DNA from: an uncultured Eubacteriales bacterium
Lineage (GTDB): Bacteria > Bacillota_I > Bacilli_A > RF39 > UBA660
Assembly: GCA_905372515.1 (NCBI GenBank)
Contig: CAJPPJ010000001.1
Span: forward strand, 1-43,681
Reading direction: 5' to 3'
DNA: 43,681 nt
The notes below the pieces were generated by a model. That model saw only the letters and a list, made by a program, of their open reading frames with translations, ran no database searches and was not told where the DNA came from. This document shows, piece after piece, positions 1 to 43,681 of the stretch. The position numbers were made by a program, and so were the translations under genes. How positions within the stretch are numbered: position 1 is the stretch's first letter; each line of letters starts with the position of its first letter.

Positions 1-224
1 TAGAAAAAGTAAATAAAAAAGAAATTTATCTTGATATAAATTCATACTTTAGTGAAGTAATATTATATATACCAAAAGATACTAATGTAGTAGTAGAGGG
101 TTCTAGTTTATTTTCAGCAATTATTGATCATAGAGATAATAAAAATACTGACGATTACAAATGTACTTTATATTTAAAAATGAATTCAATATGTGGAGAT
201 GTTACTTTAAAAGAGGTTAAGTGA
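1..224 (+). CDS. 3' end of a CDS that begins upstream of the window. The beta-rich C-terminal domain is tentatively reminiscent of LiaF/DUF2154-type proteins.
   Basis: The frame starting at nt 3 is open from the window edge to TGA 222-224 (...EVILYIPKDTNVVVEGSSLFSAI...ICGDVTLKEVK*). The stop overlaps the next start (GTGATG). Confidence 0.4.
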   Translation, partial: EKVNKKEIYLDINSYFSEVILYIPKDTNVVVEGSSLFSAIIDHRDNKNTDDYKCTLYLKMNSICGDVTLKEVK

Positions 225-1135
225 TGATAACAATAGATGATTTTGAAGAAAAATTATCACCTAGATTTTCATATTCGGTTTTAAAATATATAATTGAAGA
301 ATATAAAAATAGATATAAAGAAATAGATTCAATATTTAAAAAAGAAGATTTAATGCTGAATATAATTAATACTTATAAAGAAAAAGAAGATAGTTTTAAC
401 TTAGAAAAAAGTATAGAAAATAAAAATAATTTAGATATTACATTAGCAAATAATTTTCAAAATATTCTTTTTAATACAGATATTTCACATTTAAGATCTT
501 ATGAACAATCAGTAATTAATAGGATTAAAGAAAAGACTTTAAAATTAAAAGAAGATCCTAAGAAAATTAAAAAATACTTTGAATATGAAGTAAGTGGAAG
601 TATTTTGTATCCTAGATATGTAACTAATGGGAAAGAATATTATAAACATAATATGTTTCTTGATTTAAATAGAGTAAAAGTAGAAAACTATGAACATCAG
701 TTAATTTTAAATCCTTCTTTGGAAGATATTTATTTAGTAATAAATAAATTAATTACTAAGTTTGAAAATAAACAAATAGATAATTATGTAATCTCAAAAC
801 CTATTTTTGTTCAGTTAAAAGATAAAATTCATTTATATGCTAAAGATGAAAAAACATTAAGTGATTATTTATTAGTATTAGAATCTTTTATAGAAGAAGA
901 GAAAGAGTTAGTTAATAAATTTGAATCATTACCACTTACTCTTCCAATGTATAATAAATATATTGGATATCAAAAAGGGAAAAATTATTTATCTTACAAT
1001 GCTAATTATCTGGCAAATGTTATAGATAGAGAATTACTAGAAAGAAATATAAAAATATTCGATATAGATAACTATAAAGATGAAATAATAGATAGTATTT
1101 TAGAAACAGAAAACTTAAAACAAAAAGAAAAATAA
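224..1135 (+). CDS. Hypothetical protein, about 303 aa, no confident family assignment.
   Basis: Long ORF. ATG 224 lies 6 nt after AGAGG and is preferred over GTG 221. A hairpin terminator follows. Lys/Glu/Asn-rich with no recognisable motifs. Confidence 0.6.
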   Translation: MITIDDFEEKLSPRFSYSVLKYIIEEYKNRYKEIDSIFKKEDLMLNIINTYKEKEDSFNLEKSIENKNNLDITLANNFQNILFNTDISHLRSYEQSVINRIKEKTLKLKEDPKKIKKYFEYEVSGSILYPRYVTNGKEYYKHNMFLDLNRVKVENYEHQLILNPSLEDIYLVINKLITKFENKQIDNYVISKPIFVQLKDKIHLYAKDEKTLSDYLLVLESFIEEEKELVNKFESLPLTLPMYNKYIGYQKGKNYLSYNANYLANVIDRELLERNIKIFDIDNYKDEIIDSILETENLKQKEK

Positions 1136-1167
1136 AAGATATTATTTTTATAATATCTTTTATTTTG
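1134..1167 (+). terminator. Rho-independent terminator.
   Basis: Perfect 12-bp inverted repeat aaaagatattat / ataatatctttt with a tttt loop, followed by a T-rich tract, directly after stop 1133-1135. Confidence 0.7.
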
Positions 1168-1196
1168 TTGATATATTTAAAAAATAATGTTAATAT
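1168..1196 (+). promoter_or_regulatory. Sigma-70-type promoter for the TetR-MATE pair.
   Basis: TTGATA (1168-1173), 17-nt spacer ending in TGT, then TAATAT (1191-1196), which fits an extended -10. Confidence 0.5.
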
Positions 1197-1202
1197 ACTA
1201 CT

Positions 1203-1224
1203 GGTATATACCTATGGTATATTG
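1203..1224 (+). promoter_or_regulatory. Candidate TetR operator.
   Basis: Perfect 10-bp palindrome GGTATATACC (1203-1212) just downstream of the -10, followed by a half-site-like repeat TGGTATAT (1215-1222). Confidence 0.4.
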
Positions 1225-1240
1225 ATAGATGGAGAAAAGT

Positions 1241-1855
1241 ATGAATATATCAAAGACACAAGAAAAAATATTAGAAATTGGTAAAAAAGAATTTTTAGAT
1301 AAAGGATTTAAAGAAGCTTCATTAAATGAAATAGTGGAAAAAGCTGGATTTACAAAAGGAGCATTTTATGGATATTATCCAACTAAAGAATCTCTTTTTG
1401 ATTCTTTAGTTTTTGAAGTTATAAATGAATTTAATGAAAAATTTAAAAAAGCAAAAGATGATCATTTTAATCTTATACTTCAAAATAAAGCCTCAAGAAC
1501 TATTAATTTATCAACTGATTATTTAAAATATTTTGTTAATTATGTATATGATCATTTTGATGTATTTAAATTGATACTTTGCTGTTCGAATGGAACAAAA
1601 TACAATAATTATATTCATAACTTAGTTGTACAAGATATCATATGGACAGAAGAATTTTTTAAGATTCTAAAAGCTAAAAACAAAATTAGAGGAAATATTA
1701 GTAAAGAGCTTCATCATATGATTATAAGTGCATACTTTACAGCAGCATTTGAGACTGTAGTACATGATATGAAAAGAGAAGAAGCTATAAAATATATTGA
1801 AGAACTCGCGACATTTTTTAACGCTGGATGGAAAAGCCTTATAACTTTCATATAA
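1241..1855 (+). CDS. TetR/AcrR family transcriptional regulator.
   Basis: N-terminal HTH signature KILEIGKKEFLDKGFKEASLNEIVEKAGFTKGAFYGYYPTKESLF. ATG 1241 has GGAG 6 nt upstream, whereas ATG 1229 has no SD. Confidence 0.9.
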   Translation: MNISKTQEKILEIGKKEFLDKGFKEASLNEIVEKAGFTKGAFYGYYPTKESLFDSLVFEVINEFNEKFKKAKDDHFNLILQNKASRTINLSTDYLKYFVNYVYDHFDVFKLILCCSNGTKYNNYIHNLVVQDIIWTEEFFKILKAKNKIRGNISKELHHMIISAYFTAAFETVVHDMKREEAIKYIEELATFFNAGWKSLITFI

Positions 1856-1871
1856 ATAAAGGAGATAAAAA

Positions 1872-3236
1872 ATGAATGTAAGAGATAAATTACTTAAAGA
1901 AAATCCATGGAAATTAATGCTAAATCTTAGCATACCAGCTATTTTAGGTCAATTTATAGTAGGCTTATATGCCTTTGTTGATTCTATTTATGTTGGTCAA
2001 ATGGTAGGAACAGATGCAATGAGTGCAGTTTCTGCAGCATCACCGTTTATATTAATTAATAATGCAGTAGCAGTGCTTTTAGGTATTGGTTCTGGTTCTG
2101 TTCTTTCAAGAGCAATTGGAGATAAAGATGAAAAAACAATTAAGAAAATAATGGGAAATTTTACTTTTTTAGTAATATTGCTTTCATCTTTTATTATGAT
2201 TGTGGGGATAATTTTATCGCCATGGTTGATTAGTTTATCAGGAGCAAAAGGGAATATTCAAAATATGGGTGTTTCTTATCTTAGAATTATTTATATCGGT
2301 TCTATATTTGTAAATTTTATGCAAGGAGCTAATATGATTATTAGAGCAGAAGGAAGAATGAAAACAGCGATGGGAATTATGGGAGCAGGAGCGCTTTTAA
2401 ATATAATTTTAGATCCTATATTTATATTACTTTTTCCTTCTAAAGGGCCACAGGCAGTAGCATTAGCAACTATTATTTCTCAATTGATTCAAGCTCTAGT
2501 AACACTTATTTATTTTTTGAAAATAAGTCCAGTTGTAAAATTTAATGGTCTAAAGATAGCAAGAGATATAAATAAAGAAATATTTTCAGTAGGTATTAGT
2601 GCAATGCTTATGCAAATTATGATGCTTATACAAATGACTATAGTATATAATACAGCAGTACGATATGGTGGTAAAAGTCAAATAGCTCTTATGGGTGCTG
2701 CTCAAAGAGTATTGCAATTAGCTTTTGTTCCAATTTGGGGAATGAGTCAGGGAATGCAACCAGCAATAGGAACAAACTTTGGAGCTAAAGAGTATTTGCG
2801 TGTAAAAAAACTTACTAATGTATTTATAATAGGATCAACTGTATTAGCAGGTATATTTTTTATTATAATTGAAATATTTTCTAAACAAATATTATCAACT
2901 TTTATAACAAATTATAAAATAGTAAATGAAGGATTAGTAAATTTTAGATTAATGTATTTAATGTTTTTAACATATGGCTTTTTAATTATGATAGTCACTT
3001 ATTTTCAAGCAATTGGAAAATCAAAACAAGCAGGCTTTCTTGTAATGTTAAGACAATTTTTACTTGTAATACCATTAGTGTTAATAATACCCATACTTCT
3101 AAATAAAAATGTTTTAGGTGTATGGTTAGCATTACCAATAAATGATACTATAATATTTATATTTGCAATATTTATGTTAATGAAAGAATATAAGTATTTA
3201 AATAATCTTATTAATAGAACAAAATTAATAATTTAA
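1872..3236 (+). CDS. MATE family efflux transporter.
   Basis: 454 aa with about 12 hydrophobic segments. N-terminus PWKLMLNLSIPAILGQFIVGLYAFVDSIYVGQ is typical of MATE/NorM-like proteins. Strong SD AAGGAG. Confidence 0.9.
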   Translation: MNVRDKLLKENPWKLMLNLSIPAILGQFIVGLYAFVDSIYVGQMVGTDAMSAVSAASPFILINNAVAVLLGIGSGSVLSRAIGDKDEKTIKKIMGNFTFLVILLSSFIMIVGIILSPWLISLSGAKGNIQNMGVSYLRIIYIGSIFVNFMQGANMIIRAEGRMKTAMGIMGAGALLNIILDPIFILLFPSKGPQAVALATIISQLIQALVTLIYFLKISPVVKFNGLKIARDINKEIFSVGISAMLMQIMMLIQMTIVYNTAVRYGGKSQIALMGAAQRVLQLAFVPIWGMSQGMQPAIGTNFGAKEYLRVKKLTNVFIIGSTVLAGIFFIIIEIFSKQILSTFITNYKIVNEGLVNFRLMYLMFLTYGFLIMIVTYFQAIGKSKQAGFLVMLRQFLLVIPLVLIIPILLNKNVLGVWLALPINDTIIFIFAIFMLMKEYKYLNNLINRTKLII

Positions 3237-3246
3237 AATCACAATA

Positions 3247-3288
3247 AATTCCAAAAAGTAGTAAAAATTGACTTTTTGGAATTTTTTT
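3247..3288 (+). terminator. Rho-independent terminator.
   Basis: 13-bp stem aattccaaaaagt / actttttggaatt followed by a T run. Confidence 0.75.
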
Positions 3289-3296
3289 GATATAAT
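3268..3296 (+). promoter_or_regulatory. Near-consensus promoter overlapping the preceding terminator.
   Basis: TTGACT (3268-3273), 17-nt spacer ending in TGA, then TATAAT (3291-3296). Confidence 0.6.
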
Positions 3297-3326
3297 ATCG
3301 GCATATTTAATAAATGGGGGTTTATT

Positions 3327-4244
3327 ATGAGAGATGTTGAATTAAAAAAATATGTAGTACCAGGTAAAGTAAAAGCTGATATTACTTTAATTGGAGACTT
3401 ACACTATACAAAAGGTATGGAAGAAGGTTTCTTATCACAAATAGTTAGTGAAATAAAAGAAGATAAAAGTACAGTTTGTTTTGTTGGAGATATACTTCAT
3501 GAAGCTAATATAATAGAAGATGAACAACATAGAAATATTATAAGAAACTTTATGAAAGAATTAGCACAAAAACATAATATAAATATTATTTTAGGTAATC
3601 ATGATGTTATGAGTAGAAAAGATGATAAATGGGTAGAAGATAAACAAGCGATAGACTTTTATGAAACATTAGCTAAAGAAGCTAAAATTAATTTTTTAGA
3701 TAATACAATACAAAGTAATTTAAATTCTAGAAATACTTTTGTAGGAGTTAATCCAGGTTTTGATTTCTATGAAAATGAAAATAAAAAAGAAGATAAAGAA
3801 AAACTATTACAAAAATTAAAAGAATTAAAAACAATAAGAAAACACATAGAAGATAATTTATTACCATTTTATGAACAAAATAATATTTTATTAATGCATT
3901 CACCATATTTATCAGATGATAAAGAAATAAAAAAAGAATTAAGAGAATATGACTTAGTATTATGTGGACATATGCATAATGGATGTGTACCTGAAATATT
4001 TGATAATAAAGAGGGTAATAAAGGTATAATTTCTCCATATAATGATTTATTTTGTGATAATGCAAGAGGATATAAAGTAATATCAGATAATAGTCATTTA
4101 ATAATAACAGGTGGTTTAACTAAAATAGCAGGAGATTCTAAGTTAAAAAGATTTTTTAATGGATTATTTCCAGTATCAATAGATAAAATAGCTATAAGAG
4201 AAGGTGTTAAAGAATTACTATCTTATAAGTCACATAGAAGATAA
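3327..4244 (+). CDS. Calcineurin-like metallophosphoesterase.
   Basis: Motifs GDLHY, GDILHE, GNHD and CGHMHNG occur in canonical order. Confidence 0.8.
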   Translation: MRDVELKKYVVPGKVKADITLIGDLHYTKGMEEGFLSQIVSEIKEDKSTVCFVGDILHEANIIEDEQHRNIIRNFMKELAQKHNINIILGNHDVMSRKDDKWVEDKQAIDFYETLAKEAKINFLDNTIQSNLNSRNTFVGVNPGFDFYENENKKEDKEKLLQKLKELKTIRKHIEDNLLPFYEQNNILLMHSPYLSDDKEIKKELREYDLVLCGHMHNGCVPEIFDNKEGNKGIISPYNDLFCDNARGYKVISDNSHLIITGGLTKIAGDSKLKRFFNGLFPVSIDKIAIREGVKELLSYKSHRR

Positions 4245-4272
4245 AAAATCAAACATTTAGTTTGATTTTTTT
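4244..4272 (+). terminator. Rho-independent terminator.
   Basis: Stem aaaaatcaaac / gtttgattttt with loop attta, followed by a T run. Confidence 0.7.
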
Positions 4273-4280
4273 GTTATAAT
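4272..4280 (+). promoter_or_regulatory. Extended -10 element TGTTATAAT.
   Basis: TGnTATAAT 20 nt upstream of the tlyA ATG. The same 9-mer recurs upstream of several operons in this window. Confidence 0.45.
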
Positions 4281-4299
4281 AACAAGAAGAGAAAAAAAT

Positions 4300-5091
4300 A
4301 TGAAAAATAGAATAGATAAAGAAATGTCTGAAAGATTATTAGCACCATCTAGATCTAAAGCTCAAGAATTAATTAATTTAGGAGTAGTTTTTTGTAATGA
4401 TAAAAAAATAGATAAAGCTAATTTTTTAGTAAATAAAGAAGATAAAATTATTATTAAAGATAATAAATTATTAAAATATGTATCTAGAGGAGGTTTAAAA
4501 TTAGAAAAAGCATTAGATTATTTTAATATTAATGTAAAAAATTTAATTGCTATGGATATAGGTTCTAGTACAGGTGGTTTTTGTGATTGCTTAACTCAAA
4601 ATGGTATAAAAAAAGTAATAGCAATAGATGTAGGTAGAAATTTGCTTCATGATAGTTTAAGAAACAATAAATTAATAGAATTACATGAAGAAACTAATTT
4701 TAAAGAAATAGAGGGTAGTTATTTTAAAGATATTGATATTATTACATGTGATGTATCTTTTATATCAATAAAAGCTATTATAGAAAAAGTATTTAGAGAA
4801 AATATTAAAGTAGAAGGTATTTTTTTAATTAAACCTCAGTTTGAATGTGGTAAAGACTTAGCATATAAATATAAGGGTATTATTTTAAATAAGAAAGTAC
4901 ATATAAAAATCATAAAAGAATTATTTAAATATTTTAATAGTTTAGATTTTTATATAAAAGATTTTACTTTTTCTCCAATATCAGGAGGAGATGGTAATAT
5001 AGAATATTTAGTATATTTATCTAACAAAATATCTACTAATAAAAAAATTAATATAGAATCTATAGTACAAGAAGGATTTAGGAGTAAATAA
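4300..5091 (+). CDS. tlyA: TlyA family rRNA (cytidine-2'-O)-methyltransferase (hemolysin A-like).
   Basis: S4-like N-terminus (RIDKEM..SRSKAQELI), VSRGGLKLEKAL, and SAM motif DIGSSTGGFCDCL. Confidence 0.9.
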   Translation: MKNRIDKEMSERLLAPSRSKAQELINLGVVFCNDKKIDKANFLVNKEDKIIIKDNKLLKYVSRGGLKLEKALDYFNINVKNLIAMDIGSSTGGFCDCLTQNGIKKVIAIDVGRNLLHDSLRNNKLIELHEETNFKEIEGSYFKDIDIITCDVSFISIKAIIEKVFRENIKVEGIFLIKPQFECGKDLAYKYKGIILNKKVHIKIIKELFKYFNSLDFYIKDFTFSPISGGDGNIEYLVYLSNKISTNKKINIESIVQEGFRSK

Positions 5092-5630
5092 TGATAAAAG
5101 TAAGTGAAGTAAAAAAGACAGAACCAAAAATATATGAAAATAAAATACAAGAGTTAGCATATAAAGTATTAAAAGAGTTAAATATAGAATTTGAAAGAGT
5201 AGATAATTCTTGTGCTATTACGATGGAAGATTGTATAGAAATAGATAAAAAATTAAATATGAAAACAGTTAAAACTTTATTTTTAAATAATAGACAAGAA
5301 ACTATGTTTTATATGTTTATTACTCCAGGAGATAAAAAGTTTGAATGTAAGAACTTTGGTAAAGCTTTAAATATATCTAGAGTTTCTTTTGCTAAAGAAG
5401 AAAAAGTATTTGATATGTTAGGTACTAAAATAGGTGCTACTACGATATTTAGTATTTTAAATGATAAAGATTTAAAAGTTAATTTAGTTATAGATAGTGA
5501 TGTTTTAAAAGAAGAATATTATGGATGTAGTGATGGAACTAGAACTTCTTATATGAAAATAAAAATGAAAGACTTAGTAGATAAATTAATTCCATATTCT
5601 AAACATGAAATGATAGTTATTAATATTTAA
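5091..5630 (+). CDS. YbaK/ProX-type aminoacyl-tRNA editing domain protein.
   Basis: 179 aa. The overall pattern (..KTLFLNNRQ..FYMFITPGDKKF..GATTIFSILND..) resembles prolyl-tRNA-synthetase-associated domain proteins. SD AGGAG, and the start overlaps the tlyA stop. Confidence 0.55.
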   Translation: MIKVSEVKKTEPKIYENKIQELAYKVLKELNIEFERVDNSCAITMEDCIEIDKKLNMKTVKTLFLNNRQETMFYMFITPGDKKFECKNFGKALNISRVSFAKEEKVFDMLGTKIGATTIFSILNDKDLKVNLVIDSDVLKEEYYGCSDGTRTSYMKIKMKDLVDKLIPYSKHEMIVINI

Positions 5631-6434
5631 ATGAAAGTAAAAGAAATTAAAGTATCTAATTATGTAACTAAGTCTAATTTACCAGGTTTTGATTTTGTTA
5701 TTAATCCATATGTTGGGTGTTCTCATGCATGTAAATATTGTTACGCTTCTTTTATGAAAAAATTTTCAAATCATAAAGAAAACTGGGGAGAATTTGTTGA
5801 TATAAAATTAACTACTAAAGCTATTGATATAAAGAAGATAGAATATAAAAATATTTTTATGTCTTCAGTAACAGATTGTTATAACATAAAAGAAAAAGAT
5901 TATTTAATCACTAGAAATATTCTAGAAGAATTAAAAAACTCTCATTGCAACTTAACTATATCTACTAAATCTAGTTTGATATTAAGAGATATAGATATAT
6001 TAAAAGAGTTTAAAAATTTAAGAGTATGTATATCAATTAATACGATAAAAGAAAGATTAAATACTTTAAAAACTTTACATGATAACAATATTTATACTAT
6101 AGCTTTTGTTTCACCTATATTTCCATATATTAGTGAAGTTTCAAAAATAATTGAAATATCAAAAGACTATATAGATGAATATTGGTTTGAAAATCTTAAA
6201 TTAAGAGGAGATTATAAAAAACCTATTTTGAATTATATTAACTATAATTATAAAGATTTATATCCTAAGTATTTAGATATATATTTTAATAATAATATGA
6301 GGTATTGGAAAGATTTAAGTTTAAAAATAGAAGATATTTGTAATAAATATAATCTGAAATATAAAATCTTTTGGAATAATAACAATAAAGAAGAAAAACT
6401 AATATTAAAACAAGAAAGCTTTAAATTATTTTAA
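5631..6434 (+). CDS. Radical SAM protein, SplB/COG1533-like (the so-called DNA repair photolyase family).
   Basis: NPYVGCSHACKYCYA CxxxCxxC cluster near the N-terminus. 267 aa. Confidence 0.75.
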   Translation: MKVKEIKVSNYVTKSNLPGFDFVINPYVGCSHACKYCYASFMKKFSNHKENWGEFVDIKLTTKAIDIKKIEYKNIFMSSVTDCYNIKEKDYLITRNILEELKNSHCNLTISTKSSLILRDIDILKEFKNLRVCISINTIKERLNTLKTLHDNNIYTIAFVSPIFPYISEVSKIIEISKDYIDEYWFENLKLRGDYKKPILNYINYNYKDLYPKYLDIYFNNNMRYWKDLSLKIEDICNKYNLKYKIFWNNNNKEEKLILKQESFKLF

Positions 6435-6443
6435 TGTTATAAT
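6435..6443 (+). promoter_or_regulatory. Extended -10 element TGTTATAAT, a possible internal promoter ahead of the mazG-like gene.
   Basis: Exact TGTTATAAT in the 30-nt gap before the SD GTGAGG and ATG 6465. Confidence 0.4.
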
Positions 6444-6464
6444 AAAGTTAGTGAGGTAGAAGAA

Positions 6465-6764
6465 ATGAAATTAAAAGAACTTCAAAAAAAGATATATCAA
6501 AATAAAATTGACAAAGGTTTTAATACTACTGATATTGCTAAAGAATTTTGTTTACTTTATGGAGAAGTAGGAGAAGCTTATGAAGCATATAGAAAAAAGA
6601 AACCTGATTTAAATGAAGAACTTGCAGATATTGCAATATATTTACTTGGAATATCAGAAATACTAGGTTTTGATTTAGAAAAAGAAATAGAAAACAAAGT
6701 AAAAATAAATGAAAAAAGAGTTTATAAAACAATAGATGGAGTAAAAATTAAGGTTAGTGAATAA
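6465..6764 (+). CDS. MazG-like nucleotide pyrophosphohydrolase, small single-domain type.
   Basis: EVGEAYEA followed by EELADIAIYLL matches the ExxE/ExxD helix pair of the all-alpha NTP pyrophosphatase fold. 99 aa. Confidence 0.75.
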   Translation: MKLKELQKKIYQNKIDKGFNTTDIAKEFCLLYGEVGEAYEAYRKKKPDLNEELADIAIYLLGISEILGFDLEKEIENKVKINEKRVYKTIDGVKIKVSE

Positions 6765-6766
6765 TT

Positions 6767-7102
6767 ATGGTTGGAAAGTATAAAGTAATTACATTATGTG
6801 GATCTACTAAGTTTAAAGATGAGTTTTTGAAAGCTCAAAAAGATTTAACATTAAAGGGAAATATTGTTATTTCAGTAGGTTTATTTGGGCATAGCGGAGA
6901 TTCTGAAGTATGGGAAAATATGGATGAAGGTACTATAACTAAAACAAAAGAAATGCTAGATGATATGCATAAAAGAAAAATAGATATGTCTGATGAAATA
7001 TTTGTTATTAATGTTAATGGTTATATAGGAGATAGTACAAAATCAGAAATAGAATATGCTATTAAAACTGGTAAAAAAGTAAATTATTTAGAGGATAAGT
7101 AA
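6767..7102 (+). CDS. Nucleoside 2-deoxyribosyltransferase / Rcl (DNPH1)-like fold protein.
   Basis: VITLCGSTKF parallels the Rcl YFCGSIRGG loop. IGDSTKSEIEYA parallels the NDT DSGTAFEIGYA segment that carries the catalytic Glu. 111 aa. Confidence 0.5.
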   Translation: MVGKYKVITLCGSTKFKDEFLKAQKDLTLKGNIVISVGLFGHSGDSEVWENMDEGTITKTKEMLDDMHKRKIDMSDEIFVINVNGYIGDSTKSEIEYAIKTGKKVNYLEDK

Positions 7103-7687
7103 ATGAAAAAAATAGTATATCACGGAAGTCCAAGAGGAGATATTGAAGTATTGAAATCTCATAAAAGCACGCATCAAAAAGATTGTATATATGCAACTGA
7201 CAATAAAGCAGTAGCACTTCTTTATATGGGTAGAGGAAAAGGAGATTTAGATACTAGGCTTAGAAGTATAGATAAAAAACCTGAAGTAGTAGAAAGAAGA
7301 GCAGGAGTATTTGATAATTTATATAATAAAGAAGGTTATTTATATGAATTAGATGGAAGTACTTTTAATCATTATGATTATTTATGGTCTTTAGAAGTAA
7401 TATCTTTTGAAAAAGAAATTAAACCATTAAAAAAGATATATTATTCTAATATTTTAGCAGCTTTAGAAGAGGAAGAGAAAAAAGGAAATTTAACAATTTA
7501 TAGGTATCCAAATAGACCTAAATATATGCCTATAGATAATAGTGATTTAATAGAAAAATTCATTAAATTTGAAATACAAGGTTTAAAAGGTTCAATAGAT
7601 AGATTACTTGAAGTATATCCGGAATTTGAAGAAAAAGTAAATAATTATAAGGTGAAAAATGATTTTAAATGTAAGCGGAAGGACTGA
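7103..7687 (+). CDS. Hypothetical protein with a speculative H-Y-E ADP-ribosyltransferase-like motif pattern.
   Basis: VYHGSP (H7), CIYATDN (Y30) and YLYELDG (E82). SD GAGGA. The 3' end overlaps the next gene by 29 nt. Confidence 0.6.
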   Translation: MKKIVYHGSPRGDIEVLKSHKSTHQKDCIYATDNKAVALLYMGRGKGDLDTRLRSIDKKPEVVERRAGVFDNLYNKEGYLYELDGSTFNHYDYLWSLEVISFEKEIKPLKKIYYSNILAALEEEEKKGNLTIYRYPNRPKYMPIDNSDLIEKFIKFEIQGLKGSIDRLLEVYPEFEEKVNNYKVKNDFKCKRKD

Positions 7688-8549
7688 TATTGTTGCTTTT
7701 TATTCAGAGTGGTTGATTAATAGATTAGAAGAGGGATTTGTAGATGTTAGAAATCCCTTTAATCCTAAAATGATAAGTAGGATTATGATGGATGATGTAG
7801 ATTTATTGTTTTTTTGTACAAAAAATCCTATACCTATTTTAGATAAATTAAAGTATATAAAAAAGAAAATGTATTTTCATATGACTATAACGCCTTATAA
7901 GAAAAATATAGAACCAAACGTAATATCTAAAAATAAAATAATTGAAGCAGTAAAGAAGTTATCTGATATTATAGGAAAAGAAAATATAGTTATTAGATAT
8001 GATCCTCTATTTATAAGTGATGAATATAGTTTAGAATATCATAAGAAAGCATTTGAAAAGCTATGTAAAGAACTTTCTGGATACATTAATAAAATATTAA
8101 TTCATTTTATAGATGACTATAAAAATGTTAGAAAAAACTATAGTATTTTGAAATATAGATTACTAGAAGAAAAGGATTATAAACAAATAGCAGAATCTTT
8201 TGTTGCAAGTGCAAAAAAATATAATATAATAGTTCATACATGTAATGAAGAAAACAATTTGACTAAATATGGATTTAAAAAAGATGAATGTTTATCTAAA
8301 GAATTAGCATTTAAATTAACTGGGAAAGTTTATAAAAATAAATGGAATATTAGAAAAGATTTAGTATGTCAATGTATAAAAATGGTTGATATAGGAGTTT
8401 ATAATTCATGTTTACATTTTTGTAAATATTGTTATGCTAATTATGATGAAAATAAAGTAAAAGAAAATTATATGAAACACAATCCTAAATCATCATTGTT
8501 AATAGGAGAATTAAAAGAAACAGATATCATTATAAATAGAATTAAATAA
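7659..8549 (+). CDS. DUF1848 family protein (uncharacterised, Cys-cluster, DNA-repair-associated).
   Basis: N-terminus MILNVSGRTDIVAFYSEWLINRLEEGFVDVRNPFNP matches my recollection of DUF1848 N-termini. C-terminal CLHFCKYCYA cluster. Confidence 0.7.
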   Translation: MILNVSGRTDIVAFYSEWLINRLEEGFVDVRNPFNPKMISRIMMDDVDLLFFCTKNPIPILDKLKYIKKKMYFHMTITPYKKNIEPNVISKNKIIEAVKKLSDIIGKENIVIRYDPLFISDEYSLEYHKKAFEKLCKELSGYINKILIHFIDDYKNVRKNYSILKYRLLEEKDYKQIAESFVASAKKYNIIVHTCNEENNLTKYGFKKDECLSKELAFKLTGKVYKNKWNIRKDLVCQCIKMVDIGVYNSCLHFCKYCYANYDENKVKENYMKHNPKSSLLIGELKETDIIINRIK

Positions 8550-8561
8550 TATAGGTGGATA

Positions 8562-9218
8562 ATGTCGTCGTATAGGTTGTATGGTAAAAAATTAGATTTA
8601 TATAATGAGAGGCAAAAAATAATTAATTTTGGCTCTTTTCCATCTGATTTAACTATATTATCTAATGTTTGTCTTGGAGGAAGAATATATCATGATTATC
8701 ATCAAAAGTTTTTATCTCCAACAATCGATTTTTTTATGGAAGTAGATAGTTTTATTAAGTTTTGTTGTAATTTAAAATATTATTTAAATTGTGAATTAAT
8801 ACCACTTCCAAATTTTAAAAGAGATAATCTAAATAATTTCTTTTTTTGTCAAATTGGAGATTTAATAGCAGGTTTTTCTCATACTAATGATTCTTATGAA
8901 AGAATAATTGCTAAATGGAATGAAAGAAAGAAAAGAGTTAATTATGATAATATAATAGTAATAGCAAATGATAAAAATATACTTACTTATCCTGCTAGTA
9001 TAGCAAGTGAAAAAACTATTAAAAATTTTGCTAAAATCCCATATAAAAAAGTATTATTTACTATAAAAGATTATAAGTATGATTATGTTTTTTATTTACC
9101 TAGTTTTAAAGATGAGAATGCTTCTCCAGAAGCTACAAGACCATCTTTAACTAAAAAAGGAAAATATATATTAGAAGAAGATGGTTTTGATTTAGAAAAA
9201 TTTGTATGTAATTTATAA
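8562..9218 (+). CDS. DUF1919 family protein.
   Basis: LTILSNVCLGGRIYHDYHQKFLSPTIDFF resembles the DUF1919 N-terminal signature. SD AGGTGG. Confidence 0.55.
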   Translation: MSSYRLYGKKLDLYNERQKIINFGSFPSDLTILSNVCLGGRIYHDYHQKFLSPTIDFFMEVDSFIKFCCNLKYYLNCELIPLPNFKRDNLNNFFFCQIGDLIAGFSHTNDSYERIIAKWNERKKRVNYDNIIVIANDKNILTYPASIASEKTIKNFAKIPYKKVLFTIKDYKYDYVFYLPSFKDENASPEATRPSLTKKGKYILEEDGFDLEKFVCNL

Positions 9219-9258
9219 AAATAAAAGATTATGCTAAAATAAGGATGGAGATATAAAT

Positions 9259-9795
9259 ATGGATGATATAGTTATAAAAAATGCACTTTCTTATTCATTA
9301 GGTTCTGACTTACATGAAGCTTGGAGACTTACAAGAAAAAAAGAAGATGGAACATATGAACCAAGAATAAAAAAATCTAAAGATGAAGATTGGAATATAA
9401 ATCATGGTACAGATGAAGTTGATATTGCTAACTGTAGTTTTGATGAACTTCCATCAAATTGGCAGTATGAAAATTTAGAAGCTGCAAAAGTTGCAATAGA
9501 TTTAGTTTATGATAAAACTCTTGCAGGTGAAAATATTACATCAGAAGAAAAAGAGCAAATGACTTCAGTTGTTCATGATGAATGGTTAAAAAGAAACGAT
9601 TGGGTGTTTGATAGTGAATATGGAGATCCAAATTTAGCAGTTCCATATGAAGATTTATCTGAAGATGAAAAATTAAAAGATAGTATTCAATTAGATAATG
9701 CACAAGAAAAAGTAAAAGAATATGCAAAAGGTTTAATAGATATAGAAGAATTATGTACAAAATATAATTTAGAAATATCAGTTAAAAGATTATAA
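9259..9795 (+). CDS. Acidic cytosolic protein with RyR (ryanodine-receptor repeat)-like domain(s).
   Basis: VHDEWLKRNDWVFDSEYGDPNLAVPYEDLSEDEKLKD fits the RyR repeat pattern (H.eW...gW.yG...P.lvPY.eL.eeEK.kD). An earlier LHEAWRL...ELPSNWQYENLEAAK segment is similar. Confidence 0.5.
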   Translation: MDDIVIKNALSYSLGSDLHEAWRLTRKKEDGTYEPRIKKSKDEDWNINHGTDEVDIANCSFDELPSNWQYENLEAAKVAIDLVYDKTLAGENITSEEKEQMTSVVHDEWLKRNDWVFDSEYGDPNLAVPYEDLSEDEKLKDSIQLDNAQEKVKEYAKGLIDIEELCTKYNLEISVKRL

Positions 9796-9833
9796 TTAAT
9801 ATTATAAAGAAATTAATTTTTTTATAAAAATTT

Positions 9834-9866
9834 AAAAGATTATACCTAGATATAATCTTTTTTTAT
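9834..9866 (+). terminator. Rho-independent terminator.
   Basis: Stem aaaagattata / tataatctttt with loop cctaga, followed by a T run. Confidence 0.7.
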
Positions 9867-9913
9867 TTGGAACATGCTATAATTAGTTGGAGAAATAAGA
9901 ATATGGAGAAATT

Positions 9914-10864
9914 ATGATATTAAATTTGGTATTTTTAATAGTTGGTTTTATTATTTTAATTAAAGGTGCAGATATTTTTGTAGATGGAGCTAGTGCAGTA
10001 GCAGGTAATTTTAAAGTATCTAAGATGTTAATAGGGCTTACAATAGTAGCTTTTGGTACAAGTGCACCTGAATTAGCAGTTAGTATAAAATCATTAATAT
10101 CTGGTAGTGGAGATATGGTTTTAGGAAATGTTATTGGTAGTAATATTTTAAATATTTTATTAATATTAGGTATATCTGCAATATTTCATTCTTTAACAGT
10201 TAAAAATAATACTGTTAAAAAAGAACTTCCTATAACTCTAATGATTACTACAGCTTTTGCAGTACTTTTATCAGATAGTATTTTTACAAAAAATGTAACT
10301 AATTCTTTTACTAGGGGAGACGGTATAGTACTTTTATTATTCTTTAGTGTGTTTATGTACTATTTAATAAGCATGTCTAGAAACAAGATAGATGAAGATA
10401 GTAAAGATACTTATCCATCTATGAAAAAAGCTTGTTTTTTAACTATTTTAGGACTTATAGGAATAGTACTTGGTAGTAACTTTGTAGTAGATGGTGCTAG
10501 TGGTATTGCTAAAATAATTGGAATTAGTGAAAGAATGATATCTTTAACTATAGTTGCAATTGGAACTTCACTTCCAGAACTTGTTACAAGTGTTGCTGCA
10601 ACTAGAAAAGGTGAATATGATATTGCAATAGGAAATGTAGTAGGAAGTAATATATTCAATATAGGTATTGTTATTGGTATACCAGTAGCTATATTTGGAG
10701 GAATATCTAAAATTAACTTTAGTTATATAGATATAGTAGTTATGATTTTATCAGCATTATTCTTATTTATATTTTCATATAATGATCATAAAATTTCTAG
10801 AAAAGAAGGAATATTCTTTTTACTAGCATTTATAGCTTATTATAGTTATGTTATATTTGGATAA
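9914..10864 (+). CDS. CaCA family cation/Ca2+ antiporter (YrbG-like sodium/calcium exchanger).
   Basis: Two internal alpha-repeats: GTSAPELAVS..GNVIGSNILNI and GTSLPELVTS..GNVVGSNIFNI. About 10 TM segments. Confidence 0.9.
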   Translation: MILNLVFLIVGFIILIKGADIFVDGASAVAGNFKVSKMLIGLTIVAFGTSAPELAVSIKSLISGSGDMVLGNVIGSNILNILLILGISAIFHSLTVKNNTVKKELPITLMITTAFAVLLSDSIFTKNVTNSFTRGDGIVLLLFFSVFMYYLISMSRNKIDEDSKDTYPSMKKACFLTILGLIGIVLGSNFVVDGASGIAKIIGISERMISLTIVAIGTSLPELVTSVAATRKGEYDIAIGNVVGSNIFNIGIVIGIPVAIFGGISKINFSYIDIVVMILSALFLFIFSYNDHKISRKEGIFFLLAFIAYYSYVIFG

Positions 10865-10950
10865 TTAATTTTTAAATTTAAGACAAGAAAATTTATATTG
10901 CTATTAATTACTAAAAATTTAAATATTAGTAGTAAACTTAATAAAAATAA

Positions 10951-10976
10951 GTAGTTATATAACTACCTATTTTTAT
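10951..10976 (+). terminator. Rho-independent terminator (AT-rich stem).
   Basis: Palindrome GTAGTTAT/ATAACTAC followed by ctattttta. Confidence 0.5.
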
Positions 10977-11170
10977 TAAGAATATGATACAATTATTTTA
11001 AGAATTAACTTTTAGAAATAAAGAAAATCAAGTTGATATGTTTTTGCACTGAAAATTTTTATTTTAAAATTTAATAGATAAATGTGAATAAGATTAATGA
11101 CCAACGAGAATAATTTTAAAAAACTAATAGTTAAAAATAATAAACATTATTTGTAAGGAGATAATTATAA

Positions 11171-12319
11171 ATGAGTTTAGAAGATAAAATAAATTATTTA
11201 GATTATAAATATCAATTTGTAAAAAATAATAAATACTGGGATTATAATAGATTATATAATATAAGTATAAATAATAAAGAATATAAAATATTAGAAAATG
11301 ATATTTTATTAAATGTTGCAAAAGATATCTCTAGAAAAACTGATGGGGATTTTGTTGATAGAAAATCAATGAGAGATTATGAAATACCAAATATTGATAT
11401 AGAAAGAATGAAAAAAATAGTTATAGATTTTTTTAATCAAGTTAATCCTGAATATTATAAAAAGCTAGAATTATTATTATCTAAGACAAAGTTTATAAAG
11501 TATGATGAAAACAAACCAAGTGATAATCAAAGATGTGTTCTTAATTCTGATGGAATCAAAATTTATTACCAAAATGATTTAAATACATTAGTGAATTTAG
11601 CTCATGAATTAAGTCATGGAATTTCTCGTTTAAATAATAATTTAGAAGAAAAGTATAATGATGAAGTTGAAGTACTTTCGGAAGTTGAATCTCTGATGAC
11701 AGAAGACATATTTCTAGAATATTTAAAGTATAAAAATCTTCAAATAAAAGAAAAAAATTTGGCTAATGAAGTAATAACATTAGATGAAGATATTATTAAC
11801 GATATAAAATATAGTAAATATAAGACATATATTTATTGTGCGTATAGAGCAATAGATGAATTAGAATTTAAAAATATCTTAAAGAGAAATAAAATAAATA
11901 ATATTGATAAAGATTTTATAGAAAGAATATCTAATTTTACGAATATATCAAATGATGATGTTATTTCAAGAATTGATAGATTTATAAATAGATATTATCC
12001 AAGTGATAATAATGTACACGATTATATAGGTATTTCCAATTATGATTTAAAAAATGGTCAACAATTGTCAAATGAATCTAGGTTTATTTATGCAGAGTGT
12101 TTAGTTGAAAAATTTAATAATATGAATCTAGATAAAAATCAAAAAGTAGAATTTTATAAAAATTATTTAAATAGTGCAAAAGATATGAGTTTTCAAAATG
12201 TTTTACAATTGTTTAATGTTAATCTAATGAATATAAGTAGTTTTTCTGAAGATTTTATTAGAAAATTTAATTCTTTATCCGATGATGTTAAGAAAAAGCC
12301 ATTGCCACCACAATTATAG
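11171..12319 (+). CDS. Short M3 (oligoendopeptidase F)-like zinc metallopeptidase.
   Basis: LAHELSHG (HExxH) followed by EVESLMTEDIFLE, a third-ligand Glu region like the M3 E.aS..E. 382 aa against about 600 for typical PepF. Strong SD AAGGAG. Confidence 0.55.
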   Translation: MSLEDKINYLDYKYQFVKNNKYWDYNRLYNISINNKEYKILENDILLNVAKDISRKTDGDFVDRKSMRDYEIPNIDIERMKKIVIDFFNQVNPEYYKKLELLLSKTKFIKYDENKPSDNQRCVLNSDGIKIYYQNDLNTLVNLAHELSHGISRLNNNLEEKYNDEVEVLSEVESLMTEDIFLEYLKYKNLQIKEKNLANEVITLDEDIINDIKYSKYKTYIYCAYRAIDELEFKNILKRNKINNIDKDFIERISNFTNISNDDVISRIDRFINRYYPSDNNVHDYIGISNYDLKNGQQLSNESRFIYAECLVEKFNNMNLDKNQKVEFYKNYLNSAKDMSFQNVLQLFNVNLMNISSFSEDFIRKFNSLSDDVKKKPLPPQL

Positions 12320-12393
12320 TTTTTTTAAAATATAAAATTGTTTTTTAAAACAAAAGGCTTATTTTTATGAATAATGTAAAAAGGAGGTAAAAC

Positions 12394-12786
12394 ATGGATT
12401 TTAATTATGAACAAGAAGAAAATAAATTAATATTAGTAAATGAGAATATATAGTGCTTTTCTTAATAAGAAAACTAAAATGAATGATGGAATAATTAAAA
12501 TTATTGATTTTGAAAGATTAATGTATGCACTAAGAGATTTTGAATTAGATATTTTATATAGAATGATTAGAAAACCTTGGAAATTTGCAAGTGAAGAAAC
12601 AGAACAATTTACTGATTCTGTCATTATGCAAATATAATGTCATATATAGAAAAATATTATCCAGAATTAATCCACATTGATAATTTATATCAAAGATTAG
12701 CTATATATGATATGGTTTACTTTATGAAATATTTAATAAAACATTTTGAAATAGAAGAATTAAAAAAGAAAAGTATTCTATCTTGA
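12394..12786 (+). pseudogene. Frameshifted remnant of a phosphotransferase (APH/choline-kinase-like) C-terminal region.
   Basis: A strong SD (AAGGAGG) plus ATG 12394 gives only 19 codons. The reading continues in the +1 frame (12440-12637, ..GIIKIIDFERLMYALRDFELDIL..) and then in a third frame (12637-12786, YYPELIHIDNLYQRLAIYDMVYF..). Confidence 0.45.
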
Positions 12787-13003
12787 CGCTATTGATGTTA
12801 TGCCGGACTATAAAAGCAATGGTTATGGAACAGGTTTAATATCATTTGCTTGTGATTTTGTTAAAACTATTGATTGTTATAAAATGTATTTAATAACTAA
12901 TAGAAGTAATGTATCTACTTGTAAATATTATGAAAAAGCAGGAGGAATAAATAAAGCAGATTATGAAATTATTTATGTGTATGATTTTAAGGAGAAAAAC
13001 TAA
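12764..13003 (+). pseudogene. N-terminally truncated GNAT acetyltransferase remnant; only the motif A/B half is left.
   Basis: The frame opens at 12764: ..YLDAIDVMPDYKSNGYGTGLISFACDFVK..YLITNRSNVSTCKYYEKAGG. That is the acetyl-CoA loop and C-terminal half of GNAT with no N-terminal half. TAA overlaps the next ATG (TAATG). Confidence 0.55.
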
Positions 13004-13896
13004 TGGATATAAAAAAGATAATAGAGGAAAAATGTAATATAAATATTGATAGTATAAAATTAATAGGCAAAGGATATGACAGTAAAGCATACATTGTAAA
13101 TAATGAATATGTTTTTAAAATTAAATTTAGTACTAATAAGAAAAAAGGGTATGAAAAGGAAAAAGTAATATATGATTTTTTAAATAAAAAATTAAATACA
13201 AGTATTAAAATACCAAATATAGAATATTCATTTATAAGTGAAGAAGTATCTATTTTAGGGTATAAAGAGATTAAAGGAACTTTTTTAACACCGGAAATTT
13301 ATTTTACTTTATCTAAAGAAAATCAAGAACTATTGAAACAAGATATTGCTATTTTTTTAAGACAAATGCACGATTTGGATTATAGTGAAATAAGTTCTTA
13401 TACAATAGATAACAAGAAAAATGTTTTAGAGGAATATCAATTGTTAAGGGATACTCTTTATGATAGTCTTACTGATGCTGAAAAGAAATATGTTGAAGAA
13501 TTTATGCAAAGATTACATATTACAACTATATTTGATGGTAAAAAGTGTTTATGTCATAATGATTTTAGTTGTAATCATTTATTGCTTAATGATGATAATA
13601 GATTATGTGGTGTAATTGATTTTGGGGATTCTGGAATTATAGATGAATATTGCGATTTTATATATTTGCTAGAAGATAGTGAGGAAGAAATAGGTAGAGT
13701 ATTCGGAGAAGATATATTAAGATTATATGGAAGCATTGATATAGAAAAAGCAAAAGAATATCAAGATGCTGTGGAACAATATTATCCTATTGAAACTATT
13801 GTTTATGGCATTAAAAATAATAGACCTGATTTTATTGAAAAGGGTAGAAAAGAAATATATATAAGAACTCATAAAAATGAAAAATTAAGGAAGTGA
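13003..13896 (+). CDS. Aminoglycoside 2''-O-phosphotransferase, APH(2'')-Ia-like.
   Basis: Kinase motifs [12 protein letters not shown] and IDFGDSG. Long stretches match my recollection of the APH(2'') domain of AAC(6')-Ie/APH(2'')-Ia ([88 protein letters not shown]). Confidence 0.8.
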
Positions 13897-13900
13897 TGCT

Positions 13901-14752
13901 ATGAGCAATTTAAATGAAAATAAAATAAGTTTTAATTGGTATCCAGGTCATATGGAAAAGACCAAGAGAAAGATAAAAGAAATTGAAGGTTTAATAGATA
14001 TAGTATTAGAACTTGCTGATGCTAGAATTCCTATAACATCTAGATTAAATAGAGACTTTTTAACGAATAAAGATAGTATATTAATACTTACTAAGTATGA
14101 TTTATGTGATAAAGAAAAAACTGATAAGTTAGTAGAAGAATTAAAGAAAACTTATAAAGATGTTATATGTACATATATAGGGGACAAAACTATTAAATCT
14201 AAGATTAAAAATATAGCAGAAAATATACTTAAAGAAAAAATAGAAAAAAGAGAAAATAAAGGGCTTATTAAAAGAAAAATAAGAGCGATTGTAGTAGGTA
14301 TACCTAATGTTGGTAAATCAACACTTATTAATACTTTATGTGGTAAGACAGTTGCTAAAGCAGAAAATAGACCTGGTGTTACTAGAAGTTTAGAATGGCT
14401 TAAGATATCACCTGATTTTGAATTTATTGATTCTCCTGGAATTCTTGGTAAAAAGTTCTCATCAAAAGAAGAGGCTTTTAGACTTGCAAGTTTATCAAGT
14501 GTTAATGAAGCTATATTAAATTATCAAGATTTAGCTATTTTTATATATGAAGAATTACGTGATAAATATCCAAATCGTTTCTTAGAATTTTATAAAATAG
14601 ATAATTTTACTGACTTTTTAACAGATATAGAAAAGATTGCTAAAAGAAAAGGTTGTTTATTAAAAGGTGGGGTAGTAGATATAGATAAAGCTTATTTACT
14701 TTTATATCAAGATTTTAAAAATAACAAGTTTGGAAAAATTACATTAGATTAA
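13901..14752 (+). CDS. rbgA: Ribosome biogenesis GTPase A (YlqF/RbgA).
   Basis: FNWYPGHMEKTKRKIKE, a circularly permuted GTPase (LTKYDL then GIPNVGKST, DSPG). Confidence 0.9.
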   Translation: MSNLNENKISFNWYPGHMEKTKRKIKEIEGLIDIVLELADARIPITSRLNRDFLTNKDSILILTKYDLCDKEKTDKLVEELKKTYKDVICTYIGDKTIKSKIKNIAENILKEKIEKRENKGLIKRKIRAIVVGIPNVGKSTLINTLCGKTVAKAENRPGVTRSLEWLKISPDFEFIDSPGILGKKFSSKEEAFRLASLSSVNEAILNYQDLAIFIYEELRDKYPNRFLEFYKIDNFTDFLTDIEKIAKRKGCLLKGGVVDIDKAYLLLYQDFKNNKFGKITLD

Positions 14753-14800
14753 ATTGAAGTTATAAATAAATTTCACTATAATGATTATAAGGAGAAAATT

Positions 14801-15880
14801 ATGAAAAATATAAATATGTCTATCATTAAGTTTATTAGTAGAATAAGTGATTATTTATATGAAACATTACTTTTTATTCAAGATAAAATTAATGTATTTG
14901 ACTTAAAAAAAGTATTAAAATTAGTTATTAAAATATTACTTTTTGTATTAATTTTTTGGATTATAAAAGCTTTTATAGTTCCTTTAGCGTCTATATTTGC
15001 ACTCATTATAGATACTTTTAGTAATATTTTAAAAGGTACGTTTTCAAATGTGTTAACATTTGCACTTTACAATTTCTATTATCTATATTTTTATTTAAGC
15101 TTATATAAATTTATAAAACATTTAATAGATGAAAAAGATATTAACATTTTTAAATCTACAATGATTAATAAGCAATTAGTTAAAATAAATGAACTTATTT
15201 TAAAATTATTAAAAATTGTACTTTATATCTTTTTACTTCCATTATTTGCATTAGGAGTAGTAGGAGTATTATTCTTTATATATTTAATATTCTTAATATT
15301 TAAAGGAAGTTTTATTTTTAGTTTATATTTAATTGTTATAGCATTAATAGTTGCAACTTTATGTTTATTAAAATATATTCTAGGATTTATACATGATCAA
15401 AATAAGAAAAAATATAAATATATAGCTATATTTTCTTATATTAGTATTTTCTTATTTACATTACTTTTTATGTTTGAAACAAGAAATTATAAAGTAATAA
15501 ATGATATTAAAACACTTGAATTAACTAAACACAATATAACATATCAAATAGATAAAGGTATTGAAATATCTACTAGTGGATTTTATGAAATCAAGTATGA
15601 TGAAAAAGTTAAAAAGGGAAATTTGAGAATTAAATTTGAAAACTACGAAACAACTTCTTATACTTTAGATACTAAGACAGAAAATAATAAAACTAAATTA
15701 GAAATTAATTACTATATTAATAATAATGTAGAAAACTTTAAGAATATTGTAAAACTATTTAATGATTCTTTAATAAAGAAACAATTTTATGATTATTCAA
15801 GATTAAAGTATGGTAAATTAACTATTACTATTAATCCAAAAGATAAAAATTTATTAAAAGTTATAAAAAATGCTAAATAA
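14801..15880 (+). CDS. Multi-pass membrane protein of unknown function with a C-terminal soluble domain.
   Basis: 359 aa with about 6 hydrophobic segments, then a Lys/Asn-rich beta-like tail. Strong SD AAGGAG. Confidence 0.65.
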   Translation: MKNINMSIIKFISRISDYLYETLLFIQDKINVFDLKKVLKLVIKILLFVLIFWIIKAFIVPLASIFALIIDTFSNILKGTFSNVLTFALYNFYYLYFYLSLYKFIKHLIDEKDINIFKSTMINKQLVKINELILKLLKIVLYIFLLPLFALGVVGVLFFIYLIFLIFKGSFIFSLYLIVIALIVATLCLLKYILGFIHDQNKKKYKYIAIFSYISIFLFTLLFMFETRNYKVINDIKTLELTKHNITYQIDKGIEISTSGFYEIKYDEKVKKGNLRIKFENYETTSYTLDTKTENNKTKLEINYYINNNVENFKNIVKLFNDSLIKKQFYDYSRLKYGKLTITINPKDKNLLKVIKNAK

Positions 15881-16472
15881 TAGAGAATATGAAGAAAAAT
15901 ATAGTAATTTAAATTACATTTGTGGAGTAGATGAAGTAGGTAGAGGACCACTTGTAGGACCAGTAGTAGCATCTGCTGTAATACTTCCTAAAAATTATTT
16001 TATAGAAGGATTAACAGATTCTAAAAAGTTATCCAAAAAGAAAAGAGATTATTTCTATGAAGTTATCCAAAAAGATGCTTTAGCTATAGGTATTGGAATA
16101 GTTGATAATAAAAAAATAGATGAAATAAATATTTTAGAAGCATCTCGTTTGGCTATGAAAAAAGCTATAAATAATTTATCTATCAAACCTGATATAATTC
16201 TTACTGATGCTATGAGACTTGATATGGGAATACCAGAAGAGGATATAATTAAAGGTGATTTAAAAAGTATTACAATATCTGCAGCTAGTGTAATAGCTAA
16301 AGTTACAAGAGATAAAATGATGGAAGAACTTCATGAAAAGTATCCAATGTACAACTTTATTAAAAATAATGGTTATCCTACTAAAGAACATATAGAAGCA
16401 ATTAAAAAATATGGAATAATAAAAGAACATAGAAAATCATTTAGACCTATAAAAGACACTATAAATAATTAG
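15870..16472 (+). CDS. rnhB: Ribonuclease HII.
   Basis: GVDEVGRGPLVGPVVASAV, DSKKLS and ISAASVIAK motifs. 200 aa. Confidence 0.9.
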   Translation: MLNNREYEEKYSNLNYICGVDEVGRGPLVGPVVASAVILPKNYFIEGLTDSKKLSKKKRDYFYEVIQKDALAIGIGIVDNKKIDEINILEASRLAMKKAINNLSIKPDIILTDAMRLDMGIPEEDIIKGDLKSITISAASVIAKVTRDKMMEELHEKYPMYNFIKNNGYPTKEHIEAIKKYGIIKEHRKSFRPIKDTINN

Positions 16473-16485
16473 TGTCTTTTTTTAT
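16452..16485 (+). terminator. Rho-independent terminator overlapping the rnhB stop.
   Basis: Stem aaagacact / agtgtcttt followed by a T7 run. Confidence 0.7.
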
Positions 16486-16487
16486 TT

Positions 16488-16497
16488 ACTTAATATA
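16488..16497 (+). repeat. Left copy of the direct repeat ACTTAATATA; the preceding T-run and AT are also shared with the right copy.
   Basis: C-T7-A-TTT-ACTTAATATA here against C-T9-A-TG-ACTTAATATA at 19864-19886. Confidence 0.4.
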
Positions 16498-16535
16498 TCA
16501 AATTGTATATTATTAATAATAGGAGGAGAATACTT

Positions 16536-17765
16536 ATGAATGAAAGATTAATGAATCTTGATGATTTAGATAAGTATGGTCAAAATCTTATAACTTATTC
16601 TGATTATGTAAATGATTCTATGAATAAAATAGCAGCAGGGTTTAATAATTTATATGCTGCAAAAATAATCCAAGGAAGAAGATCTAAAGTATTTATAGAT
16701 GTATATAATGAAATGGATGAGTCTAGAAAGAATGTTGTAGATAAACTATATGAAGTAAAAGAGTTTGTTGATACTGTAAGAACAGCTATGCAAAATCTTG
16801 ATGCAGATCAAGCCAAGAAACTTCAAACATCACTAGATGAAATGGGTATAAAAAAGGGACAAAATGGAAATAGTGGTGGTTCTTCCTCTGAAGGAAATAG
16901 TTCAGGACAAGGAGGAAGTGCTCCTTCAAGAACAACTTCAGAAGCAGATGAGCAAAGAATAAGAGAAGAATTAAGTAAAACATCAAGTGAAAATAATACA
17001 GGTCAAGGAACTGATGAAACTCAGTCTTCAGATCAAGATGATAATAAAACAACTACATTAGAAGAAACAGAAACATCAACTACAAAAAAATATAGTACTA
17101 GAGATAATATAAGTCCTTATGATAACCTTAATGAAGATTATATTCCACCAGAAAAGATGGATGCGGAATATGAAAAATATGCTAATACACGTTATACAGG
17201 TTCAAGAACTATGAGTAAAGAAGAATTTGAGATTAAACATTCTAATCTATCTCCAGAAGAAAAGAATTATCGAATGCAAAATCTAATAGATAAAGATATG
17301 CGTAATAGGGGTACAGCTAATGTTTCATATAACACTTCTTACGGACAATCATCAAATTATCATATGGAACAAACAGCAGAAAATTATATAAACAATATGT
17401 ATAAAGATAGAAATTATGATCCAGATGGACCACTATTTGGTAGGCAATTTTCTAAAGGTTATGACATACATTCTATAAAAGATCTTTATAAAAATTCAGA
17501 TGGACATGGTGGTATGTATACTCCATGGACTGAAAATAACGTCGGTTTGACAGTAAAAGAAACATTAAAAGTAGATGGAAAAGAATATACTTTAACAGTT
17601 GATACAGATAAGCTTCCAACAAATAGAGAATGGAATCAAGCTAAAGAAGATTTTATTAGACAAGTAGCGAAACCAGATTCAATTATTGAATCATCTAAAA
17701 CAACTTATAGTTTCTTTAATTTAGATTTAGAAAAAGCTAAACAAGCATATGAAAAAACTTTATAG
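16536..17765 (+). CDS. LXG-like (I-x-G) N-domain protein with a Gly/Ser/Thr linker and an unknown C-terminal cargo domain. Putative type VII secretion-type substrate.
   Basis: N-terminal 105 aa are paralogous to 18126 and 18806 (NKI..GF.NL...KIIQG at residues 45-47). ATG 16536 follows AGGAGG, so the TTG 16503 extension is rejected. Low-complexity stretch GNSGGSSSEGNSSGQGGS. Confidence 0.6.
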   Translation: MNERLMNLDDLDKYGQNLITYSDYVNDSMNKIAAGFNNLYAAKIIQGRRSKVFIDVYNEMDESRKNVVDKLYEVKEFVDTVRTAMQNLDADQAKKLQTSLDEMGIKKGQNGNSGGSSSEGNSSGQGGSAPSRTTSEADEQRIREELSKTSSENNTGQGTDETQSSDQDDNKTTTLEETETSTTKKYSTRDNISPYDNLNEDYIPPEKMDAEYEKYANTRYTGSRTMSKEEFEIKHSNLSPEEKNYRMQNLIDKDMRNRGTANVSYNTSYGQSSNYHMEQTAENYINNMYKDRNYDPDGPLFGRQFSKGYDIHSIKDLYKNSDGHGGMYTPWTENNVGLTVKETLKVDGKEYTLTVDTDKLPTNREWNQAKEDFIRQVAKPDSIIESSKTTYSFFNLDLEKAKQAYEKTL

Positions 17766-17789
17766 AAATACTAAAGGAGGTAAATAATT

Positions 17790-18116
17790 ATGGGTAATAC
17801 TGTTGGAATAAAATATCAAGAAGCAGAAGTAGAAATTGAAAAATTAGAAAAAGCTATTGAAGATTTATATACAAATGTTGAATTAATTGATAAAAATACA
17901 AATGAAATATCAAAAGATACATGGGTAGGAAAAGATGCTGATGCATATCAAGAAAAAATTCTTGGTTATTCAGATAAATTAAAAAAACAAACAGACTCTT
18001 TTAAAGAATTAGTAGAAAAATTAAAAGATGTAGTAGCAGAGTTTAAAGCTGAAGAAGAAAAAAGTGCTACTAAGATGTCTGGTGAATTTTCATATGGTAA
18101 TGAATATTATGTTTAG
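17790..18116 (+). CDS. WXG100 (ESAT-6-like) family protein.
   Basis: 108 aa predicted helical hairpin with central TW45VG47KDADAYQ. SD AAGGAGG. Confidence 0.7.
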   Translation: MGNTVGIKYQEAEVEIEKLEKAIEDLYTNVELIDKNTNEISKDTWVGKDADAYQEKILGYSDKLKKQTDSFKELVEKLKDVVAEFKAEEEKSATKMSGEFSYGNEYYV

Positions 18117-18125
18117 GAGAATACT

Positions 18126-18467
18126 ATGGATAAAAGAGAGATAAATGTTACTGAGTTAGGTAGTTTTGCTACACATTTAGATACTATTTCAAGTTATTTT
18201 GATGATTCTTTAAATAAAATAGGATCAGGTTTTAGAAATTTAAATGATGAAAAAATCATTGAAGGTAGAAGAACTAGAGTTTTTGAAATAGTTTACGGTT
18301 GTATGCAAAAGAAAAAATTAGAAATGAATGAAAAGATAAAAGAATTTGCAGAGTATATTAGACAAAATATTACTACTACTACAGAATTAGATGAAAGACA
18401 TGCTAAAGAATTAGAAGATGCTGTAGCAGCTATGGGTGATGTTTTTAAAAGGATAAATAAAAGATAA
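18126..18467 (+). CDS. Stand-alone LXG-like N-domain protein with no cargo.
   Basis: 113 aa, alignable end to end with the N-domains of 16536 and 18806 (KIIEG at residues 45-47; LDERHAKELED). Confidence 0.6.
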   Translation: MDKREINVTELGSFATHLDTISSYFDDSLNKIGSGFRNLNDEKIIEGRRTRVFEIVYGCMQKKKLEMNEKIKEFAEYIRQNITTTTELDERHAKELEDAVAAMGDVFKRINKR

Positions 18468-18481
18468 GGAGATGAATAATT

Positions 18482-18784
18482 ATGGCAAATGAAGTAATTG
18501 GTATAGATTATAGTCAAGCTGATGCTGAAATTAAAAGAATAGAAGAAGGTATAAGTAATCTACATACAAATTTTGGACTTATTAATAAAGCAACAAATGA
18601 TATTGTTAATAATGCATGGAAAGGTAAAGATGCAGAAGCATATAAAAATAGTATAGATTCATTTACTGAAGTATTAAAGAAACAAACAGAAGGACTTACT
18701 ACATTAGTTAATATACTTAAAAGACAAATAGATGAAGATATAGCTCATGAAGCAGAACAAGCTAAAAATATACAAAATAAATAA
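18482..18784 (+). CDS. WXG100 (ESAT-6-like) family protein.
   Basis: 100 aa with central AW46KG48KDAEAYK. Paralogous to 17790 (..KKQT..L...LK..). Confidence 0.7.
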   Translation: MANEVIGIDYSQADAEIKRIEEGISNLHTNFGLINKATNDIVNNAWKGKDAEAYKNSIDSFTEVLKKQTEGLTTLVNILKRQIDEDIAHEAEQAKNIQNK

Positions 18785-18805
18785 TATTAATATAAGGAGT
18801 TAATT

Positions 18806-19846
18806 ATGAATGAAAGAAAGATAAATGTTCTTGAAGTAGGTGAGTATAAGAAAAATTTAGAAGATGTAACTCATTATATCGATGATTGTATTAATAGAAT
18901 ATATGGTGGTATTAAGGCTTTAACTTCTCAAAATATTATCGAAGGTGAAATATCAAATACTTTAGAAAATGCTTATGAAGAATTAAGTAAAATTAGAACA
19001 GAAGTAAATGAAGAACTTGATTCTTTTACAGGTTGGATAGGAAAAAATATAGAAGATACTACTTTATTAGATGAAAGACATGCTAGAGAACTTGAAAATG
19101 AACTTAATAGTATGGAATTCTTTAAAGATGGTTATACTATATCTGGTGGTAATGCTTTCTTAACTGGTGACAATAATATGAAATTTAATTCACCAAATGG
19201 AACAACAAAAGAAGATACTACTCCTACTCAATCAACAGCTACTAAAGATGCTGCTGTTAAAACTGATAAAAATGAATCTAAAAACTTAGCAAATGATACA
19301 TATGAAACATCAAATGAATCTTCTTCAGCAGATGGAAATAAAAAAGTAAATGATAAAACAAAAGGTACTATAATGGGAACTGGTTTTGAAAGAGGAGCTG
19401 GTGGAGGAGACTATGAACTAGCAAGTAGTTTATCATGGTTAGATAAAACAAAAACATATACTCCATCAGAAGTAGTAGATAAAATTCAAAAAGATAAAGA
19501 ATATCATTCTGATAATAATGTTCCTTTAATGAAAAAATCTGATGGTACAGTAGCAAATAGTATAAAAGAATTTGCAGCAGATCAATATAAAGATCCATAT
19601 TATAAACCAGTATTAGATGCTATTAATAAACATGATGAAAAAAATTTGAGTTATGAATATATTATAAAAATGAATGTTGATGGTCAACAAAAAGATTGGA
19701 GATATAAGACAACTGAAAATTTAACTCCAAATCAAGTATATAGTGAATTTAATAATTATTTAAAAGCCAATACTACTAAAAATAGTAAAGTAGATTTTCC
19801 ATATAGTGGGGAACTTGGTATAAATATAGAAACTAAAGATAACTAA
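18806..19846 (+). CDS. LXG-like (I-x-G) N-domain protein with a Thr/Ser/Asn-rich linker and an unknown C-terminal cargo domain.
   Basis: The N-domain is paralogous to 16536 and 18126 (NIIEG at residues 45-47; LDERHARELEN). The C-terminal roughly 160 aa match no motif I recognise. Confidence 0.6.
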   Translation: MNERKINVLEVGEYKKNLEDVTHYIDDCINRIYGGIKALTSQNIIEGEISNTLENAYEELSKIRTEVNEELDSFTGWIGKNIEDTTLLDERHARELENELNSMEFFKDGYTISGGNAFLTGDNNMKFNSPNGTTKEDTTPTQSTATKDAAVKTDKNESKNLANDTYETSNESSSADGNKKVNDKTKGTIMGTGFERGAGGGDYELASSLSWLDKTKTYTPSEVVDKIQKDKEYHSDNNVPLMKKSDGTVANSIKEFAADQYKDPYYKPVLDAINKHDEKNLSYEYIIKMNVDGQQKDWRYKTTENLTPNQVYSEFNNYLKANTTKNSKVDFPYSGELGINIETKDN

Positions 19847-19848
19847 TT

Positions 19849-19873
19849 AAAAGAAGATTACTTCTTTTTTTTT
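19849..19873 (+). terminator. Rho-independent terminator.
   Basis: Stem aaaagaag / cttctttt with loop atta, then a T run. Confidence 0.6.
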
Positions 19874-19876
19874 ATG

Positions 19877-19886
19877 ACTTAATATA
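19877..19886 (+). repeat. Right copy of the direct repeat ACTTAATATA.
   Basis: See the left copy at 16488-16497. Both copies sit immediately after a terminator T-run. Confidence 0.4.
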
Positions 19887-19899
19887 GTATAATTTAATT

Positions 19900-20406
19900 A
19901 TGAATTATAAAATAATGTCAGATTTTGAATATATTGATATTGTGAGAGATATCATTAACAATGAAGAGTTTTTAAAGTTAAAGTTTTATAGACATCATGA
20001 TAATACTAGATTAGATCACTGTTTAAAAGTATCTTACAATGCATATAAATTAGCTAAAAAATTTAATTTAGATTATAAAGCTGTAGCAAGAGCAGGTCTT
20101 TTGCATGACTTTTTTTATGGAGATTTAAGATATATAAATGTTATTGAAAGAAAATATATGTTAAATGCTCATCCATACTTTGCATATTATAATGCTAGTA
20201 AAATATTTAAATTAAATGAAAAAGAAAAAAATATGATTTTATCCCATATGTTTCCAATATCTTATGAAGTACCTAGATATAAAGAAAGTATTTTACTTGA
20301 TTTAGTTGATGATTTAGAAGCTTTAAAAGAAGTTGGAATTTACATAAAAGATAGACTTAAACATAATATTAATTTAATTTTAATAATGTTAAATGAGGTA
20401 GTATGA
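19900..20406 (+). CDS. HD-domain phosphohydrolase.
   Basis: HHDNTRLDHCLKVS ... GLLHDFF (H..HD pattern). 168 aa. No SD. TATAAT ends 6 nt before the ATG. Confidence 0.75.
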   Translation: MNYKIMSDFEYIDIVRDIINNEEFLKLKFYRHHDNTRLDHCLKVSYNAYKLAKKFNLDYKAVARAGLLHDFFYGDLRYINVIERKYMLNAHPYFAYYNASKIFKLNEKEKNMILSHMFPISYEVPRYKESILLDLVDDLEALKEVGIYIKDRLKHNINLILIMLNEVV

Positions 20407-20927
20407 AAGAAGTAGAAGATAAAGAAGCAATAGAACAATTAGTTAGTGTAGTAGAAGAAAGTTTAAAAAATAAAAAAAAGGAAGAAGAAGTAGATAACTC
20501 TATAAAGAAAATATTTAAAAAGTTATATTTTCAAGATAAATATACTAAGAGTACTACTTTAATGTGGAATGTAGAAAAAGATAATCAATTTTTATATGGA
20601 AACTTTGTAAAACCTATGAAAGTTATATCTCCACTTAAAAATTTTGTTAATCAAGATACGCACTTTTTTATTATTCATTATGTAAACGATAGTTTTAGAT
20701 TTTATTATTTTAAAAATTTGAAACTAGAGAAGAATTTGATGATAGAAAAAGAATATATAGATAAGTTTTTAGAATTAGTACCTGTATATCCTATAGATGA
20801 GTGTTTAAACCCTATGATAATAGATATGACTAAAAATATGTTAAAAGTACTAGAATTATTACCAACAGATGGTAGAATAAAGATAGAAGACGATAATATT
20901 GATTTTATATCATATGTTTATAGCTAG
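20403..20927 (+). CDS. Hypothetical protein.
   Basis: 174-aa ORF with ATGA overlap onto the HD gene and SD GAGG. No recognisable motifs. Confidence 0.6.
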   Translation: MKEVEDKEAIEQLVSVVEESLKNKKKEEEVDNSIKKIFKKLYFQDKYTKSTTLMWNVEKDNQFLYGNFVKPMKVISPLKNFVNQDTHFFIIHYVNDSFRFYYFKNLKLEKNLMIEKEYIDKFLELVPVYPIDECLNPMIIDMTKNMLKVLELLPTDGRIKIEDDNIDFISYVYS

Positions 20928-20936
20928 GAGGTAAAT

Positions 20937-22118
20937 ATGAAAATCTTATCAATTAATGCAGGAAGTAGTTCGTTAAAGTTTACTTTATATAAAATGCCAG
21001 AAGAGGAAAAAATAGTAACTGGTCAATTTGAAAGAATTGGAATAAAAGATGGTAGTTATAAAATTAAAGTAAATGGTGAAAAAATAGAAAAGAAACAGGA
21101 TTTAAAAGATCATAAAGTTGCTATTGATATATTGTTAAAGGAATTGTTGGATTTAAATATTATTAAAGATTTAAATGAAATAAAAGCAGTAGGTCATAGA
21201 GTTGTTCAAGGAGCAGATAAATATGATGATTCAGTTGTAATAACTGATGAAGTAGTAAAAAATATAGAAAAATTTGCATCTCTTGCACCACTTCATAATC
21301 CAGCTAATTTAATTGGATATCAAGCAGTTAAAGAAAAGTTAAAAGATGCTAAACATGTAGCTATTTTTGATACAGCTTTTCATCAATCAATACCAAAAGT
21401 AAAATATACTTATCCATTACCACTTGAATTTTTAGATTTAAAAGTTAGAAAATATGGATTTCATGGAACAAGTCATAAGTATATTACTGAATATATGCAA
21501 AAATATTTAAATAAAGATAAAGTTAATTTAATTATTTGTCATATAGGAAATGGTGCTAGTATTACAGCTGTTAAAGATTCTAAATCTTTTGATACATCTA
21601 TGGGATTTACTCCGGTATCAGGTTTAATGATGGGTACTAGATGTGGAGATATAGATATTTCTATAGCACCATATATAATGGAAGAACTTAATATTTCAAT
21701 AGAAGAATTTATGAATATTTGTAATAAGAAGAGTGGATTACTTGGAATATCAGAATATTCTAGTGATTCTAGAGATATAGAAGCAAAAGTAGAAGAAAAA
21801 GATGAAAAAGCAATACTTGCTACTGATATATATGCTGATAAGGTAGTTAGTTATATTGCTAATTATTATTTTGCACTTGAAGGTAAATTAGATGGAATAG
21901 TATTTACTGCAGGAATTGGAGAAAATTCAAATACCACTAGAAAAAGAATAATTGATAAACTTAAATGTATAGATATTTATTTAGATGAAAAAATAAATGA
22001 TGAAACTAGAGGAAGTTTTGGAATTATATCTAGTACTAAATCAAAATATAAAGTATATGTTGTACCAACAGATGAAGAAGTAGAAATTGCAAGAGATACA
22101 TATAGACTTACAAAATAA
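20937..22118 (+). CDS. ackA: Acetate kinase.
   Basis: MKILSINAGSSSLKF, GHRVVQG, FDTAFHQS, GFHGTSH and EEVEIAR signatures. Confidence 0.95.
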   Translation: MKILSINAGSSSLKFTLYKMPEEEKIVTGQFERIGIKDGSYKIKVNGEKIEKKQDLKDHKVAIDILLKELLDLNIIKDLNEIKAVGHRVVQGADKYDDSVVITDEVVKNIEKFASLAPLHNPANLIGYQAVKEKLKDAKHVAIFDTAFHQSIPKVKYTYPLPLEFLDLKVRKYGFHGTSHKYITEYMQKYLNKDKVNLIICHIGNGASITAVKDSKSFDTSMGFTPVSGLMMGTRCGDIDISIAPYIMEELNISIEEFMNICNKKSGLLGISEYSSDSRDIEAKVEEKDEKAILATDIYADKVVSYIANYYFALEGKLDGIVFTAGIGENSNTTRKRIIDKLKCIDIYLDEKINDETRGSFGIISSTKSKYKVYVVPTDEEVEIARDTYRLTK

Positions 22119-22140
22119 AAAAGAATAAAGGGAGTAGATT

Positions 22141-23385
22141 ATGAATAACAATAATAACATATCAGCAGATTGGAATAATGTTGTAAGTAATAACATACCA
22201 GCAAATAGTATGCCAGTTACAACTCCAAATGTTCCAATAAATAATAACAATCCATATGTTAATAATATGAAAACAAAGAAAAAGTTTAAAGCTGTTAAAA
22301 AAGGTATGGATCCTATGAAAATAGCATTTATAGTAATAGGAGTTCTAATGGCTTTAACATGTGCCTTCTTACTATTATTTCCATTATTTAATAAGAAAAA
22401 AGGATATAAGGAAGGTATTATTCAAGCAAATAATTTTTATTCATTAAAGTATAATGCTAATGAATGGCAAAAGAATAATAATTATTTAGTTAATTCAAAA
22501 AATTCTAAATTTAAAGTAGATAATGTTACTCAAACAAAAGCAATAGAAGCATATAATTTTGCTAAAAAAGATAGTAGAACAGAATTACTTTATAGATTAA
22601 AATCTGAATATAAAAGAACAATTACAAATGTAGTTATGCCAGACTCAGATTTTAAATTATTAAGAAGTGGAGTATATTTAGCAACATTTGAATATTCAAC
22701 ATCTAATGGTTCTAAGACTATTAAAGGTAAAAAATACGTTGTAATAGCACCAGATTATAATTTTATGTTAACATTAACTTCAATAGTAGGTGATAAAGAA
22801 ACATATAAAGAAGTAGATAATGAGATGTTAAAAATATTAAAGACATTAAATATTTTAGTAAAGAGAGTAGAAAAAACTACTAATAAAAATCCTACTGAAA
22901 CAAATACAAATAAACCACAAACAGATAAAGTTGTAGAACAAAAGAATTATCAAATTATTGGAAGTGTTAATTATGGATATATGAAAGTACCTACTAATTG
23001 GAAAAGATTTGTAGATAAAAACAGTACTAATACCAACAATATGCAATATATATCACATGATTTAAGATACGTTGTTACTATGACAGCTCTTAGTAAAAAT
23101 GCTAATATAACACCTTTAGATTATTTAAAAAGTATAGAAGAAAAATATAAGAAATCTAATGTAGTTCAATATGCTAAAATGACTAGAGAAAGAGTGGGAA
23201 TAAAAAAGTATGAAACTTATAGATTAGATATGTATTTAGAAGATGATAAAGTATGGATGTCAGTATGGGTATTTAGAGCAGAAGATGATAGAATACATTT
23301 TGTATCTATAGAAGGAAGCAATAATAATAGTACAGTGTTTAATTATATTAATACTTATGTATTGAATAGAAATGATATTAAATAA
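22141..23385 (+). CDS. Single-pass membrane protein with an Asn-rich N-terminal tail and a large extracytoplasmic domain.
   Basis: N-terminus MNNNNNIS..NNNNPYVNN, TM segment IAFIVIGVLMALTCAFLLLFPLF, then about 330 aa that are probably external. SD GGGAG. Confidence 0.65.
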   Translation: MNNNNNISADWNNVVSNNIPANSMPVTTPNVPINNNNPYVNNMKTKKKFKAVKKGMDPMKIAFIVIGVLMALTCAFLLLFPLFNKKKGYKEGIIQANNFYSLKYNANEWQKNNNYLVNSKNSKFKVDNVTQTKAIEAYNFAKKDSRTELLYRLKSEYKRTITNVVMPDSDFKLLRSGVYLATFEYSTSNGSKTIKGKKYVVIAPDYNFMLTLTSIVGDKETYKEVDNEMLKILKTLNILVKRVEKTTNKNPTETNTNKPQTDKVVEQKNYQIIGSVNYGYMKVPTNWKRFVDKNSTNTNNMQYISHDLRYVVTMTALSKNANITPLDYLKSIEEKYKKSNVVQYAKMTRERVGIKKYETYRLDMYLEDDKVWMSVWVFRAEDDRIHFVSIEGSNNNSTVFNYINTYVLNRNDIK

Positions 23386-23406
23386 GAAGTTTTACTTCTT
23401 TTTTTT
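23384..23406 (+). terminator. Rho-independent terminator.
   Basis: Stem aagaagt / acttctt followed by a T run. It is followed by TGGTATAAT (23408-23416). Confidence 0.55.
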
Positions 23407-23439
23407 ATGGTATAATTTATTTATTATTTGGAGAATTTT

Positions 23440-25146
23440 ATGACAGAATTAGTAAATAGTGAATATATAGAACAAAATCTTTTATTTAAACATATGTCTT
23501 CTTATACAATATTTACTTCTATAGAAGATTTTAAAAATATTAAAGCAGGTAAAACTGTATCTATAAAGGGAGAAAATATACCTATAGAATATTTAAAAAG
23601 AATTTTAGAGGATGAAAAATACTATAATTATGTATTAGATTATTTTAGTGGTGAAATACCTAGATTTATTCTTGCTACTATAGTTAATGGTGATATTGGA
23701 AATAGACTTGAATATAAAAAAATTCAATTATTTAATGCTATTAAGAATATTATTAAACCATACGAAGAAGATAAAAATATAATGTCTAGGTTTGATAATT
23801 TAAAAGAATCTTTATTTTTAAATAAATTTATAATTAAGCATTATAATGACAACTTTAAAATAAATGTGGAAAATAAAGAATATGAAGTACCTATACTAGC
23901 ATTAATAGAACTTATTAACTTAAAAGAAGATAAATTTAGTGAAGTATGTGAAAATAATAAGATTAAAACAATTAATGAAATACCTAAAGACTATTTTTTA
24001 TATATTTTAAAAACTTTTATAGAAGATAATAAATTAATAGAAGATTATATAATCCCTAGTAATATTTTTAATAATTATACTATGTTAAAAGAAGGTCAAT
24101 TAATTGATATAGATGCTATTAATAAGTTTTTAAAAACTACAGATACTAAATATAAATATATTAAATTGAATAAGGATTTAGAACAAAAGATAATATCTAA
24201 TATGCCAGAAGATCTTAGTGATTTAGAAAAAGCAATGTATATTTATATTAAGATGTGTAAGACATTAAGTTACGATGAAGAATATTATGCAGTTAATCAA
24301 AAAGGAGATGCAGTGGAAAAGCACCAAGATTTAAAATATGTTTCAGAAATAACGTTAGATAATCCCAAAGCTGTTTGTTTTGAATTTAATGTAATTTATA
24401 CTAAATTTTTACATGATTTAGGAATAAATTTTCAAAGTAATTATAAAAATATGATTGGTGAAGTTTATGGAGATGGACATGTAGAATTAGACTTTAGAGT
24501 AGGAAAATATTTAGTACATGCTGACTCTGTTACTACTATTTTAGGTGGAGATATTGTTAGATCAAAATTAAATCAACCAATTATTGGCTTAACTTGTGAA
24601 AACTTAAATTTAAAAACAAAAGAAGAATTTAATAATTCTTTAAACAAAGTATATACTCTAATTAACGAAGAAGATAAAAATAATAAAAAACCTGCAGATA
24701 CTATAGAAAATTTATTAGAAGAATATAAAAATCTTACAGAAAATGTACAAAAATTAAAGATAAAAGATAAATTTAATATATTAATGGAAAAAATAGCATC
24801 TACTGAACTTAAAGGAATAGATGCATATTACTATATCTTGAAGATGAAAAAAATATTTTTTACACCAGATGAAGAAGTAGATAATTTATCATTTAATCTT
24901 ATAAGAAATAATTTACCTATGGATGAAGATAAAACTGCTAGTGTAATAGGAATATTTACTGTTAATGATTATAGTTTTAATGAATATGAAATGCTTAATG
25001 ATTATTATTTAGTAAATGAAGCAATGAATGTTTCTAAAATATCTAAAGATGAAATAGCAGAAAAATTTGATAGTGGAGAATACGATTATATTAAGAAGAC
25101 TGATTCTGGAATTCCTGGAGTTTTAACATATAGGAGAAAAAAATGA
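23440..25146 (+). CDS. Large cytosolic protein with a transglutaminase-like Cys-His-Asp core (tentative).
   Basis: PKAVCFEFNVIYTKFLHDLGI ... GDGHVELDF ... VHADSV gives C/H/D spacing like transglutaminase-fold cysteine peptidases. ATG 23440 lies 6 nt after GGAG and is preferred to TTG 23428. Confidence 0.5.
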   Translation: MTELVNSEYIEQNLLFKHMSSYTIFTSIEDFKNIKAGKTVSIKGENIPIEYLKRILEDEKYYNYVLDYFSGEIPRFILATIVNGDIGNRLEYKKIQLFNAIKNIIKPYEEDKNIMSRFDNLKESLFLNKFIIKHYNDNFKINVENKEYEVPILALIELINLKEDKFSEVCENNKIKTINEIPKDYFLYILKTFIEDNKLIEDYIIPSNIFNNYTMLKEGQLIDIDAINKFLKTTDTKYKYIKLNKDLEQKIISNMPEDLSDLEKAMYIYIKMCKTLSYDEEYYAVNQKGDAVEKHQDLKYVSEITLDNPKAVCFEFNVIYTKFLHDLGINFQSNYKNMIGEVYGDGHVELDFRVGKYLVHADSVTTILGGDIVRSKLNQPIIGLTCENLNLKTKEEFNNSLNKVYTLINEEDKNNKKPADTIENLLEEYKNLTENVQKLKIKDKFNILMEKIASTELKGIDAYYYILKMKKIFFTPDEEVDNLSFNLIRNNLPMDEDKTASVIGIFTVNDYSFNEYEMLNDYYLVNEAMNVSKISKDEIAEKFDSGEYDYIKKTDSGIPGVLTYRRKK

Positions 25147-25363
25147 TAGAAGAGCTAAAAAAAATAAATGAAAAATTACTTTTAAAAAATGATAATAATA
25201 TTAAGGAAAAAGAAAAATATTTAATAAAATTTTAAATAAACAAAAAGCATTTTTAAAGATGAATATAGAATATGCTTATGGAATACTTAGAGATTTAAAT
25301 GTTCCAGAAGAAAGTATAAAAAACATTTATTTTCAATTACTTGATGAAGCTGAAAATAATTAA
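25143..25363 (+). pseudogene. Either two micro-ORFs (30 aa and 34 aa) or one frameshifted gene of about 73 aa.
   Basis: ATG 25143 overlaps the upstream TGA (ATGA). The frame stops at 25233 inside an aaaatttta run. A different frame carries on to 25361-25363 (..KQKAFLKMNIEYAYGILRDLNVPEESIKNIYFQLLDEAENN*). Confidence 0.3.
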
Positions 25364-25371
25364 TTATTAAA

Positions 25372-25404
25372 AAATACAATACTTAAATAGTTAGTATTGT
25401 ATTT
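25372..25404. terminator. Bidirectional hairpin terminator.
   Basis: 12-bp stem aaatacaatact / agtattgtattt, flanked by an A run on the left and a T run on the right. It lies between convergent + strand ORFs and the minus-strand tRNA. Confidence 0.65.
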
Positions 25405-25424
25405 TTATTTTAAATATATATTTA

Positions 25425-25499
25425 TGGTGTCCCCAGCAAGAATCGAACTTGCATCTAATCCTTAGGAGGGATTTGTTCTATCCATTAAACTATGAAGAC
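25425..25499 (-). tRNA. tRNA-Arg (anticodon CCU), with the CCA end encoded.
   Basis: The reverse complement folds by hand into a cloverleaf: acceptor GTCTTCA/TGGGGAC, D stem GTTT/GAAC, anticodon stem AATCC/GGATT with loop CTCCTAA, T arm GCAAG-TTCGATT-CTTGC, then A-CCA. 75 nt. Confidence 0.85.
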
Positions 25500-25560
25500 A
25501 TTAATAATCAAGTAAAATTATAACATAAAATTATTTTAATAAAAATAATATTCAAATTTA

Positions 25561-25569
25561 TGATATACT
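25561..25569 (+). promoter_or_regulatory. Extended -10 element TGATATACT upstream of eno.
   Basis: TGnTATACT 19 nt before the eno ATG. Confidence 0.4.
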
Positions 25570-25578
25570 TTATTATAG

Positions 25579-26823
<1,245 letters not shown>

Positions 26824-26831
26824 GAGAAATT

Positions 26832-27869
26832 ATGCTAAGAAGATGTAATACTTGTGGAAATTATTTTGAATCAAATACAGGTATATGTTCTATATGTGGT
26901 GCTAATAACTTAGCTCCTGGAGAAAGACTTGTTCCTCCAAAGAGACCTGTAAAAAAATTTACACCTAAGAAGAAAAATATATGGCCTTTTGTAATACTGA
27001 TGTTTTTAATCGTAGTTGTTGCAGCAGGTATTATTTTATACAATATTAATAATCCAAAATATGCTAATGATAATATAGTTAAGTTAAGTGGAGATGTTAT
27101 ATCTAAACCTACTAATATATTACCTAAAACAAAAGGAACAGTAGAAAGATCTAAAAATGGAAGAAATACTAATGAAGTTACAATTACATATAAGAATGCT
27201 GATCCAGTAGATATTAATAGATATGGAGAATATTTAAAAGAAAGAGGTTTTATTCCTTTTAGTTTACAAAAGGGAGTAGGATATGTAAAAACTAGTTCTG
27301 TAGATGTAAATAAAGTTATAGTTATATCTTTAGGATGTGGTAATGAAAGTAGTTGTTTTGCTAATTTTAAAAAGACAATTGGTAAGATAGACCATTATGT
27401 TACAGGAAGCACATTTACAAGAGTAGGAAATTCAATGGTAGGATATATTACTTTGACAGATAGATTTACACATCTTGATAATTCTAATAATCCGCTTGTA
27501 TATAAAGAAAAAGAAAATAGAGCTATAATTGCACTTGCTGTAATTAGAAATGCTGAAACTAAGAATTTTAGTACTTATCAAAATAAAATAGTAGCTGACT
27601 TAAATAATCAATTAAGAAAAAATCAAATTAAAGATTTAGCTACTAAGGGAATAAGCTTAGGTGATCATGAAGGATTTATGGTTAGTTATCATAAACTACC
27701 TAGTAAAGAATTAAATATGGAATACTATATTTATATAGCTGAAAAACATGAAGTTAGAAAGATTGTTATTAAAACAGCAGATGATTTATCTAAGTATAGA
27801 GAATTAATTTCAAGTTATTATACTGAATATAATAATAACAAGAATCAAACTATTCAAATAAATGGGTAA
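26832..27869 (+). CDS. Zinc-ribbon / single-TM / extracytoplasmic-domain protein.
   Basis: CNTCGNYF..GICSICG zinc ribbon, TM segment IWPFVILMFLIVVVAAGIILY, then about 270 aa that are probably external. Confidence 0.65.
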   Translation: MLRRCNTCGNYFESNTGICSICGANNLAPGERLVPPKRPVKKFTPKKKNIWPFVILMFLIVVVAAGIILYNINNPKYANDNIVKLSGDVISKPTNILPKTKGTVERSKNGRNTNEVTITYKNADPVDINRYGEYLKERGFIPFSLQKGVGYVKTSSVDVNKVIVISLGCGNESSCFANFKKTIGKIDHYVTGSTFTRVGNSMVGYITLTDRFTHLDNSNNPLVYKEKENRAIIALAVIRNAETKNFSTYQNKIVADLNNQLRKNQIKDLATKGISLGDHEGFMVSYHKLPSKELNMEYYIYIAEKHEVRKIVIKTADDLSKYRELISSYYTEYNNNKNQTIQING

Positions 27870-27873
27870 ATAA

Positions 27874-28971
27874 ATGAAAACTATATTAAAAATTATATTG
27901 GGAATTATATTAATAGTATTATTTGTAGTTATTACATATGTACTTTATGTTAATTTTACGTATTATAGAATAAAAGATAATACAATCTTAAATATTAATA
28001 ATAATCAAAAAGAAACTTTTGAGTTTAATAAAGAATATAAAGTATTAACTTACAACGTTGGTTTTGGGGCATATGATCATGATTTTTCATTCTTTTTAGA
28101 TGAGGCATATACAAAGGATAATAAATTTATATCTGGTAAATATGCTAAAGCTATATCAAAAAACAATGTTATAAATAATACAAATAAAATAATTGATATA
28201 TTAAAAGAAAATAAATCGGATGTTTATTTAATTCAAGAAATAGATAAAAAAGCTAATAGAAGCTATTTTGTTAATCAAGTAGAAGAATTAATTAAAGCTT
28301 TTAAGGGATATTCATCAGTTTACACTTCTAATTTTCATTCAGCGTATTTAGCATATCCCCTTCATGATATGATAGGTAAAAGTGAATCAGGATTACTTAC
28401 ACTTTCTAAATATAATTTTTATAGTAATATTAGAAGAAGTTATCCAGTTACTAATGAGTTTTTTAAAAAATTTTTTGATTTAGATAGAGCTTTTAGCGTA
28501 CATAGAACTAAACTTAAAAACAATAAAGAATTAGTTATAGTTAATTCTCATATGTCTGCTTATGATAAAGGTGGAAATATAAGAAAAAAACAATTAGAAA
28601 TGTTAAAAGTTTTTATGAAAGAAGAAAAAGAAAAAGGTAACTATGTTATAATAGGTGGAGATTTTAATCACGACTATGCCAATTCTAAGACATTATATAT
28701 GGGGGACAAAAAAGTACCAGATTGGGTATTTGATTTAAGTGATAAAGATTTAATAGAAGGATATAAATTTGTAGTACCTGTTAATAAAAATTTATATGGA
28801 ACATGTAGAGGAGCCGAAAGTCCTTATGATAAAAATAAGACATATCAAGTAGTAGTAGATGGTTTTATAGTTAGTTCTAATATAGAAGCAGAAAGTGAAA
28901 TAATAAATACTGATTATATAGCAAGTGATCATCAACCAGTTGTACTTAAATTTAAATTAAAAGAAAGTTAA
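27874..28971 (+). CDS. Membrane-anchored endonuclease/exonuclease/phosphatase (EEP) family protein.
   Basis: N-terminal TM segment, then VLTYNVGFG, LIQEID, NSHMSAYD, GGDFNHD and SDHQPV, the canonical EEP motif order. Confidence 0.8.
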   Translation: MKTILKIILGIILIVLFVVITYVLYVNFTYYRIKDNTILNINNNQKETFEFNKEYKVLTYNVGFGAYDHDFSFFLDEAYTKDNKFISGKYAKAISKNNVINNTNKIIDILKENKSDVYLIQEIDKKANRSYFVNQVEELIKAFKGYSSVYTSNFHSAYLAYPLHDMIGKSESGLLTLSKYNFYSNIRRSYPVTNEFFKKFFDLDRAFSVHRTKLKNNKELVIVNSHMSAYDKGGNIRKKQLEMLKVFMKEEKEKGNYVIIGGDFNHDYANSKTLYMGDKKVPDWVFDLSDKDLIEGYKFVVPVNKNLYGTCRGAESPYDKNKTYQVVVDGFIVSSNIEAESEIINTDYIASDHQPVVLKFKLKES

Positions 28972-28973
28972 TT

Positions 28974-29510
28974 ATGAGAATTATTAGTGGTAAATATAAA
29001 AATAAACTTATAATAGGTCATGATGTTTTAGGAACTAGACCTACAATGTCAAAAATAAGAGAAGCTTTAATGTCTCTTATTTTTGAATATTTAAATGGTA
29101 GTGTCTTTTTAGATTTATTTGCAGGAAGTGGAATTATTGCTTTTGAAGCACTTAGTAATGGTGCTAAAAAAATAATATTAAACGACATGAATTATAAATG
29201 TATTAAAAATATTAAGATAAATAAAGCTAATCTTAATTTAAATGATAATGAATGTGTAATAGAGTATAAATTTTATGATAAGTTTTTACAGAAATCTAAA
29301 GAAAAAGTAGATATTATATATTTAGATCCTCCTTATTTAAAGATTTCTTTTAGAGAAATAATAGATAATATTAAAAAAAGTAATATTTTAAAAGATAATA
29401 CGATTATTATTATAGAAACTACTAAAAAAGAAAACTTTGATGATTTAGAAGAAATAAAAGCTAAAAAGTATGGAGATAAATATATATTTATATATAAAAT
29501 AAAAAGGTGA
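28974..29510 (+). CDS. rsmD: 16S rRNA (guanine966-N2)-methyltransferase RsmD.
   Basis: RIISGKYKNKLI..TRPT..KIREALMSL, DLFAGSG and LDPPY motifs. Confidence 0.85.
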   Translation: MRIISGKYKNKLIIGHDVLGTRPTMSKIREALMSLIFEYLNGSVFLDLFAGSGIIAFEALSNGAKKIILNDMNYKCIKNIKINKANLNLNDNECVIEYKFYDKFLQKSKEKVDIIYLDPPYLKISFREIIDNIKKSNILKDNTIIIIETTKKENFDDLEEIKAKKYGDKYIFIYKIKR

Positions 29511-29514
29511 TATT

Positions 29515-30567
29515 ATGAAAAATAATAAAGGATTTGCAGTTTCAACTCTTTTATATGGAATGCTTGCTATATTAATTATAATAATGGCATTTTTGGTTTC
29601 TAGTCTTAGAACAAAAAGAAATATTTCTAAAAGTGTAACTGACAATATTTTACTTAGTTTAAATAATTGTGCTGAAAAATTAGCACAATATAGACTTTGT
29701 TTATCAGAAATAGTAAAAGATAGAAATTGTTCTGTAGAAGAAAGTCAATATAGGTTATGTTTAAATATTGAGTCTTTTGATAATTCTGAAGGAATAAGTA
29801 TTCAAAGACTAAGAACAGAACTTGAAAAAGCAGGTAAGATAGTAAAAATAAATAATCGTTATATGTTAATGAAACCTTTATATGTTTTTAGAGGAGAAAA
29901 TGTAAATAATAATCATGTTATATATGAAAATAAAAGAGGTAGAATAATTTATTTTACTAATAATAATATAATGAAAGTATTATTTGATGATGGAGGTCAT
30001 AATAAATATACTGATGTAGTACTTAATAATAATTTATCAAATGTATCTGATGTTAACTTTTGGACTTCTTCATTTATATTTAACTATTTAAATACTGATT
30101 ATAAATTAACTTTTAATAATATAAATAGATTTCATGATAGTACTACTATAGGAGTAGGTAGTTTATATAATAAGAATTACTCTACATTCTTTACTATAGA
30201 TGAACAAGCATCTGAGGCTAGTTTATATTCCTTAATTTATGGTTATTATGGAAAGAAAACTAATAAAAATTCTCAAAGTTCAGATTCTTTATTCTCGCTT
30301 CCTTCAGTAGCTGATTTATTTTTAACAAGTAGATGTGATTTAAATAATTATATATCTAATGCTTGTGTAAATAGTAGTTGGATTAATAAGTTAGAGAGAT
30401 CTTGGACAATAAATAAAGTTTATAATGAATATAGTATTTTTACTAATAAAATGGATACTGCAGTAAGTAATACTAATTTAAGAATATATCCAGTAGTACA
30501 CTTTAGATCTATTACAAGAATAATAGGTGGAACTGGTAGTGAATCTGACCCTTATGTTTTAGGATAA
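29515..30567 (+). CDS. Secreted or surface protein with a prepilin-like N-terminus that lacks Glu+5.
   Basis: MKNNKGFAVSTLLYGMLAILIIIMAFLVSS (KG|F-type leader plus hydrophobic helix). C-terminus ends GGTGSESDPYVLG. 350 aa. Confidence 0.55.
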   Translation: MKNNKGFAVSTLLYGMLAILIIIMAFLVSSLRTKRNISKSVTDNILLSLNNCAEKLAQYRLCLSEIVKDRNCSVEESQYRLCLNIESFDNSEGISIQRLRTELEKAGKIVKINNRYMLMKPLYVFRGENVNNNHVIYENKRGRIIYFTNNNIMKVLFDDGGHNKYTDVVLNNNLSNVSDVNFWTSSFIFNYLNTDYKLTFNNINRFHDSTTIGVGSLYNKNYSTFFTIDEQASEASLYSLIYGYYGKKTNKNSQSSDSLFSLPSVADLFLTSRCDLNNYISNACVNSSWINKLERSWTINKVYNEYSIFTNKMDTAVSNTNLRIYPVVHFRSITRIIGGTGSESDPYVLG

Positions 30568-30596
30568 ATAATGATATAATTATCTAGGAGATGTTT

Positions 30597-31829
30597 ATGG
30601 AAAAATACGAGTTATATAAATTATGTTATGAAAGAGCAGTAGAAGATGCTACAATTGATTTCTTTATTAAAAATCCCGACAAAAAATTTGCTTATAAAAG
30701 TGAATTTTTAACATTTAAAGAAATTTCTAAAAGTAAATTAAAAGAAAAATTACCAAAAGATTTCGATGAAAAATTTTTAGATTTAGCATTGAAAGATGCT
30801 TTTGATAATCCTTTAAATGATGAAATTACTATAGATGAAGAGGATAAAGTAAAAGAAGAAGCTTTAAAGAAAGCTATAAATGAAACAAATTTATTGAGCT
30901 TTTTAAATGATAAATATTTATCAACTCAAAATAGTTTTTTAAATAGATTAGAAGATACTTTACATCTTTTAATAAAAAAAGAAAAATTGGATGAAAAAGA
31001 TTTTTCTAAGTATATTGAAGATCATTTTTATTATAGTTTTTCAAAAATTACTGAATTAAAATCTCGTAATTTAAAAACAGAAGTAGAAGAAACTAAAATG
31101 TCTCAAGATACAGAAGAAGAAAAAGCTTTGTATAAGGCATTAAATCAAATGTTTGCTAAGAAAAAAATGCCAGTTTTACCTAAAATAGAAGTACCACTTA
31201 AAACAGAAGAAGAAATCAGAGAAGATATTAAAGAAGATCTTGAAGATTTAGAAGATTTATCTAGGTTAGAAAAACTTATAGCAGATAGATTTTATGCTTA
31301 TGTTTTAATAAAATATGGTAAGACTAAAACAGATTTATTAGATGATATTAATGCCAAAATTAATCATAGTAATTTGTATAGAGAAGAATACAATAAAGAA
31401 ATAGATAAAGATATGCTTATTAGTGATAATCCTTTATATCAAAAAGATTATATATATGATGAAAGAGGCATGATAAAAGAGAAATTACCAATAATACCTA
31501 ATTTTAAAAAACTTCCAAGAGATTATTATATTTCATCTATATATTCAGAAGATTTCTTTAATACTCACGAAAGAGAAAGAGCTTTAGTAGAACAAATAGA
31601 AGCTATAAAAGAGGAAGAAAAGAAAAAAGCAATAGAAGCAGAAAAATTAAAAAATAAACTTCATACTTATAAATTAATTTTAAAACATAGATTAGGTTTT
31701 TCAAATGAACAAGTTAGTGATATGGATGATAAGACAGTTTTACTTATAGTAGAAAAAGCTAGAGAAAATGGAGTTTTTGATAGATTAAGTAATAAAGAGG
31801 AAGATGGTCCTAAGATTAGAAGAAGTTAA
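30597..31829 (+). CDS. Highly charged (Glu/Lys-rich) hypothetical protein.
   Basis: 410-aa ORF. ATG 30597 lies 6 nt after AGGAG and is preferred to ATG 30591. No recognisable motifs. Confidence 0.6.
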   Translation: MEKYELYKLCYERAVEDATIDFFIKNPDKKFAYKSEFLTFKEISKSKLKEKLPKDFDEKFLDLALKDAFDNPLNDEITIDEEDKVKEEALKKAINETNLLSFLNDKYLSTQNSFLNRLEDTLHLLIKKEKLDEKDFSKYIEDHFYYSFSKITELKSRNLKTEVEETKMSQDTEEEKALYKALNQMFAKKKMPVLPKIEVPLKTEEEIREDIKEDLEDLEDLSRLEKLIADRFYAYVLIKYGKTKTDLLDDINAKINHSNLYREEYNKEIDKDMLISDNPLYQKDYIYDERGMIKEKLPIIPNFKKLPRDYYISSIYSEDFFNTHERERALVEQIEAIKEEEKKKAIEAEKLKNKLHTYKLILKHRLGFSNEQVSDMDDKTVLLIVEKARENGVFDRLSNKEEDGPKIRRS

Positions 31830-31848
31830 TATATATTAACTTCTTTTT
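31821..31848 (+). terminator. Rho-independent terminator overlapping the stop codon.
   Basis: Perfect palindrome agaagttaata/tattaacttct followed by a T run. Confidence 0.65.
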
Positions 31849-31851
31849 AAA

Positions 31852-31860
31852 TGTTATAAT
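31852..31860 (+). promoter_or_regulatory. Extended -10 element TGTTATAAT upstream of rlmN.
   Basis: Exact TGTTATAAT 16 nt before ATG 31877. Confidence 0.45.
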
Positions 31861-31876
31861 TAATTCAAGGTGAAAT

Positions 31877-32896
31877 ATGCAAGCAATATATGATGTAACT
31901 ATAGATGAATTAGAAAAATATTTTTTAAACAAGAATGAAAAAAAATATAAAGCTAAATATTTATATAATTTTTTATATAAAGAAAAAATAAAAGATTTTG
32001 ATGAAATAACTACTTTAAAGAAATCTTTAAGAGATGAGTTAAAAGAAGATTTTTATTTTCCTACTTTAACTCTTTTAAAACATGAAAAATCTGAAGATGT
32101 TCAAAAATTTTTATTTTCATTAGAAGATAATTTACTTATTGAAGCAGTACTTATGGAACATGATTATGGTTTGAGTTTATGTATGTCTTCTCAAGTTGGA
32201 TGTAATATGGGATGTAAATTTTGTGAATCGGGAAGATTAAAAAAAAGAAGAAATTTAGAAGCATATGAAATGGTAGAACAAATATTAAAAGTAGAAGAAT
32301 TAATTTCTAAAAAGATTAGTAGAATAGTAGTAATGGGTATTGGAGAACCTTTTGATAATTATGATAATTTCTGTAAATTTATTAAAATTATCAATTCAGA
32401 CTTAGGACTTAGTATTGGAAGTCGTCATATTACAGTATCTACTTGTGGAGTAGTACCTAAAATAAAAGAATTTGCATCTTTTCCATACCAAGTAAATCTT
32501 GCAATATCTCTTCATTCTGCTATTGAAAACAAAAGACAAGAATTAATGCCTATATCAAGAGCATATGATTTAAATACTTTAAAAGAAGCATTAATTTATT
32601 ATTATAATAAAACTCATAGAAGAATAACTATAGAGTATATTATGTTAAATAAAGTAAATGATAGTATTGAAGATGCTAAAGCTTTAGTAAATTATGTAAA
32701 AGATTTAAATTGCTATATAAATTTAATACCCTACAATACAACTAATGGTAGTGATTTTGAAAGAAGTAGCGATAAAAATATAAAACAATTTTATAATTAT
32801 TTAATAAAAAATAAATTAACTGCTACTGTAAGAAAAGAATTTGGAAGTAAAATTAGTGCTGCATGTGGACAATTAAGTAGTATGGCAGAAAAATAA
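31877..32896 (+). CDS. rlmN: 23S rRNA/tRNA (adenine-C2)-methyltransferase RlmN (radical SAM).
   Basis: SSQVGCNMGCKFCESG radical SAM cluster, GIGEP, and C-terminal SAACGQL. Confidence 0.9.
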   Translation: MQAIYDVTIDELEKYFLNKNEKKYKAKYLYNFLYKEKIKDFDEITTLKKSLRDELKEDFYFPTLTLLKHEKSEDVQKFLFSLEDNLLIEAVLMEHDYGLSLCMSSQVGCNMGCKFCESGRLKKRRNLEAYEMVEQILKVEELISKKISRIVVMGIGEPFDNYDNFCKFIKIINSDLGLSIGSRHITVSTCGVVPKIKEFASFPYQVNLAISLHSAIENKRQELMPISRAYDLNTLKEALIYYYNKTHRRITIEYIMLNKVNDSIEDAKALVNYVKDLNCYINLIPYNTTNGSDFERSSDKNIKQFYNYLIKNKLTATVRKEFGSKISAACGQLSSMAEK

Positions 32897-32962
32897 AGCT
32901 ATTTAAAAAAAACAAATAAAATGGTAAAATCAATATAGATTGTGAATAATAAAGGAGAAATA

Positions 32963-33706
32963 ATGATATCATATTTTCTAACTGATACTGGAAGAATAAG
33001 AACACATAATGAAGATAGTGTAACAATAGTTAAAAATAAAAAAGGTGAAGTATTAGCTTGTGTAGCTGACGGAGTTGGTGGACATAAAGCAGGGGAAATA
33101 GCAAGTCAAATTGCAATCAATACTATTACTGAAGCTTTTAAAGAAACATTTAAAGATTTAGATAAATTATCAGCAATAAATTGGTTAAGACAAGCTACTA
33201 CAGAAATTAATAATAAAATATTTAGTTATGTTGATAAGCATGAAGAAGCTAAAGGAATGGGAACTACTTTAGTATGTGCATTAATTACAAAAGATTATAT
33301 ATTAATTGGAAATGTTGGAGATTCATCAGGTTTTGCTATAAAAAAAGAAAAATTATATAAAATAACATATGATCATACATTAGTTAATCTTTTATTAAAA
33401 GCAGGGGAAATAACTGAAGATGAAGCAAAAAATCATCCAAAGAAAAATGTACTTATGAAAGCTTTAGGGACAAATGATCCTATTGAAATAGATATATTTG
33501 ATTGTGATTTAGATATAGAAGGAATACTTCTTGCAAGTGATGGGTTAACTAATATGTTAGATAAAGAAAAGATTATGGCAGTGTTAAATACTAATGAACC
33601 TATTCAAGATAAAGTTATTAAACTGATTGCTAAAGCTAACAATAGAGGGGGAACAGATAATATTTCAGTAGCATATATTGATTTTAAAGAAGGTGTTAAA
33701 AAGTGA
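32963..33706 (+). CDS. prpC: PP2C-family Ser/Thr phosphatase (Stp/PrpC).
   Basis: TDTGRIRTHNEDS, VADGVGGH, GMGTTL, ASDGL and GGTDNIS motifs. ATG 32963 follows AAGGAG and is preferred to GTG 32942. Confidence 0.9.
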   Translation: MISYFLTDTGRIRTHNEDSVTIVKNKKGEVLACVADGVGGHKAGEIASQIAINTITEAFKETFKDLDKLSAINWLRQATTEINNKIFSYVDKHEEAKGMGTTLVCALITKDYILIGNVGDSSGFAIKKEKLYKITYDHTLVNLLLKAGEITEDEAKNHPKKNVLMKALGTNDPIEIDIFDCDLDIEGILLASDGLTNMLDKEKIMAVLNTNEPIQDKVIKLIAKANNRGGTDNISVAYIDFKEGVKK

Positions 33707-35421
33707 TATCAAAAGGAACAATAATAGGGGATAGATATGAAATAATAAAGTCTTTAGGAGAAGGAGGAATGGCTAATGTATATTTAGCTAATGATATTCT
33801 TCTTAATAGAGAAGTTGCCATAAAAATGTTAAGAGGTGAACTTTCTAACGAAGATAAGTTTATTAAGCGTTTTCAAAGAGAAGCATTAGCATTATCATCA
33901 TCTTCTATATCACATCCAAATATAGTTCAAATGTATGATTTAGGTGAAGAAAATAATAATCATTACATAGTTATGGAATATGTAAAAGGTAATACATTAA
34001 AACATTTACTTAATAAAAGAGGACATTTAACTTTAACAGAAGCAGTTGATATTATGCTTCAATTAACTGAAGGAATATCACATGCTCATAAATCTTATAT
34101 TATTCATAGAGATTTAAAACCTCAAAATATAATGATAGAAGATAATGGATTAGTAAAAATAGCTGATTTTGGAATAGCTATAGCATTAAATGCTGCTCAA
34201 CTAACTCAAACTAATTCAGTTATGGGATCAGTTCATTATTTACCTCCTGAACAAGCTGGAGGTCACAAAGCTACAATAAAATCAGATATTTATTCTTTAG
34301 GTATAATGTTTTATGAATTATTAACAGGTGTGCTTCCTTTTAGAGGAGAAAATGCCGTAGAAATAGCATTAAAGCATATGAAAACGCCTATAGAATCAGT
34401 AAAAAAATATAACGAAAATATTCCTCAAAGTGTAGAAAATATTATATTAAAAGCTACAGCAAAAAATCCTAAAAATAGATATAATGATGTAAATGAGATG
34501 CATCAAGATTTATTATATTGTTTAAATGAAGAAGTAAAAAATCAACCTAAAGTAGTATTTAAGTATCCAGAATTTAATTTTGAAGAAGCACCAAAGATGA
34601 TTATTGCAAATCCAGAGAAAAAAAGTGATACTAAAGAAGAAAAAGTAATTAATAAAAGTTATATTCCTGAGGAAAAAGAAGAGGAAGAAAAAGAAGTAAA
34701 AAAAGAAAAAAACTTATTAAAAATACTTGCTATAATCTTAATTTTAATAGTATTAGTTTTAGGTGGAATATTTATATTTACTAAATACTTTAATGCTAAT
34801 AAAACTGTTAAAATACCAAATGTTTCTAATCTTTCTAGAGAAGATGCAGAAAGTGTTTTAAAAGAAAATGGTATATCAGTAAATAGTGAAGTAAAACAAA
34901 TTGAAAGTGATACTATAGAAAAAGGTAAAGTTGTAAAAACTGATCCTAGTATAGGTACTAGTGTAAAAAAAGGAAGAAGTATTACAATATATGTCTCTTC
35001 AGGAGAAAATAAATTTATAGTAGAAAATTATAAAAATTTAAATTTTTTAACAGTAAAAACTAAATTAGAAGAAGTATATAAAATGAAAGTAGTAGAAAAG
35101 AAAAAAGAAGTAGAAAGCCTAGATTCTATTGATCAATATACTATTTTAGATCAAGAACCTAAAGAAGGATCTAAACTTAGTATAGGAGATACTATTACTT
35201 TATATACACCTGATATATATGAAAAATATCCAGATTTTGTTAAAGATAAATGGACTATTCAAAGAGTAAGAGACTTTGCAAGAAAATATAATATAAATCT
35301 TCAAGAAGAAGCAGTAGATTCTGAAAAGACAAAAGATACTATTATTAGACAAAATAGACAAGCTGGTACTAAAATAGAAGCAAATGCTACATTATCAGTT
35401 AGTTATTCTAAAGGTAAGTAA
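33703..35421 (+). CDS. prkC: PASTA-domain Ser/Thr protein kinase PrkC.
   Basis: Hanks kinase motifs (GEGGMANVY, AIK, HRDLKPQN, DFG, YLPPE), a TM segment, and three PASTA-like repeats. GTG start overlaps the stp stop. Confidence 0.9.
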   Translation: MISKGTIIGDRYEIIKSLGEGGMANVYLANDILLNREVAIKMLRGELSNEDKFIKRFQREALALSSSSISHPNIVQMYDLGEENNNHYIVMEYVKGNTLKHLLNKRGHLTLTEAVDIMLQLTEGISHAHKSYIIHRDLKPQNIMIEDNGLVKIADFGIAIALNAAQLTQTNSVMGSVHYLPPEQAGGHKATIKSDIYSLGIMFYELLTGVLPFRGENAVEIALKHMKTPIESVKKYNENIPQSVENIILKATAKNPKNRYNDVNEMHQDLLYCLNEEVKNQPKVVFKYPEFNFEEAPKMIIANPEKKSDTKEEKVINKSYIPEEKEEEEKEVKKEKNLLKILAIILILIVLVLGGIFIFTKYFNANKTVKIPNVSNLSREDAESVLKENGISVNSEVKQIESDTIEKGKVVKTDPSIGTSVKKGRSITIYVSSGENKFIVENYKNLNFLTVKTKLEEVYKMKVVEKKKEVESLDSIDQYTILDQEPKEGSKLSIGDTITLYTPDIYEKYPDFVKDKWTIQRVRDFARKYNINLQEEAVDSEKTKDTIIRQNRQAGTKIEANATLSVSYSKGK

Positions 35422-35423
35422 TC

Positions 35424-36041
35424 ATGAAAGTAGGAGTGTCAATACTTAATTCAAGTAATGTAAAAAGAGATTTGGAATTACTAAGTAATACAACTTGTGA
35501 TTATTTTCACATAGATGTTATGGATAAAAAATTTGTTACTAATAAAAATGATCCATACGATATTTTAAAATGTTATGAAAATTTATATAACAAAAGATTA
35601 GATATTCATCTTATGTGTGAAAACCCATTACCTTATATAAATAAATATATAAATTTAAATACAGAATTTATTACTATTCATATTGAAATAAAAGAAGATA
35701 TTGAAAAAATAATTAATCATATAAAAGAATATGGAATTAAAGTAGGACTTGCTATAAAACCATCTACTGATGTAAGATGTATAGAACCTTTTTTAGATGA
35801 TATAGATTTAGTTTTACTTATGTCAGTTGAACCTGGTTATGGAGGACAAAAATTTATTTTATCTACTGAAAGAAAAATAAAGGAATTAAAGGACTTAATA
35901 AAGAACAAAAACATATTAATTTCAGTAGATGGAGGAATTGATAATCTTACTAAAGAATTTGTTCAAGAAGCAGATATATTAGTAAGTGGTAGTTATGTAT
36001 TAAAAGGTAATTATGAAGAAAGGATAGAGTCATTAAAATGA
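35424..36041 (+). CDS. rpe: Ribulose-phosphate 3-epimerase.
   Basis: HIDVMD, DIHLM, MSVEPGYGGQKF, VDGG and VSGS motifs. Confidence 0.85.
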   Translation: MKVGVSILNSSNVKRDLELLSNTTCDYFHIDVMDKKFVTNKNDPYDILKCYENLYNKRLDIHLMCENPLPYINKYINLNTEFITIHIEIKEDIEKIINHIKEYGIKVGLAIKPSTDVRCIEPFLDDIDLVLLMSVEPGYGGQKFILSTERKIKELKDLIKNKNILISVDGGIDNLTKEFVQEADILVSGSYVLKGNYEERIESLK

Positions 36042-36586
36042 AAAAAATATTATTTGTTATATGTTTAGCATTAATATTAACTTCTTGTAGTAAGCTTAAA
36101 ATAGATATATCTAAAGATGGTGATACTATAGATTATATAAAGACTGAAAATAAGAAAGATAAAGTAACAACTATTACAAATCCAGGAAGTTTAAATGAAT
36201 ATATAAAAGCTAAAAAATATAATAAACTAACTAAAAAAGAAGAAGATGTTTATGTTAAAATCAATTCTATTAAAGAAGCAGATAATGAAGATTTAGAATT
36301 GTATAATAAGACTCATGATAAGAAGTTAATTGTTCCAACTGGTACTAAATTATATAAATTAAATTATGATATTAAATTATCTAATTTTAAAACTACTGAT
36401 GATATGGAAAACGGTAGTATTGATATTAAAATTATAGATAAAACTTCTAAAGTTTTAACAGAAATATATTATTTAAAAGAGTCAGAAGGTCTTAAGACTA
36501 ATGAAACTGGTAATGTTTCAATTTTATTTATATTAAGTGATAAAGAAGATTTTATAGTAAATATTGGAGGAAGTTATATAAGATGA
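36038..36586 (+). CDS. Lipoprotein of unknown function.
   Basis: Signal peptide MKKILFVICLALILTSC with lipobox L-T-S-C. ATGA overlaps on both sides. Confidence 0.7.
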   Translation: MKKILFVICLALILTSCSKLKIDISKDGDTIDYIKTENKKDKVTTITNPGSLNEYIKAKKYNKLTKKEEDVYVKINSIKEADNEDLELYNKTHDKKLIVPTGTKLYKLNYDIKLSNFKTTDDMENGSIDIKIIDKTSKVLTEIYYLKESEGLKTNETGNVSILFILSDKEDFIVNIGGSYIR

Positions 36587-37704
36587 TTTATTTAGATTAT
36601 TCTGCAACTACAAAATGTGATAAAGATATATTAGATACATATGTTAAAGTAAGTGAAGAATATTTTGCTAATAGTTCATCTCAATATTTACTTGCTTATC
36701 AAGTAAAAGATTTAATAGATACTGCTACACAAAAAGTAGCAGATCTTTTTTCAGTAAAATCAAGTGAAATAATTTACACTTCATCTGCAACAGAAGCAAA
36801 TAATACTGCAATAAAAGGAATAGTTTATTATCAAAATAGAACTAAAAAAATAATTACATCTACTAAAATACATTCTAGTATTAAAGAAACTTTAAAATAT
36901 ATGAATACTTTAGGTTATGAAGTTTATTTTTTAAAAAATGATAGTACGGGTAGAATAGACCTCGATGATTTGAAAAAAAATATAATGTCAGCTTCATTAG
37001 TTACAATTCCTTTAATATCTAGTGAAGTAGGTATTATAGAAGATATAGAAGAAATTAAAAAAATTGTTAAAACAAACTCAAGATGTTTATTACATGTAGA
37101 TGCTACACAAGCTGTAGGGAAGATACTCTTTAATATGGATGATATAGATATGCTTAGTTTGTCAGCACATAAACTTTTTGGTATTAAAAATAGTGGAATG
37201 TTAATAAAAAAAGAAAAAGTTAATTTAATACCATTAATTCATGGTGGATTATCTACGACAATATATAGAAGTGGAACAGCAGATCAAGCTAGTATTGTTT
37301 GTATGGCTAAAACACTTAGAAAAGCATTGGAAAATGTAGAAGAAAAATTTCATTATGTTAATAAAATAAGACAAGATTTAATAGAATTTTTTGCAAAATA
37401 TGAAAAGATAAAATTAAATTCTTCTACTTATACTAGTCCATATATATTAAACTTATCTTTTTTAGGGATAAAAATAGAAAGTTTTATTCATAAGATGGAA
37501 GAGGAAGAAATATACTTATCTACTAAAAGTGCTTGTAGTAATGATAAATTATTAAGTGATGAAGTATATTCATTATTTAATGACGAAGAAAGAGCAAAAA
37601 CATCTTTTAGAATATCTATTTCATATAAAACAACAAAAGAAGAAATAACAAAATTTAAAGATATTTTTGATAAAGTATATAATCTTTTTATCAATATGAA
37701 ATAA
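36583..37704 (+). CDS. Cysteine desulfurase (NifS/IscS-like class V aminotransferase).
   Basis: YLDYSATT, HVDATQAVGK, SAHKLFG (PLP Lys), RSGT and STKSACS (catalytic Cys). Confidence 0.85.
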   Translation: MIYLDYSATTKCDKDILDTYVKVSEEYFANSSSQYLLAYQVKDLIDTATQKVADLFSVKSSEIIYTSSATEANNTAIKGIVYYQNRTKKIITSTKIHSSIKETLKYMNTLGYEVYFLKNDSTGRIDLDDLKKNIMSASLVTIPLISSEVGIIEDIEEIKKIVKTNSRCLLHVDATQAVGKILFNMDDIDMLSLSAHKLFGIKNSGMLIKKEKVNLIPLIHGGLSTTIYRSGTADQASIVCMAKTLRKALENVEEKFHYVNKIRQDLIEFFAKYEKIKLNSSTYTSPYILNLSFLGIKIESFIHKMEEEEIYLSTKSACSNDKLLSDEVYSLFNDEERAKTSFRISISYKTTKEEITKFKDIFDKVYNLFINMK

Positions 37705-37714
37705 GTATTAATAG

Positions 37715-37736
37715 ACACATATTTTATGTGTTTTTA
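37715..37736 (+). terminator. Rho-independent terminator.
   Basis: Stem acacata / tatgtgt followed by a T run. Confidence 0.55.
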
Positions 37737-37845
37737 TTTAGTAAAAACCTACTTCTTAAAAGAAAAACATATCATAATCTTATTTAAAATTAATAGAACT
37801 TAAGTTAATAATATGTTATACTTTAAAAGTAGAGAAGAGGTTGTT

Positions 37846-38163
37846 ATGGATTTATTTATTATATTAATTTTATTATTAATAGTTATATTTTATTTTAGAA
37901 AATTTTCATCTTTTGTATATGCTTTTGCATTAATTGATATTTTCTTAAGAATGCTTAATTTTATTAGAATTTATACTGCTAAATCAGTACCTGAATTAAG
38001 TCATTTACTATATAGATATTTTCCAAGTGATTTACTAAGTGTAGTAGCTAAGTATATTTCAAGAAATTCTATTTTATTTATTATTATTGCATGGGGATTT
38101 TTGATTTTATATATGTGTTTTTGGTTTTATAACTTTAAATACTTTTTAAAGAAAGGAAAATAA
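37846..38163 (+). CDS. Small three-TM membrane protein.
   Basis: 105 aa and hydrophobic. ATG 37846 follows GAAGAGG. The upstream ATG 37813 lies inside a TGTTATACT -10-like element. Confidence 0.55.
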   Translation: MDLFIILILLLIVIFYFRKFSSFVYAFALIDIFLRMLNFIRIYTAKSVPELSHLLYRYFPSDLLSVVAKYISRNSILFIIIAWGFLILYMCFWFYNFKYFLKKGK

Positions 38164-38164
38164 T

Positions 38165-38956
38165 ATGATAGAAGCAATTATTTTAGGAATAGTTCAAGGT
38201 GTTACAGAATTTTTACCTGTTTCATCATCTGCTCATTTAATAATTTTTAGAGAAGTATTTAATATAGGTTCATCTATTTCTAAGTATGGACTTGCTTTTG
38301 ATTTAGCTCTTCATGTTGGGACGCTTCTTGCAGTTGTAATTTTTTTCTTTTCAGATTTATGGAAAATTTTTATTCAAGGTATTACAAAACCAAAAGAAAA
38401 TAAATTATTTTATTATCTTATTGTTGCAACAATACCTGCTGCTTTAGCAGGTATTTTACTTGAAGACTTGATAGATTCTATTTTTAGAAACAATTTAATT
38501 ATTATAGGTTGTGGTTTAATAATTATGGGTGTTGTTTTATACATAGCAGATAGCTTTAATAAAGAAAAAAAATCTTTAGAAAAAATTACATTAAAAGATG
38601 CTATTTTGATTGGTATAATGCAAACTTTTGCTCTAATTCCAGGTTTTTCAAGAAGTGGAACTACAATATCTACAGCAAGAATGTTAAAAATTAATAGAGA
38701 AGATGCTACTAAATTTTCATTTTTCTTATCTATTCCTGTTATAGCAGGTGGAGCTTTATTAAAACTTTTAAAACATTCTAAAGAAGTTATGAATCATTTA
38801 AGTATTTTTAGTATAGGTACAATTACTTCTTTTATTGTAGGAATATTAACTATTAAATTTTTATTAAAATATTTAAAGAAAAATGATTTCAGTATCTTTA
38901 TGTGGTGGAGAGTACTACTTGGATTATTTATAATTTTCTTTGTAATTTTTAAATAG
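38165..38956 (+). CDS. uppP: Undecaprenyl-diphosphate phosphatase.
   Basis: GIVQGVTEFLPVSSSAHL and PGFSRSGTTIS signatures. 8 TM segments. Confidence 0.95.
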   Translation: MIEAIILGIVQGVTEFLPVSSSAHLIIFREVFNIGSSISKYGLAFDLALHVGTLLAVVIFFFSDLWKIFIQGITKPKENKLFYYLIVATIPAALAGILLEDLIDSIFRNNLIIIGCGLIIMGVVLYIADSFNKEKKSLEKITLKDAILIGIMQTFALIPGFSRSGTTISTARMLKINREDATKFSFFLSIPVIAGGALLKLLKHSKEVMNHLSIFSIGTITSFIVGILTIKFLLKYLKKNDFSIFMWWRVLLGLFIIFFVIFK

Positions 38957-38989
38957 TATTATATAATTATCTTAAGGAGGATTGAAAAT

Positions 38990-39559
38990 ATGAACACTGG
39001 ATTAATAGTTGTTTTAGTAATAGTAGGAATAATTTCTATAATAGCTTTATGGTTTATTCTAACTTATAACGGATTAACTGTAGCATATTCTAGAGTAGAA
39101 GAAGCTTTTTCTCATATGGACATATATTTAAAGAAAAGATTCGATTTAATACCTAATCTAGTAGAAACTACAAAAGGTATGGCTAAACATGAAGAAGCTA
39201 TATTTACAAGAGTAGCAGAAGCAAGAAGTGGAGTATTAAATGCTAAAACTGTAGGAGAAAAAGTAGAAGCTGAAAATAATTTTAGTGCTGCTATTAGAGG
39301 ACTTGTTGCAACATATGAAAATTATCCACAAATTACTGCAACAGCAGGATTTCAAGAATTAATGGGTAGTTTAAAAGAAATAGAAAAAGAAATTTCATCT
39401 ACAAGAGAATTTTACAATGGTGCAGTTAGAATATTTAACAATAAAGTATTAGTATTTCCAACTGTATTAATTGCAAATATGTTTGGATTTAAAAAACAAC
39501 CTTACTTTGAAGTTAAAGACGAAAAAGAAAGAGAAAATGTTAAAGTAAGCTTTGAATAA
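38990..39559 (+). CDS. lemA: LemA family protein.
   Basis: N-terminal TM segment, YNGL..V.EA.S.MD..LKKRFDLIPNLVETTKG, ENYPQ..A...F..L, and REFYNG.V..FN. Confidence 0.9.
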   Translation: MNTGLIVVLVIVGIISIIALWFILTYNGLTVAYSRVEEAFSHMDIYLKKRFDLIPNLVETTKGMAKHEEAIFTRVAEARSGVLNAKTVGEKVEAENNFSAAIRGLVATYENYPQITATAGFQELMGSLKEIEKEISSTREFYNGAVRIFNNKVLVFPTVLIANMFGFKKQPYFEVKDEKERENVKVSFE

Positions 39560-39568
39560 AATGCTTAG

Positions 39569-39606
39569 AAAAAGAAAAATAATTTATGTTGTTTTTCTTT
39601 TTTTTA
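39569..39606 (+). terminator. Weak AT-rich hairpin terminator.
   Basis: Stem aaaaagaaaaa / tttttcttttt with a 12-nt loop and a T run. Confidence 0.35.
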
Positions 39607-39643
39607 TGATATTATTTAAGTATAGGAGAGTAGGAGATTAGTT

Positions 39644-41533
39644 ATGAAAAATATCAAAAAAATATTTTTGTTAATGGTGTTACTTTTATCTTCAATATCA
39701 GTATTTGCATATGGTAATGAAGAAGAAGCATTTCATTATGATCGAATCCATATGGATATCAAAATAAAAGAAAAAGGTATCATAGAAGTTACGGAAACTA
39801 GAGATACAGTATTTAAGCAGTCTAGAAGAGGAATATTTTTTAATTTATCTGAAAATTATAGATTATCTGCTGATGGTAAAATAATCACAAGAAAATTTAA
39901 TATATATGATGTTAAAGTATTATCTGGACATTCTAATAAAATAACAAGAAATAGTAGTACTGTTAATATAAGACTTGGTAATCCTGATTATTATGCTAAT
40001 ACCAATGAAAAATATGTTGTTACATATAAAATATTAACTAAAGATTTAGGACTTAATAAAGAACTATTTTATTATAATTTAATAGGTAATGAAGCAACAT
40101 ATACAAATAAATTAACTTTTAAAATTACTAGTTATAAAGATACAGACTTTAGTAAAATGAAGTTTTATAAAGGTAGTGGAAGTACTACAGAATTTACAAA
40201 TTTAAAAACAACTATTACTAATAATTCAATAGAAGGTGAAGTATTAGAGCCTTTTAAATCAGGTGAACCTTTTACAGTAATAAATAATTTTGAAAAAGGT
40301 TATTATGCTTATCCAACTTCTAAAAGTATAACTATTTCTATATTATTTATAGTATTAGGAATCATCATAGTAGTAATTATATTTGTTATACATACTGCTA
40401 AAGGAAAAGATGATGAAATAATAGAACAAATTACTATGAAAATACCTGATGGACTTAATTCAGCAGATGTAGCATATTTATTTGAAAATATGACTACTAG
40501 AAAAGCAGTTATGTCATTATTGTTTCAATTAGCTAATGAAAATTTCATTAAAATAGATGCAGAAAAAAATAAATTTTTAATTACAAAACTTAAAAATTAT
40601 GATGGAGAAGATAAAGCTAAAAGAAGAGTCATGACAATGATTTTTTACGATAATAAAACAGAAGTAGATTTAACTAAATCTAGTACTAGATTAGGTAAAG
40701 AATTGTTTTATGGATTTTCTGCTGTTGCTACTATAACAGAAAATAAATTTAAAAAAGAAAAAGCAATATATAACCATAATTCATCTTTATTAGTATTATT
40801 TGGAATTATAATATCTTTAATGCAAATATTATATCTAATGTTTTCATCATATTCAGTATCAAATAAATTATTTATGGGTTCTAATTGGTCAATTTTTTTA
40901 ATAATTTTTATTTATAATATTAGCTTAGTTTCTATCTTAGAAAAATCATATGTAAAACTTAAAAATAATAGTAATATTGTAATGGGAATTATATTTACTA
41001 TTTTAATATCAGGATTTGGATATTTGTATATAATACCTTATATGGAATTAGATGTATTAACAATATCATTTGTTGATGTAGTATTTACTACTGTATGTGT
41101 ATTAGCAACAATAATAATACCTTTTTTAGGTAAAAGAACAGAATATGGTAATAAAATGTTAGGTCAAGTAAAAGGACTTTATACTTTTATAAAATATACA
41201 AAAGAAGATAAAATAAAAATGTTCTTAGATGAAAATCCTAATTTATTCTTTGATATATTACCAGTAGCATTTGCATTTGGACTTACTAAAAAATGGTTAG
41301 ATTTATTTAAAGATATGAATATAGAATCAATGGATAATTCATATATGTATACATATGCAACAATTAATTATTTATCAGATTTTAATAATAATATAGATTC
41401 TATAATGCCTTCATATACAGAATATAGATCAGAAGTATATAGCTCATCATCTGGATCTTCAGGATCAGGTGGAGGATATAGTGGATCTGGTGGTGGAGGA
41501 TTTGGTGGTTCTTCATCATCTGGATCTTGGTAA
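39644..41533 (+). CDS. DUF2207-type membrane protein, the usual LemA partner.
   Basis: Signal or TM segment, an extracytoplasmic domain, several TM segments, and a C-terminal Gly/Ser tail SSSGSSGSGGGYSGSGGGGFGGSSSSGSW typical of DUF2207. It lies immediately downstream of lemA. Confidence 0.75.
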   Translation: MKNIKKIFLLMVLLLSSISVFAYGNEEEAFHYDRIHMDIKIKEKGIIEVTETRDTVFKQSRRGIFFNLSENYRLSADGKIITRKFNIYDVKVLSGHSNKITRNSSTVNIRLGNPDYYANTNEKYVVTYKILTKDLGLNKELFYYNLIGNEATYTNKLTFKITSYKDTDFSKMKFYKGSGSTTEFTNLKTTITNNSIEGEVLEPFKSGEPFTVINNFEKGYYAYPTSKSITISILFIVLGIIIVVIIFVIHTAKGKDDEIIEQITMKIPDGLNSADVAYLFENMTTRKAVMSLLFQLANENFIKIDAEKNKFLITKLKNYDGEDKAKRRVMTMIFYDNKTEVDLTKSSTRLGKELFYGFSAVATITENKFKKEKAIYNHNSSLLVLFGIIISLMQILYLMFSSYSVSNKLFMGSNWSIFLIIFIYNISLVSILEKSYVKLKNNSNIVMGIIFTILISGFGYLYIIPYMELDVLTISFVDVVFTTVCVLATIIIPFLGKRTEYGNKMLGQVKGLYTFIKYTKEDKIKMFLDENPNLFFDILPVAFAFGLTKKWLDLFKDMNIESMDNSYMYTYATINYLSDFNNNIDSIMPSYTEYRSEVYSSSSGSSGSGGGYSGSGGGGFGGSSSSGSW

Positions 41534-41567
41534 AAGCAATAGTCATATTGCTTTTTCTTTTTTTAAT
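41533..41567 (+). terminator. Rho-independent terminator.
   Basis: Stem aaagcaata / tattgcttt with loop gtca, then a T-rich tract. Confidence 0.65.
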
Positions 41568-41577
41568 ACTATTAAAA

Positions 41578-41586
41578 TGTTATAAT
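41578..41586 (+). promoter_or_regulatory. Extended -10 element TGTTATAAT placed 6 nt before the xerD ATG (leaderless candidate).
   Basis: The exact 9-mer ends at 41586 and the ATG is at 41593. There is no SD in between. Confidence 0.45.
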
Positions 41587-41592
41587 TAACAT

Positions 41593-42489
41593 ATGATGAA
41601 ACAAGAAATGGATGATTTTTTGGAATTTATAAAAATAGAAAAAGGACTAAGTGAAAACACTTATATATCATATAAAAATGATTTAGATATTTATTATGAA
41701 TATTTAGTAGCTAATAAAATATTTGAGATAAGTAACGTTAAATCAAAAGATATAATAAACTTTATAGAAAAATATAAAGATAATAATAAAACAACAACAA
41801 TAGCACATAAATTAACTGTTATTAAATCTTTACATAGTTATTTATATGAAACAAAAAAAATCAAAGAAAATGTAGCAGAAAATATTAAAAGGCCTAAACT
41901 TAAAAAAGTTCTTCCTAAAGCTTTAACTCATGAAGAAATTAATAAACTTTTAGATATAGATCTTGATACTATTCAAAATATAAGACTTAAAGCTATGCTA
42001 GAAATGTTATATGCTACAGGATTTAGATCTAGTGAATTACTTAATTTAAAAATGCAAGATATAGATATGGTTAACTATATAATTAGATGTAAAGGAAAAG
42101 GAAATAAAGAAAGAATAGTTCCTATGAGTGAAGTTACCTTAAAATATTTAAAAAAGTATTTAGAAGTTAGACCTATGTTTTTTAAGAAAGAAAAACCATC
42201 AGATTTCGTGTTTTTATCTAAAAGAGGTACAAATATCAATAGAACTACTTTTTTTAAAGAAATAAAGGATATACTAATAAAAAAAGATATAAATTATAAT
42301 ATATCTCCACATAGTTTAAGACACTCATTTGCTACTCATTTATTAGAAGGAGGAGCAGATTTAAAAAGTATTCAGTTTATGATGGGACATTCTGATATAT
42401 CAACTACAAAAATATATACAAAAATAGCAAATTCTAAACTAAAAGATGAGTATACTATATCTCATCCTAGAAGTAAAAGAGGTAATTAA
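41593..42489 (+). CDS. xerD: Tyrosine recombinase XerD.
   Basis: R (ATGFRSSEL), HSLRHSFATHLL and GHSDISTTKIYT catalytic signature. Conserved xerD-deoB neighbourhood. Confidence 0.9.
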   Translation: MMKQEMDDFLEFIKIEKGLSENTYISYKNDLDIYYEYLVANKIFEISNVKSKDIINFIEKYKDNNKTTTIAHKLTVIKSLHSYLYETKKIKENVAENIKRPKLKKVLPKALTHEEINKLLDIDLDTIQNIRLKAMLEMLYATGFRSSELLNLKMQDIDMVNYIIRCKGKGNKERIVPMSEVTLKYLKKYLEVRPMFFKKEKPSDFVFLSKRGTNINRTTFFKEIKDILIKKDINYNISPHSLRHSFATHLLEGGADLKSIQFMMGHSDISTTKIYTKIANSKLKDEYTISHPRSKRGN

Positions 42490-42491
42490 TT

Positions 42492-43667
42492 ATGAAATTT
42501 AAAAGAATATTTTTACTTATTATTGAAGGAATAGGAGTAGGGGAAGCAAGTGATGCTTTAACATATTCAGATAGTGGAGTAAATACACTAAAACATGTTT
42601 TAGATAATAATAATTTAGTATTACCAAATCTTTCTAAATTAGGTTTTTTAAGCACTTTAAATATGAGTGAAAACAATAATGTAACTGCTGATTATACTAT
42701 TGCAAGACCTAATAATTATGGTAAAGATGATTTAAGTAATTATTATGAATTATTTGGAATTGCTAATTTAAATGAATTTAAAGATTTTTCTAAATTACAA
42801 ACTTTTCCAGTAGAATTAATAGAAAATTTAGAACAAATCACAAATTATAGAATAATAGGGAATAGAATATTAAATGACAAAAATGAAATAATAAATGAAT
42901 TAGGGGAAAGACATTTAAATTATGGATCATTAATACTATATTCAACTAGTAATTCTACTATTGAAATATCAGCACATGAAGATATTATTCCTATTTCAAA
43001 ATTATTTGAATATGCAGAAAAAATAAGAAAATTTACTGAAAAAGATACAAGATTTACAGTATCTAGAGTTATAGCAAGAAGTTTTAATGGATATAAAAAA
43101 GGAGAATTCAAATTTACTGATGAAAAAACTTTTATAAGTAATGTTCCTAATTGTTATACAAAAGAAATAATTAAACAAAATAAAGAGGTTATATCAATAG
43201 GTAATTTTCAAGATTATCTTTCAAAAGAAGCTGTTACTAAGATAATAAAAGCATCTTCAAGTAATATAAATACTATAAATAAATTAATAGATATTATTGA
43301 TAAAAAATTTGAGGGATTATGTATTACTTCATTTACAGAATTAAAAGAAGCAGGTAGTAAAAAGGATATAAATAAGTATTCTTATTTACTAGAAGAATTA
43401 GATGTAGAAATACCACTTTTATTAAATAAACTTGATAAAGATGACTTATTAATAATTACTTCTGATACAGGCATCGATTTAATGAAAAATGAAGTAGGGA
43501 ATACTAGAGAAAATGTACCAGTTATTGTTTATAGTAGAAATTTAACTGAGAGTACTATACTCCCTATTTTAGATACTAAATCAGATATAGCAGCTACTAT
43601 AGCAGATAATTTTGATATTGATAACTACACTACTTTTGGTAAAAGTTTTTTAGATAAATTAAAATAA
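42492..43667 (+). CDS. deoB: Phosphopentomutase (DeoB/Drm) homologue with degenerate active-site motifs.
   Basis: Collinear with DeoB over its whole length (KRIFLLI..GIGVGEASDA, SLILYSTSNSTIEISAHE, VSRVIARSF, DDLLIITSD, NTRENVP). The canonical DS, TGHWE, DFDxxxGH, DHG and HTRE motifs are altered. Confidence 0.7.
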   Translation: MKFKRIFLLIIEGIGVGEASDALTYSDSGVNTLKHVLDNNNLVLPNLSKLGFLSTLNMSENNNVTADYTIARPNNYGKDDLSNYYELFGIANLNEFKDFSKLQTFPVELIENLEQITNYRIIGNRILNDKNEIINELGERHLNYGSLILYSTSNSTIEISAHEDIIPISKLFEYAEKIRKFTEKDTRFTVSRVIARSFNGYKKGEFKFTDEKTFISNVPNCYTKEIIKQNKEVISIGNFQDYLSKEAVTKIIKASSSNINTINKLIDIIDKKFEGLCITSFTELKEAGSKKDINKYSYLLEELDVEIPLLLNKLDKDDLLIITSDTGIDLMKNEVGNTRENVPVIVYSRNLTESTILPILDTKSDIAATIADNFDIDNYTTFGKSFLDKLK

Positions 43668-43681
43668 TTAATATTATAAAT

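Follow-up and report, generated by a model that had tools for sequence, protein, structure and literature searches.

An intact APH(2'')-If-family kinase gene, probably imported with a now decaying gene cluster, next to rbgA in an uncultured gut Bacillota species

The DNA analyzed here (the window, 43,681 nucleotides or 43.7 kb) comes from the MAG of an uncultured gut Bacillota species (67 contigs, 0.76 Mb, 93% complete, 23.4% GC). Between a CaCA antiporter gene and rbgA it carries an accessory island (10873–13912) which consists of a 382-aa open reading frame, the debris of a kinase gene, a truncated GNAT acetyltransferase gene and an intact aph(2'') gene; all window genes and remnants described below lie on the forward strand. 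The open reading frame at the head of the island, p382 (11171–12319), is found only in strains which bear the island. It contains a HELSHG motif and belongs to no significant Pfam or NCBIfam family, the match to Peptidase_M91 being weak (E 0.08).

The aph(2'') gene (13003–13896) starts with ATG, stops with TGA and encodes a protein of 297 aa. The protein scores 612.6 bits with the NCBIfam model for APH(2'')-If/Ih (NF000498, cut-off 600), which covers residues 1–297 of 297, and is therefore a member of this family. It also passes the broader Ia/If/Ih model NF033692 (583.2 bits, cut-off 475) and fails the models for APH(2'')-Ia (NF000508, 490.8 bits, cut-off 600) and APH(2'')-Ii (544.4 bits, cut-off 625). 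Pfam PF01636 is matched with an E-value of 1.8e-25. The sequence-only reading had described a stand-alone chromosomal gene close to the APH(2'') half of the bifunctional resistance enzyme AAC(6')-Ie/APH(2'')-Ia. This description is accurate, as the kinase has its own ATG and Ia-type alleles are 76.2% identical to it on the amino acid level across residues 12–292, that is, practically over the whole kinase domain. The APH(2'')-Ia stretches and kinase motifs which had been quoted in that reading are all identical when the protein is aligned with HMMER to the solved domain of APH(2'')-Ia (PDB 4ORK/5IQA; E 1.4e-142). The catalytic motif block is located at residues 183–194 with HNDFSCNH as the HxDxxxxN catalytic loop, and IDFGDSG at residues 204–210 contains IDFGD with the DFG-like Mg-binding Asp; both motifs are the same as in the solved domain, and the Gly-loop Ser of GxGYDS is kept as well. 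In contrast to the bifunctional enzyme (about 479 aa) the window kinase lacks the fused AAC(6')-Ie, the GNAT upstream being a separate and different small gene, and an IS256/Tn4001 context is absent from the window.

Comparison with the named alleles gave amino acid identities of 90.6% to APH(2'')-If of Campylobacter jejuni (pGMI16-002), 84.5% to Ih and 79% to Ii. If and Ih are themselves 90.2% identical, so that the window allele and Ih lie equally far from If. A maximum-likelihood tree, a check which the earlier reading had proposed, gives the window allele a separate branch of length 0.09 in one unresolved group with the clades of If and Ih. The separate branch and the identity of at most 90.6% to any named allele identify the gene as a family member, yet as a new variant; the earlier statement that it is not the clinical allele was thus correct. 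Judged from the sequence it is best named an APH(2'')-If-family variant, about 9% off If. An exact-protein look-up for the L017 allele gave no match. By homology the product should be an aminoglycoside 2''-O-phosphotransferase which would use GTP/ATP to modify the 2''-OH of 4,6-disubstituted aminoglycosides such as gentamicin, kanamycin and tobramycin. For aph(2'')-If, resistance to gentamicin, kanamycin, sisomicin and tobramycin is given in a statement of PMC8531746 which cites Toth et al. 2013.

All 105 alignment columns which are invariant among 37 other family members are kept in the window allele, and unique changes at near-invariant sites are restricted to two conservative exchanges, A55V and Q139K. 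Compared with If there are 28 amino acid differences, with a dN/dS of 0.08 and a dS of 0.60. These values indicate that the lineage has been under purifying selection for a long time and that the gene is no recent copy of the clinical allele; even the nearest known alleles are still at dS 0.6. The window kinase is functional-looking by these measures.

The gene belongs to a module (12766–13903) in which it is preceded by the 3' half of the gene for a 142-aa GNAT. The module also occurs, at 89–90% nucleotide identity, on Campylobacter plasmids and in numerous MAGs and isolates from the gut which belong to several phyla and include Clostridia, Bacilli, Lachnospiraceae, Blautia, Collinsella and Kribbibacterium; the homology runs exactly from 12766 to 13903. 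In the window the GNAT gene is truncated at its 5' end (12766–13003) and codes for residues 65–142 of the 142-aa protein. On the amino acid level the fragment has 86% identity to the complete GNAT which precedes the kinase gene on C. jejuni pGMI16-002 (aph(2'')-If) and on contig L172, and it matches Pfam Acetyltransf_1 with an E-value of 2.7e-9. Its TAA overlaps the ATG of aph, and the same TAATG stop/start overlap is present in the Campylobacter If loci. The window thus has the stand-alone 297-aa kinase behind a small GNAT with stop/start overlap, here with only the 3' half of the GNAT gene; a GNAT–aph pairing is seen with Ih and Ii, too. The best NCBIfam matches of the 142-aa GNAT (rimI, sat4 and AAC(6') group E) are all far below their cut-offs, group E reaching 27.8 bits vs 140.

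The Campylobacter jejuni/coli APH(2'')-If loci (NF000498; e.g., WP_021424053.1, pGMI16-002) therefore resemble the window in the stand-alone kinase of 297 aa, in the upstream GNAT with TAATG and in a tail of the form SD-TGA-N4-ATG (SD, Shine–Dalgarno sequence). They differ from it in that the window GNAT is truncated and the gene is chromosomal, next to rbgA, with neither plasmid, IS nor ant/aph neighbors. The two parts of the module have diverged from the Campylobacter copy to a different extent: the GNAT fragment (12766–13000) shows a dS of 0.15 and a dN/dS of 0.40, aph (13003–13893) a dS of 0.60 and a dN/dS of 0.08. Although the fragment is short, the gap in dS is a hint that the 1.1-kb module may be a mosaic.

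Upstream of the module there are remnants of further genes. A frameshifted kinase remnant (12479–12765) corresponds to the C-terminal ~100 residues of a 625–635-aa two-domain APH-like kinase; in tblastn and tblastx searches it aligned in two frames with residues ~520–617 of the double kinases in contigs L036, L085 and L172 (37–42% amino acid identity). Still further upstream (12394–12453) an SD and an ATG are left from the 5' end of a lost gene, the frame of which stops after 19 codons. The kinase remnant is ~37% identical to the L172 kinase, compared with 86–92% for GNAT and aph, so the imported cluster was either a mosaic or its pieces arrived separately or have separate histories. The genes found upstream of If in Campylobacter, an "aminoglycoside 3'-phosphotransferase/choline kinase" and an ant-like gene, were also considered as the source of the debris, but they do not match it; the 625–635-aa double-kinase family matches instead.

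The right end of the module (13887–13912) reaches into rbgA. It provides the SD of rbgA, AAGGAAG (13887–13893), which lies inside the last aph codons, and downstream of the aph stop codon (13894–13896) a new ATG with three codons (13901–13912). The tight packing of aph against rbgA had been noticed from the sequence alone, and it is confirmed here. The rbgA (ylqF) gene itself (13901–14752) encodes a ribosome-biogenesis GTPase (TIGR03596, 284 bits) which is 96–97% identical to the proteins of the congeners and has a chimeric N-terminus (MSNL followed by NENK...). In the conspecific strain L166 and in the sister species G001 the native start of rbgA reads AGGAGTTAAGTCAAATGAATGAAAA, in the window AAGGAAGTGATGCTATGAGCAATTTAAATGAAAA. 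Split at the start codon the native sequence is AGGAGTTAAGTCAA-ATG-AATGAAAA, while in the window the ATG and three codons of the module (ATGAGCAATTTA) are fused to codon 2 of rbgA. Because the native start was replaced by this fusion, the essential rbgA now depends on an SD within aph and on the start codon of the module. The 3' end of aph is thereby fixed in place, since an essential gene now takes its translation start from it.

Other hosts share the SD-TGA-N4-ATG stretch, and there it serves to start different genes: in all of them the ATG of the next gene comes 4 nt after the aph stop, and this gene encodes an AAA ATPase or an S51-type protein or is, in the Campylobacter type, the duplicated 3' end of a kinase gene. 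On a Campylobacter plasmid with aph(2'')-Ih an S51-like gene is located 3' of aph (L093:5138–5668). Downstream of aph in the window the first terminator-like hairpin (16451–16480) follows rnhB and is the sole terminator-like site in the region 10800–16600. Since this is the only downstream hairpin, aph, rbgA, a gene for a 359-aa membrane protein and rnhB are likely co-transcribed. Judged from this gene arrangement, transcription of aph together with rbgA and translational coupling of the two are probable. A promoter scan of this 23% GC DNA returned 58 sites with 60 expected.

The protein is found, identical and in identical context, on 20 contigs from independent samples, some of them several hundred kb long, and a 99%-identical variant is present in the same context on an 835-kb scaffold. 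With such recurrence the arrangement is not an assembly artefact. The joining of a foreign resistance contig to the MAG by binning or assembly might be suspected from the 67 contigs of the MAG and from the frequent mis-binning of resistance genes. However, the gene lies in the middle of the 43.7-kb window, both junctions recur on independent scaffolds of up to 835–849 kb, and the start of rbgA is physically fused to the module, so that we attach practically no weight to this explanation.

The borders of the island follow from the comparison with strain L166. Its alignment with the window ends at 10872 and resumes at 13913, and in between L166 has a DUF6414 gene and a 122-aa open reading frame; the breaks in this alignment define the island as 10873–13912 and place it in a recombination hot spot. 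In the sister species G001 the slot is almost empty. Directly upstream of rbgA it contains only an 84-nt scar corresponding to 12344–12427 of the window (82% identity). In the other sister species, G002, the slot is occupied by about 5 kb of other, unrelated accessory genes (L010:5634–10743), which include a GNAT, an RlmA-like rRNA methyltransferase and an S51/peptidase-E-like gene. A BLAST alignment starting at window position 13873 appeared to be a scar of the aph 3' end in G002; on inspection the similarity is confined to the SD and low-complexity sequence. We searched the window around the gene and the island borders for transposases, integrases, IS, transposons and att-like repeats and found none, the only repeats being AT-rich chance repeats. 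The earlier remark that no IS or transposon is visible thus proved right for the window.

The gene is rare among the relatives of the host. No homologue is present in the 40 nearest genomes (0/40), both congeners included, and none was found in the 24 family-level relatives first searched. Among 399 genomes of the class three contain an aph homologue, and the two other than the window gene are fused forms of 484 aa with 75% and 39% identity. A core gene would be found at the same position in the sister species and most relatives, and this is not the case for aph. With the slot of G001 nearly empty and that of G002 filled with other genes, the proposed check whether related genomes carry orthologues at the same place next to rbgA came out negative.

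We further compared ten conspecific loci, which were chosen by means of the antiporter gene and not by means of aph. In four of them (L162, L164, L168, L169) a T7 homopolymer at codons 117–119 (13352–13358) is shortened by one nucleotide to T6, and this frameshift cuts the protein short behind residue 118. The T7 run is peculiar to the window allele; If and Ih read ATGTTTTTA at this place. Two further loci (L167, L170) have TAA instead of the CAA codon of Gln121 (13363–13365). Three copies are intact (L161, L163, L165), and L166 is without the island. Since two independent knock-outs, or the absence of the island, are encountered among conspecifics, selection for the kinase is weak or intermittent in this host. 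Strict anaerobes take up aminoglycosides poorly, and this is a likely reason for the weak selection. One of the strains, L169, deserves a separate remark: on its contig (L169:6846–7913) the similarity with the window breaks off within rbgA, near window position 14158, and the called gene runs into an rve-type transposase/integrase domain. Either an IS has inserted here or the contig is chimeric.

These observations raise the question whether the reading frame is a relic, intact by chance but silent or useless, and kept mainly because its 3' end carries the ribosome-binding site and start of rbgA. In favor of this, the other genes of the cluster next to it have been destroyed already, and the species harbors two inactivating mutations of independent origin, with no change at the 3' end and at the rbgA junction. 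A kinase would, in addition, probably be of little benefit, as strict anaerobes import aminoglycosides poorly. Against it, the window allele retains every family-invariant residue, the historical dN/dS is 0.08, and the exact intact protein occurs on 20 contigs, with intact copies also in three of the ten conspecific loci. We consider this explanation rather unlikely.

Differences in the island among strains amount to 0.2–1.4 per kb compared with 5–11 per kb in the flanking core genes, figures which are biased, like the allele frequencies, since the strains for the diversity analysis were picked by exact protein identity. With strains chosen by such an exact match, the low diversity suggests that the island may have spread through the species more recently than the standing diversity of the species arose. 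As the sister species G001 carries the 84-nt scar of the island 5' end, part of the island may predate the species. Such an older part would fit poorly with the low within-species diversity unless there was a recent sweep.

An intact counterpart of the eroded locus is found elsewhere. The closest aph allele (L012 type, 91.6% identity) is located in an intact cluster on contigs L172–174, which encodes in this order a TraG-like conjugation protein, a 544-aa open reading frame, a GNAT, a 633-aa double kinase, a 142-aa GNAT, APH(2''), an AAA_33/zeta-like P-loop kinase, a GNAT, a 410-aa open reading frame and an Erm-like rRNA methyltransferase. The patches in the window, namely the kinase 3' end, the GNAT 3' half, aph and the ATG of the next gene, follow the order of the core of this cluster. 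On contig L172 (L172:1–11176) the cluster adjoins the gene for the TraG/VirD4-like conjugation protein and ends with that for the Erm-like rRNA adenine methyltransferase, which suggests a multi-resistance region on an integrative conjugative element (ICE).

Two large chromosomal contigs of uncultured Bacilli MAGs (L085:3527–10237 and L036:3626–9609) contain fused AAC(6')-APH(2'')-like genes of 484–487 aa which are 68% and 80%, respectively, identical to the window kinase. They are embedded among four to six GNAT genes, a 625–635-aa double APH-like kinase and an AAA-type kinase. These clusters are a possible reservoir for the clinical bifunctional enzyme. As a group the chromosomal or ICE-borne clusters of uncultured gut Bacillota (L172–174, L036 and L085) share with the window the order double kinase, acetyltransferase, APH(2'') and next gene 4 nt past the stop. 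They are intact, though, with several GNATs, an AAA_33 kinase, an Erm-like methyltransferase and in some cases the fused AAC-APH, whereas of all this the window has retained only aph in complete form.

Taken together, we propose with a probability of about 85% that the window gene is an intact APH(2'')-If/Ih-type variant which was horizontally acquired within a multi-gene cluster, and that this cluster is now decaying next to rbgA. The cluster, comprising the double APH-like kinase, the 142-aa GNAT, APH(2'') and the next gene, would have entered the gut species with its ~0.8-Mb genome of 23% GC by horizontal transfer and landed in the variable slot just upstream of rbgA. Most of the kinase gene and the GNAT 5' half would later have been lost by deletions, among them one of ~230 nt which may have extended from the last codons of the kinase to codon 65 of the GNAT and created the junction at 12765/12766. 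Deletions would also have fused the start region of the module's next gene, with its SD and ATG, onto rbgA, and from then on aph would probably have been co-transcribed with and translationally coupled to rbgA. Import followed by internal deletions is the simplest reading of the matching gene order, on which this scheme is built. The locus would then illustrate the fate of a resistance cluster in a streamlined anaerobe, in which the neighbors erode and the resistance gene itself gains knock-outs in the population.

The sequence-only reading had instead taken the species for a native host which could bear on the origin of the clinical gene. According to this explanation the aph(2'')-If/Ia-type genes of pathogens would have spread from the AT-rich lineage or from its direct ancestors. 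The composition agrees with it, as gene and window have the same GC content (0.234) and the alleles remain at 21–26% GC even in hosts of 57–64% GC; the gene is moreover chromosomal, free of IS and present in more than 20 independent assemblies, and its dS of 0.6 from If excludes a recent copy of the clinical allele. Yet aph is missing in both congeners, in the 24 family-level relatives and in 396 of the 399 class genomes, and in the conspecific strain without aph the rbgA gene has retained its original start. The species frequently carries knock-out alleles, and the island is less diverse than its flanks. The GNAT partner is truncated here and intact elsewhere, so that the intact operon cannot stem from this locus. 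The truncation of the GNAT and the replacement of the rbgA start are both derived, and the lineage was thus a recipient and not a donor of that operon. We therefore regard a native origin in this lineage as very improbable. The part of the earlier idea which named the window species as source has to be abandoned, and what survives is the compositional hint that the low GC content of the alleles matches such genomes. The source of aac(6')-Ie/aph(2'')-Ia is accordingly not identified by the window gene.

For the family as a whole, for which roughly 480 metagenomic homologues were recorded, this hint can be taken further. Every family allele has a GC content of 21–26%, as determined from 80 genomes including hosts in which the flanking DNA has 56–64% GC, and the deepest allele diversity (65–92% identity, stand-alone and fused) is encountered in AT-rich MAGs of uncultured Bacilli, Clostridia and Mollicutes, within GNAT/kinase clusters. 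On the basis of composition and allele diversity this points to very AT-rich gut Bacillota, though not the window species, as the home of the family, and it narrows the search for that home. One could go further and suppose that the Ia/If/Ih/Ii family evolved and is still diversifying in AT-rich small-genome gut Bacillota, that the window allele would be an old resident and not a spill-back from pathogens, and that unfused kinase–GNAT–APH(2'') would be ancestral, with AAC-APH fusions repeatedly assembled by recombination at short conserved junctions; this wider scenario we would call doubtful. Uncultured gut commensals with reduced genomes do harbor members of the APH(2'')-If group which are diverged and look intact, and standard tools would flag these only as "If/Ih family".

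Two minor observations concern gene surroundings in other genomes. In the sister species G001 (L011:2657–3895) a 412-aa open reading frame resembling tyrosyl-tRNA synthetase is located between rbgA and the gene for a 360-aa membrane protein; the window has no gene at this place. In the Campylobacter-type If loci (L092:6131–6260, C. jejuni pGMI16-002) the final 20 codons of the upstream kinase gene are repeated behind the aph stop, with the start of the ant-like gene following once more. This stretch is identical in L013–L016, L021, L022, L041, L082 and L083, and the recombination junction lies at a short conserved GATATGG. The breakpoints of this duplication recur in unrelated hosts.

Follow-up and report, generated by a model that had tools for sequence, protein, structure and literature searches.

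The array described here lies in a stretch of 43,681 nucleotides, referred to below as the window, that comes from an uncultured, very AT-rich bacterium of the Clostridia type. The lineage has a very low GC content and turns up in many metagenomes; the genome of the organism seems to be small, and its habitat seems to be human-associated. Five plus-strand open reading frames (ORFs) occupy positions 16536–19846 in the order P-W-P-W-P (Table 1). The original prediction had claimed five alternating genes separated by 9–24 nt, and all of these ORFs are present where it placed them; the gaps P1/W1, W1/P2, P2/W2 and W2/P3 measure 24, 9, 14 and 21 nt. A mechanical ORF list puts the start of P1 at a TTG at 16503; its orthologues, however, begin with MNERF or MNQRF, and the ATG at 16536 is preceded by GGAGGAG at 16522–16528. 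The block was correctly placed between rnhB and the HD and ackA genes. The terminator proposed for its downstream edge was partly borne out: a hairpin with an 8-bp stem followed by a T run is present, but it is weak (-5.8 kcal/mol, z = -2.1) and was missed by the consensus terminator scan.

Table 1. Features of the P-W-P-W-P array, in window coordinates.
Feature	Position	Strand	Description
rnhB-trailing terminator-like hairpin	16451–16480	+	consensus scan; 11-bp stem, then T run; upstream edge of the five-gene unit
P1	16536–17765	+	409 aa; hairpin 1–105, linker 106–200, C-domain 201–409
P1 turn	16668–16676	+	I45-Q-G47
W1	17790–18116	+	108 aa; EsxA-type WXG100 by profile; W45-V-G47 at 17922–17930
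P2	18126–18467	+	113 aa; stand-alone P-type hairpin; I45-E-G47 at 18258–18266
W2	18482–18784	+	100 aa; EsxA-type WXG100 by profile; W46-K-G48 at 18617–18625
P3	18806–19846	+	346 aa; hairpin 1–105, disordered 112–207, alpha/beta C-domain 208–346
P3 turn	18938–18946	+	I45-E-G47
Weak A/U-rich hairpin and T run	19849–19873	+	probable terminator; downstream edge

Independent metagenome assemblies and the representatives of two GTDB species share the gene order rnhB/P-W-P-W-P/HD/ackA. The copy number of W and P genes differs by strain, as an indel between L014 and L019 takes out a P-then-W unit, and other lineages again show W followed by P as a unit. No signal peptide or hydrophobic segment was found in any of the five proteins, which argues against a Sec route. 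A phage, plasmid or defence origin of the locus was discarded, since it had no significant match in PHROGs or PADLOC and blastn against phage and plasmid collections returned nothing.

The division into two families was confirmed by BLASTP, with E values of 1.2e-21 between W1 and W2 and of 1.5e-18 (P1-P2), 1.5e-23 (P2-P3) and 8e-11 (P1-P3) within P, all well past chance. In the W family, the tryptophan and the glycine of the central turn are unchanged across 15 members, and W1 carries an aromatic C-terminal tail (EFSYGNEYYV). The Pfam WXG100 model (PF06013) scores 22.5 bits for W1 and 21.8 bits for W2 against a gathering cutoff of 27.3 (E about 1e-4), and TIGR03930 gives 22–24 bits against a cutoff of 44.85 (E 2e-5 to 1e-4). 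A broad W profile matched S. aureus EsxA (4e-6) and S. agalactiae SAG1039 (7e-6) over their full length. The W HMM also matches W104, a protein encoded near essC elsewhere in the genome (see below), at 7e-20; W104 and its neighbour W101 exceed the Pfam gathering score, with 28.9 and 30.0 bits. Singly, W1, W2 and P1–P3 all fall below that score; membership stands on family profiles and transitive links. Judged by these, both W proteins belong to WXG100, as divergent members of the EsxA type; their WXG100-like nature had been proposed from the W-x-G motif.

The P domain, of about 105 aa, is a hairpin of WXG100 size in which I-x-G replaces W-x-G. The I45-[QE]-G47 turn of all three P proteins does indeed coincide in position with W45-V-G47 of W1. 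In the wider P family only Met1 and G47 are invariant and the turn reads I/L/A-x-G, not W-x-G, so that P is WXG100-like rather than a strict WXG100 protein. The family is small, with 32 cluster representatives in 1.84 billion proteins, and is captured by no Pfam model, PF06013 being matched by 6 of 21 members (best E 1.9e-10). In searches against known structures, a broad P profile matched HP0062 (1.8e-7) and B. anthracis EsxB (3e-6), both over the full length, and SAG1039 (2.6e-4), and more weakly an LXG domain (chain 8gmh_B, 6e-4) and S. aureus EsxA (5e-3). The 'IIeG' of P is aligned there with the W-x-G turn of the matched structures. An AlphaFold2 (AF2) model of P3 has helices at residues 8–41 and 48–102 (pLDDT about 83), and a Foldseek search with this model returned EsxB as the best match (TM 0.85, rmsd 2.6–2.9 Å), together with CFP10/ESAT-6 and HP0062. 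Alignment of P with W by hhalign placed 95 columns in register when broad alignments were used (E 3e-4, probability 40%), whereas narrow alignments gave a probability of 6%. Taken from profiles and the model, the P N-domain is a member of the WXG100 superfamily and homologous to the Esx proteins, which upholds the earlier view of it as a helical-hairpin domain of the targeting type. The more specific proposal that P is a half-length LXG domain had to be given up: PF04740 (LXG) had zero matches in P1, P2 and P3 at E values up to 10, and HP0062 and EsxB outscore the LXG domain in the profile search. YxxxD/E, FxxxD and HxxxD/E motifs were sought by eye in the tails of the W and P proteins, and no consistent pattern was seen.

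In P1 the hairpin is followed by a disordered linker rich in S, T, E, G and N and by a globular C-domain that is kept across species. The C-domain of P3 differs between strains and its tail is hypervariable; its C-terminus shows a sharp difference from lineage to lineage and is truncated in many strains. The ratio dN/dS is about 0.25 for the P1 C-domain and 0.11–0.30 for P2, and near 1 for the linkers; the low values in the structured domains indicate purifying selection and hence real genes. It had been stated that the two C-terminal domains could not be placed, and this held in every search made: neither domain belongs to a family in Pfam or NCBIfam, and Foldseek searches of the PDB gave best E values of 0.1–0.2 and matched no solved fold. 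The AF2 models used for this work have pLDDT values of 72 and 69. The little finger of Y-family polymerases recurs among the Foldseek matches, at insignificant scores. A homologue search with the P1 C-domain returned P1 orthologues only and never the domain on another delivery module. Direct homology between the P1 and P3 C-domains is insignificant (z = 2.5); P0075 joins them transitively (z = 6.2 and 9.8). The two cargo domains thus appear, on sequence comparison, to be distant paralogues linked through P0075. This link and the conservation of the P1 domain across species speak against the idea that they are unrelated polymorphic toxin modules.

The window contains no EssC-type ATPase or other apparatus gene, as had been noted, and neither it nor the 10 kb downstream (about 54 kb examined) encodes an FtsK/SpoIIIE domain or a protein of at least 1000 aa. 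The same locus is borne by a metagenome scaffold of the same species, VALL22-1_SAMEA10740463_METAG-scaffold_4 (98.9% nucleotide identity over 14.2 kb, proteins 96–100% identical), and this scaffold carries essC about 246 kb away. At such a distance, little can be concluded from a 44-kb window that holds no apparatus. The EssC protein has 1541 aa, contains Pfam FHA and FtsK_SpoIIIE domains and scores 915.5 bits with TIGR03928 (cutoff 778.4). Judged by this score, the host genome carries a T7SSb-type essC; the system is known here from essC, as no EsaA, EssA or EssB could be recognised in the 10 kb on either side of it. A search for apparatus genes beyond the window thus found essC on the same scaffold, but not the other three near it. 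Immediately behind essC lies an 84-aa ORF that resembles EsaB/YukD in size and position but has no profile or PDB match. No esxA lies ahead of essC. Downstream of essC there is a second W/P array (W104-P109-W101-P422-P105), so the P-W pattern does occur elsewhere, and W/P pairs are the only WXG100 genes in the vicinity. P0031 and P0107 have the same longest contig, of 864,513 bp. In all, a genome holds at least 7–8 P and W genes at two loci. As 246 kb separate the P-W-P-W-P locus from essC, its link to the T7SS is made by homology with the essC-adjacent array, not by adjacency. The proposal of a compact export variant in a genome without a T7SS was abandoned, since essC and a second array share the scaffold with the locus.

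We consider it likely (probability about 0.7) that the locus is a satellite, or orphan, operon of T7SSb substrates and their partner proteins, in which P is a lineage-specific hairpin of the WXG100 superfamily. This most likely makes it a new family within a known kind of system rather than a new export system, and the layout agrees with the type VII substrates and small helical partners that had been recognised in it. The P hairpin and the W hairpin would pack into an antiparallel helical bundle. This packing, the heterodimerisation of P with W and specific P/W pairing are inferred from the analogy with EsxA-EsxB, B. anthracis EsxB/EsxW and the pre-secretion complexes of Lap and LXG proteins. 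The bundle would then serve as a composite targeting signal for the distant EssC ATPase. P1 and P3 would ferry their globular C-terminal domains as cargo on long disordered linkers rich in S, T, G and N, and P2 would leave the cell only as a small adaptor or heterodimer partner. EssC-dependent export of the P and W proteins is suggested by the lack of Sec signals and transmembrane segments together with the genomic association.

An alternative is that the locus encodes polymorphic antibacterial toxins of the LXG/Lap type, with P1 and P3 as interbacterial toxins, the W proteins as helpers and immunity functions that are unrecognised or encoded elsewhere. The layout agrees with such a locus (PMC10765036): proteins with a helical N-terminal targeting domain, a linker and a C-terminus that varies are encoded beside small WXG100-like genes. 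The lineage divergence and frequent truncation of the P3 C-terminus fit as well, as does the locus of L012, which is a mosaic produced by recombination. The long P-type proteins at the essC locus also end in glycine-zipper-like transmembrane segments that resemble TspA and TelE, which are membrane-acting toxins. However, no candidate immunity ORF follows either cargo gene, as the original prediction had observed; W1 starts 24 nt after P1 and a probable terminator follows P3. The C-domains match nothing among the toxin families of Pfam, NCBIfam and PADLOC and no PDB fold, and the locus shows neither a shared toxin domain nor an adjacent immunity gene of the kind that defines polymorphic toxin-immunity systems. 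The P1 C-domain is also under purifying selection between species and confined to P1 orthologues, and the L002-type P3 tail consists of low-complexity repeats, unlike an enzyme-like domain. We therefore regard antibacterial toxins as unlikely; the cargo of P1 and P3 is probably not self-toxic and would rather act extracellularly.

It is less probable still that the W/P pairs are paralogues of a core EsxA/EsxB-like heterodimer, acting as structural or regulatory activators of EssC, with the P1 and P3 extensions being accessory and perhaps cell-associated. Non-identical EsxA pairs are core components of T7SSa, T7SSe and T7SSg (PMC11217815), esxA is missing ahead of essC where W/P pairs are the only WXG100 genes, and W-P adjacency is a recurring unit in other lineages. 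Nevertheless, the number of P/W genes, their spread over two loci and their strain-variable copy number form a pattern of substrates that is atypical of a core component, and two of the P proteins bear large C-terminal domains, whether conserved or variable. A resemblance to Esx proteins in fold only, with the proteins being T7SS-independent cytosolic helical bundles like HP0062, seems very improbable. HP0062 is the top PDB match of the P profile, and the roughly 54 kb examined around the locus hold no apparatus gene; H. pylori, the host of HP0062, is not known to have a T7SS. Against this, the same genome has essC with homologous P/W genes directly downstream, and the W family is tied to EsxA structures from Firmicutes as well as to WXG100 members scoring above the gathering cutoff.

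As probable T7SSb substrates with partners, the P and W proteins can be compared with several known systems. They share with the WXG100/ESAT-6 family (PF06013) a hairpin of about 100 aa with an x-G turn, profile matches to EsxA, SAG1039 and EsxB, and a host that has essC. They differ in that the turn of P has I instead of W, P lies outside the Pfam model and W1 and W2 score below its gathering cutoff, and in that the P copies of P1 and P3 form the N-terminal part of longer proteins (346–409 aa). EsxW, EsxV and EsxL reportedly have C-terminal extensions behind their WXG100 domain. In general, T7 substrates have small WXG100-related partners alongside (PMC11217815, PMC10765036). In B. anthracis, secretion of EsxW requires EsxB (PMC4570534), and the array resembles this pair in combining a small WXG100 adaptor with a longer WXG100-domain protein, the adaptor role being the one described there. 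In contrast to EsxB-EsxW, the long proteins here belong to an I-x-G subfamily, the genes form a tandem array of alternating P and W, and the cargo parts show no detectable sequence relationship. B. anthracis EssC is of the T7SSc type without FHA domains (PMC11217815), whereas EssC of the present genome has them.

For LXG proteins with Lap1/Lap2, or EsaD with EsxB/C/D, a composite targeting signal has been proposed (PMC10765036, PMC9600955). Like these, P1 and P3 begin with a helical targeting domain whose turn reads hydrophobic-x-G, continue through a linker into cargo, and have adjacent genes for small hairpin partners. However, an LXG targeting domain has about 200 aa, the partners here are genuine WxG proteins rather than members of DUF3130, DUF3958 or DUF5344, the P:W stoichiometry looks from the genes to be 1:1 instead of 1:2–3, and the locus is without an immunity gene or a recognisable toxin domain. 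The mycobacterial EsxA-EsxB and PE-PPE pairs (T7SSa) are likewise tandem pairs of non-identical hairpins, duplicated at genomic sites away from the apparatus, with one partner sometimes extended at the C-terminus. They belong to another phylum and use another apparatus than the FHA-bearing EssC found here, which falls under the T7SSb equivalog TIGR03928, and YxxxD/E was not identified in the present proteins.

A bolder reading, possible but doubtful, is that P represents a so far unnamed 'IXG' branch of the WXG100 superfamily: a minimal N-terminal targeting domain of WXG100 length that pairs 1:1 with a dedicated WxG partner, much as EsxAB or PE-PPE pairs do, though here in a Firmicute, and delivers non-toxin effectors without immunity proteins. 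The apparently small genome, the apparent human association and the lack of recognisable EsaA, EssA and EssB at essC would, on that reading, point to a possible stripped-down T7SSb, which might bridge the logics of T7SSa and T7SSb.

If the locus is an orphan operon of T7SSb substrates, the type VII substrate repertoire gains a lineage-specific hairpin family that has no Pfam model. Fusion to cargo and arrangement in arrays with true WXG partners would then be possible for a domain of WXG100 length, and not only for the 200-aa LXG domain. P1 and P3 become candidate secreted effectors of unmatched fold in an uncultured lineage of Clostridia, and, should their cargo not be antibacterial, they could inform on roles of T7SSb that go beyond interbacterial killing.

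The five alternating genes are best interpreted as a satellite T7SSb substrate operon. All five ORFs lie exactly where the original prediction placed them, with spacings of 24, 9, 14 and 21 nt and a GGAG-type Shine-Dalgarno sequence upstream of each. In the mechanical ORF list, P1 begins at a TTG (16503); the ATG used in the table, 3' of GGAGGAG, is likelier, and P1 orthologues begin with MNERF or MNQRF. The terminator expected directly after P3 was borne out in part, as an A/U-rich hairpin with a T run is present but weak (-5.8 kcal/mol, z = -2.1) and absent from the consensus terminator scan calls. No hydrophobic segment or signal peptide was found in any of the five proteins (top 19-residue Kyte-Doolittle mean <=0.31). 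Every assembly examined, as well as each of the two GTDB species representatives, shows the order rnhB/P-W-P-W-P/HD/ackA.

Positions of the features discussed (in the window unless a homologous locus, L, or scaffold is named)
Feature	Position	Strand	Size or content
P1	16536-17765	+	409 aa
W1	17790-18116	+	108 aa
P2	18126-18467	+	113 aa
W2	18482-18784	+	100 aa
P3	18806-19846	+	346 aa
Terminator-like hairpin	16451-16480		3' of rnhB
W1 C-terminal tail	18084-18113		~9 aa
Post-hairpin segment of P3	19105-19200		residues 101-132
ART-PolyVal-like ORF	7103-7687		194 aa
Island upstream of rbgA	10900-13900		382-aa ORF, APH-family kinase
Same island	L020/L021:4900-6100		DUF6414 gene instead
Same island	L002:2700-5550		382-aa and 282-aa ORFs, Peptidase_C15 gene
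ORF without Pfam match	11171-12319		
ORF without Pfam match	14801-15880		
ORF without Pfam match	22141-23385		
ORF without Pfam match	23428-25146		
ORF without Pfam match	26832-27869		
ORF without Pfam match	29515-30567		
ORF without Pfam match	30591-31829		
tRNA-Arg(CCT)	25425-25499	-	
Five-gene block, L021	scaffold_4 ~289.5-292.8 kb		
essC, L019	scaffold_4 ~38.8-43.4 kb		
essC locus	L019:5040-19930 (scaffold_4 ~38.8-53.7 kb)		
Long P-type protein	L019:10001-11323		
Long P-type protein	L019:18221-19489		
Long P-type protein	L017:1-1155		
Long P-type protein	L017:1526-2629		
Near-identical stretch	L012:7068-8400 vs window 17790-19120		
P148-W94 pair	L014:9900-10773 (junction in L019 near 19530)		

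W1 and W2 are 41–43% identical (BLASTP E 1.2e-21) and carry the predicted W-x-G motif at W45 and W46. Each on its own scores 22 bits against Pfam WXG100 (E ~1e-4), under the gathering score of 27.3, and matches TIGR03930 with E of 1e-4 and 2e-5. The broad W-family profile A9 aligned over its full length with the structures of S. aureus EsxA (4.2e-6) and S. agalactiae SAG1039 (6.8e-6), followed by mycobacterial ESAT-6-like proteins. The first two are solved Firmicute EsxA structures, and W is accordingly a divergent EsxA-type WXG100 protein; size, motif and profile homology agree with the predicted class, with the individual scores below the gathering score. The W1 orthologues end in an aromatic-rich tail (e.g., EFSYGNEYYV, YDYASYDV, YSYNNEWES) that W2 orthologues lack.

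The N-termini of the three P proteins align over ~105 residues (28–40% identity; BLASTP E 8e-11 to 1.5e-23), and the I-[QE]-G motif is indeed at residues 45–47. No window P protein matches Pfam, and their sole profile signal is a weak one of P1 to TIGR03930 (residues 9–93, E 0.0095). The family is very small: a word-indexed search gave 30 proteins, and an HMM run exhaustively against 1.84 billion cluster representatives matched only 32 at E <=1e-3. When remote members were added to give the broad profile A6, G47 was the only invariant residue besides Met1, with D89 nearly so. A6 aligned end to end with the WXG100-fold structures H. pylori HP0062 (1.8e-7), B. anthracis EsxB (2.6e-6 to 1.4e-5), SAG1039 (2.6e-4) and S. 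aureus EsxA (5e-3), their W-x-G turn overlying the 'IIeG' stretch of P; an LXG domain, 8gmh_B, was also matched (6e-4). Pfam WXG100 was matched by six of 21 family members (best E 1.9e-10), and hhalign placed P and W in register over 95 columns (E 3e-4, probability 40%). In the AF2 model of P3 (pLDDT ~83), helices 8–41 and 48–102 join at I44-I-E-G47; its top fold match was B. anthracis EsxB (TM 0.85, rmsd 2.6–2.9 Å, probability 1.0), alongside CFP10/ESAT-6, T. curvata EsxA:EsxB and HP0062. The P N-domain is thus a WXG100-sized, WXG100-like hairpin. It had been proposed to be half of an LXG-type targeting domain; this is ruled out by the absence of a PF04740 match and by the full-length WXG100-fold matches, and the domain falls outside both the W-x-G definition and LXG membership. 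Just after the hairpin, P3 carries the motif NSMEFFKDGYTISGGNAFLTGDNNMKFNSP, which is retained by all P3 orthologues, truncated versions included, and echoed (NY[NK]xxGN) in the remote members P0082, P0084 and P0086; this segment could be a partner-binding or export arm.

As predicted, the window contains no T7SS apparatus: neither it nor the 10 kb downstream has an ORF of >=1000 aa or a match to FtsK/SpoIIIE, YukC, EsaA or YukD. The block had been proposed as a possible compact variant of a WXG-guided export or effector system; that it works without a T7SS is not supported. P0082 lies in L014, a locus that starts in the end of a 1541-aa FHA and FtsK_SpoIIIE protein and in which W and P genes alternate in an array. 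Cluster members of a neighbouring 439-aa protein are on 864,513-bp contigs, likewise the size of the longest contig of the W1 orthologue P0031. One record, ena:ERZ28634275:VALL22-1_SAMEA10740463_METAG-scaffold_4 (530,783 bp), includes both the five-gene block (L021; 98.9% nucleotide identity to the window over 14.2 kb, proteins 96–100% identical) and essC (L019). With 915.5 bits against a cutoff of 778.4, this EssC is above the threshold of the NCBIfam equivalog TIGR03928 (T7_EssCb_Firm). A T7SSb-type motor is thus encoded in the genome, ~246 kb from the block, and the EssC component that defines T7SSb at system level is present.

The essC locus of this species reads suf operon, essC, 84-aa ORF, 440-aa P-like gene, pilin-like gene, smc, LRR protein, 439-aa ORF, W104, P109, W101, P422, P105 (W and P genes named by length). 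W104 (28.9) and W101 (30.0) pass the Pfam WXG100 gathering score, and P109, P105, P422 and the 440-aa protein match the P HMM (E 9e-32 to 3e-4), so the P-W alternation recurs beside essC with different C-terminal parts, a recurrence that the original prediction had suggested looking for. No EsaA, EssA or EssB was recognised within 10 kb on either side of essC, nor an esxA upstream; perhaps this T7SSb has been reduced or rearranged. Long P-type proteins (tabulated, and P0097) have an unusual layout, in which the hairpin is followed by 200–300 aa of G/S/T/N/P-rich low complexity, a glycine-zipper-like TM segment (e.g., AGLGALGLGAVGLGGAALM) and a short acidic tail terminating in Trp (...SSNW, ...FIDW, ...DVDW, ...NVSW).

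Two kinds of population variation were found. In L012, W1-P2-W2-P3(N) is near-identical to the window (dS 0.02–0.10), whereas dS is 0.5–0.8 for rnhB, P1 and the C-domain of P3; between two otherwise diverged species, this pattern indicates a recombination mosaic. The essC-proximal array of strain L014 has an extra unit missing from L019, and the indel coincides precisely with a single P148-W94 pair. Secretion substrates typically show copy-number and mosaic variation of this sort.

Elsewhere in the window, seven conserved ORFs of 345–572 aa have no Pfam match at E <=1e-3, which points to a highly divergent lineage; at least two, of 359 and 414 aa, contain strong TM segments. An ORF flanked by a MazG-like gene pair and DUF1848 has a sub-threshold match (E 4.9e-5, 24.5 bits vs GA 31.2) to the polyvalent-protein ADP-ribosyltransferase ART-PolyVal. 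The island directly upstream of rbgA is variable. The tRNA-Arg is the sole minus-strand feature found, everything else in the 43.7 kb being on the plus strand; the window has ~23% GC overall, with a strongly positive GC skew along its whole length.

P1 residues 106–200 are S/T/E/G/N-rich and evolve neutrally (dN/dS ~1.0–1.2), whereas residues 201–409 form a globular domain (dN/dS 0.25–0.27) kept in all orthologues found (63–99% identity; ~72% in the sister species). Its AF2 model (pLDDT 72) had no significant Foldseek match in the PDB (best E 0.12), and its only carriers in the homologue search were P1 orthologues. The P3 C-terminus varies between lineages: an alpha/beta domain (pLDDT 73–96) in the window, L012 and P0075, low-complexity KATSSNAT and GKYDNS repeats in the L002–L007 species, and, in many strains, versions of 129–177 aa that end within the linker. 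C-domain alignments linked window P3 to P0075 (z = 9.8) and P0075 to P1 (z = 6.2), the direct P1–P3 alignment not being significant (z = 2.5); the P1 and P3 cargo is probably distantly paralogous, with a common terminal beta-hairpin/helix/strand module (...VDG[KQ]...P...). The block has no match to toxin, phage or defence families or to phage and plasmid collections, and no immunity-like ORF follows P1 or P3, in agreement with the original prediction. The lack of an immunity gene, the conserved P1 cargo and the repeat tails of some P3 proteins tentatively favour non-toxin effectors over antibacterial toxins.

For the substrate operon, the following working is proposed. By analogy with EsxA-EsxB, the P and W hairpins would pair as helical-bundle heterodimers, and EssC would recognise the resulting complexes; P1 and P3 would bear their C-terminal cargo via disordered linkers, with P2 as a partner without cargo. 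Heterodimerisation, partner assignment, export and an extracellular role are inferred. Comparable pairings are EsxB-EsxW of B. anthracis, where EsxB serves as the EsxW adaptor (PMC4570534), and the Lap-LXG or EsxBCD-EsaD complexes (PMC10765036, PMC9600955). Garrett et al. note that nearly all candidate substrates across T7SS subtypes adjoin one or two small WXG100-related genes (PMC11217815). On a more novel but less likely reading, P would be a minimal 'IXG' targeting domain that pairs 1:1 with WxG proteins, and the T7SSb would be a stripped-down one. The five-gene block would work in the same way as known modules of T7SS substrate and partner, a kind already described; what is new here is a rare hairpin family, with cargo of no assigned function, in an uncultured lineage.
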